64,000 nt of DNA, taken from the NCBI GenBank assembly GCA_964016885.1, contig OZ024742.1, positions 133,858,001-133,922,000 on the forward strand, in the 5' to 3' direction. A program made the translations under genes and the position numbers. Of the stretch, positions 1-64,000 are shown piece after piece. This stretch comes from Eledone cirrhosa (lineage: Eukaryota). The notes beneath the pieces were generated by a model, which searched no databases, was not told the origin of the DNA, and saw only the letters and a program-made list of their open reading frames with translations. Position 1 is the first letter of the stretch. Every line of letters begins with the position of its first letter.

Positions 1-73
1 CTAAGAACATCAGCTTCAACATAGAAGTAAACGAAAACAACGTAGCCACTCGACTACTGTGATGCAATTCATT

Positions 74-261
74 GGTGTATTGGCAGTATCGGTAGATGGT
101 CGGACGCCATGCTTTCCAGCATAGTTACGTCCTTTTCCATTCTGTGTTCAAATCCCGCCGAGGTTAACTTTGTCTTTCATCCTTACGGGGTCGATAAAAC
201 AAAGTACCAGTAATACAATGGGTAATTGATGGCCTTGTGCCAAAAGTAGATACAATTATTT
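74..261 (+). mobile_element. tRNA-derived SINE with Meta/MESC-like core
   Basis: A-box-like TTGGCAGTATCGG and B-box-like GTTCAAATCCC, then core CTTTCATCCTTACGGGGTCGATAAAA...GTACCAG and tail GGCCTTGTGCCAAAAGTAG. About 9 copies occur in the window. Confidence 0.85.
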
Positions 262-1324
262 CTAATTCATATTTTTGGCACATAAATGGATAAGTTGTTA
301 ACTAGCTATAGTTAGTAATTGAAATTCGATACTCAGACAATTATGTTCAAACTCAATAGTTTAGCTCTTAGACACACATTCTCGTGTGCAAGCACGCACC
401 CGGAATCTGTCCGCTTCATAAGCATTGAGAAAAGCGGAAATTTGAAATTGTGCCTCCTCAATTCAACCGCTTTGCTTACAATTCTAGCTACAGGCTTACC
501 GATTCTAAAAATGCTGCCCAGTGGCTTTTTCGCGTACCTTTGACCTCGTTCGCCCTGTATCAGAGTTATGCGGTGTTCGAATTTCCTCACGCACCCCTGT
601 CCACATTTTCCGTAATCAGGGGATCTTTTAATCCCATTTTATAATGGTCCATTGATATTCATGGTTGTTTGCATTAGGAACCGTACACTTCTGATTTTGA
701 CAATGTGTCCTTGGTCAATGACGTGATTTAAATTTCTATTGAAATGTAATATTATATAATATGGGTTTATTTTCTCGTTTGTACACTGCTCAATAAATCA
801 ATGGAGGTAAATCATCAATAATATTTTGTAGTCCTGGTATTTTTCAGCCTGAGACCCGCTATTTTAAGATAATGTCTTACCTCGCACTCTAGTCGGACAA
901 AAATTGCATTTTTACCCCTGAGTAAAATGTGATTTTAGATGGCTCTAATGAATGTTCTGAATTAAATAGTCATAGCTATCTAGAGAAATTGTTATAAAAA
1001 GCTGATGTTCTATTTACTGTGTTAATTTAGCTGTTGTTCATCATAGTGTTATTTAGCTTTTTCTTTCGCCGCCTGATTGTTTTTGTAGTTCCTACGTTCC
1101 GTTAATTGAATTAGTGTTGTAAGCGATATTGCTATTAATAATACATCTTTTTATCAACATCATCAGCACCGGGAACAGAGGCGGTGACAGTGGCGCCATC
1201 ATCGTTGTCATTATCATGCTCATCGTAGTCATAGTCAATGCTCTGCTCATTATAATCTTAATAGTTCTCGTTATTATCCTCCTTCATGTTATTGTCATTG
1301 TTGCCACAAATGAGGTTGGTGGAA

Positions 1325-1430
1325 ATGATGATGATGATGACGATGTTGATGATGATGATGATGATGATTATGATGATGATGAGGATGATGATGATGGTGA
1401 TGATAATGATGATGATGATGATGATAATGA
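1325..1430. repeat. (GAT)n trinucleotide microsatellite
   Basis: Directly visible; it produces the poly-D and poly-M pseudo-ORFs. Confidence 0.95.
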
Positions 1431-1851
1431 TAGAAGTGCTGGTGGTGGTGGCGATCGTGTGGATATCGATGGTGTTGAAGTTGGCGGAGGTGATATTCGT
1501 GTTAGTGGTGGTGTTGTTGGCGATGATATTATTGTTGTTGAAGTTGTTTAAGTCTCGCTACAGATGAAACGGAAGTCAATCATTTTAACAGCTATAATTC
1601 AATATTTCAACAGACTCTCAATTACAACTAGTGTTGTTCTTAACTTTGATGTTTTTCTTTGATGTACCAACACACATACATCCATCGATGTATCTATACA
1701 CAAAATATTCGTACACATGTACATTCATATTGTTTGTATGATACATCCGCACACAAATACATATTCACAACTCTCACACACACCCACGCATAGAACACAG
1801 GCGCCCATATATATATATACACATATATATATATACATACATATATATATA

Positions 1852-1937
<86 letters not shown>

Positions 1938-4551
1938 TATGTGTGTGTGTGTGTGTATGTGTGTGTGTGTGCGTGTGTGTGTGTACACCATTTCCACTGC
2001 CTCGGTAGCCAGAGTCACCGTTCATGCCGCCATATATATTCATTACTGTAGCTTTACCGAACAATAAACACTTTTCTTCCTAATTGGACGTAATCAGACA
2101 TACAATGGAAACTACTAAACAACTGACCGATCTATGGACTTTATTATTCTTGCTGCTGTCGTTATGTTTTCGGTTGTTATTGTTGCTGGTGTTGGAGTTG
2201 TTGTTTAGCCACAGGTCTTCTCTCGTCGAGCGAGGTTCTTATCAAGTATTCTATCTATAACCATTGCGTCCTTTCACGGGCATCACACTCCGCGAGTTAT
2301 ATTACTAAATTTCTATATGCCAGGAGCCGAGGAGGGGTGCAGTTTCAGGGAGAATACAGGATATGTTCAGCAGATAGAGTTATCATGTATTCGTTTGTTT
2401 TTATTTTCGATGCAGCTGATAATAATGTTGTTGAGTAGCCCCATATCAGTATTCACTGAGGCTATATGGATTTATCCCTGTTTGCCATGTCCATGTGCAT
2501 CATTTTATATGTAATACTTGTCATGCCCATGTGCATCAGTTTATATTTACTACTATAAACGTAATGGAAACTTAATTAGCTGAAGCGTTTGAGTGCAGTG
2601 TATGAAGTTCGGATGCTACTACAATAAGAACGAGTGTATGAGTGTCCAAATGAGTTAAAACCAATCTAACCGATTTAGATTCAAATAGATTGCAGCTGTG
2701 GACACAGCATTTTAGTTTACAGGTACATATGTAATACAAACTACATGTTTATATGTAACTTTTTAACAGAAGAAAGATGAAAAGAATATTGTCTATTATA
2801 TCTAACAATGGACCTGATAATAACTTTCCTAAGCGATGTTATGTTACTAACCGCATTTCTGAATCGTCATGTGTAAGAAATGTCCATGTTTGAGTCTATT
2901 TTTTAAGAGGGCTGTTTATTTTAACTGGGATTAAATGACATATTTGCTGTGAAACATGTAGGTAATTCTGTAAATGTAGTGATGGTTCTACAGTTGTTAT
3001 TTAAGCCTAGGTCAGTCATGATTTTTACACTTATAATCACAGCTCTTCTAATCAACCGTGATAACGCTTCTTTCTGTAAATTAAAAACACAATTTTCTAA
3101 TGTGTTGTTAACATATATCACAATAGGATGTTATTTGAAGCGCTATTTGGTTACAATTTCCTGTAGGTCCAACAAACATCTATAGACTTTCCGGCGAGAG
3201 TATATTAATGGCGACATAAGATTTGCTGTTTTTTTAGATCCCAGGTATTTTTGAGGGATCAGAATCGTGATCAAGATTATGCTTGTTACAACAATCCTAT
3301 AGTTTTTTTCAAACATTATCTATGTAGACAGAATGCGTTTAATTTCAAGTGGAAGGGTGTAATTTGAGGTGGACTTCGCTACATTTTTGAGTAGATGTTT
3401 GATATTTTGAGGTGTAGGTTAATTGTTTCTAATTACAAAATGTTATATTAGTGACTAATATAACATGTTGTAATATTGTGTGGGTGAGTTTGGACATGGT
3501 GGTGGTCAACTATCATAATGAAAACGACACTGTTTTTATGGTTCAATCTGAAAGGTGCACAGATTCCACGGATGTATGATCAAAGCATTACAGACATGAT
3601 AAGCTTTTATGACCATATACTAAATTAACCCTATTGTTAATTCCTTTCTATGTGTAACTCTTAGAGGGATGTTTTAAATGTTCTTTCAAATGTGTCGAGT
3701 AACGCTATAGAGCTTCCCTTTTGGTAGAGAAATGAAATGATACTGGTGCTAATTTTTTGTTCAATTAATTATTGTTTGTCTCGTTCAGATGATATAGTGA
3801 CTGTTTACAATTTGATGATAATTTCTTGGTAATGAAGTTATAGTTATAGTAATGATATGTCTGCCAGTTATTTAGTGATGGTAATTGATGCTCATGTTGT
3901 TCTTATTCATATTATTTTTTTTTTATTTTAGTTCCATACCACCACTAATTGAGGAGAACGTTTATAACCCTTCCAGTTATGATCATTCTGCCAATTTTAT
4001 GTCAATATATAATTACAAAGTCTTGTCTGGTGATGCTGCAATTGCTGCTGAACTTGTTGTTGTCGTTTAGCCCCTGATCATACTTGACTGACCATATATA
4101 TGGTGGAAGACATTTCTTTTATGACAAGCCCACCTTTTCTTATGCACCACACGAAACGTGTATCGTCGTTATCCATCGAGACCTGTGTACATGTGTTATT
4201 TAGAATAGTTTAGGTTGTTATTTTCTTGGAAGATTGAATAACAGAATATAGGCTACTTATTCCTCTCATTGATTTTTTAAAGTCGCATTTGGCAATTATT
4301 TCCAACATTGTGATCCAAAACATAGAGGCTAAATTCTTTATCCTAATAGTGGTACCAACAACATGTATATGAACTAATGCTGGAAATATTGGCTCTCATT
4401 GACAGTATGGTTGATCGAAAACATTGGCAATCAATGGTTGCTTTTAAAATCTATTTAGAAATATTCATCTTTGGGTCGTATTCGAAGCACATGCGATAAA
4501 GGAACTAAAGAATTGAAATCTGAAGTATCGAAAGTTTTAACATGTTTAAAT

Positions 4552-4741
4552 TAATTGTGTCTACTTCAGACACAAGGCCAGTAATTATCCCAGTGCATTA
4601 CTGGTACTTTATTTTATAGACCCCGTAAGGTTGAAAGGCAAAGTTAACCTTGGCGAGATTTGAACTCAGATCATAAAGGGACGTAACTATGCTGGCAAGC
4701 ATGGCGTCCGACCCTCTACCGATACTGCCAATCCACCGCCA
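4552..4741 (-). mobile_element. Full-length Meta-core SINE with 19-bp TSD
   Basis: Reverse complement of the SINE at 74-261. TTAACATGTTTAAATTAAT is repeated at 4537-4555 and 4742-4760. Confidence 0.9.
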
Positions 4742-5415
4742 TTAACATGTTTAAATTAATGCGTATGGAATATATGCACACTTATTCAATTGCTTATTTT
4801 AAACCGAATATTTATTAAGATTTACGCAAATCATTCATTTGAAACACGGAAATGCAGTATTCATAACCAAAGATAATACGGCAAATATGAACCAAATATC
4901 CCTGCAAAAATATACGCAACGAATTGTTTGATGAATTCTGCTTCCTTCTAAAACGAATATGAACACAAAGTGACTCGCGTTATATTTCTGGTTCTATAAA
5001 ATAGGCTGATCGCTATGACAACAATATACTATCCCGTACTATTGTCAAAACGGCCAGTATATAAGATGCTATGCTGAACTTTAGAAGGATGATCAATAAT
5101 ATAATTAACATCATATTCGTAATGACAACCATCAACATAATTTCAGGATAGTGCCCATCATGCTTATACATCTCCACGATGGCCTGCCGAATACTTAGGT
5201 ATGCTTTTTTTTCTACTTTTTCCACGTTCCTTCCTCTTATCACTATTTGCTTGCTATTTATTTTCTATTTCTAACTCTATCTTCTGATGAAAGGCTAGTT
5301 TCTGAAAATGTATGACCATCTTCCTGTTATTTCAAGCGTTCAACTTTGTTTCTGCCATGTAATGTGTCGTTTGTTTTGTTATGTTTATTATTTATTTAAT
5401 TTATACTTATGTATG

Positions 5416-5477
<62 letters not shown>

Positions 5478-5479
<2 letters not shown>

Positions 5480-5610
5480 GTAGAACAATGCAAGATAATA
5501 TCCGTAGCGGTAGAGCACTCAGTCCATGGGACGCGTTAGGTAGAAGTGGTTACACAACAGTTAGTTCACCACATAGAGAACAATTGTTTCACCTTAGCGA
5601 TCCTCAGCGA
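5478..5610 (-). mobile_element. PLE pseudo-LTR 3' fragment with minimal HHR, abutting (TA)n
   Basis: Homologous to 13189-13322 and 27351-27512. Minus strand reads CTGAGGA-tcgctaaggt-GAAA-CAATTG-TT. Confidence 0.7.
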
Positions 5611-5614
5611 ATTA

Positions 5615-6055
5615 TTAATAAATGAAAAATATTCTCATAACAAAAATATATATTTTATTAAACATATTTCAAAGGTACAATGGTGTTTCAGTACATTTTC
5701 ATCAGATAAAATATATGAGAGATTGGATATACGGCATACCGCTCAGGTTTTGAATATTCTATTTCTGTATATTAAATAACACTACAGGAATTGAATATTC
5801 AAAACCTTACCGGTATATCGCATATCCAATCTCTCAAATATTTTATCTGATGAGAACATTCTGAAACACCATTGTCCCTTTGAAATATGTATAATAAAAT
5901 ATATATTTTAGTTATGAGAATATTTTTCCTTTATTAATATTTTGAATAATATTATGAATACTCCAGAAAAAATTCTTGTCGAGTGCTTCTAACATATTGT
6001 AAAATTGAATTCGTTGAAAATAATCAACGAACCATATAAACTCTTGGTTTTATTT
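5615..6055 (+). mobile_element. Foldback pseudo-LTR fragment with HHR at 5840-5900
   Basis: 5615-5790 is an inverted copy of about 5790-5940. Stem I ATTTTAT/ATAAAAT, CTGATGA, GAAA, stem III TATGTA. A relative lies at about 45010-45205 (minus). Confidence 0.6.
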
Positions 6056-6069
6056 ATATATATATATAT

Positions 6070-9000
6070 ATAAAAATTTATTAAAATAACAGACTAAATG
6101 TTAAGCAAAGAATGGCTTCTTTCACCCTTAACGGGATCTTCTGAAACTAAAAAAATCAATCTGTCAACGCAGAAGTAAATATTTCGAAAACGTTGCAACC
6201 GAAGGAAGACAGGAAGACAATACTTTGGTTCGTGGAAACGTTGCCTGGCAAAGAACGGGAAAAAACGAAGATAATACGTCATTATTTGGAGGGCTGAAAA
6301 CAATTACACGCAAAGACCAAACCATGTTTATGGTATAAATGAAGTCGTAGACTAATATTCTATTAGGTGGTTCGTGGAGACATTCTCTTGCAATGAACCG
6401 AAAAAAACTAAGATAATACGTTATTATGTTGAGCGTGGAGAACAATTACACGCAAAGACAAAACCACGTTTATGGTATAACGGAAGTCGTAGACTAAAAT
6501 TCTATTTAGGAAACCGAATGATTCTCGGCTTCAGAGGTAAGAATATTGTAAATAAATTACAGAGGTAATTGAAATTAACAAAAATTAAATATATACACGC
6601 ACGCATCCATATACGTGCATACATATGCATACGCGAAAACACCGGCCATGGGTATGCAAATACAAGCACGTACACAAAAAAACACAATAAAACACGCACG
6701 CACGTACAGAACCCACGCTACGCCTGTACCCGCACACATACGAACGTATACACCAAATACACATATACATATATATTAGAATATTTATATATATATATAT
6801 GTGTGTGGGTGTGCGTGTATACATATAATTATATAAACGTATATAAATATACACACATAAATACGTATATAACGCGTGCACACACATACCTACATGTAAA
6901 TACACATATGTTCGCTAAACGAACGTCAACTAAAACACAAAGTACATATATACACACCCTACATACGTACGAACCCGCATACTCACACAGACGCAAAACT
7001 CACGTATACACATAACCATATGCACATATACCAGTATATATAATATAATATATACGCCTATAACATATACAAACAAATATACGTACGAAAAAGTATACGT
7101 ACCTTCACAAAACATACAGGTAATATATACTTACCTATACAAATAAGTAATGGTATGAACATAACATATACTTAGCTACCACATCAATACGTAAAATATC
7201 CGCGTATAGTTTGTACTACCCGTTAGGGTATACTGTGGGGCTGTAATACCGGAAAGAATTGTGCAATTTATGTTTACAAGCCGATTTTGCCTCAGAAATT
7301 TTGTTTAAGATATGGTCTTTGGCGTAGAGTATTTCCATGGATTCAGCGGTCTTTTATTTCGGTTATACGATCTAGGCCTAGCTAGGATCTCCCAGTGTAA
7401 CTTAGATTGAATGTGGTTGTCTTTTGGACTCCAGATAAAAGCTGAATGTGACTTCATATTCCTTCTTAAGGAGTTAAGAAAAGAATGGCTATGCATGTAA
7501 AGGCGCTGCTTGAATCTATTGAGGTAGACGTAGTAAAAGGAATTTAGATAGAATTATACCTGAAATTAGAAGTTTGGCTCCTCTTGAATTCTGGAACTAT
7601 TCTTTCGCGGTGATTGATTGGTTCAACCGCATATGCAACAAGGAACATTGCCGTTTTATCCAATTCGACATTAATAATTACTACTCCTCCATTGCATTAC
7701 CTCTTCTTCTTAAAGCAATCAATTTCGCTAAAACACACACAGTGGTCAAGGTTTTCGAAGTTGATGTCATCCTAAATGCCCGTAAGTCGGTGATTAATTT
7801 CGACGACTCTATTTGTATAAAAAAATCTAATAGTAACCCATTCGATGTGAGTATGGGCGGCAGCGATTCTGCGGAGGTTACTGATCTTATCGGCCTTTTC
7901 ATTCTTTTCTCTATCAAGGTAGAATTCCCCAACGTGGGTGGTGGTTTGAACGGCGATGACGATCTTTTGACCATGACAAAGTGCGGCCTACGTGCTTCCG
8001 ACAGGTTCAGAAAAGAACTCACAGCCTTCTTTAAATGATTCAACCACTCCATACAGGTTGAAGCCAACCTCTCGGTCGTTAATTACTTCGACGTTACCCT
8101 CAATTTGTCGAATGGCTTGCCCTACCCCTATAGAAAGCCGAATGATACGCTTAATTACATAAGTAAGCATTCTAACCATCCTGCCAGCATAACAAGAACC
8201 TGGTATGAAACGTTTCTTTGAGGCTTTCCAGTCTATCTAAAAACGAGCATAATTTCACCGACCATTACACATATTACAACGAAGCTCTTGCTCTGAGTGG
8301 ATTTGTCGATAATGTAGCATATACAGAGTATGAGAATAGACCTAGGAAAAATAGATCCCGACGCATTATATGGTATAACCCACCTTATAATATGGAGGTG
8401 GACACACCATTAGCTAAGATCTTTCGCTCCCTTATTATGAATCATTTCCCCCCAGCACATAAATATAGTAAAGCTATTAATAGAAATACAATTAAAATGT
8501 CTTACTCTACGACTCCTAACCTTGCACATAACATCACAGCTTCAAATTTGGCCACATTACCTAACCGTAGGAACACGTGCAACCCTGTAGCTAGTACTAA
8601 CTGTAATTGTAGGAAGCGGGTTGACTGCATCTATCCGTGAAATGTCTCTATAGCAACATTGTCTACAAATTTAAGGTTGAAACACCTACATAGGGCCTAC
8701 ATAAGGTTAACCGCCAATAGATTCAAGCAGCGTCTTTACATGCATACCCATTACTTTCTTAACCCCTTAAGAAAATATGACGTTACTTTCAGCTTATATC
8801 TGGAGTCGAAACGACGACCACACCCCATATAAGTTACACTGGGAGATCCTGGTTATGCCTAGATCGTATAACCGAAATAAAAGACCGCTGAAGCCCTAGA
8901 AATACTCTAGGCCAAAGACCATATCTTAAACAAAAAATCTGAGGCAATTTCGGCTTGTAAACATAAATTGCACAAAACTTTCCTGTATTACAGCCCCACA

Positions 9001-9335
9001 TAATACCCTAACGGATAGTACGAACTATACGCGGATATTTTACGTCTTGATGTGGTAGCTAAGTATATGTTATGTTCATACCATTACTTATTTGTATAGG
9101 TAAGTATATATTACCTGTATGTTTTGTAAAGGTACGTAAAATCCTTCGTACGTATATTTGTTTGTATAAGATATATGCGTATATATTATATTATATATAC
9201 TGCTACATGTGCATATGGTTATGTGTATACGTGAGTTTTGCGTCATGTACGTATGTGTGTGCACGCGTAAAAAACGTATTTATGTGTGTATATGTATATA
9301 CGTTTATATAAGTATATGTATACACTCACACGCAC

Positions 9336-9366
<31 letters not shown>

Positions 9367-9990
9367 ATATGTGTGTGTGTATTTGGTGTATACGTTCGTA
9401 TGTGTGCCGGTAGAGGCGTTGCGTGTGTTCTGTACGAGCGTGCGTGTTTATTTATTTATTTGTCTTTGTGTACGTATTTGCATTTGCATACCATGGCGGG
9501 TGTTTTCGCGTATGCATGTGAATGTACGTATATGGATGCGCGCATCTCTATATTTAAATTTCAATTACCTCTGTTATTTATTTACATTATTCTTAACTCT
9601 GAAGCCGAGAATCATTCGGTTTCCTAAACAGAATATTAGTCTACGACTTCATTTATACCATAAACATGGTTTGGTCTTTGCGTGTAATTGTTTTCAGCCC
9701 TCCAAATAATGACGTATTATCTTCGTTTTTTTTTCGTTCTTTGCCAGGGAATGTTTCCACAAACCCAAGTATTGTCTGCCTGTCTTCCTTCGGTTGCAAC
9801 ATTTTCGAAATACTTTCCTTCTGCGTTGACAGATTGAATTTTTTAGTTTCAGAAGATCCCGTTAAGGGTGAAAGAAGCCATTCCTTGCTTAACATTTAAT
9901 CTGTTATATTAATAAATATTTGCTCTACTGTTCTTATATATTTGCTGTATATTTATCCTTATCGAGCCCTCTATTGATTTTAGTCTTCAA
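6070..9990 (+). mobile_element. Decayed PLE family 2, 5'-truncated, with a long inverted 5' arm
   Basis: 7522-9015 is an RT/GIY-YIG pseudogene. 6070-7521 is an inverted copy of about 8714-9918, with the junction at 7521/7522. Both ends abut (TA)n. Confidence 0.9.
7522..9015 (+). pseudogene. PLE RT-GIY-YIG pseudogene (family 2)
   Basis: FIQFDINNYY, FDVSMGGSDS, degenerate LNGDD (from LYRDD), WYNPPY and CNCRKRVDC motifs, with several stops and frameshifts. Confidence 0.9.
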
Positions 9991-10005
9991 ATTAATTGTT
10001 ATTAC

Positions 10006-10060
<55 letters not shown>

Positions 10061-10322
10061 ATATATAATTGGAGGCTTAGTAAAATCGAATCTTTGGCGA
10101 TATACATGTATATATGAAAAGTGTCAGTACCCTGACGGTTGAGTTTCGGCCGTTTCTGATCTAGCTGACGAAAGGACGGGAGCCCAGCCGCCGCCGGGGT
10201 CCTGACTCTTTTCCTATTACCCACTCTACCACCCTAAGTATCGAGTGTACTGGTGCGTTATGGTCGACCTGGTATCTTACCACACCTTCTTTCTTTTATA
10301 TATATATGTAAATATATATATA

Positions 10323-10390
<68 letters not shown>

Positions 10391-10403
10391 TTTTAATATA
10401 GAT

Positions 10404-10456
10404 GAGATTCTACAGGACTAGAAGTGTTTCATTCTTTAGAAATCATCAGGAATCTC
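10404..10456 (-). ncRNA. Type I hammerhead ribozyme, canonical core
   Basis: gagattc-CTGATGA-tttctaaagaat-GAAA-c...g-TA-gaatctc, with a 7-bp stem I. It lies in a short insert between two (TA)n tracts. Stem III is weak. Confidence 0.7.
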
Positions 10457-10523
10457 TTTTATACTCTGCAATGTATTGAGTACCTCACTTACTCTGGTTA
10501 TCTCCGACTCAACCCGGAATAAC

Positions 10524-10612
<89 letters not shown>

Positions 10613-11407
10613 TACATGTATATATATATATGATACTTTACTCCGATCTAGGCTTTGGTTATTCTCTGTTCTATTTAAGATATTTATGTATTTATATGTT
10701 TAACCTACTTTAAATTAGATTCAAATCAGTCTTATTTGTTGAGATGAGTAATTTTAAAGTATATATATTCGGTTTTAAAACATAAGCGGCATTAAGCATC
10801 TTGATTTTCGGAATCAATTATCTAATCCACTCTCATCATCATAAATTCTAATTGCAGTGGCTTAGTGATGGATTCCGTGACGTAATATATGTAATATATG
10901 GCGTAATTGAGCGGCATGCCATCTACCACAGTTATGTGGTATGGATGATATCGTATCAGAGTCGGTTGATGAAAGTATTTCTAATGATGAGATAACTGAC
11001 AATAACGACATTTTGATAAGTAGCTACTAATTGGTCAATGCCAGTGGAAAAAGTAAAAGGAATGTAGGTGACTAAAAACATTAATTGCAGGTGTGTAAAC
11101 ATAGAAGTACCTAAATAAAGTAAATAACGAAATAAATATTGTTAACATGCAGAAGAGCAGGACAGAAAAGTAGAATGATTGTGTAATCACAAGGTTTGAA
11201 ATAAAGTAGTAAATTGCTGAAATTGAATAAATTGATAACCAATGAATATGTTTGATATTAACTTGTTTTTATGTTAATTACACGACGGGTAGAAGTATAT
11301 ATTTTGTATGTGCGTATCTATGATTCGAAAATGGTAGAACGGAAATATTCAACAAAGGTTCGAGTTCCATCATATAGAATGATAATTATATACATATGAA
11401 TCACACA

Positions 11408-11457
<50 letters not shown>

Positions 11458-12787
11458 CATATATATATATTTATATATACGTAAATAACACCGCCTTTTC
11501 CAAATATTTCCACAAAGCACTACATACTCCAAATTCGGCATTCCCAAACACGGCCTAAAACACCCATCACATACGAAAGATGGTCGTTATCAAACTGCAG
11601 ATGTCGTATTATGTGGATGCTATATAATAAAGATATATTTATGTATGTAGCATTGCAATTTTCAATTACACAATGAAACTCAGAAGTGAAGTGATATGTA
11701 TCAGCATATGATTTATGTAATTTAAAATATGCATTAAAATATAAAATATATATGTTTAGGAATCCTGACTGAATATTACAGTTAAACATCAATTCACAAC
11801 ATCGTATGCCATATTAAATGTAGTAAGCCCTCGTTTCTATGAAATTTATGCTTTACGCAACTAAGGACGTTGGCATGAAATAGTATTAGTTTTATCAAGT
11901 TACCAAACTTTGTGATGTGATTTCAATTATTGGTTATAATAATTGGATATCGTTCCATTAAACAACTGAACTGATTGAAAAGGCAATAGTTACACGAAAA
12001 TTAGTATTTCTTTTTTACTATATATTTGTGGATTCTCCTGATGATAATTCATGCAATACAGCTTTTAAATTACACAATTAGATCGATTCATTGATGTATT
12101 TCGAAAAGGATTACAGATATTTTGAGTGAATTTTATATCCATAGGTATTTGACGGACGAAGGGAAACATTATTCAGTACAGAGTTTAAATATTCATAATT
12201 GCTAAATAATGAGTCGTGTTACTCTAGTGTTTACCCTGCTTGCCCACAAACAAATACGTGATGATACTGTGAATGAGCAGCTGAAACTCCTAAATATCAA
12301 TTCTCACCATTCAGCCATAACAAATAGAGGCTGGTTTGCATAGACTTAGGCGAATTCATATAAAAATGCTATAGAAATGAGTTGCGACGTCACTGTTGCC
12401 AAGCTGTATCGGCCTTAGCCTTTGAATTAGACAACATCGGTGATGTGGAGAGGGGAGGCTGGTATGCAATTGGCGAGAAATAAAATTCTAATCTTATTTA
12501 TTTATATATATATACGACTGCAAGGATTTCAGTAATTTGCCCGCTATATACCCACTCAGTAATTTTTTAAAAGCTATTTCGACACTATTTAATTTTATTT
12601 CGAGTTTATAACTCAATATCTGATATTTATGGCTCCATGCGTTGAACTAATTTTTTAGTCCCATAAAAGCGACTGCTATTTTTAGCTGCACGGATATGAG
12701 ACGAGTTAGGCTCTGACACACGTGCGTTCAACAACATATGATTCTCAGTCTTCTTAAGTATTTTGAAGTGGAAGGTACCAATTTCTG

Positions 12788-12864
12788 GATACCTGCAGAA
12801 GAGCACAGGAATAGTAACTTTCACTTAATTGTTGCGAAACAAATTTGAAATTTGTCCAGGTATC
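12788..12864 (+). ncRNA. Type I hammerhead ribozyme, U4A core variant
   Basis: Stem I GATACCTG/CAGGTATC (8 bp); CAGAAGA; stem II GCACA...TGTTGC; GAAA; stem III CAAATT/AATTTG; GTC cleavage triplet (after 12856). Confidence 0.75.
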
Positions 12865-13107
12865 ACGGCCATTGCCAATATAGGTTTGTTATTTTTATTG
12901 ATTTATTATTTTAAATCGAGACTTGCAAACCATATTATGTTAAATTATTATTCTTTCAACCTAGCTAACCCGGTCATTTGCAATCTGAACACTTCTATAA
13001 TTGTAGAGATGTTCATCCCTCATATAATCATTTGTATTACACGGCACAGAAACATTCCCTTCTTTGAGTTATTTAATTGTAAAATACTATTTGGAGTTTA
13101 TAACTCA

Positions 13108-13188
<81 letters not shown>

Positions 13189-13192
<4 letters not shown>

Positions 13193-13322
13193 GTGGAACA
13201 CTGGAGGGTAATATCCGTAGTGGTAGAGCACTCAGTTCATAGGGCGAATTAGATAGAAGTGGTTACTCAACAGTTAGATCGCCATACCGAGAACAATTAT
13301 TTCACCTTGGCGGATTCTCAGC
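13189..13322 (-). mobile_element. PLE pseudo-LTR fragment with degenerate HHR
   Basis: Homologous to 5478-5610 and flanked by (TA)n. Core reads CTGAGAA...GAAATAATTGTT. Confidence 0.65.
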
Positions 13323-13911
13323 TATATATATAGGGGGAGGGGAGAGAGAGCGAGAGCGAGAGAGATAAAGTTATTAATGAAAATAAAAAGAAAAGTTAGG
13401 TATTTATTAGTAACACAGTAATGAAAATAAAATAGAATATGCATAACAAGATACGAACACAGTCTGCAAAAACATAAATATGCTTGCGTACATGATGTCG
13501 GAATAATTTCAGGTCGAGTAATTTCTGTAGTCGCGGAGTGAGAGCAAAGTAAGTAAATATTTATGTATTCTATGTAAATTAAAGAGTGATAAGATACGGT
13601 AAAATAAGTAGCTTATTTGATTGATACGTAGGATGTTGATGCATCAACGATATTATAGATAATGCTCAAGGGACCGCTGTTCTAAAAAAATTAAGATGCA
13701 CGTCCAATGAATCATGATAATAAACAGAGAATAGCAGATTGATTAATCGTCGCTTGGTTTAGTTAATATTACTTAATACTTAACTCTACTTAACATGCAT
13801 CCATTAACATATATAAATATAAATAGCCAACTACACAACGAAATTGATGATAAATGCGTGAAAAATATGATTGTTTTAGTGCGTTAACTAATCCTGTTGC
13901 TGCTGCTATTG

Positions 13912-13963
<52 letters not shown>
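13912..13963. repeat. (CTA)n microsatellite
   Basis: Directly visible. Confidence 0.95.
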
Positions 13964-13964
<1 letters not shown>

Positions 13965-14125
13965 GTCACTTCTGCTCCTGTTACAAGGTGTGTTGTTATT
14001 GATAATAACTAGCAGCGAATATTTATTACTAAATAATCTAATAGACCGTTAATAGAAATTAATAGACCATTAAGAGATAAGCAAGTGAAATGCATGGGAA
14101 TCTTGAACATATATATATATATATA

Positions 14126-14211
<86 letters not shown>

Positions 14212-14249
14212 CATATATATATATAAATATTAATATATAAATATGTATG

Positions 14250-14300
<51 letters not shown>

Positions 14301-15651
14301 ATGCATGCAGATGCTACGGTTTATAGTTGTTTTTTTTTGCGTGACGAATGTTTAATTCTACTTCTGCGGACATCGTGATATTTGGAAGTGTTATTGCTAG
14401 ACACTAATATATTATATAATATGAAGATATACATTTCACTTTAATTTGTTAATGCATATATCATAAAAGCTGAATTTGCTTGAATCATAGAACATGTTTC
14501 ATTCCACCGTTTGTTCAAACGGTTGATGTTAGTAAGCCACGTGAAAGTATATTAGCAATATTTCCCCAAAACATCGAAATACGATTAGTCATCCAGATGA
14601 TATTGCACAATAACCATTTCAAAATGACATATGCCACTATATATTCAAACATTATATAATACAGACCATAGCATATCACATCCATTATAATTTTTTGTCA
14701 ACGATCTATTATCAGGCCTCATTCCCTCAAAGTCTCCTTCCTTACTCTCGTTTTAGGGTTTATAGGATTTCTAGCATACTTTCTGTTGCATGTACTACGG
14801 ATGGTTTTGAGGCCACAAGCTTCCGTTGCCGGATCTGACCAGAAGAGCTGGCCCTTTGGGACAGCAAACGGCCTGTCTGAATAATAATCTCCATTCTCCA
14901 CGTTGGCAAGACATTTAAGTCTTCCATATACTTCCAATGTCTGGGGACCCAGACCACATGCCCACTCGTGAATGACCGGGGAGTTTCTGGCTACCTGCAG
15001 TAGTGTGCAACACGAGTTGGAATGGTCGTTCCAACTTGCATCGTTCCCATTCTCTGTGGGCTCGTTTTCTCTGTTATATCCTCTGCGATAACGAAACAAC
15101 ATGCACATGGGTACACACAAGCACCATAGAGCGATTCCCTACTTCACCCGGTTCTGCATCACTGACATAAAAACATATAAATCATTTGATAGCCCTGACA
15201 CTATTTTTGTAGTTTTAGAACAATGGACAATAGGTTTTAAACATGTAGAGCTCGTTGATATCAAGGCTATTGGAACGTATATTTCTCTCAGTCATTTTAT
15301 TAAATATTGAATTTAGTTGATGATAGTCTGTAGTATAATGGTGGGTATAGATATATAATTATTTATTGTATATTTTTATATTTCCGTTTGATTATATATA
15401 TATATAAGTGCCAACAGTAAGCGATAAAAATGACAACGAGAAAAGCGTCTACTTCCCTTTTTTGTTCAAAGACATGTAGAATTTTCATGGGATTTGTGTT
15501 TAATTGTCATGGTGCATTTAATATTAGGATTACAGATATAACTGATTTTAACAGATCTTACAGGTATACACATCAGATCTGCGGGTACATTATTTCTCAC
15601 CTACAATCAGGCATTTCCTAAGCGTCTCTATTCAATTAAGTGTTACCATAA

Positions 15652-15841
15652 TAATTGTTTCTACTTTTGGCACAAGGCCAGCAAGTATCCCAATGTTTTA
15701 CTGGTACTTTATTTCATCGACCCCGTAAGGATGAATGGCAAAGTTAACCTTGGCGGGATTTGAACTCAGTCCGTAAAGGGACGTAACTGTGCTGCAAAGC
15801 ATGGCGCCCGACCCTCTACCGATACTGCCAATTCACCGCCC
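15652..15841 (-). mobile_element. Full-length Meta-core SINE with 20-bp TSD
   Basis: TTAAGTGTTACCATAATAAT at 15636-15655 and 15842-15861. Confidence 0.9.
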
Positions 15842-16749
15842 TTAAGTGTTACCATAATAATGTTATTACAAACCCTTGTAATTTAACCAGAATAGGATTA
15901 TCTAGTGACACGAAATAACTTTTAATACTGAATTGGATATTAGAATTGGATACTTTTAGAAGGGATTCAAGCGTTTGTTTGACATCTGTAGTTTCTTGAA
16001 GTGGATATATCTATTTGAATTTAGGTAAAATTGTATCTGTATGTTAGTTGATAATTATACATCTGTCATATACACGTACGATAATTATTCTAATTTATGG
16101 ATCGTTATTGAATTGAATTTTAATTGTATGTTTGGCCGATTTAGCTATGGCTAATTCTTTTCTATTATGTATAGATAAATTGGACATGAGATTATGTATA
16201 CAATGTCTGAATAATATATGCATATTAATTACTATATACAGTAATTTTATGTGACTTCCTATGTTTCACAAAACTGAACTTTTTAACAGAATTACATTTA
16301 TATAACAGAATATATTTTATAAAGTTCATCTACAGAAATATTGCACCGATCATAGATTTAAAACCAATTTAAAATACAGATTATGAAAATAATGCGCAGT
16401 TTAGATAACACAAAGTCCTTATTGCCAATAGTATATTAATTATATTATAATTATATTTACGAATATATTTTATTTATAAATTACCTCATCGTTATCTAAA
16501 CATTTTCTTTGATATAAAACGATTTATTGTATCATATATTTTTATATCTGAAATTATAGAATCCTTCAGAGGCAAATAGTGTAATAATTACATTGTATTA
16601 TTAGCTTTTAACAAAAAAATAAAAAGCTAGTAATATGCATTTAAGAATGAAATTAAGCATATATTTACTTTTGAAACAATAAATTGCGTAAGATATTTTC
16701 TTCAAAAAACTCCATAGCTAAAATAAGAGAGAACGTTTGCTAATTTAAA

Positions 16750-16931
16750 TAATTGTTTCTACTTTTTGGCACAAGGCCAGCAGTCACCCAGTGCATTTAT
16801 TTTATCGACCCCGTAAGGATGAAAGGCAAAGTTAACCTCGGCGTGATTTGAACTCAGATCATAAAGGGACGTAACTCTATGCTTCAAAGCATGGTGTCCG
16901 ACTCTCTACCGATATTGCCAATCCACCGCCC
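16750..16931 (-). mobile_element. Full-length Meta-core SINE with 17-bp TSD
   Basis: TTGCTAATTTAAATAAT at 16737-16753 and 16932-16948. Confidence 0.9.
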
Positions 16932-17609
16932 TTGCTAATTTAAATAATGTTAGTATGTACTAGAAAATCTACATGTCAAAATTCATATAAGCTTTGAAGC
17001 ATATTAAAAGATATAGTGTTTCCTTTGACCTTCCATATATACAGAGTACAATGTTTACATCTTTCTGCCTTTTTATCCTACATCCCTAAAGCAGTGGAGA
17101 ATGGATGGTACCAGAAAGAGGATGGTTTGAAATTGAAAACTCTGGAACTAGAATCACAGAGAGCCTGCAACAAATGGATCCTCCCGAAGGAGAAGATTTA
17201 TTGGGAAGATCTATGGAGTTGTCGCTTTTAACTTGTTACGAGAAATGTATACCTCAGTAGCGACTCCAAAAGCAGGTTCTAACAGGGTTTTATGGCCACC
17301 AATCATGTAAGCTCTGGGGAAATTGTGACATCATCGTGCATATTATATCTGCATGCGCCCAAGAAAGATATAGATGGCTTCATCATAATAATTGGCGATA
17401 TTTGATATCAATATAGACTCAGGAAATACTAAAAGGGATTCAGTAATATTAGTGTGTAATAGTTAAATGGGGAAATAGCCAATGTATTTGGACTCCTGTT
17501 CATGAGATGTCCAAATCTCTAAGGTGTAAAAACTCTTCCTTTATATGTATGTGTGTGTGAAAAACATGTATACCGACAACGAGTATGGTTAGATGCACAA
17601 TGATGCACA

Positions 17610-17732
<123 letters not shown>

Positions 17733-17842
17733 GGATATGTGTTCCTACACGCACAAGGCGCTAAGGGACACATGTATTGTCCAACTATATGCCAATGTGG
17801 TTCAATGGCAGGTTAATAACTTAACGAGCCACAACATATATA

Positions 17843-18287
17843 ATCAAGGTTTAGCAAATAAGATAAAGTTTCAAAATAAATTTTAAAAAATTAACTGTAC
17901 TTACTATGGTTACCTTTACCGAGTCGGTTTCGATTCTCAAAAATAAACGGAGTCCATACGGCCTTCGTTGCAGTTATAGCAGTAGCCATCTGACCTCTCT
18001 ACCTCTGTCTTTATCTTTACACTCGGCCCTTGAAAACATTGATTCCACTTCATTTACTCTCATCTCGGGAACAATTTTGAATAGCGCCAGTTCGTAATTT
18101 GAATTCGAGAATTTTATATTCTCCGAATGAAAAGATCCTTATGGCGAGATTCTTTCTCTGCAACGAAGGCCGTATGGACTCCGTTTATTTTTGAGAATCG
18201 AAACCCGAATCGGTAAAGGTAACCATAGTAAGTACAGTTAATGTTTTAAAATTTATTTTGAAACTTTATCTTATTTGCTAAACCTTG

Positions 18288-18290
<3 letters not shown>
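17843..18290. repeat. Foldback with arms of about 130 bp
   Basis: 17843-17972 is the near-perfect reverse complement of 18157-18290. The right end abuts (TA)n. Confidence 0.85.
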
Positions 18291-18319
<29 letters not shown>

Positions 18320-18322
<3 letters not shown>

Positions 18323-18387
18323 GTATGCATACGTACATACATATATGTATACAGACGTGCAGTATTATGTATATATATACATACATG

Positions 18388-18461
<74 letters not shown>

Positions 18462-19632
18462 TGTATATATATATATATGTACGTATAGGTTTACCGAACA
18501 TTTATTATAATGCTCGGTTTGTTTGTAAAGCAAACAGCCCGAATTAAGCCGTACAGTGTTTAGCAACCATCGTTGCCCTTTTGTTCAACACTGACAAAGG
18601 AACGATGTACTAGTTTCAAGCTTATTAGCTATCGTCAGCAACGTATACCTTTCTGCCAGATGATTGAACGTCTGAAAGTATATACTTTCCTTATGCATAT
18701 TAACGGCGGAGCAGCCTAATTTGCATATCGAGTGAGTTAGTCGGCCGGGTTCAAAGAAAACGATAAATGGAAAAAATGAAATCAAATTTCATTTTTCACT
18801 CTCAGTATTGGTGTTACTTAAATATAAGTAAGTATACGTACATACATATATGTATACAGACGTACAGTAGTATGTATATATACATACATGCGCACACTAA
18901 CTTGAAACTAGTACATCGTTCCTTTGTCAGTGTTGAACAAAAGGGCAACGATGGTTGCTAAACACTGTAAGGCTTAATTCGGGATGTTTGTTTGCAAACA
19001 AACCGAGCATTATAATAAATGTTCGGTTAACCCATACGTACATATATATATATATATATATATATATGTTTGCGTGTATGTCTATATATACATACTACTG
19101 TACCTCTGTATACATATATGTATGTACGTATACATACTTATATTTAAGTAACAGCTGTGCTAAGAGTGATAAATAAAACTTTGTTTCATTTTTTCCATTT
19201 ACTGTTTTCGGTGCGCCCGGCCGACTAATTCACTCGATATACAAATTGGGCTGCTCGGCCGTTAATATGCATAAGGAAAGTATATACTTTCAGACGTTCA
19301 GTCATCTGGCAGAAATGTATACGATGCCGACGATAGTTAATACGCTTGAGACTAGTACATCGTTCCTGTGTCAGTGTTGAACAAAATGCCGACGATGGAT
19401 GCCGAGCACTGTACGGTGTAAATCGGGCTGTTTGTTTACAAACAAACCGAACATTATAATAAATGTTCGGTAAACCCATACGTGCATATATATATGTGTG
19501 CATGTATGTATATATATATACATAATACTGTACCTCTGTATACATATATGTATGTACGTATACATACTTATATTTTAGTAACAGCCGTACTAAGAGTGAG
19601 AAAGGAAATATCGTTTCACTTTTTCCATTTAT
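18320..19632. mobile_element. ORF-less repeat of about 444 bp in tandem and inverted copies, carrying an HHR
   Basis: CTTGA(A/G)ACTAGTACATCGTT at 18901 and 19345 gives a 444-bp period. An inverted arm spans about 18320-18810. HHR at 18602-18644 (minus): acgttg-CTGACGA-tagctaataagctt-GAAA-CTAG-TA-catcgt. Confidence 0.75.
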
Positions 19633-19720
19633 ACATATATATTAAAATAACAGATTAAAGTTTAAGCAAAGAATCGCTGGTTTCACCCTTAATGGGATCT
19701 TCTGAAACTAACAAGGTCAA

Positions 19721-19771
<51 letters not shown>

Positions 19772-19777
<6 letters not shown>

Positions 19778-20400
19778 TTAATTATACTATTTATGGTTAT
19801 GTAAATACAAAAACCTTTTGCAGTTATATATATTTTTATACAAACCCTAAATAGTGGTAGGCACTAATATATTACTACCTTATTACCAGTAAGTTAAGTA
19901 GCTCAATGTAAAAACATCAGATGATTTACAGAGGAGTTATATGAAATATAAGAATCAAAGAACTGTTCAAACATTTTTATGCTTACAACTGTTTCTTCCA
20001 AACCGAGGTTTGGATTCTTCGGAGCAATTTATTAATGCATGAACACTTATATGACCTCCTTTTCACCCAAGAGACATACAGATACATATGCAAATATTGT
20101 GGGTCAACATTCATTACAGCATTTAGAGTGGCAATATTGTGGGTCAACATTCATTACAGCATTTAGAGTGGCAATAGACACTTACATATTACATTCATAT
20201 TAAAAGATACAATCAAAAATACAGTTTAAAATACAACATGAAAATAAGCGGTTATATAGTGCAAAGGTTATATGTGTGGCAAGCACATGCGTCTTGTTTA
20301 TATAGTGTGGCAGAGAGTTACGTGTAGTAGAAGCACTTAAGTAGGTCAACAAGAGTGTTAGGTTGGTTGTTCTGGTGATAAATTCTTTATATGATTGTTA
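19772..20400 (-). mobile_element. Older 5'-truncated copy of the PLE family 1 3' end
   Basis: Diverged match to about 30517-31130 with the same 3' end in (TA)n. The HHR at 19980-20028 keeps the CCGAAGA core. Confidence 0.9.
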
Positions 20401-21290
20401 TAAAGAATGAGAAATGTCACACTGTCATCAAGCGGAAAGGGGAGGTCATCGCAAAACATAAGAAAAGAAAATAATATGCACGCGGGTCAAATAATTCTTT
20501 CAATAATCTTAACCTTGCGTGTGAAGAACTCAATTAGATTTTAAAAAATAAATATATGCATGTATTATTTATACACGCATATAGGTATTTTCTTAGGCTA
20601 AAAACAGAGATAAGATGCCAGAATAACAATCAATATTTCATACAAATACATATGCATTTACACACACATACATATATTTACACATACATTTACATAAACA
20701 TACATATATTCACACATATAAATTTACACAAACACAGTCATGATACCGTTCGATGATTTGGTGATGGGAGGGAAAACAAGTATAACGTTTTATTTATTTA
20801 TTTATAAACTCTTTTTTATTTATTTATTAACTCTTTTTTTAAAACTCATTTAATATAATGGTTTCAGGAGGAAAACACTAACAAATATTATATATACAAA
20901 GGAAAGGTAAGGAAAAAAGAAAGAGAAACATAAAACAAGCAGGTAATACACACATCTTAGACCCCATAGAACAAAATACAGACGAAAGGGACGGAAAAAA
21001 ACCCGCTAGAAGAGCAAAATATAGCAATATAGCGAAGAGCGCTGGGAAACCCCTCTAATAATTTTTGAGGCAGGCCAACTCGCTTGCAGCGTTACATGGG
21101 GTGATGGCGCGACTGAGGTACTGGATCAATCAGGTGCCCTCACGAGCATCACCAGTTGCCTCTGTTTGATGAGTTGTTTACATGCCAACACAAGAGCAAG
21201 AATGAAGGGTTCATTCTACTGACATGGCTTTAAAAATGAGGATTGTTTGCATAATGGGAAATGAATCGAATGTTATTAATATTCGGAAAA

Positions 21291-21484
21291 TGGCTGTTGA
21301 TTGGCAGTATCGCTAGAGGGTCGGACGCCATTCTTTGACGTATAGAGTTACGGCCCTTGCCATTCTGAGTTCAAATCCCGCCGAGGTTAATTTTGCCTTT
21401 CATCATCACGGGGTCGATAAAATAAAGTACCAGTAATGCACTGGGTAATTGCTGGTCTTGTGCAAAAACGTTGAAACAATTATT
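21291..21484 (+). mobile_element. Meta-core SINE
   Basis: Same family as 74-261, with an imperfect TSD TATTAATATTCG(G/A)AAAA. Confidence 0.88.
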
Positions 21485-21680
21485 AATATTCGAAAAACTC
21501 AGCTTACATTTATTTTGTTCAGCCATGTAGAGTGAATTATTTTTTAATATGGCACATCCGGCCATTTATCGCTCGTATACAGGAAACTGACTGGCAGGCC
21601 TGTAATATGCAAATCTGGCTGATTAGTAGATCTGCAAATATGCAGATCTGACTGATCAGCCAGTCTGCTAACATGCGAAA

Positions 21681-21736
<56 letters not shown>

Positions 21737-21893
21737 TTGAGGCACATCCTGAATGGTTGCCAAAACATATATATCTGTGACTTTGCCTAGTTTGTATATA
21801 TGTAAATCTTTATATATATATATATATATATATACATAAAGATTTACAGTATATTTCCAAATATACTATACATGCATTCACACCCACACACAC

Positions 21894-21943
<50 letters not shown>

Positions 21944-22078
21944 TGTGTGTGTGTGTATGTATGTGTGTATGTGTGAATGCATGTATAGTATATTTGGAAA
22001 TATACCGTATGTTTAATTAAAAATATTTAGAAGACTATGCGCTATTAGTTTTATCGTAGTGACTATGTCACTTACTCC

Positions 22079-22170
22079 TTTTCGGCGAAAGAAGGGAGAG
22101 AAGCTGACAGTCTGTTTCACGCTGGTTGGCGTTGATCAGAGCCACGCACTCCCCTCCTGCCGCCGAAAAT
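22079..22170 (-). ncRNA. Type I HHR with long extended stem I and a G8C core change
   Basis: ttttcggcg..aggaggggag..ggct-CTGATCA-acgc caacca gcgt-GAAA-cagactg-TC-agct..ctcccttct..cgccgaaaa. Confidence 0.65.
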
Positions 22171-22453
22171 TATAGGAGCGGGATTCTCATTGAATTCCAG
22201 TAATAATCAGGAGCTGATTATGCAGAGCGATTGCCGGTCATGCAAAAATTAGGTATTAGGATATATATATATATATCCTAACACCATATATAAGGCGATG
22301 TGTAAAGAACACTTTCAAACAGTAACACTCTTTTTAATTACATATATATAACGAAAAACAGTGTTGTTGTTTGAAAGTGTTATTTACACTTCACGTTGTA
22401 TATGGTAGATGATAAATATAAAAGTTATATATACACACACATACACACACACT

Positions 22454-22492
<39 letters not shown>

Positions 22493-22519
22493 CTATACCA
22501 TATATATGTATGGAAAATG

Positions 22520-22852
22520 CTAAACAAACGTGCTGTCCTCTGGTGTTTTAAGGATGAAACATTTTAAAGTAATGACAGATGTTTTGGTAATCCAACACGG
22601 AGGACACAGGCTTTGCTTACTTACATTTGTGTACACGTCATAATTATATATATAAAAGGAACGATGGACTTTCGTCAAATCGGACCGAGGGAACAATGTT
22701 TCCGTTGGTCTTTCCAATTGCTAATACAATCTATCGGTCGCAACTCCAGGTTGAAGGAGCAACGTGAAATAAAGTGTCTTGCTCAAGGACATAACGCATC
22801 GATCGAACTTACAACCTTACGATTGCGAATCCAATTCTCTAACCACACGCCT

Positions 22853-22856
<4 letters not shown>
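22520..22856 (-). mobile_element. Second tRNA-derived SINE family (V/CORE-like domain), decayed
   Basis: Minus strand GTGGTTAGAG...GTTCGATC...GTCCTTGAGCAAGACACTTTATTTCACGTTGCTCC. A relative lies at about 53400-53692. Confidence 0.65.
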
Positions 22857-22898
<42 letters not shown>

Positions 22899-23705
22899 TA
22901 TATAATAGTCTTTTTTAAGACTATGCAGAGCATTTGTAGCTTTTCCAAATTGTAGGTTGAGTATTTAAACTTTATTTTATTCTGAGTTAAGGCTCTATTG
23001 ACTTTTCGCTTGATTTTACAAAATTCTATGGATAGATCTATGTCTTGATATTTACACAATAACTTCTATACTTTTATTTATATTTATACTCGGAATTTTC
23101 CTAGACTGCTTAAAATTATTTGTCACTAATCCCGGTCTTTTTTTAAAAAAGACCGCGATAATATTCCTATTTTGATGAATTCCTTACACTTGTAGAGTTT
23201 TTTCCGGAATGTGTTTTGACTGCTGTTTCCTGTAAACAGACATTTGTCTCATTCTGACGTCACCAGCCATGTCTCTCCATGTCCGTTTATTTTTCATAAT
23301 TACGTACGAGGTGTATTAGCCTGGTTTTAACTTCCCTTTTTGGAATATTCTACAGTGGTTTTAGGGTTATCATGTTTGAGCTCTGCTGATGAACGACTCC
23401 GACCATGACCATCCCCACTGAACATTTCGCGAAATAGTATTTTTAAGACTATACAGCATTTTGTAGTTTTTCCAAATTGAAGGATGAGTATTTAAACTTT
23501 ATTTTATTCTGAATTAATGTTCTATTTTTTTCCTCTGGATTTCACAAAATTCTATGGATAAATCTATGTCTTGATTTTTTAAAATTGAGTTTGAATTATT
23601 TTCACACATCTTACGTTAACTGTTTTTCCATTTTGACGTTAGAGTCACTTATATATTATGAAATACTGCTGGCTTCACGCTCACAACAATTTCTATGCTT
23701 TCATT

Positions 23706-25240
<1,535 letters not shown>

Positions 25241-25256
25241 TATATATATATATATA

Positions 25257-27335
<2,079 letters not shown>

Positions 27336-27350
27336 AGAGAGAGAGAGAGA

Positions 27351-27512
27351 GAAGTGGTTACACAACAGTTAGTTCACCATACCGAGAACAATTGTTTCAC
27401 CTTAGCGGATCCTCAGCTCGTTATGTAAATGTTGTGTAACCACTTCTACCTAACTCGTCCCATGGACTGAGTGCTCTGCCACTACAGATATTACCTTCCA
27501 GTGTTCTACCAT
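27351..27512. mobile_element. Foldback pseudo-LTR fragment with intact minimal HHR (27378-27425, minus)
   Basis: cataacgag-CTGAGGA-tCCgctaaGGt-GAAA-CAATTG-TT-ctcggtatg. Confidence 0.8.
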
Positions 27513-28103
27513 GATATATATATATTTATATACATTTATACAGAAGGGGAGAGATAGAGAGTAAGAGACAGAGGAGAAAAAGAAAGAGAGGGGAAAAAGA
27601 GAGAGAGAAAGTGAGAAAGAGAGAGGTGGGGAAGAGTGAGAGAAAAACAGTGGCTAGAGTGAGTTTAAATATAAAACGTATATATTCTGTTAAGTATATT
27701 CCAATAATTGAACGCTCTGTTAAACGTATTCAAATTTATGTAGAAACAAATTCTAGTATTTCAATACTTCTATACGCATGTTCGACAAAATAACCTTAAT
27801 TTGCTGATAAAATAACTTTCATCGGTTATATTCGATTTGTATATGACTATATGAAATATTTATAAAATTATATGTTTCTAAAGGTAAGAGAGGCACTTAA
27901 AACTCTTTCAAAGTTATTTCGAAATATATTTAATTATTCGTAAACCACATTACTACGTTATAAATAATTCATACAAATTTAATGCATATATGACGGTTAA
28001 TATACTTACAGATATATTAAGAAGCAAACTTAGTTAATTTGACATACCTCTAAGTGAAACTTTTTTATATGCATTTCCCCCACAAACACACACTTAAACA
28101 CAA

Positions 28104-28163
<60 letters not shown>

Positions 28164-28166
28164 ATA

Positions 28167-28239
<73 letters not shown>

Positions 28240-28464
28240 CACATACATAACACAGGAAGAGGCACACATATACACACTCATGCACAAACGCGCACACAGC
28301 CAAACATATACGTATTCGTATGCATATCGAAGCAGACCCGGTAGTGTGGTAACGCTTTTTTTCGTAATATGTTTCTTCTATATACTATGACATTTGATTT
28401 GTTAATTTTAATATTTTTGCTTACATTTTACACACACACACATATATATATGTGTGTTTGTGCG

Positions 28465-28497
<33 letters not shown>

Positions 28498-28540
28498 ATG
28501 TATATATGTGTATATATGTGTATATATGTCTATATATATA

Positions 28541-30255
28541 ATGCTGTAACTAGGGATTACCGTAAAACTAATCGGTGCGTCATCAATGAAATCAACGATG
28601 CTGGGTTTAAAATAACATCTGATCTCAACATCCTGGACCGGACCGAACCTCTGGACCCTATTTCTCCCCACTCTACCTTGAAGGATCACAAATCCAATTT
28701 TCCGAACAACCCCTCTATTCGGCTTATTAATCCTACGAAGTCCGATTTAGGTAGACTTAGTAAAACGATTCTTGATAGAATTATACCTGAATTATACCTG
28801 AAATTAGAAGTTTGTCCCCTCTTGCACTGTGGAACAATTCTTTCGCGGTGATTGATCTGTTCAACGGCATAGGTAACAAGGAACATTGCCGTTTTATCCA
28901 ATTCGACATCAACAATTACTACTCCTCCATCACTTTACCACTTCTCCTTAGAGCTATCAATATCGCTAAAACACTCACAGTGTTTAAGGATTTCGAAGTT
29001 GATGGCATCCTCAATGCCCGAAAGTCGGTGATTAATTTCGATGACTCTATTGGGATTAAACAATCCAATAGTACCCCATTCGACGTGAGTATGGGCGCCA
29101 GTGATTCTGCGGAGGTTACTGATCTTATCGGCCTTTCCCTTCTTTTCTCTATGAAGGACGAATTCCCCAACGCGGGCGGTGGTTTGTACCGTGACGATGG
29201 TCTTTTGACCATGACTAAGTGCGGACCTCGTGCTTGCGACAGGTTCAGAAAAGAACTCACTGCCTTCTTTAAAGGCTTCAACCTCTCTATACAGGTTGAG
29301 GGCAATCTCTCGGTCGTTAATTACCTTGACGTTACCCTCAATTTATTGAATGGGTTGTTATTACCCGTATAGAAAGCCGAATGATACGCTTAATTACATA
29401 AGTAAGCATTCCAACTATCCTGCCAGCATAACCAAGAACCTGGTAAGGAACGTTTCGTTGAGGCTTTCCCGTCTTTCCACCAACGAGCGTATTTTCAACG
29501 ACCATTCCACTTATTACAATGAAGCTCTTGCCCGAAGTGGATTTGTCGATAAGGTAGCATATACATAGTACGTAAATAGACCTACAAGAAATAAATCCCG
29601 ACGCATTTGTTGGTATAACCCACCATATAATATGGAGGTGGCCACACCATTAGCTAAGATCTTTCTTTCCCTTATTACGAAGCATTTTCCCCTTACACAT
29701 AAATATAGTAAAATCTTTAATAGAAATACTATTAAAATTTCTTATTCTACGACTCCTAACCTTGCACATAACATCACAGATTCAAATTTAGCTAAACTAC
29801 CTAGCCGTAGAAACACGTGCAACCCTGTAGTTAGTACTAACTGTAATTGTAGGAATCGGGCTGATTGCCCCCTTTCCGGGAAATGCCTCTCTAGTAACAT
29901 TGTCTACAAATGTATGGTTATAATACCCACGTCCCGTGGGGCCTACATGGGGTTAACCGCCAATAGATTCAAGCAGCGTCTTTACACGCATACCCATTCT
30001 TTTCGTTACCCTCTAAGAAGGAATATGACGTCACTTTCAGCTTATATCTGGAGTCTAAAAGACAACCACACCCAATATAAGTTACACTGGGAGATACTAG
30101 CTAGGGCTAGATCGTATAACGGAAATAAAAGACCATGTGACCTCTACGCCACAGACCACATCTTAAACAAAAAATCTGTGGCAATTTCGGCTTGTAAACA
30201 TAAATTGCACAAAACTTTCCTGTATTACAGCCCCACGTTTTACCCTAACGGATAG
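28541..30255 (+). pseudogene. PLE RT-GIY-YIG pseudogene (family 2)
   Basis: TLKDHK, RLINPTKSDLG, FIQFDI, SMGASDS, LYRDD, CNCRNRADCPLSGKCL, IVY..YMG and FKQRLYTH motifs. Lesions: 11-bp duplication near 28780-28800, frameshift near 29360, stop at 29566. Confidence 0.92.
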
Positions 30256-30417
30256 TACGATCTATACGTGGATATTTTACGTCTTGATGTGGGAACTAAG
30301 TTTATGTTTTGTTTATACCATTACTTATTTGCATAGCGAATGTTTCCACGAACCAAAGTATCGTCTTCCTGTCTTCCTCCGGTTGCAACGTTTTTTGAAA
30401 TATCCACTTCTGCGTTT

Positions 30418-30493
30418 ACAGATTGACTTTGCTAGTTTCAGAAGATCCCTTTAAGGGTGAAAGCAGCGATTCTTTGCTTAAACTTTAATCTGT
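30418..30493 (+). ncRNA. Type I HHR variant (CAGAAGA core, CUU cleavage triplet)
   Basis: Stem I AGTTT/AAACT, extended by ACAGATTGA/TTAATCTGT; stem II CCCT/AGGG; GAAA; stem III GCAG/TTGC. Other copies at 6089-6165, 9829-9904, 19649-19725 and 47437-47497. Confidence 0.72.
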
Positions 30494-30719
30494 TATTTTA
30501 ATATATATATATATATATAGTATTAGTTATACTATTTATGGTTATGTAAACACAAAACCTTAAGCAGTTGTAAGTATTTTACACACACCCTAAATAGTGG
30601 TAGGCAGTAATGTATTACTACCTTATTACCAGTAAGTTAAGTAGCTCAATGTAAAAACATCAGATGATTTACAGAGCAGTTATATGAAATATAAGAATCA
30701 AAGAACTGTTCAAAACATT

Positions 30720-30772
30720 ATTGTGCTTACAGCTGTTTCCTCCAAACCGAGGTTTGGATTCTTCGGAGCAAT
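30720..30772 (-). ncRNA. Minimal type I HHR (CCGAAGA core) in unit A pseudo-LTR
   Basis: attgct-CCGAAGA-aTCCAAACCtcGGTTTGGAg-GAAA-CAGCTG-TA-agcacaat. Predicted cleavage between 30728 and 30727. AATAAA lies immediately upstream. Confidence 0.8.
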
Positions 30773-32213
30773 TTATTAATGCATGGACAGTTATATGACC
30801 TCCTTTTCAGCCGAGAGACAAACCAATACATATTCAAACATTGATACATATTCAAACATTGTGGGTCAACATTCATTACAGAATTTAGAGTGGCAGTACA
30901 CACTTCGAGATTACATTTATATTAATAGGTACATTCAAAAATCAAAGATATATGTTAAAGTACAACATGAAGATAAGTGGTTATATAGTGCAAATGTTAT
31001 ATGTGTGGCACGCATGTGCGTCTTGTTTATATAGTGTGGCAGAGAGATATGTGTGGTAGAGGCACTTAGGTAGGTAAATAAGAGTGTTAGGTTGGTAGAT
31101 CTGGTGGCAAAGTCTTTATATGATTGATGTAGTCTGTGTGTGGAGAAATATTATAAGCATTAAAGATAGTGCAAGCATTAAAAGTGTTATAAGTATTGGA
31201 GATGCACAGCGCAGGGATGTCAAGTAATTCATGTACTTCGGCATTTTCATGGTCAAGGGAGTGTATATTTCGATTATATGCCTTTCACATAATCCACGAC
31301 AATCCAGTTAGAGATCGTAGTCTGGTGTTCTTTAGTTCGATACAGGAGGTTGTTACGTTTCGAGAGACGCCATTGAATACCGGAAGTGTGTGTGTGGCTA
31401 AGGGGAGTTAATGCATGCGGGGAGGTAACTCTGGGGTTTCTATATCTAGCCATTAAAATGTGTCCCAATATAGACCCTAAATTCTATGGTGAGGTGCACC
31501 TTCCAAGAGAGACTTTTAAAGCATAAAGTGTACTAACTATAGAGTAGTTTAACTAAATTATGCTGAAGGTGATCATATTATTATTAAGGTGGATTAACCC
31601 ATCTTAAGGTGCTACAAATGGAAATTATAGATGATGAGCGAGGATTCTAAATTAATGATCTCTGTGGTTGTAGTCTGCTCATATGACCAGGCGCGGTGAT
31701 TGCAGGATTGCTTCAGGACCCGATGATCTCTGGTAAGATCTGGGTCATCGCTTGCTACATTGGATGTCGAAAGATAATCGTCCCCAGGCAGGCCAAAGGT
31801 CAATCCGCAGTCCTCGCGACCTCTCTCTGACCGTCAGATCATCCATATACGTACAACCCGCACGGCAGTTGCATTGCATTCACTCACTGCGCTCAGCAGC
31901 CCGGTCCTACTGGTCAACAGCGCTACTCGATTAAATCATTTTACATCTGTCTAAGGAAGGTGTTTCCTCTGCCCAACACCATCCAACCGATCAATTCATG
32001 CTCAAATTACCCTTAGAGCGGTGTAGTGCCGTCCAGGTGGGTGGATGTTGTCACACCTGCCGTAGAGGTATAAATGGGTATTTTCCCTGCGAAGGGTTCC
32101 AGAGGGATGTCGTTGTTTGTGTTATAATGGATCAGCTAGTGTTGGGTATGTAGTATAGGGTGTGTCTCTGGTGTTTGATGCTAGATGTGGTGTTAGGTTC
32201 CAGTCCGACATTG

Positions 32214-34674
32214 CTATATATAGGGCTTAAAGTTTTGGAAGGAATGTCTGAGGCGGTGCTGGCAAGTTGCAAACACCTCAGATTTTTTGTTAAGTAGGTT
32301 ACGGTTGGAGAAGATAATATTGTGTGTCTCTAGTATACAGAGGTTACAGAATTTATTAGGTGGTTTGTACGAGGTCGCGCTGCCTATCACTTCCCAATTG
32401 AGTGTGTATGGTTTATTTTTAGATTTTAGATAGTGTATGTAGCTAGAAAGTGAGGTGGAGTTGGCTAGGCTGTGCTTTTTGAACGAGTGGATGTGCGAGT
32501 TATATCTAATTTTGAAGCAGTTAGAAGTGGAGCCTACATAGGTTTCTGAAGAGTTATTAGTCGTGACTGTGCATGAGTATATGACATCCTTGGTTAGGCA
32601 TTTTTTATCTAAAGGGCAGGTTCTATTAGCTCTACAGTTACAATTATTCTGTGCGTTAGTCCGCTGGTTATAATGCAATGCGGAAGTCTGTGTGGTGGAT
32701 ATAGGATTTTGGGTGTTCAGGTTGACAACCCTGGTGTTATTACTTATACTAGTGTTATTTCTATTGTTACTGCCGTTGCTATTGTTGCTTGCTACAGTGG
32801 TATTTAGAGGGTTTGCATCCCGTTGTGATTTTGTTTGTTGGAAGTAAGAACTAATTTTACTATTATTGCTGCTAGCTATGTGGTATGCTAAGTTAGGCGT
32901 CGTAGAGTATGAGATTTTAATGGTGTTTTTGTTTAAGAGGTTGTGGTACTTGTGTCCTAGAGGGAAGTTTTTATCTAGTAGTGAGAAGAAAGCCCTAGGT
33001 ATGTTGGTGGAGACATTTAGGTTGAAAGGAGGGTTGAAAAATGTATTATTTCTTCTTCTATTTTTGCTTTTAGTGTTTGGTGTGTTGCTTCCTCCTAAGG
33101 CCTCACAGTAGTTTCCATGGTAATGGTTACTTCCGGTGGCACCCTCCGCTTTGGTGTACTTGTGGTTGCTATTCCTATTATTAGATTTCCTCATGGACAT
33201 GTTGTGCGAGATGATGTTGTAGCTATGTGTTTTCTTAGGTAGGAACTCTATTTCTATATTATGGCCGGAGCTAGCTAATGCTTGATTGTAATATTGTGAG
33301 TTTTTGCTAAATATGTTTGCGTCATAGGACAGACTAGAGATTCTATTGGACACCCCCTTAGCGATAGAGTTTAATATTGATCTAGGGTGATTAGACTTGG
33401 TATCTACGTAAATAAGTTTCTCATTAGGCTTATGGAAAGGTGTATATATTTTTGAGTCTAGGTATAGTGTGGCGTCTAGGAAGTTAACATTTTTAGTGTT
33501 TTTGTCCATGGTGATACTAAGGTTAAAGTTTTTGAATGTCTTATGCAGTTGTTTTCTAGTTCTTTCTATATTAAATTTTTTATATTCTATGAGTAGAAGT
33601 GCATCATCGCGGTACAAACCACCGTTGAGGTAAGGGAGGTCTTTATGGATTTCATTGAGGAGGTATAGGCCGACCAAATTAGTGACCTGCGCCGAGTCAC
33701 TAGATCCCATGGTTATGTCGAAGTTGTTGTGCGTATCCTTGCGTGTCCATAGTTGGTCCTCGAAGGTGATTATGGTTTTACGGGCCGCAAGGATGACATC
33801 AACCTGAGCTCTAGTCAGGTCGCTATTGGTCATGGCCATGATAAGTGCCTTATTTAATAGGATAGGGGAAATAGAGGTGTAGTATGAATTGATATCAAAT
33901 TGAATAAATTTTTTGTTCTTATTATTCTTGATATCCTTAAACCATTCAATTACTTCACCCGTATTTCCCCATTGTTTAATGTGTATCTTGTGTTTAATTT
34001 GTGGGATGATTTTATCCAAAATCTTCTTGCTGATAATACCAATGTCGGACTTGGAAGGGCAGATAAGTCTTATCGTGGGGTTGCTGATGAAGTTCTCCTT
34101 ATGGTCCTTCAGAGAGAATCTAGGGGGGTTCGGAGTGAAAGGTTGTGTATGCCTCTGTAGTCCTAGTTTAGACACTATATTATAACCCTCTACATTAATA
34201 TCTTCTAAGTTTTTCAAGGTGGTTTTTTTTGTAGCTTTTATGTAGTTCATTATATATAAACTTTCTATAAGTAATATAATCTAGGCTGTATATGTTATTA
34301 GTTTTATCTGCGTGTACAATAATTTTATTACTAGTTTTGAATCCACTAATAGAAGTGTTAAGTTTGTTTAAGAAGGTGTTGCTTCTAATATGGTGCTTAT
34401 TGTATTTAATGTTCTTAACTAGTTTAACTAGGTCATTTTCAAAGGAGTTGAGTAGAGTGTTATGAGGGGGGCTTTTAAAGGTTTTAAAGCCGAAGGAGTC
34501 AAAATTGTTAGTATTATTCAAGTTGTTAGATTTGTTTCTATCATAATGGAATGTCCTCCATCTCACTCTATTGATAAATGAATTTACACTGTTGATCAGC
34601 AATTTCTCATATGTATTCCTGGATGGTATTGGTATGTTCTTGGTTGACATGGGGAGTTGGTCTTTGATTAGCAT
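32214..34674 (-). pseudogene. PLE RT-GIY-YIG ORF, unit A, one frameshift
   Basis: Near-identical to the 819-aa ORF but split by one extra base in a homopolymer (T8 at 34223-34230 versus T7 in unit B). Confidence 0.9.
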
Positions 34675-34919
34675 ATTGGCAATATTATATGTCAGCTCAA
34701 CGATATGGAGCAGTTAATAGTATTAGTTATACTATTTATGGTTATGTAAACACAAAACCTTAAGCAGTTGTAAGTATTTTACACACACCCTAAATAGTGG
34801 TAGGCAGTAATGTATTACTACCTTATTACCAGTAAGTTAAGTAGCTCAATGTAAAAACATCAGATGATTTACAGAGCAGTTATATGAAATATAAGAATCA
34901 AAGAACTGTTCAAAACATT

Positions 34920-34972
34920 ATTGTGCTTACAGCTGTTTCCTCCAAACCGAGGTTTGGATTCTTCGGAGCAAT
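34920..34972 (-). ncRNA. Minimal type I HHR (CCGAAGA core) in unit B pseudo-LTR
   Basis: Identical to 30720-30772. Confidence 0.8.
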
Positions 34973-36413
34973 TTATTAATGCATGGACAGTTATATGACC
35001 TCCTTTTCAGCCGAGAGACAAACCAATACATATTCAAACATTGATACATATTCAAACATTGTGGGTCAACATTCATTACAGAATTTAGAGTGGCAGTACA
35101 CACTTCGAGATTACATTTATATTAATAGGTACATTCAAAAATCAAAGATATATGTTAAAGTACAACATGAAGATAAGTGGTTATATAGTGCAAATGTTAT
35201 ATGTGTGGCACGCATGTGCGTCTTGTTTATATAGTGTGGCAGAGAGATATGTGTGGTAGAGGCACTTAGGTAGGTAAATAAGAGTGTTAGGTTGGTAGAT
35301 CTGGTGGCAAAGTCTTTATATGATTGATGTAGTCTGTGTGTGGAGAAATATTATAAGCATTAAAGATAGTGCAAGCATTAAAAGTGTTATAAGTATTGGA
35401 GATGCACAGCGCAGGGATGTCAAGTAATTCATGTACTTCGGCATTTTCATGGTCAAGGGAGTGTATATTTCGATTATATGCCTTTCACATAATCCACGAC
35501 AATCCAGTTAGAGATCGTAGTCTGGTGTTCTTTAGTTCGATACAGGAGGTTGTTACGTTTCGAGAGACGCCATTGAATACCGGAAGTGTGTGTGTGGCTA
35601 AGGGGAGTTAATGCATGCGGGGAGGTAACTCTGGGGTTTCTATATCTAGCCATTAAAATGTGTCCCAATATAGACCCTAAATTCTATGGTGAGGTGCACC
35701 TTCCAAGAGAGACTTTTAAAGCATAAAGTGTACTAACTATAGAGTAGTTTAACTAAATTATGCTGAAGGTGATCATATTATTATTAAGGTGGATTAACCC
35801 ATCTTAAGGTGCTACAAATGGAAATTATAGATGATGAGCGAGGATTCTAAATTAATGATCTCTGTGGTTGTAGTCTGCTCATATGACCAGGCGCGGTGAT
35901 TGCAGGATTGCTTCAGGACCCGATGATCTCTGGTAAGATCTGGGTCATCGCTTGCTACATTGGATGTCGAAAGATAATCGTCCCCAGGCAGGCCAAAGGT
36001 CAATCCGCAGTCCTCGCTACCCCTCTCTGACCGTCAGATCATCCATATACGTACAACCCGCACGGCAGTTGCATTGCATTCACTCACTGCGCTCAGCAGC
36101 CCGGTCCTACTGGTCAACAGCGCTACTCGATTAAATCATTTTACATCTGTCTAAGGAAGGTGTTTCATCTGCCCAACACCATCCAACCGATCAATTCATG
36201 CTCAAATTACCCTTAGAGCGGTGTAGTGCCGTCCAGGTGGGTGGATGTTGTCACACCTGCCGTAGAGGTATAAATGGGTATTTTCCCTGCGAAGGGTTCC
36301 AGAGGGATGTCGTTGTTTGTGTTATAATGGATCAGCTAGTGTTGGGTATGTAGTATAGGGTGTGTCTCTGGTGTTTGATGCTAGATGTGGTGTTAGGTTC
36401 TAGTCCGACATTG

Positions 36414-38873
36414 CTATATATAGGGCTTAAAGTTTTGGAAGGAATGTCTGAGGCGGTGCTGGCAAGTTGCAAACACCTCAGATTTTTTGTTAAGTAGGTT
36501 ACGGTTGGAGAAGATAATATTGTGTGTCTCTAGTATACAGAGGTTACAGAATTTATTAGGTGGTTTGTACGAGGTCGCGCTGCCTATCACTTCCCAATTG
36601 AGTGTGTATGGTTTATTTTTAGATTTTAGATAGTGTATGTAGCTAGAAAGTGAGGTGGAGTTGGCTAGGCTGTGCTTTTTGAACGAGTGGATGTGCGAGT
36701 TATATCTAATTTTGAAGCAGTTAGAAGTGGAGCCTACATAGGTTTCTGAAGAGTTATTAGTCGTGACTGTGCATGAGTATATGACATCCTTGGTTAGGCA
36801 TTTTTTATCTAAAGGGCAGGTTCTATTAGCTCTACAGTTACAATTATTCTGTGCGTTAGTCCGCTGGTTATAATGCAATGCGGAAGTCTGTGTGGTGGAT
36901 ATAGGATTTTGGGTGTTCAGGTTGACAACCCTGGTGTTATTACTTATACTAGTGTTATTTCTATTGTTACTGCCGTTGCTATTGTTGCTTGCTACAGTGG
37001 TATTTAGAGGGTTTGCATCCCGTTGTGATTTTGTTTGTTGGAAGTAAGAACTAATTTTACTATTATTGCTGCTAGCTATGTGGTATGCTAAGTTAGGCGT
37101 CGTAGAGTATGAGATTTTAATGGTGTTTTTGTTTAAGAGGTTGTGGTACTTGTGTCCTAGAGGGAAGTTTTTATCTAGTAGTGAGAAGAAAGCCCTAGGT
37201 ATGTTGGTGGAGACATTTAGGTTGAAAGGAGGGTTGAAAAATGTATTATTTCTTCTTCTATTTTTGCTTTTAGTGTTTGGTGTGTTGCTTCCTCCTAAGG
37301 CCTCACAGTAGTTTCCATGGTAATGGTTACTTCCGGTGGCACCCTCCGCTTTGGTGTACTTGTGGTTGCTATTCCTATTATTAGATTTCCTCATGGACAT
37401 GTTGTGCGAGATGATGTTGTAGCTATGTGTTTTCTTAGGTAGGAACTCTATTTCTATATTATGGCCGGAGCTAGCTAATGCTTGATTGTAATATTGTGAG
37501 TTTTTGCTAAATATGTTTGCGTCATAGGACAGACTAGAGATTCTATTGGACACCCCCTTAGAGATAGAGTTTAATATTGATCTAGGGTGATTAGACTTGG
37601 TATCTACGTAAATAAGTTTCTCATTAGGCTTATGGAAAGGTGTATATATTTTTGAGTCTAGGTATAGTGTGGCGTCTAGGAAGTTAACATTTTTAGTGTT
37701 TTTGTCCATGGTGATACTAAGGTTAAAGTTTTTGAATGTCTTATGCAGTTGTTTTCTAGTTCTTTCTATATTAAATTTTTTATATTCTATGAGTAGAAGT
37801 GCATCATCGCGGTACAAACCACCGTTGAGGTAAGGGAGGTCTTTATGGATTTCATTGAGGAGGTATAGGCCGACCAAATCAGTGACCTGCGCCGAGTCAC
37901 TAGATCCCATGGTTATGTCGAAGTTGTTGTGCGTATCCTTGCGTGTCCATAGTTGGTCCTCGAAGGTGATTATGGTTTTACGGGCCGCAAGGATGACATC
38001 AACCTGGGCTCTAGTCAGGTCGCTATTGGTCATGGCCATGATAAGTGCCTTATTTAATAGGATAGGGGAAATAGAGGTGTAGTATGAATTGATATCAAAT
38101 TGAATACATTTTTTGTTCTTATTATTCTTGATATCCTTAAACCATTCAATTACTTCACCCGTATTTCCCCATTGTTTAAGGTGTATCTTGTGTTTAATTT
38201 GTGGGATGATTTTATCCAAAATCTTCTTGCTGATAATACCAATGTCGGACTTGGAAGGGCAGATAAGTCTTATCGTGGGGTTGCTGATGAAGTTCTCCTT
38301 ATGGTCCTTCAGAGAGAATCTAGGGGGGTTCGGAGTGAAAGGTTGTGTATGCCTCTGTAGTCCTAGTTTAGACACTATATTATAACCCTCTACATTAATA
38401 TCTTCTAAGTTTTTCAAGGTGGTTTTTTTGTAGCTTTTATGTAGTTCATTATATATAAACTTTCTATAAGTAATATAATCTAGGCTGTATATGTTATTAG
38501 TTTTATCTGCGTGTACAATAATTTTATTACTAGTTTTGAATCCACTAATAGAAGTGTTAAGTTTGTTTAAGAAGGTGTTGCTTCTAATATGGTGCTTATT
38601 GTATTTAATGTTCTTAACTAGTTTAACTAGGTCATTTTCAAAGGAGTTGAGTAGAGTGTTATGAGGGGGGCTTTTAAAGGTTTTAAAGCCGAAGGAGTCA
38701 AAATTGTTAGTATTATTCAAGTTGTTAGATTTGTTTCTATCATAATGGAATGTCCTCCATCTCACTCTATTGATAAATGAATTTACACTGTTGATCAGCA
38801 ATTTCTCATATGTATTCCTGGATGGTATTGGTATGTTCTTGGTTGACATGGGGAGTTGGTCTTTGATTAGCAT
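36414..38873 (-). CDS. Penelope-like reverse transcriptase with C-terminal GIY-YIG endonuclease, 819 aa, intact
   Basis: ADKTNN, SLKDHK, IQFDINSYY, ITMGSSDS, LYRDD, NFLD, SNHP, FNPPF, CNCRANRTCPLDKKCL, VIY..YVG, FKIRYNSH, CNLCILE and CQH motifs. Confidence 0.96.
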   Translation of the reverse strand: MLIKDQLPMSTKNIPIPSRNTYEKLLINSVNSFINRVRWRTFHYDRNKSNNLNNTNNFDSFGFKTFKSPPHNTLLNSFENDLVKLVKNIKYNKHHIRSNTFLNKLNTSISGFKTSNKIIVHADKTNNIYSLDYITYRKFIYNELHKSYKKTTLKNLEDINVEGYNIVSKLGLQRHTQPFTPNPPRFSLKDHKENFISNPTIRLICPSKSDIGIISKKILDKIIPQIKHKIHLKQWGNTGEVIEWFKDIKNNKNKKCIQFDINSYYTSISPILLNKALIMAMTNSDLTRAQVDVILAARKTIITFEDQLWTRKDTHNNFDITMGSSDSAQVTDLVGLYLLNEIHKDLPYLNGGLYRDDALLLIEYKKFNIERTRKQLHKTFKNFNLSITMDKNTKNVNFLDATLYLDSKIYTPFHKPNEKLIYVDTKSNHPRSILNSISKGVSNRISSLSYDANIFSKNSQYYNQALASSGHNIEIEFLPKKTHSYNIISHNMSMRKSNNRNSNHKYTKAEGATGSNHYHGNYCEALGGSNTPNTKSKNRRRNNTFFNPPFNLNVSTNIPRAFFSLLDKNFPLGHKYHNLLNKNTIKISYSTTPNLAYHIASSNNSKISSYFQQTKSQRDANPLNTTVASNNSNGSNNRNNTSISNNTRVVNLNTQNPISTTQTSALHYNQRTNAQNNCNCRANRTCPLDKKCLTKDVIYSCTVTTNNSSETYVGSTSNCFKIRYNSHIHSFKKHSLANSTSLSSYIHYLKSKNKPYTLNWEVIGSATSYKPPNKFCNLCILETHNIIFSNRNLLNKKSEVFATCQHRLRHSFQNFKPYI

Positions 38874-39044
38874 ATTGGCAATATTATATGTCAGCTCAAC
38901 GATATGGAGCAGTTAATAGTATTAGTTATACTATTTATGGTTATGTAAACACAAAACCTTAAGCAGTTGTAAGTATTTTACACACACCCTAAATAGTGGT
39001 AGGCAGTAATGTATTACTACCTTATTACCAGTAAGTTAATATAT

Positions 39045-39114
<70 letters not shown>

Positions 39115-39116
39115 TA

Positions 39117-39705
39117 ATTGGTCGTTTTGGAAGCCTCAACAATGCAGATGGGTAAATCGCCGGGTAACAGAATCAGCTGGTAATGAGAGAGATGTAAGAG
39201 GAAATGTAGAATGAAACGTAAAGTGTGTAGAGGGACGTAGGAAAGAGTGTAAACATAATTGTTTCTACGTTTGGCACAAGCCAGCAATTACCCAGAGCAT
39301 TACTTGTACTTTATTTTATCGACCTCGAAATGATGAAAGACAAAGTTAACCTCGGCGGAATTGTGAAGAGTGTAACAATAATAACACGTGTTAGAGTTAC
39401 CTTGGAAGTGATTTAATTGAACCTATATTTCGGATTTCGCCTCCATCAACTGAGGGTTTTCCGAGGGGGGAAAGTTTTTAGTCGGAGAGGAACAACACCT
39501 GGCCTCTGCTGTCTAAGCCCCAGTTGATGGATATGAAATCCGAAATATTAAATCACTTCCAAGGTAACTCAATCTCGTGTTATTATTTTTACACTCTATA
39601 CGTCTCATTCTACATTTCCTCTTACATCTCTCTCATTACCACCTGATTCTGTTACCCGAAGATTTACCCCTCTGCATTGTTGAGGCTTCCAAAACGACCA
39701 ATTTT
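39117..39705. repeat. Foldback element with a truncated SINE (39257-39362) inserted in its left arm
   Basis: 39117-39255 and 39365-39455 are inverted copies of about 39515-39705. The SINE is flanked by an AAGAGTGTAA duplication. Confidence 0.75.
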
Positions 39706-40768
39706 ATTTTTCCACAATGCTTCAAGCACACTTCAACACTCTCTTATATATATATATACTTGCTTATGTCCGTTGGTAGTGGGACGTACTCCGAATGTAC
39801 GTCCGTGTTACTTAACTTGGTATCGGTCTTAAGATTTTTATCATTTTTTATACTCGGAAGAACACATCTATATTTGAGTTTCTATTCGTCGTAATTCTAG
39901 TCCCATACGCACATTGTCCTTAATTTAGTGCAAATATTATTTCAGGGGCGTCTATTATTTTTCCTGACACTTTTCAATGTTTTACATCATCCCATCTTTT
40001 GTTTTTATATATCTTTCAGATAGAGGAATAGAGACAAATATAGTGTGTGACAGAGAGAGACGGGGGAAGAGAGAGAGAGAGCTAGATAGAGAGAGGGGGG
40101 AAATAGAGAGAGAGAGAGAAATAGACAGATAGGCGATAGAAAGAGAGGTAGGGAGAGAGAGAGAAGGTGGGAGAAAGAGAGACTAATGTTGAGTGTGTCT
40201 TCAATGAAGGAAAGATAGGAAAACGTGCGATGAGGATAAAATACGTTTTAAACACAAACGGAAATCCAATTTGCTTTTTCCACTACGATCCCAAGTATGA
40301 TATGTAACAACACACTTTTGACGCATTCGGTGGAACAAATACACAACACCACTTATAGTTTAGACGGCTCTAGCTATTTGCGAGAGAGAAAAGAATAAAC
40401 AAAAATGCTTAATACAACATTGTTTCGACAAAATAAGACAATACATTGTGAAGAAAACAAAATATCTAATAACATATCTACAATAACCCGACAACTGTTG
40501 AGGAAAAAAATAACATGTACGATATAGATCGACATTTCGAATATAATACAAAATACATGTGTGTAGGTGAGAAAATGCTGAACAATTTACCTTTACGTTT
40601 TAGAATGAAGAATAAGTTATACCTTTGATGTTTATTACAGAGCATCAGGTAAAAAAAGTATGATTGTTAAAAAATACATTTCTAGAATGTATGTAAATAC
40701 TTATCTTTTCCCATTTCTTAGAGGGTTTTAAACCACGCCACGATAAGACTAGAATTTCTTCAGTGAAA

Positions 40769-40815
<47 letters not shown>

Positions 40816-40817
<2 letters not shown>

Positions 40818-43800
40818 AACAAGTAGGACCCCGACGGCTGAGCTCAAGCCGTTTCCACGAGTAATTCTGGACTAAATAAAAAATGTTAGCCTGGTAAATG
40901 AATAGCCGAACTTCTCAGGGGGTAATTCCATATATGGTAAAAATGATTGTCACAAGGATTGGTCAAAAGGTTGTTGTTAAGATATATGATTCTATCATGG
41001 CATTTTGTGGAAGGAAGGGGTAGCTGAACTTGCCAGTTGAAGAAAAAGGGACAGGGAGTTGAGGAAACCCAGTCAAGCGTTGAAAGTGAAAAATACAGCA
41101 GATTCTAAGGATAGTGTATAGAAGGTCGAAAAAAGTATAATAGAGAAGGGGAGGGGGGAGTGAGTTGAAACAATAAGTAAATCTAAAGGGAGTAAACAAA
41201 AAAGTCATTATAAAAATGAGGAAATATATAAAAATTATATAAAAAAATATAAAAAACAATTTCTGATTACTACTCCCCTTCCACAATCATCAAATCTCTG
41301 ACTGGTACTGCTAAGCTGTAGAAGGAGCTATAGAAATGGACGACAAACGAGAGACAAAATTCATCCAGTTTGACATAGAGAGTTACTATGCTTCAATTAC
41401 CTTACCGCTCCTTACGGCCGCCTTGGACTTTGACGAGCCACTCGCGCCCATCACCGACCAGGAAAGAAATATCATCCTCCACGCCAGGAAGACAGTCCTA
41501 CTTTTCGACAACTGCAAATGAATAAAGAGAGCTCCCGACTCCCCGTTCGACGTCAGTATGGGTGCGACTGATTCGGCTAAGGTCACAAATCTTATAGGAT
41601 TATTCCTACTATTTAAACTCACCGATATGTCTCCTGCATTCGGCGGTGGATTGTACCGTGATGATGGGCTCCTTACCCTCAAAGGGTACAACCCCAGGAG
41701 TACAGACCGGGTCCATAAACAATTAATCAGCTTCTTCCGCGACTGGGGATTTAAAATAACCTTACAAACGTCCCTAACCCGAGTAAACTTCCTGGACGTT
41801 ACCCTTAACCTCGATAACGATCTGAACTACCCATACAGGAAACCAAACGACAACCTGAACTACATCCACCGCCGGTAGAACCATCCTAGAAACATCACAA
41901 ATTACCTGGATAAAAACATCTCCCTTCGCATATCTCGTTTTTCCGCTAATGAGCAGATATTCGAGGAACATGCGCCTTATTACAACCAGGCCCTCAAGCG
42001 GAGTGGCTTCCGGGAGGAAATATCCTATTATCCAGCTTCCATGAGCGGAACGAACAGGCGACACCGCCACTCACGCAACGTAACGTGGTTCAATTCTCCC
42101 CACAATGCCGAGATCACAACACCTATCGGGAAAATCTTCTTTAGGCTCATCGAAAAACACTTCCCACTACAACACCGCTACCACAACATAATCAACAAAA
42201 ACAGTATCAAACTCTCCTACAGCACCACACCTTACTTTGCACAAAACATCGTATCCTCTAACAACAATAAACTCAACCCCCATGGAAGAAATAAACTAGA
42301 TAGCAGTGGAGAGCAGACCAGGTGGTGTATCTGTCCTGATGGATACCTTTGCCCCCTCGACAAGAGATGCAGATATCGTAATGTGGTCTACAAGAGCAAC
42401 GTGAGGGCGGACACTTCCAACAAAGCTATATAGGATTAACCGCTTGTGACTTCAAGACTCGGCTCTACCAACACAGACATACTTTCCGGAACCCGGCCCG
42501 GCGTCACGCCACTACACTTTCGGGCCACATCTGGGACCTCAAAGATAATAATATAACCTACAATCTCACTTGAAGCTTACTGTCTAGAGCCAACTCTTAC
42601 ACGGAGGGACGCCGTCTGTGTAACTTATGCTCGGAGGAAACATTACAAATACTGTTTTCGACGGACCAACTCCTAAGCAAGAAAGACGAACTGGTAACTG
42701 CATGCAAACACAGATTGCGTAGAACTTACCTCGCCCACAAACCCAATAATGACCCCCTGGGGTAGGCGAGGGCTGAACCACCCCACTTGCCGACTTTGTA
42801 AGGGGTAACCCTTGCTTACAAAGGTAGACGTAACTGTTTTTTATATTCTTTTTTATATATTTTTTATCGTCTCCTCTATATTTCCTTCTTCCACCCATCC
42901 CTTCCTAGTCCTTCCACCCCAGATCTCCTTCTTTGTCGTCGTTCTTTTCACCTTCTGGCTCACCCTGATGCAGGCTTTCAGTCCACTCTAGCCTCAGTAC
43001 TCCCCCCCCCCCCTTATGTTATGATATAATTGGCCGATTCCGCTTTTTATAGCAGATGTGCTAGACCCCAGATACTTGCTTTCTTCTCCGGTTGCTGCTC
43101 CTTTTCTGTGATTTCTATATTTCTTAGTTGTATTTCTGCTTTAGTTTCTTGTATACTAGTATTTATTTTCGGGGGATTCTGAATTAATATTTCGTATTAG
43201 TTTTTCATATATATTGTACGAGTATTTATGTAGATTGTATTAGAATTTATTTATTGTAGCAGCATTTATATATATTGTATTAGTTTTTTTTTAGTTTTTA
43301 TATTTATTGTATGAGTATTTATATAGATTGAATTATAATTTATGTATTGTAGGAGTACTTTTATATATTTTGTTTTAGTATTCATGTTACGGTATTCTGA
43401 ATTAATATTTCGCATTAGTTTCGGGAACCTGAATTAATATTTCGTATTAGTTTTTTTTAGTATGTTGTTCCTCAACTTATTAACCTGCCATTGTAAGATA
43501 GCATTGGCTGATTACTACTAATCATCGTAGTGGTGATAGATACCCTGTAATGATGGCCTGATAAAATTATTTCACTACAATCTCGTATTTAGTATTCCTT
43601 CCCACCTATTAAACTTTTCTATAGCTTAGCAGTACCAGTGAGAGATTTGATGATTGTGGAAGAGGAGTAGTAAGCAGAAATAATTTTTTAAATATTTTTT
43701 TTATATATTTTTTATATATGTTTTATATCTTTCCTCATTTTTATAATGACTTTTTTGTTTACTCCCTTTAGATTTACTTATTGTGTCAACCCCCTCCCCC

Positions 43801-44210
43801 TTCTCTAGTATACTTTGTTCGACCTTCTATACACTATCCTTAGAATCTGCTGTATTTTTCACTTTCAACGCTTGACTGGGTTTCCTACACTCCCTCTTCC
43901 TCTTTCTTCTGCAGGCAAGTTCAGCTACCTATACCTTCCACAAAATGCCAAGATAGAATATGTCTTAACAACAAACCTTTGACCAATCCTTGTGACAATC
44001 ATTTTTACCATATATGGAATTACCCCCTGAGAAGTTCGCCTATTCATTTACCAGGTGAAACATATTTATTTAGTCGAGAATTACCCGTCAAAACGGCTTG
44101 AGCTCAGCCGTCAGGGTCCTACTTGTTCCTATTACCCACTCTACTACCCTAAGTATTGAGTACTTTGGTGCGTTATGGTCCATCTGGTTCCTTACTATAT
44201 TTCGTTCGTT
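40816..44210 (+). mobile_element. Decayed PLE family 3 with inverted 5' pseudo-LTR
   Basis: 40816-41322 is the reverse complement of about 43618-44130. RT-EN pseudogene at about 41325-42750. Both ends lie in (TA)n. Confidence 0.9.
41325..42750 (+). pseudogene. PLE RT-GIY-YIG pseudogene (family 3)
   Basis: FIQFDIESYY, SMGATDS, LYRDD, NFLDVTL, CICPDGYLCPLDKRC and VVY motifs, with several stops. Confidence 0.9.
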
Positions 44211-45008
<798 letters not shown>

Positions 45009-47149
45009 GCAAAAGTTCTATTTAAATTGTTGGGATACAACAAGCAAATATTGTTATAACTGATATAAAGCACTCGACAAGTATTTGGAGTAAATATACG
45101 ATATTCACAAAAGGAACTATATTTATAAAACCATATCTATTTTATTATACATAGTTCAAGGATACCATGTTAAATTATGGTATGCTTTCATCAGACAAAA
45201 TACAATATATATCAGTTTATAAATAAATATTGACATACTCTTTCAAAATGCGACCGTTAATTTTGGAAGACATCAGGGATAGTGGATTTGTTTATCTTAG
45301 TAAGGCGTTGTGTTACGGAGAAGGACAAAGACGGAGAGAGAGAAAAACCGAGAGAGAGAAAGTGGAGAAAGAAAGGGAGAGATAAAGAAAGAAAAAGAGA
45401 AAAAAAAAGAAAAAAAAAGAAGAAAAAAAAGAAAAAAAAGAAAAAAAAAGAAAAAAGAAAAGAGGAAAACGAGAGAGAGATATCAAAACACCAGACAGAG
45501 TGAAAAAATCAAGAGAGAGAAATATAGAGATAGAGAGAGGGGGAGAGAACTAAAAACTTAAGTCATGTCATATTAAGTTAAGTTAACAATTGAGATGAAA
45601 TTAATAAATAAAATTAGAAATATTAATATTCATGAATGGAATATACATATATAATATGAGAAATTAATCATTGTTTAACTATGATTAGATATTTAGTTTA
45701 AAAATTGAGATCAATGTATTAAACATTGGAATTTAAACATTAAGAAATCTATATATTGCTAGAGAAAATTACCTATCATATAACACGTACACACACGCAA
45801 AAATATACATAAATATATATATATATACACTCACTCAGAAGATACACATTATATCTACTCCCGTATATAATATATACATACAAAGCATGAATGATTTTTT
45901 TAAGTAATGTTATACATCCCTTGTGTTATTAAATAAATATTTTTAATATATATATATATAAATATATAGGATTAGCTTTCATGCATTTATGGCTGTTAAA
46001 TTATGCCTTTCTGCAATCAAATTGTATGGGTACACATGTACATCTACACACACAATTCTTACATATACATATATAAACATGTGTGTGCATCCTCACCCAA
46101 TTGGTAGACAACCATCACCCATGCATATATACAGACAGATATATATTCATAAAAATGCATATAACACATGTATATGTATGTTAATACACACATATACATA
46201 CATATTCGTATATAGATAAGTATACATCAATATATTACATAGCATAATTGAGTACATAAAATAATTATATCAATATAACATAAAAACAAAAGAAATCTAA
46301 AATATTAAAATATTAAAATATTTAAAAATATTATAGAATATTTTAAGTTAAAATAATATGTTTAATAGATTTAGTATAGAAATTTATCTTACGTATATTT
46401 TACTCAAGATAATGAAAGGATAAACTTTCGAAAATTATGAGAAGCTATCAGAATAAAAAAAAACCTAATAAAAAATAAATAAAATATGAAAAAATATAAA
46501 AAATAAAAAATATAAGTAATAGGAAATATTTTCTCCTTTCAAGAGCTCTCAATATATTTCTCTAGAATAGTTTATTATATTTATATTTATATTTAGGAAG
46601 AAAATTTATTTATCCTTGAGTACTTAACCAAAGAAAATGAAAAAGGTGAAGGAATCTAATGATTTATCGACAGGTTTCATATATTAACCAAATTACTTAA
46701 TTAATTATACTACATTTTAAATTTATATTTATATTTAAACGTTGAGTTCATTCTATGTCTGCAGCAACTGAATACATTATTCCTTAAATTTAGGGCATTT
46801 TTGGTCTTTAATATAAAGAATATTTCCTCTATACAAAGATCGCAATTTTCTGAAGAGGAATTAAAAGGAGTAGCTTTTGAAATAATATTCCAAATCAGCG
46901 AATATTCAACATTATCTCGTTTTAGGTCCCATAATAGGCTAGATAGTGTAGTTGAATATTTTTTGTTTGGATCTGTAAAATAATTTTTATGATTATTGAA
47001 GCGGGATTTAAACTCTGTGGAGGTAGAACCGACATAATTAAATGGATTTAAATTAGTTTTTACATTACAATTATAAACTACATTTTTAGCTAAGCAATTG
47101 TTATTTAACGGACAGTTGGATTTATTTCTACAGTTACAATTATTCGATT

Positions 47150-47593
47150 GAATATTGCTTCAACGTCATTATTTGGAGCAGTGAAAAACAATTACGCGCA
47201 AAGACAGAACCATGTTTATGGTATAAAGGAAGTCCTAGACAAATATTCTCTTAGGTGGTTCACAGAGATGTTCTCTGGCAATGAACGAAAAAAAACGAAG
47301 ATAGTACGTCATATGTGGAGCGTGGAGAACAATTGCACGCAAAGACAAAACCACGTAAATGGTATAACTGAAGTTGTAGACTAAAATTCTAACTAGGAAA
47401 CCGAATGATTCTCCGCTTCAGAGTTAAGAATAAGTTCGTTTCAGAAGATCCCGTTAAGGGTAAAAGCAGCGATTATTTGCTTAAACTTTAATCTGTTATT
47501 TTAATAAATATTTGCTCTACGGTTCTTATATATTTGATATATATTTATCCTTACAAGACCCTTTTGGATTTTAGTCTTCACATCTATTATTAT

Positions 47594-47598
<5 letters not shown>
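47150..47598. mobile_element. Solo PLE family 2 pseudo-LTR with 5' inversion
   Basis: 47150-47435 matches about 6270-6545 (antisense arm). 47437-47598 is the sense 3' end, with an HHR remnant, running into (TA)n. Confidence 0.8.
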
Positions 47599-47653
<55 letters not shown>

Positions 47654-47755
47654 TTATATATATATATATGCATACATATACGTGTTTTGCAACTGGTCAC
47701 TTTGTGACTCAATGAAAAATTAATAAATTAAACAATCAGAGATATATATCATACA

Positions 47756-47837
<82 letters not shown>

Positions 47838-47843
<6 letters not shown>

Positions 47844-48374
47844 CGTAAAATAAGAAAATTATAAAAATTAACTTACTTACTAAAATTTCACTCCAACCAA
47901 TTAGTTTCTGAAAGGGAATAAACGTAGTTTCCGAAGAAACGTACGGATAAGCCTTTCGTCATCAGGGAAGTCTATCCTCAGTTAAGTTTCCAGGCAGTAC
48001 GTGGACACAGGGAACTTATACAAAAAAAATTCAGTGGGTAGTCCACGCTTCGCTTTTTTCCATCCACTGAATTATTTTTGTATAAGTTCCCTGTGACCAC
48101 GTATTGCCTGGAAACTTAACTGAGAATAGACTTTCCCGATGACCAAAGGCTTCTCGTACGTTTCTTCGGAAACTACGTTTATTCCCTTTCAGAAACTAAT
48201 TAGTTGGAGTGAAAGTTTAGTAAGTAAGTTAATTTTTATAATTTTCTTATTTTACGTCTCTCATATTATTGTTCTGCATCCCCATGCTTTGAACCACAAA
48301 GTTACTAAGACAAAACCTATATTTTGCTGGCATAGGTATGCATCTGTATATATATGTTAGTAAATATACTAATT

Positions 48375-48378
<4 letters not shown>
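47838..48378. mobile_element. Diverged subfamily of the 522-bp HHR repeat, foldback
   Basis: Arms at 47838-48037 and 48063-48262. HHRs at about 47890-47968 (minus) and 48133-48210 (plus). (TA)n on both sides. Confidence 0.82.
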
Positions 48379-48431
<53 letters not shown>

Positions 48432-48574
48432 TATGATGATAAGAAACGAAAGGAGTTGTGTGGTTACTCTAAACAGAGTTTAAGATTGAAGTGTGGACGA
48501 AAAAAGAGAAGTAAAGAATCCTTCATCAGCTGTAAACCGAGATCGAGATGTCTCGGTGCTTATATATACATATG

Positions 48575-48606
<32 letters not shown>

Positions 48607-49117
48607 ATGTAGGATATGAGTTTTATTTTAGCACAATAAAGCAATGCAAATATCGGATAAGTAGCACTCCACAGTTTATAGGACTGGAGTATAAATAATA
48701 TAAGATCAACAGATGGTTAGAAGAGTTGCATGTATTTTATTATGTGCATTTCAAAAACAAATATCATCATGGGATGATATTTGCGTTCTCATCAGATAAA
48801 ATAGGGAGACATGATATGAAGCTTAAAAAACACTTGCGAGCACTGAAGTGTTAAATAAACATATGAAAAATAAATTAAGCTGGATATATGAGATTGGGAA
48901 AAAAAGGAGGAGGGGGGAAAGAAAAAGTGAGGAAGGGGAAGAAGAAAATAAAGGATGACGGTGGAGGAGTATAAGAAGGAAGGATGAGAGAGGAGGAGAA
49001 ATGAGTGAGAGAGAGAGAGATAACCTTTAATACTGAGAAACACTGTCTCACAGAGAAAACAAAAAAAAAACAGTTGTAAGATAATACATCATTTTAAAAA
49101 ATTTGGAAATTAAAAGT

Positions 49118-49275
49118 TTTATGAAAGGTAAAGTTAACCTCGGTGGGATTTGAACTCAGAATGGCAAATCCCGCCGAGGTTAACTTTGCCTTTTATCCTT
49201 ACGGGGTCGATAAAATAAAGTACCAGTAATTCACTGGTTTTTGCTGGCCTTGTGCCAAATGTAGAAACAATTATT
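49118..49275 (+). mobile_element. 5'-inverted, truncated Meta-core SINE
   Basis: An antisense segment at 49118-49165 is joined to the sense 3' half. Confidence 0.75.
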
Positions 49276-50907
49276 AACTTTGATCCATAAAATTATTTCT
49301 CTATCTTTATTTTCCTATCTAAGTTTTAAATTTTAATTTAAATATCCAACCCGTATATTTTTACGGAACTTATTTTTAAATGTGAATCTTTCATGTGTTT
49401 ACATTTTTTATTTTTTATTTATAATATGTATGTAATTATCTTTCGTAAGTTTTTAAATATACATACCGTATTTTTATCCATGATTCAAATATAGAGCAAA
49501 TATCCAAACTATAAATTATTACGGACCTTATTTTGAACTCTGAATTATCCATGCATTTATTATTATTTTTCTTATATATAACACGTTGAAATCTATTATA
49601 TAAGATTGTAATCGTTATCATTTACCTAAAGTATACTGTATCACTAATACTTAATATATATCTATATATACCTGCCTGTATCTCTCTATACAACATATTT
49701 AGATAACTTCTAAATTTTTAGATTATTATTTATTTTGAACTGTGAATAATTCATGCATTTACACCCTTTTATATATAGATATCTATTTAACTTTAGCATG
49801 CTTCAATCTATTATTTTATATTCGTTATCATTTACCTAAAATATACTGGCTCATTAATATATATCTATATACATAATCGTTATTTAAATATTTTTAACAA
49901 TAAGTACTTCATAAGCTTTACATACCGAAAATGTTGACATTTTTATAGATGTTCTTCGTTAAATTTACGAAAATATTCAACAGTGTAAATGTTCCTTTCG
50001 CTGGCCAGGTAAATCCTTTAAATGTTATCCTCATAATATTCAGAAGTTTAGAAATGTTAAGACATGTATAGAATTTATAAAATTAATAAATATAAATAAC
50101 CAGCAACTTTAAAAAATACCTAAAATCTTGATTTTTCACCCCAAAATAACATAAATTAAATATTTCGAAACTTAACCGTTTAGCTTTTGGAAAAAATCTC
50201 TTTCTGCATATATTACTCCCCTTTACCTCTCTTTAAATCCTCTTTTAGCGGCCCTCATTGACTGTTATAATTCATAAGATGTTTTCCTAGATAACCATAA
50301 CTTGTAGTATCCTACATTTTAAAATCTCTATAGCTGCCACATTAACCAAAGTTTTTCTTTCTCACACATTCTCTATTGAATTTATTACGTTTTCTCATTT
50401 TATCATTATTAGGGTATAAATGTTGAATTGTCTCTTAAGTTAATCACTACCTTGATTAAATCCTAACCATTTAACATCTCAGGGTATGTCATGTATCATT
50501 ATATTTTCTCTGATGAGGACGTACTGTTGTACCTCCGAAATATGTATAATGAAATTTAATTGATCAAAAGAACATCTATTTTATTGATATTTGTATTTTT
50601 ATATATATATATATATACGTGTGTGCGGGTGTGTGTGTGTGTGTGTATATATATATAAATATATATATATATATACATTGATTACAGAGACACACATATA
50701 TATACACATACACACATACATGTATATGTATATATATATATATATATATGTATACATACACACACATGTATATAGTTCCATACACACACGTATATATGTG
50801 GGTCTTCCAGTTTCATTTCACATTAGTTACATGCCTGTGTATATTTTAATTATATAAAAATTATGTATATATATATATGTGAGTGTATATATGTATATAT
50901 ATATATA

Positions 50908-50911
<4 letters not shown>

Positions 50912-50987
<76 letters not shown>
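50912..50987. repeat. (GA)n microsatellite
   Basis: Directly visible. Confidence 0.95.
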
Positions 50988-50989
<2 letters not shown>

Positions 50990-51645
50990 AAGTGCTTTGT
51001 AATGAGCAGAGACGGAATATGTGCTGTGTTATTCGAATGCATTCTAAAGACAATAAAAAAGCCATGCCAGAAAATATTTGCTTTTTCATTTCCTCAAGGC
51101 ATATTAACGAAGAGAATCGTTATGCATTCTCAAATAGTCAAATCAATGTCGGAAATCTATACAAATATTTTTAACATTTTAGCTAGAACATGACTCGTTT
51201 TGCTAATGTCTGTATATCGTTTTAAGTAATCATATTTTATTTTTCAGTGTGCGATTCGAAAGGAAAATGTTAATTTTATAAGATAGCGAATTAGTTGACT
51301 CATACTAATCATTTGAATAGTCTCTAACTGGTGTATATTTTTATAGGGGTTATATTGATTTTTGATATTATAGAATCATCTCTTCTGTAATATAGGCACC
51401 AACTTGACCACCCGTTCACTTCAATATTTTTTAAAAAAATCATGTTCACTTAAAAATAATTTTCATATAATTAAAATATACACACACATGTAAATAATGT
51501 GAAATGAAACTGGAAGACCCATATATATACGTGTGTTTATGGAAATATATAAGTGTGTGTATGTATAAATATATATATACATGTATGTGTGTATGTGTAT
51601 ATATATATGTGGGTGTCTGCGATTTATATACATTGGTCATACACA

Positions 51646-51727
<82 letters not shown>

Positions 51728-51879
51728 TATATACCCACTCACATATATACACAACAGCACCATCAGCTTTCTCTTCCATTCTCCTTCTCTGTCTCCTTCT
51801 CTCTCTCTCTGTCTCTCGTCCAATCTTCTCTCTCAGAACCACTATCTCTTTCACTCTATCCTACTCTCTTTCTCTCTAT

Positions 51880-52070
51880 TTATGAAGGTACCCGGAAAAA
51901 CGCCATATCTCTGGAACCCGTGCACCGATTTAAGAGAAACTTGTTTTATTCCATGTGTATTCGCATTTCAGGGTAAACTTCCTTTCAAATTATTTTCCCA
52001 TTATGCGTCCCTTTGGCTGTATTACATTACAGTCCAGCAAGCAAGCAATCACAGAAATATATAGATAGAT
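51880..52070 (-). mobile_element. Probable non-autonomous Helitron-type 5' fragment
   Basis: Minus strand starts ATCTATCTATATAT, followed by (TTGC)n and AAATCGGTGCACGGGTTCCAGAGATATG, a style of sequence common in such elements. Confidence 0.4.
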
Positions 52071-53399
52071 AACTTCTCATTTACATAATAAGCAACAGAC
52101 TGCTACGCATATACAGAAGTCGGGGCTGTTTCGTTGTTAGTGTTTAGGAATATACGCAATGGTGGGGAATTAAAGTTACGACTAAAATCTCAACCAAATT
52201 CATCTGTAATTCGAACCAATAATTATTTGTCTGTGAACATTTGACAAGACATAGTTTTATTTCAAGATCTGTAGTTAACATAATATAATGAATGTCAAGT
52301 AATCAAAATTGTCCTGCGAACCTGAGGCATGCAACGAGTGACGATTTACTGACTGGGTTTTAATTATATATGCCTAAATAAATAATAGTTACGTAAATCA
52401 GGCCAGGTAATGGCAATGCTTCCTCGGGAATAATTATTCATATTTGGTAACTGACACTGGTGGTAGCTAACACCTTAATCATAATATTTTATTATATATG
52501 AGCAAATCTGGGGAAAGAGTATCTTTATTTTCCATAAAGATGCACAGATACAGATATTCCTTATATTTAATTAATGACAGTAACATATGAAAACCTTAGA
52601 CATATTTGGGGAAGTGGTCGATTATTACAAACTATATAGTTCTGGGGGTCCCTTTAAATGCGTAGTATTTCACAGCTTTCCGTAGGACTTTTCCTGATTA
52701 AGAATGTCTTAATAATCGATTAAATATTTTGTGAAAACAAACACTTGAGTATATTGGTGACTGTGGAGTCACTATGACTCATAAGATCTTACGTCCATAT
52801 TCAAATCTACGCCTTCTTCTTCGGCGCTGATATAAAGATATAAAGCAACGGCCTCGAATCTCACTATGATAATCATTTTAATTGTGCACTTCGCCTAATG
52901 TATCATGAGCCATTCTGTGAGTTACCGATAGTGGGAAGTGTTTTGATATATCATCGGAATTTCTCTCCCGTCAGAAGGAAATTGGTAAAACTTTATGTAG
53001 AAGTGAAAGCAACTTTACCGTTAAGTTAACACTACAATCATATGTGGAATACAGAATAGAAGAAAACAAAGAAAAAGCTTTCAAGAAGTTTAATAAATTA
53101 TTGTATATCGTAGTCTTTCGAAGATTAAATTTTACACAGAATGATCACAAATGCATTTCTGCAAGAGATTAAAACACAGTATATGTTCTGTTGCCTCTAT
53201 TAACTAATAACACTTTCGCCCAGTACTAATATATATATATAAATAATGAAAACACGAAACTTAGATATACATATGAAGTGTGATTTATAAAAAACTGATT
53301 TTGGAAAAAAAAGAGGAGAATAGACAGAACGAAGCGGGTTTGGGTAAGAATTCCCCTGTTTCTACGGTTTATTAATACCAACAGTTATTTTGTTACGAT

Positions 53400-53692
53400 G
53401 TTTATAAATGTAAAATCTGTTTCAAGCCCGGAGGTTATTCAGGTCGATGTTTATCCCTGTTTTCATGACGTTAAACAGCTGAGAGTACAATCATCCCTTC
53501 GCTACAGGACGTCAGTCCATTGCTGGTATATACTCCCATCTACTTCTGCTACACTGTATCAGCTGAGTATATTGGAGCAACGTGAAATGGAATGTTTTTC
53601 TTAAGAACACAAAACACAACCCAGTTCAGGAATCGAACCCACAATATTACGATCGTAAGCCTAAAAGTGTTACCACTAGGCCATGAGCCTTC
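53400..53692 (-). mobile_element. Decayed tRNA-derived SINE (same family as 22520-22856)
   Basis: Minus strand TGGCCTAGTGG (A box), GGGTTCGATTCC (B box) and CATTTCACGTTGCTCC. Confidence 0.7.
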
Positions 53693-54599
53693 CCATTTAC
53701 TGGGGTGCTAAATGCTTAACTTCTGTTGCCTTCATCTGAACTAATATATAATAGCGTTCTCTATGGGCAATGTGTAGAAATATCATACAGTTTCAAATTG
53801 CATGATCTCACAGTATAGTTTGACATTTGATATAACTAAACAAACACAGGATCTATACTAAACAGGATATCAAATTTTGCTATATTTTCCCACACATTCC
53901 ATTGTTCAGATGTCCAATATCATTCCGCAACTAGTAGGATATGGGAGTTAGGAGATTCATTTATTAGAAGGAATGCGATTTCAGACCAAATAAATTATTC
54001 ATATCTTGGTAGACGTAGTCTCCTGCCGAGACATATTTTCAAAACCCATGAAAGAAAAGAATTCCAAAATAAACTGATAATGGTAATTTTTTGGCTAAGT
54101 ATATTAACTCATTTTAAAGGATTTTATAGTATCTCAACACAACGAAGGTTAGATCATGTGGTCAAATAATCTGGTTAAAATGTTGGCCACATCCTCAATA
54201 TTAAGCTTCACATACTTCGAAGATTTTCATATCATATATCGTGATCGTGGTTTTCAGGCAGACTAAAATACAGATGCTCACGTTTCGTGTTACGTTGATC
54301 ATAATTCTGCTCGATCGGAGCTTATGAAGAGCCGAACAGATACAATGGCCAAAGTTTCTGTGAGTATAGTACCCTAAACTTTGATGAACAATTAATAAGA
54401 AATAATAGAAAGAGGAAATGATGCAATACTATATTTAAAAAATGATTCAGGAATTTTTCATGACGTTGTTCTTGTTGGTGATAATATGTTGTTGACGATG
54501 ATGGCAAAGATGTTGTAGATGGTGATTATGTTAATGGCGTTGAAGACGATTTTGGTGACGATTGGGATGATTATAACAACAATAATGGTTTTTGAGTTA

Positions 54600-54800
54600 G
54601 GAAAAATGCCAGCCAGTTTTTTACGTGGGGAGGAAGTTGATTACATCGACGACAGTGTGATACTGGTATTTTATTTTATCGAGCCGTAGCGATGAAAGAC
54701 AAAGCTAACATTGGCGGGAATTTAAGTAACGTGACGTAAAACTATACTTCAAATCATGTTATCCAACTCTCTGTCGAATCCGTCAAACCACCACCACCAC
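54600..54800 (-). mobile_element. Older diverged Meta-core SINE
   Basis: CTGGTATTTTATTTTATCGAGCCGTAGCGATGAAAGACAAAG matches the family core. Confidence 0.7.
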
Positions 54801-55064
54801 CGAGTTAAATAAAATCATGATATATTTTAGTATTCACTATTTTTATAATTCGAAGAGTAGGCTAAAGAAAATAAAAGAAAATATATAAAGTGAGAAGTAA
54901 GTTGCTAAGAAATAGCAAACTAAATATAAATCTTTTAATGAATTGTTATAAAGTAGAGGATAATTGAATCACAATACGAAACATTTACAACTCAGAAATA
55001 CATTTGCCTCATCAATAATTGCGTAAACAAAAACATCTTGCAAATAATGTTCCGACCTTCATTT

Positions 55065-55184
55065 AATAATTGTTTCTACTTTAGGCACAAGGCCAGCAAT
55101 TACCCAGTTCATTACTGGTACTTTATTTTATCGACCCCGTAAGGATGAAAGGCAAAGTCAACCTCGGCGGGATTTGAACTCAGT
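55065..55184 (-). mobile_element. 5'-truncated Meta-core SINE
   Basis: 3' half of the family, flanked by TTTAATAAT. Confidence 0.88.
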
Positions 55185-56389
55185 TTAATAATATCCTTGA
55201 AATATACGCAGATATTGGAGAAGAAACGTTATTTTCTACATTGATATTAAAGTGGATATGCCATTTTGAATCGCAGAACAGAAAAAACGTGTATGTAGTG
55301 GAACATATCTTTTTGGTTGATTGTTTCTCTTTTTCCGCAAACATTTACAGAATAAACCATTGTTATATAATAGCATTGCATGGCATTACAATAACAGTAA
55401 TTCATAAAATCAGCTAATATTATGATAGATAAATCATAAATAAGCTTCCCAAAAGTTGAACTAAACACTTAGATTATTTTCCTTCTACTATTTCATGGGA
55501 TTTTATCGATTTCTCAACTAATTTTATATTAACTATTGCGAAACCTTCCTGTGTCACCGAAACACAGACACATCAATTCTACAAATGAGAGCATGAAAGA
55601 GATGGAATGAAAATATGGGAAAATTAGAGGATAGTATAATTTAAATAGAAATGTGAACATAAATAATTGTGAAATAAATGGACAAAAGAGTAAAGGGGAA
55701 AATATTAATAAGAAATATTAATAAAAATATGAATTAAAAAATCGAAGTAAAATAATAAGAAACGATGTAATACTAATCACGTTATGTGTAAACAAATCAG
55801 CCTTTGATGTAATGTATTTGTAAATCCGTTAATTGCTAGGGAATCTAGATTAGAAGAATGACTCAAAGAGCCACATAAAGACAAGCCTGTACACGCACAC
55901 ATACCCACAAAAGAAACAACAGAAAAGCCCATGTAAAAAGAAACACACTCCCAGACGTAGAGACCATACACATATATAAAGAACTTAACATATACACAAA
56001 TATAGATATTAATCGGATTATTATTATCATGTCAGAATATGAAAATATTGTATAAAGACACTGACAGTTCTAATGAAAATATAAACATGTGTGAATGTCC
56101 CATTTTCAATGTTTTTGTTTTCTTGGAAACTATTGATACCTTGTGATGTGTCAAAAGAAGCTAATACTATTAAGGTAGCTAGGATTTTAAGGATATCAGT
56201 ATGTTGTATGCATAGAAATAAAGAAAACATCTAAAGTGAAATAACTAAAATTTAGACTCGTAATGAATTCTGAATTATGGAATAAAAAGTTTTGATTTTG
56301 TGTTACATTCAAAATACTTCGCATGTGTCACGTATTATTAGCAAGATAGCAAAATTGCACATGCTTACCAATTTAAACGTTTAAATTCA

Positions 56390-56390
<1 letters not shown>

Positions 56391-56420
<30 letters not shown>

Positions 56421-56510
56421 TGTATGTATGTATGTATGTATGTATGTATGTATGTATGTATGTATGTATGTATGTATGTATGTATGTGTGTATGTATGTA
56501 TATATGTATG
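56391..56510. repeat. (TATG)n microsatellite
   Basis: Directly visible. Confidence 0.95.
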
Positions 56511-57121
56511 TAGGGTCACTCTTGAGTGCTACTGGTAAAATGTAACACAGTGCAACCTGTCGCATGGTCGGTCGTCGGCGACTAAACCAAGTTTACTTGG
56601 TGAGGGAGGTCATTTTGGACACACTGCAGGACGAAAAAGAAAAGCTGACAAAAGGCGGAAGAACTCATAAGGGTTAACGGCCATCCAAAGGTGTGTAAAT
56701 ATGTATATACACATGTACATATGTATGTATATGTATATGTGTATATACATGGGTGCTTGTGTATGTATATGCGCAGGAACATAGAAATAGTCGGGCTGGA
56801 CATCCGATCGCGCGGTAAAACCACTGGGAGTGAAGGAGCCCTAGCCTTTCTCAGGGCATTCTTCTAGGAGAAGGCAACTCAGGAAACTGGGATAACTCTA
56901 ATATAAAAGCAGCGGCTCAGTAGTTACCGATGATGTTGAGCTTTTCTTCTTTTCGGGTTATATCTGCTGTCGCTCAGAGAGTGGGATTGGCTCAGTGCAC
57001 AGTTTTTCCTCACATTAAAAAATAACTTCACGCACAAGCATTGCATGATAGAATTAATTAATAATTATTAATAATGGTATATCGTGCAATGGCCATACCC
57101 GATAACGAGGGGGAAGTAATC
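56511..57121 (+). mobile_element. GC-richer interspersed repeat embedded in (TATG)n, possibly RTE-LINE 5'-UTR-like
   Basis: Sharp composition change, (TATG)n on both sides, and a CTAGGAGAAGGCAACTC motif resembling RTE 5' UTRs. Family assignment is tentative. Confidence 0.35.
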
Positions 57122-57574
57122 ATGTATGTATGTATATATATACAGAGAAAGTTTAGAACAATGGTTCAAGGTGACACACACAGTCAATCCTGTACACGCA
57201 CTCACCCCCACTCACAAACAAACCACAGAATAGGCCTTGCAAAATGACTCAAAGAGAACTAGCAGTTGAAACGGCCAAAGCTCAGCCGTCGGTTTCTGAC
57301 TATTTTTAATATAACCATTTTCTACTACCCCAAGCATCGAGTACACTATTCAGTGATTCTCTAACGATTTTCAAACTGAATCCATCCTCATCCATATATA
57401 TATATATACATATAAAAATGAGGTAAATATCTCACTGAGTACTAAGTACCCATAGAGATATATAGGGTGTCTATAATATAATTGTTGTTCTATGGTACTA
57501 ATTCGAGATACCAGAACTATAAAAATTGAGATGAGCAGAACAAACAAACATTAAACAATTCTTTAAATAAGTTA

Positions 57575-58008
57575 AAAAATGATTCAAATATCTACCTGTT
57601 CGCAATGCTATTACCGGCGGTTTCCATTTACAAAAGATTAGAAATTCAGAGAATTTCTAACGGAAAAGTAAATTTCATCAGATAGCTATTTCCATCCTAT
57701 AGGACCTAAGTCCCACTATCTGCAAATATAATGCCAACTACCAGCTCGTATGAGTTATGGCCGTTAAAGTGACCCACACGTGAACCGACCGCTAGTGAAA
57801 GCGGGAATATTACAGACGGCCATAACTCATACGAGCTGGTAGTTGGCATTATATTTGCAGACCGTGGGACTTAGGTCCTATAGGATGGAAATAGCTATCT
57901 GATGACATTTACTTTTCCGTTAGAAATTCTCTGAATTTCTAATCTTTTGTAAATGGAAACCGCCGGTAATAGCATTGCGAACAGATAGATATTTTAATCA
58001 TTTTTTTA
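57575..58008. mobile_element. Foldback with 190-bp arms and an HHR in each arm
   Basis: Arms at 57575-57764 and 57817-58008. The right end runs into (TA)n. Confidence 0.85.
57894..57973 (+). ncRNA. Canonical type I hammerhead ribozyme with long stem II
   Basis: GCTAT-CTGATGA-CATTTAC..TTAGAAATTC tct GAATTTCTAA..GTAAATG-GAAA-CCGCCGG-TA-ATAGC. Mirror copy at 57607-57686 (minus). Confidence 0.85.
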
Positions 58009-58018
58009 ATTTATATCA

Positions 58019-58099
<81 letters not shown>

Positions 58100-58106
<7 letters not shown>

Positions 58107-59324
58107 TAAAGCTGAGTGTCGTGTGTATGTATTATGTATGTATCCTACATACCTCCTTATATTTTCTTAGCTTTACTCTCTCCGTCGCTCTTCCCTCTCT
58201 CTATAATAGATCATTTTCCCTCTCTATAATTTAACTGCTTTACTCTCTCTGACGCTCTTCACTCTCTAATATTATAAAGCTGAGCATCGTCTCTCTCTCT
58301 CTCTCCCTCTTTCAACCTCTCTATAATTTAACTGATTTACCCTCTGTCTCTCTTTACTCTCTATATGACAACACTCTTTTACTTTCCGTATCTACCTTCA
58401 ATATATCATCATAGAGATGAGCGTCGTATGTAAATTCGCTCAACACGTATGTATCCTACACACCTCCCTATAGTTTCTTAGCTTTACTCTCTCCATCACT
58501 CTTCCCTCTCTCTATAATAGATCATTCCCCTTCTATATCATTTTTCTGCTTTACTCTCTCTGTCTCCTCTTCACTCTCTAATATTATACAGCTGAGCGTC
58601 ATCTCTTTCTCTCTCCCCTCTTTCACCCTCTCTATAATTTAACTGCTTTACTCTCTGTCACTCTTCACTCTCTATATGACAACACTCTTTTACTTTCCGT
58701 ATCTACCTTCAATATATCAACATAGAGATGAGCGTTGTATGTATTTTTATTTCAAAAGGATAACCTCCTTCAAATTCGGTCAACACACAAGCAGGTAATA
58801 CATACATCAAAAGGCAACTCTCTTAGAGAGACAGAGTGTGAAAGAGACAGATTAGGAAATCTACACAGACATACACACACATCTAAAGAAAGAGGGAGAG
58901 AGAGAGGGGAGAGGAGACAGAGACAGGGAATAAGAAAAAGAGGTACGGGAAAGCAGGTAATACATACTTCTAAAATTATTTGGATACAAATATCATAATA
59001 TAATGGTTGCAGATCGAAAATACAGGCAAATATAATAATGTATGTATCCCCAACACACACACACACACACGCGCGCGCACACACACAAATACACATAATT
59101 TCACACGTGGTTTCGCCGATTGCCGGATAACATCAAAACAAAACACAGACTCACACATGCACATACACACATACACATACACAAACACACACACACATAT
59201 CTATACTTTATATGTATGTATGTAAGATCATCTTCCCTCTATAATTTAACTGATTTACTCTCTCTATCGCTCTTCACTCTCTATATGCCAACACTGTTTT
59301 AGTTTCCGTATCTCCCTTCAATAT

Positions 59325-59372
<48 letters not shown>

Positions 59373-59494
59373 TTATAGAAAGGTTAGGAAAACTACACAC
59401 ACACATCTACAGAGAGACAGAAAAACAGAGGGAGGGGAAACGAGAGAGATAGGCCGTTAGGCAGAGAGAGAAATAATTAATGTGTTAGTTATTC

Positions 59495-59527
<33 letters not shown>

Positions 59528-59649
59528 AAAAGAGAGAGAGGGAGTGAGAGAGTCGGAAGGACAATGTGACACGGAAGGGTGTGTGGTATCTTTGCAGTAG
59601 AGTGGCAGGGGCAGCCATACCTAGCCGGTCGCCAGCCGGACGGGCCAGC

Positions 59650-59651
<2 letters not shown>
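58100..59651 (+). mobile_element. Probable non-autonomous Helitron with internal repeats of about 310 bp
   Basis: 5' TATAATATTATAAAGCTGAG followed by (TGTA)n; direct repeats at 58135-58425 and 58447-58735; GC-rich 3' end GCCGGTCGCCAGCCGGACGGGCCAGCTAT (CTAG-like terminus). Confidence 0.55.
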
Positions 59652-59693
<42 letters not shown>

Positions 59694-59732
59694 GCTGTAT
59701 ATATATATATATATATATATACATATATATAT

Positions 59733-59865
59733 AAAGAATGAGTATATCTACTAACATATATATACAGATGCATACCTATGCCAGCAAATATATAGGTTTT
59801 GTCTTAGTAACTTTGTGGTTCAATGCATTAAGTTAATTTTTTATAATTTTCTTATTTTACGTCTC

Positions 59866-59913
<48 letters not shown>

Positions 59914-60042
59914 GAGGCGTAAAATAAGAAAATTATAAAAAATTAACTTAATGCATTGAACCACAAAGTTACTAAGACAAAACCTATATATTTGCTGGCA
60001 TAGGTATGCATCTGTATATATATGTTAGTAGATATACTCATT

Positions 60043-60046
<4 letters not shown>
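59733..60046. repeat. Near-perfect foldback of the terminal part of the 522-bp family around a (TA)n loop
   Basis: 59733-59868 is the reverse complement of 59911-60046 and matches 48226-48378 with an internal deletion. Confidence 0.85.
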
Positions 60047-60114
<68 letters not shown>

Positions 60115-60115
60115 C

Positions 60116-60196
<81 letters not shown>

Positions 60197-60198
<2 letters not shown>

Positions 60199-60720
60199 AA
60201 TATCAACAACAACTAATTCACCATTTCCGAGAACAATTATTTCACCTGAGTCGGATCATCAGCACGGTTTGAATGGGATTATACGGAAAAGGAAAAGCAA
60301 TTATACGAATACGCAATTGCAGAAGAAGTGACTTCCTAAACGAGAGCATCTCACGTTAGATCTATGAGAGGGTGACGTATGTGATAATAGATTATTCATG
60401 TTATTCAGTCCAGTGATTACTTCGGATAGTCAGTCTGGGGATTTGAACTTATGTAATATGTGTTTCAAAACGTCTGTAGAATGAGAATACAATCCATTCG
60501 TTGTATTTAGACCAGCGTTATTACGTATTCTCCTCGGGAAATTGATTCTTTCTTTAATGCACAGCCCACAAGATGGATACCAATTTCTCTATGGCAAAGA
60601 GTTAGTAATAACTTTCCTTTGAATGAAGTAATCCATGTCTGCGTCCTTGAATCTCGCAAGCCACATATGGTCCCTCAAGGACGCAGGCATGGATTACTCC
60701 ATTCAACAGAATGTTATTAT
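60197..60720 (-). mobile_element. PLE family 4 3' fragment (endonuclease C-terminus, short 3' region, HHR) with small 5' inversion
   Basis: Minus strand from about 60650 reads KDADMDYFIQRKVITNSLP*RNWYPSCGLCIKE...GLN...LHKFKSPD*. Plus strand from 60653 reads LASHIWSLKDAGMDYSIQ. HHR at 60221-60276 (CTGATGA...GAAATAATTGTT). Ends in (TA)n. Confidence 0.78.
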
Positions 60721-63700
60721 ATATTGAACGAATGGCATAGCACAGCCCTGATGTCCAAGCCTCTTATTTACTACTATTTCATTCGGTTTCCATTTAATAA
60801 GCTTTTATGGCACATTGCAAAGGATCATCTGCAGCAAATCAACAAAGAAACAGCTTAAATGTAAACAGTTGGCAATATGATGTATATGATAAATCCATTC
60901 AAAAGATCTTTGTAATCCCTTTGTATTCGATCCATAACAGTAGTTATGACAGCATGATGTATAGCAGAAGGAGAAGTACTCATGGATACATTTCCCCGAA
61001 TAAGTTTCTAACTTTCACTATCCTCGATTTATAGTTATTCACACCCGTCTTGTATATTGCTGCAGGAACATGATTAAACGATTATCATACGACAATCGTT
61101 TAATCATTTGCTGTAAACATCTCACATTAGTAATATTGGTTCATCGAAAATGTTTGATTTTCTTGCGTATTAAATAAAGCACTTTGAGAAAGATAGCTAC
61201 CCCTCGTCTGTCCAATGAATGTACGATAGCTAACAGCACGCCAGTCACGTTGCGTTTTTAATAAAGATTTCTATTACAACTAGTTACTATTTGCCATACA
61301 ACATTGATTCTTTGCAAACGGTTATTGAAAATCGCTCCAACCAACTTCATAGGTTTGGTATGGTGTTTTACATACTCTAACAAGACATCATAGTTTCCTA
61401 AGATAGCTGTAAATTAAGGTGTATGTGTGTATTTTGTTCTCTCAATCTTTTTGTCGAACACAATGTTCCTGCGCTTTTTTTAATTTTTTGTACATGTATT
61501 ATTATGATTATGTGTTCGCCTCTTACTGTTATTCTCTGAGTCACTGTAATGTTCGATTGTTAGTTTGTGTATGCATGTCTTCACGTTGTTTTACTAAATG
61601 TTGCTTTAGAATGATGCTTACTGTATTATCTGTTACCGTTGATAATAATGCATGCCATTCGCTTTTCTTCATTAGCCCCCTTCCTTTCGTTTTCGTTTTA
61701 CGTTACCGAAATAAGTTGACGAGAGCGAGTTCATTTATTTAGGTGTTTCGTTTCACTTTATATTGGCGCAGTAGTTCGTTTTTATCTTTTTAATAGGATG
61801 GGGTAATATGAGTGAGGTTTATGTTCCGATGATTGTAATAATTTACGCCTGTGTCTTGGTTGATTTTTATTTTATTTTGTATGCCATTTTACTTGCCTTA
61901 TATTATGTTTGTAATGTCTAGAATTAGTCTTGGTTGCAGAAATGCAATGTTTCCTGTGTAAAACTGGCAGCAGCATTCATGTTCTTATTTTATAATGGAA
62001 ATAGTTGTAACACATTTATATAGTTGAAGAAGTGAGCTGTAACTGAATATCAATTTTCACCTCAAAATAATTCTGAGGGTTAGATAGTACCAGGTCTAAA
62101 ACATATATATTTCCTCCGAGATTATTTTGAATAGAAACAATGTAGTATGTCACCCGAGAGATTATAGAATATCAACCAAACGAACCTAATATTTTCTTTT
62201 GGGATTTTGCAGCTGACCGAGAATATCGACCTCGTCTATAATGACTTACCAATTAACTAATAAACCACGGTAACGTGCAATTTGAAAAGACATTGCAGAA
62301 CGTTCGTGGATGGAAAACTAGAAAGATGGTAATAGTAATCTAGTTGTCCTTCGCCTCATTCTGTATGGAGACATATGTTTTAAAAAGAAATGCGTTATGC
62401 TCAGAAATGTAAAATGTTAAGTTACAAAGCCTACGTGAGTTTTCTTCGATGCTGGAGAAGACGTATGAGTGACATTGAATAACTGTAATAATCATTATAA
62501 TCATTATTATGATCATAGTCTTCAAATCGAGTGAACGAATGTCCAGGTTCATTAATAATAGAAATACCTGTGCTAAAATGATTTAAAGGGCTATAAATAA
62601 TCTTGTTTTGGTCAACATAACCGAAAATATATTTTTGAAAACTGACATCCAACACATCTAGATATTTTGGAAAATCAGATGTATGGAAAAGTCAAAAAAC
62701 ATCAATAGAAAATCGACATTGATACATATATGTTATAAAAGGAAAAATTATCTATATGTAAGTGTTCCTTTTAATATTATACTGGACGGAAGGCAAGTGG
62801 TTATAAAAACTACAAAATAAATATGAAAAAAGTAAAACACATAGTGAGAAATTCCAATAGATATTTAAAAAACACACACAATGTATATATATATCACGCG
62901 TTTCTTTCCAAGAATTCAGACAGCTCAAAAGAAAACGACGAGAATGTATGAAAATGACAGCTTTCTATTTTCCTCCAGTCAGATTCCTATATTTTTAAAT
63001 TTTTCCTACATTTTTTGTTTACTTCTTGTACAAGTTTTCCATTGAGATCAATACTTTTCCTCTTCTTTAAACGTAGCAATAAAACCTTACAAGTTGGCAT
63101 CAGAAAGCCATTCTTAGCCTTGCAATTTACTCCCTAGGACAGAAATTACATTTTTAATGCAAGCTAATTATTTTTTCTTTTTGTCATATATTTGTTTCAT
63201 TGTGGTCATTGGTGGCGTTCTTTGATAAATTATTATTATTATTATTATCGTTATTATTATTGTTATTATTATTGATCTGTTCGGACGTCCTTTTTGCTCG
63301 CTCCCAGTAAGTTGCTTTATGTACCTGTTATAATTATTTGTTGTTAAATCTTTCTTGTTGTGTAAGGCATATAAGCACTTGAATTTGCCCTGTGAAGGGG
63401 TAAATAGAATATTTGCGCCTTTTGGCTAAATATTTGAACAATATTTGAACAGTTTACTTTTGAAATAAAAAAAAAAATAACAAATACAACATGGCTGAGC
63501 CATGCAAAGCAATATGTCTGCTGACGTCAGACAACAGCGTAAAAGTTGAGAGAAGGGTTACAAAAATTGTTACAACAGACACCACCACAAACTACGTGAC
63601 AAAGACAAAACTGAGAACACTAATTTTGAAAACATTATCTCACCAACTACACCAATAACAGTATCAACCAAATTACAGACAACAGAAAAAAATGACAAAA

Positions 63701-64000
63701 ATGCAACAATGATATTAACACCACTAACAAGAAAATAAACAACGACAACACCAACAGCAACAATACAAATTAACCCGAAAACAACAACGGTGGCACCAAA
63801 AACACAACCAACTGCAATAGTGGTAACAGCAACAACACCAACAACACCGTTTGTAGCAGTAGCAACAGCAACAGCACCAACAACAAGACCAGTAGCGGCA
63901 GCAATAATGGTACCGCTGAAAAGGCGGCCACTTCTTTCGCAGGTGTGGCCCGACATAAAAACAGTGCTTGTCACGGAGTAGAAGATGGCAGTCGCAAGAG

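Follow-up and report, generated by a model that had tools for sequence, protein, structure and literature searches.

Structure of the tandem locus

How does a genome come to hold slightly more than two complete copies of one retrotransposon, joined head to tail at a single insertion site? We analyzed a 64,000-nucleotide stretch of Eledone cirrhosa DNA (the window) containing such an array, which totals 2.03 units (124 + 4199 + 4200 bp) and has the following parts:

30500..30516, no strand: left (TA)n target run, adjoining an older related element at its 3' end
30517..34716, minus strand: unit A, 4200 bp, first-copied full unit, with a frameshifted ORF and a 1.7-kb 3' UTR
34717..38915, minus strand: unit B, 4199 bp, second full unit, joined seamlessly to unit A
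38916..39039, minus strand: third piece, 124 bp corresponding to the unit 3' end, 5'-truncated, without a hammerhead
39044..39056, plus strand: inverted stub, 13 nt, matching unit positions 4023-4035
39057..39116, no strand: right (TA)n target run (from the sequence)

The element is read on the minus strand, so the 124-bp piece is its 5'-most, truncated part; in the unit comparison it matched both full units exactly. Units A and B follow each other with zero spacer and differ by 9 substitutions and 1 indel, an extra T at 34223 that shifts the frame of ORF A. This layout, with its TA flanks, is the one that the first-pass annotation had read from the sequence; the inverted stub was not in that description. 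The locus belongs to a young Penelope-type family of well over a thousand copies. Alone it proves little, and it is the family that carries the evidence.

Coding capacity and classification

36414..38873, minus strand: ORF B, intact, 819 aa, telomerase-like reverse transcriptase (RT; YRDD), CxCx5C linker, C-terminal GIY-YIG-type endonuclease (YVG motif)

ORF B runs from an ATG at 38873 to a stop at 36414. Its predicted structure (pLDDT 83.5) had telomerase RTs as its five best Foldseek matches, and YRDD was unvarying in 34/34 aligned sequences. A Pfam search of ORF B itself gave no RT match and nothing significant, and a PDB sequence search no significant match; PF00078 was found in one homolog among the 120 listed. 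The element therefore has the single ORF with a telomerase-related RT that defines EN+ Penelope-like elements (PLEs). A C-terminal GIY-YIG endonuclease, also typical of that group, is indicated by the motif VIY...YVG, whose Y and G were unvarying in 34/34, and by PF01541 in homolog P0039; this is an assignment by motifs, since no GIY-YIG structure was among the Foldseek matches listed for ORF B. The Penelope-type layout is present throughout the family as pseudo-LTR partial tandems, an inverted arm and a one-sided tail. Unit B had been taken for intact and possibly active: its ORF is open, but intact ORFs are ordinary in the family (39 of the 58 full ORFs examined).

A fit to the Hydra clade, as proposed earlier, is supported at the level of motifs by RW[KR] (RWR at 38; the homologs most often have K as the third residue), DKT at 123 in place of DKG, the CxCx5C linker at 678-686, CxxC at 776-779 and CxH at 804-806, as well as by the (TA)n target and the putative hammerhead. 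The Cys and His residues of the last three motifs were unvarying in 34/34. As described by Craig et al. 2021 (PMC8557442), the Hydra clade (e.g. Hydra-1_Obim, Hydra-1_Amil) likewise combines a single ORF and a C-terminal endonuclease with the same five motifs, a (TA)n target and a 3'-proximal hammerhead with a short self-complementary helix III and a GUH cut. The present element differs in size (4.2 kb with a 1.7-kb 3' UTR, against 1.1-3.0 kb in the Hydra families listed there), in its hammerhead core (U4C, against CUGA in every Hydra hammerhead examined from File S2 of that paper) and in the Asn-rich, low-confidence inserts predicted in its ORF.

A putative hammerhead ribozyme in each unit

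30724..30770, minus strand: putative type I hammerhead of unit A, U4C core, palindromic helix III, predicted cut between 30728 and 30727 (from sequence and fold)
34924..34970, minus strand: putative type I hammerhead of unit B, predicted cut between 34928 and 34927 (from sequence and fold)

Both full units contain the U4C-core motif, in agreement with the one hammerhead per unit noted at first. It consists of stem I UGCU/AGCA, the core CCGAAGA (U4C), a 7-bp stem II, GAAA, the palindromic helix III ACAGCUGU and the cleavage triplet GUA; an Rfam search gave no hammerhead match. The predicted cut (unit positions 3988 and 3989) precedes the unit 3' end by 211 nt, as measured against the roughly 210 nt given before. 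A U4C core is reported to reduce hammerhead activity (PMC3088659), and an RNA molecule cleaved twice may therefore be uncommon. There is no ribozyme upstream of ORF B, and a cut-to-cut RNA from this locus would thus carry the frameshifted ORF A; the 4.2-kb monomer suggested by the first-pass annotation would not hold ORF B.

Two fixed ends throughout the family

30517..30527, minus strand: fixed end A, unit position 4199, putative priming site of this arm, (TA)n next
30681..30693, minus strand: fixed end B motif, unit position 4035, 164 nt inside end A, putative second priming site

Searches for these ends gave 1231 A-end matches, 131 of which are junctions (leaving about 1100 ends), and 1225 B-end matches. 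TA followed directly after 147/147 A ends and 136/137 B ends. All back-to-back (head-to-head) pairs were A+B (116/116), and this inverted arrangement was present in 40 of the 63 position-ordered loci. We infer that priming in this family takes place at two fixed sites, each used by one of the two DNA ends, a feature absent from the earlier description; the internal priming at a TA-pairing site that it did propose is supported. Of 84 pairs, 43 have the longer reach on the B arm and 37 on the A arm, which means that neither arm was copied from the other. In 6 of the 84 pairs the arms stop at most 3 nt apart, against 0.30 expected, and both arms likely copy the same RNA. Our literature search, which covered mostly freely accessible work, returned no report of twin priming at two fixed sites.

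An inverted arm would also result if a single cDNA folded back and primed itself, as PMC3846280 proposes for Penelope elements of rotifers, and stops at the ribozyme would then reflect RNA structure, not cleavage. Some joins indeed lie at palindromes (L176, L106). We consider this origin very improbable: the B arm is the longer one in about half of the pairs while the A arm has 164 nt absent from B, extra letters separate the arms in L109, L112 and L114, and the peak of ends described below coincides with the scissile bond. This bond lies on the inner side of the stem I strand, a place at which RNA structure would not be expected to make the enzyme pause.

Arm ends at the predicted cut

Mapping of the ends relative to the hammerhead placed the 3' ends at A or B and showed that 16 arms stop exactly at the predicted cut. 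These were 16 true arm ends among 24 matches, compared with 2/9 at a position 3 nt inside the cut and 1/10 at one 7 nt outside, an excess with p about 5e-5 by locus for two control positions and true ends classified partly by eye. Among two-armed cases with an arm ending at the cut, the partner stopped at or short of it in 8/10. Arms stopping there are about 1% of all and about 99% go past; where arms cross the cut, errors (7) were not in excess of those at the controls (7 and 9). From these genomic ends, the hammerhead probably cuts in vivo at the predicted base. The same literature search gave no report of genomic ends at a PLE hammerhead cut.

Two loci fit a linear RNA cut only upstream: L172, whose second round ends exactly at the cut, and L111, whose B arm stopped at the cut while its partner went past. 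Second rounds also stopped near the cut in L140 (3986), L145 (3995) and L137 (3997). In L106 the end 3-6 nt past the cut is probably a microhomology join. Apparent clusters of 5' ends at about 1040-1300 and 3270-3650 were seen among the first 37 loci, which had been chosen by a 384-nt match.

Reuse of one template

In 68 tandem arms, successive rounds had 378 shared derived and 130 discordant sites. Age-matched triads covering 14,560 sites had 10 second-round-only, 11 first-round-only and 18 other-arm-only differences, and unrelated loci were 1.9% different with 0.1% shared. Repeats inside one insertion therefore match as closely as its two arms, which shows that the template was reused. Without age matching, discordance was 0.26% in tandems and 0.19% between arms. 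The stretch after the cut had 49 shared derived and 32 discordant sites. In the first 50 arms discordance was elevated beyond the cut (23 vs 16.3, p 0.02); 18 new arms did not replicate the excess (9 vs 9.3), and it was dropped as a candidate signal.

A single copying of an uncut read-through transcript from a pre-existing long tandem, with no reuse of the template, is disfavoured and would be hard to credit. Uncut RNA was the main in vitro substrate for Anolis Poseidon as reported in PMC11167929, and nearly all arms pass the cut. The upstream and downstream repeats of such a source would, however, age apart and transmit their differences; the triads had no such excess (10 against 11 and 18), a separate count gave 7 differences against 22 expected at an assumed inherited difference of 0.1%, and no other two-unit source was found among the 100 listed of 131 junctions.

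Later doubling of a 1.03-unit insertion, by unequal crossing-over between 124-bp repeats or in assembly, would give exactly the layout observed. None of the other loci among those 100 has a full-unit double junction, and 4 alleles common to units A and B were absent from all other of 171 loci. These 4 private shared alleles and 10 discordant ones nevertheless lie inside the ranges of two-armed insertions (0-9 and 1-21, respectively), the unique flanks are single, and doubling was absent where the repeats are much longer (median 550 bp, maximum 3146), repeats of at most 124 bp being 4/52 by count but 0.8% by length. The 13-nt stub is likely an aborted second (B) arm: B stubs lay beside 6/23 single A arms and 0/145 control flanks. 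With such a stub present, the array likely formed during insertion, and we regard later doubling as quite unlikely. The family was present in all four contig sets compared with the left flank plus unit A; both flanks are repetitive, so these sets phase no tandem and reveal no empty allele.

A circular or a linear template

We propose, with a probability of about 0.48, that the locus arose in one insertion in which both ends of a break in a TA repeat primed one RNA and one of these ends copied that RNA twice, most likely as a ribozyme-cut circle. All ends lie in TA runs at fixed sites A and B and are paired A+B. Both target strands would be nicked, one very probably priming at A and the other at B on the same RNA, which the hammerhead would probably have cleaved at the predicted base. 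If the cut RNA stayed unjoined, the two enzymes would run off it after 211 and 47 nt. Repeated rounds agree as closely as arms do; given the preceding steps, ligation of a cut-to-cut monomer into a circle has slightly better than even chances of accounting for this reuse. A second round would require strand displacement and would usually abort early, and the two cDNA ends may join via short microhomology. At this locus the arm primed at A would measure 8523 nt and that primed at B about 13 nt.

One observation favouring reuse within a single event is L131, with 2.5 and 1.7 in-register units on its two arms, the unit being a 0.5-kb ribozyme-bearing deletion whose junction was found at no other locus. 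Against a circle, none of 72 second-round arms past the cut (window excluded) reached a second junction, so that completed rounds were 9/89 for the first and 0/72 for the second (p 0.0045), and linear templates with a single cut are seen as well.

A circle can be mimicked by strand transfer on a linear RNA whose ends are redundant. Twin priming would then act on an RNA cut at the upstream ribozyme or begun in the upstream repeat, and an enzyme reaching its 5' end would transfer by homology to the downstream repeat; such retrovirus-like transfer also resets repeats. The short second rounds, the stops at or near the cut in L172, L140, L145 and L137, the unequal arms of L111, the weak ribozyme core and L080, whose second round holds alleles of another lineage and suggests a switch between RNAs, all agree with this possible, though doubtful, route. 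It is opposed by the stretch after the cut, in which the rounds agree about as well as elsewhere and the excess of discordance did not replicate; by the small share of arms (about 1%) that stop at the cut, since any priming at the 5' copy would force every arm to transfer once 47 or 211 nt had been copied; and by L131, which would take three transfers in one event. The earlier idea of copying from a circular RNA stands as regards formation at insertion from one template, while the circle itself is not established and second rounds are shorter than simple rolling-circle copying predicts.

More broadly, and as a tentative reading of genomic sequence, this protein-coding animal retrotransposon may replicate via a circular RNA of 4.2 kb that its ribozyme generates and that two enzymes copy, each starting from a different end of the same DNA break. 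Every cycle on such a circle would restore the repeat that bears the promoter, and small deletion circles as in L131 might be newborn retrozymes.

Comparison with known systems

The circle idea for PLE tandems is already published: Cervera and de la Pena 2014 (PMC4209133) proposed ribozyme cutting, ligation and more-than-unit reverse transcription, and the same paper states that in vivo evidence for PLE hammerheads is lacking. The role of these hammerheads and the origin of tandem and inverted repeats are stated as open in PMC8557442, PMC4209133 and PMC11167929. On these points the genomic copies of the family point to ribozyme cleavage in vivo, to a single RNA as template of both arms and to a resetting of the repeats in every cycle. 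The family also names the exact bases for an assay, and its intact ORFs, pair of priming sites and TA target offer material for directly comparing a circle with transfer.

Canonical PLE insertions have a partial tandem, an inverted 5'-truncated copy and a one-sided tail of 30-40 bp (PMC8557442, PMC3846280). The present family shares the partial tandems, the head-to-head inverted arm and the single-ended extension, and differs from that description in the length of the extension (164 nt), the strict A+B pairing and one arm of more than two units. With Anolis Poseidon PAc in vitro (Frangieh et al. 2024, PMC11167929) it has in common two internal initiation sites just downstream of the hammerhead, cutting and extension of both DNA strands, and AT-rich targets. 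In that account PAc primes without homology, whereas both sites here pair with TA, and cleavage is dispensable in vitro with no reads ending at the cut, whereas genomic arms pile up there in our family.

Small retrozyme circles have been shown experimentally, as for animal non-LTR retrozymes (PMC7229834; bioRxiv 10.64898/2026.07.22.740005). Those circles are short non-coding units, whereas the present element is coding and 4.2 kb long. L1 twin priming employs two primers from two target strands and produces an inverted arm and a microhomology join; its second primer lands at variable positions and the arms barely overlap. Here, in contrast to L1, both sites are fixed, with as much as 4 kb of overlap between the arms.

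Organization of the concatemer

Unit comparison recovered the layout given by the first-pass annotation, i.e., two exact head-to-tail units and a short third piece, without spacers, bordered on both sides by TA runs and differing between units by 9 substitutions and 1 indel. The element lies on the minus strand.

30517-34716 (-): unit A, 4200 bp, ORF broken by a one-base frameshift
34717-38915 (-): unit B, 4199 bp, numbered from q1 (38915) to q4199 (34717), with intact ORF B (q43-2502, 819 aa)
38916-39039 (-): third piece, 124 bp, lacking the ribozyme
28513-30500 (+): decayed related Penelope-like element (PLE), 30-44% identical to ORF B, its end lying tail to tail with the concatemer in the TA run used as target; hammerhead-like motif with CAGAAGA core near 30439-30470; very high depth in sequencing contig sets
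7532-8997 and 41315-42744 (+), 47147-46749 and 7520-7231 (-): more decayed PLE relics related to ORF B
19772-20397 (-): older family copy, 85% identity, q3590-4199, with the same A-site end in TA
39112-39707: element of ~600 bp whose inverted ends of 118 bp (93%) enclose a palindrome, adjoining the right TA run; part of it is repeated at eight other places in the window

The protein presents the motifs RWR, DKT, YRDD, CxCx5C, YVG, CxxC and CxH, all kept in 33 homologs and given as Hydra-clade marks in section 11 of PMC8557442. By these motifs the element would be a Hydra-type PLE, in agreement with the earlier placement, which relied on a C-terminal endonuclease and a CxCx5C linker. It is longer than the listed Hydra-clade families and its ribozyme core differs. 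The best structural matches of the predicted protein model were telomerase reverse transcriptases. ORF B residues 483-538 and 624-674 are Asn-rich, low-confidence inserts that most 700-aa homologs lack, and recall the N-rich inserts of rotifer Penelope elements (PMC3846280).

Two-armed insertions in the family

By exact pattern search, the 3.0-Gb genome contains the unit's last 25 bases 1231 times, 131 of these being seamless unit-unit junctions; another 1225 matches end at a second site, q4035. We retrieved 197 stretches (two pairs were duplicates) and mapped them on the unit. Each arm, a cDNA copy, starts from the A end near q4199 or the B end at q4035, the putative priming sites in TA. Among the first 63 of the 138 position-ordered loci of contig 1, 40 were two-armed head to head and the rest single-armed, 13 with A and 10 with B. 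In all retrieved loci, every head-to-head pair (116/116) joined one A end and one B end; the arm-arm joins mostly overlapped by 1-6 nt. The last few bases were stuttered at 39 of 137 B ends, a pattern that priming there would predict. For PLEs, inverted arms that have a 30-40-bp tail on one side are known (PMC8557442, PMC3846280), and two internal start sites with extension of both strands have been shown in vitro (PMC11167929).

Both arms appear to copy one RNA. Where arms overlap, they had 460 shared derived alleles and 160 discordant ones in 84,715 sites, and random loci differed by 1.9%; in 6 of 84 pairs the arms ended no more than 3 nt apart, where permutation predicts 0.30. Fold-back of a single cDNA does not explain the pairs, since the longer arm was B in 43 and A in 37.

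Variants common to at least three loci were more often silent (46/89) than singletons (149/449; p 0.001). Of the full ORFs, 39 of 58 were intact, and the two results together suggest many active sources. Unit B, earlier proposed as possibly still active, is thus nothing special. Because the 124-bp piece lacks a ribozyme, a cut-to-cut RNA of this locus would run from the unit B cut through the broken ORF A.

Predicted hammerhead cut and arm ends

An Rfam search left the hammerhead in the window unmatched. The motif, visible in the sequence, spans q3946-3992 and is of type I; its core is of the U4C form, stem II has 7 bp, helix III is palindromic, and the predicted cut falls after q3988. U4C reportedly lowers activity in vitro, a point against a simple circle, while still allowing viroid infectivity (PMC3088659). 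Patterns with a mismatch just before q3989 gave 24 matches, those for the two control positions, q3992 and q3982, 9 and 10. Inspection of all 43 left 16 true arm ends (14 loci) at q3989 versus 2 and 1 at the controls (binomial p 5e-5, counted by locus); the script label was overruled by eye in six cases that were either ambiguous or due to indels, a substitution or a duplication. The true ends are most simply explained by run-off from the 5' end of a cut RNA, which would concern ~1% of arms. Of the 10 two-armed first-round cases, 8 had a partner arm that did not extend past the cut (exceptions, loci L106 and L111), and at three loci both arms ended at q3989-3990 with extra letters in between.

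Reuse of the template

In 68 arms longer than one unit, the second pass over the template shared 378 derived sites with the first and was discordant at 130 of 50,465. Age-matched triads (10, 11, 18; 18 arms retrieved later served as replicate) showed no second-round excess, which argues that repeats are reset routinely, an outcome not expected if an old tandem were copied just once; locus L080 is an exception. Locus L131 carries 2.5 and 1.7 in-register units, one run per arm, of a 0.5-kb deletion unit with the ribozyme and both sites; its junction did not recur at another locus in the 40 that were scored out of 252 candidates.

The proposal of a circular RNA reused for more than two rounds stands as to reuse, while the circle itself is unproven. 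Apart from the concatemer, none of 72 second-round arms past the cut reached a second junction, versus 9 of 89 first-round arms (p 0.0045), a shortfall that could reflect strand displacement, an upper limit on length or the loss of long repeats. A strong rival is homology-guided strand transfer on a linear RNA with repeated ends: the second round of L172 ends at the cut, and at L111 the pattern matches a linear RNA whose only cut lies upstream, suggesting that linear templates are used at least sometimes. The circle was proposed in 2014 with no in vivo evidence (PMC4209133), and small retrozyme circles exist (PMC7229834). The circle idea thus predates this work; what the family adds is a direct way to test what the ribozyme does and how PLE tandems arise.

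Origin of the window concatemer

Twelve derived alleles are common to units A and B, and 4 of these are private to the locus in a comparison of 171 loci. At 10 sites the units disagree, the derived state being on A at 6 and on B at 4; one of the B alleles recurs in 7 loci belonging to another lineage. For comparison, loci with two arms and two near-full units had 0-9 unique shared alleles and 1-21 discordant ones. The far flank of the concatemer holds a 13-nt inverted match to q4023-4035, whose 8-nt core is present next to single A arms in 6 of 23 cases and in none of 145 control flanks. A later doubling should favour long repeats, yet the 124-bp repeat is among the shortest of the family loci. 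Formation at insertion is thus likely. We read the concatemer as an extreme outcome of a process that is common in the family.

Other family loci

Internal-deletion derivatives were seen at L131:3894-6058, L052:7832-8999 and L122:3464-7015. Those of L131 and L052, the latter older, are 0.5-kb units retaining the ribozyme and both priming sites, tandem on both arms, and look like newborn retrozymes. At L058, L156, L174-L177 and L012 the insertions reach ~10 kb and each arm is longer than one unit, which yields nearly perfect inverted repeats of 4 kb; in several of them the ORFs of the two arms are intact. At L073:1892-3455 the inverted arm ends at q3598, followed by TTCATA-TA letters as at B ends, so that a third, cryptic priming site may lie there. 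Either relatives or spread between species may account for the 48-77% of family words contained in sequencing runs X1, X2, X5 and X7, under four different organism labels.
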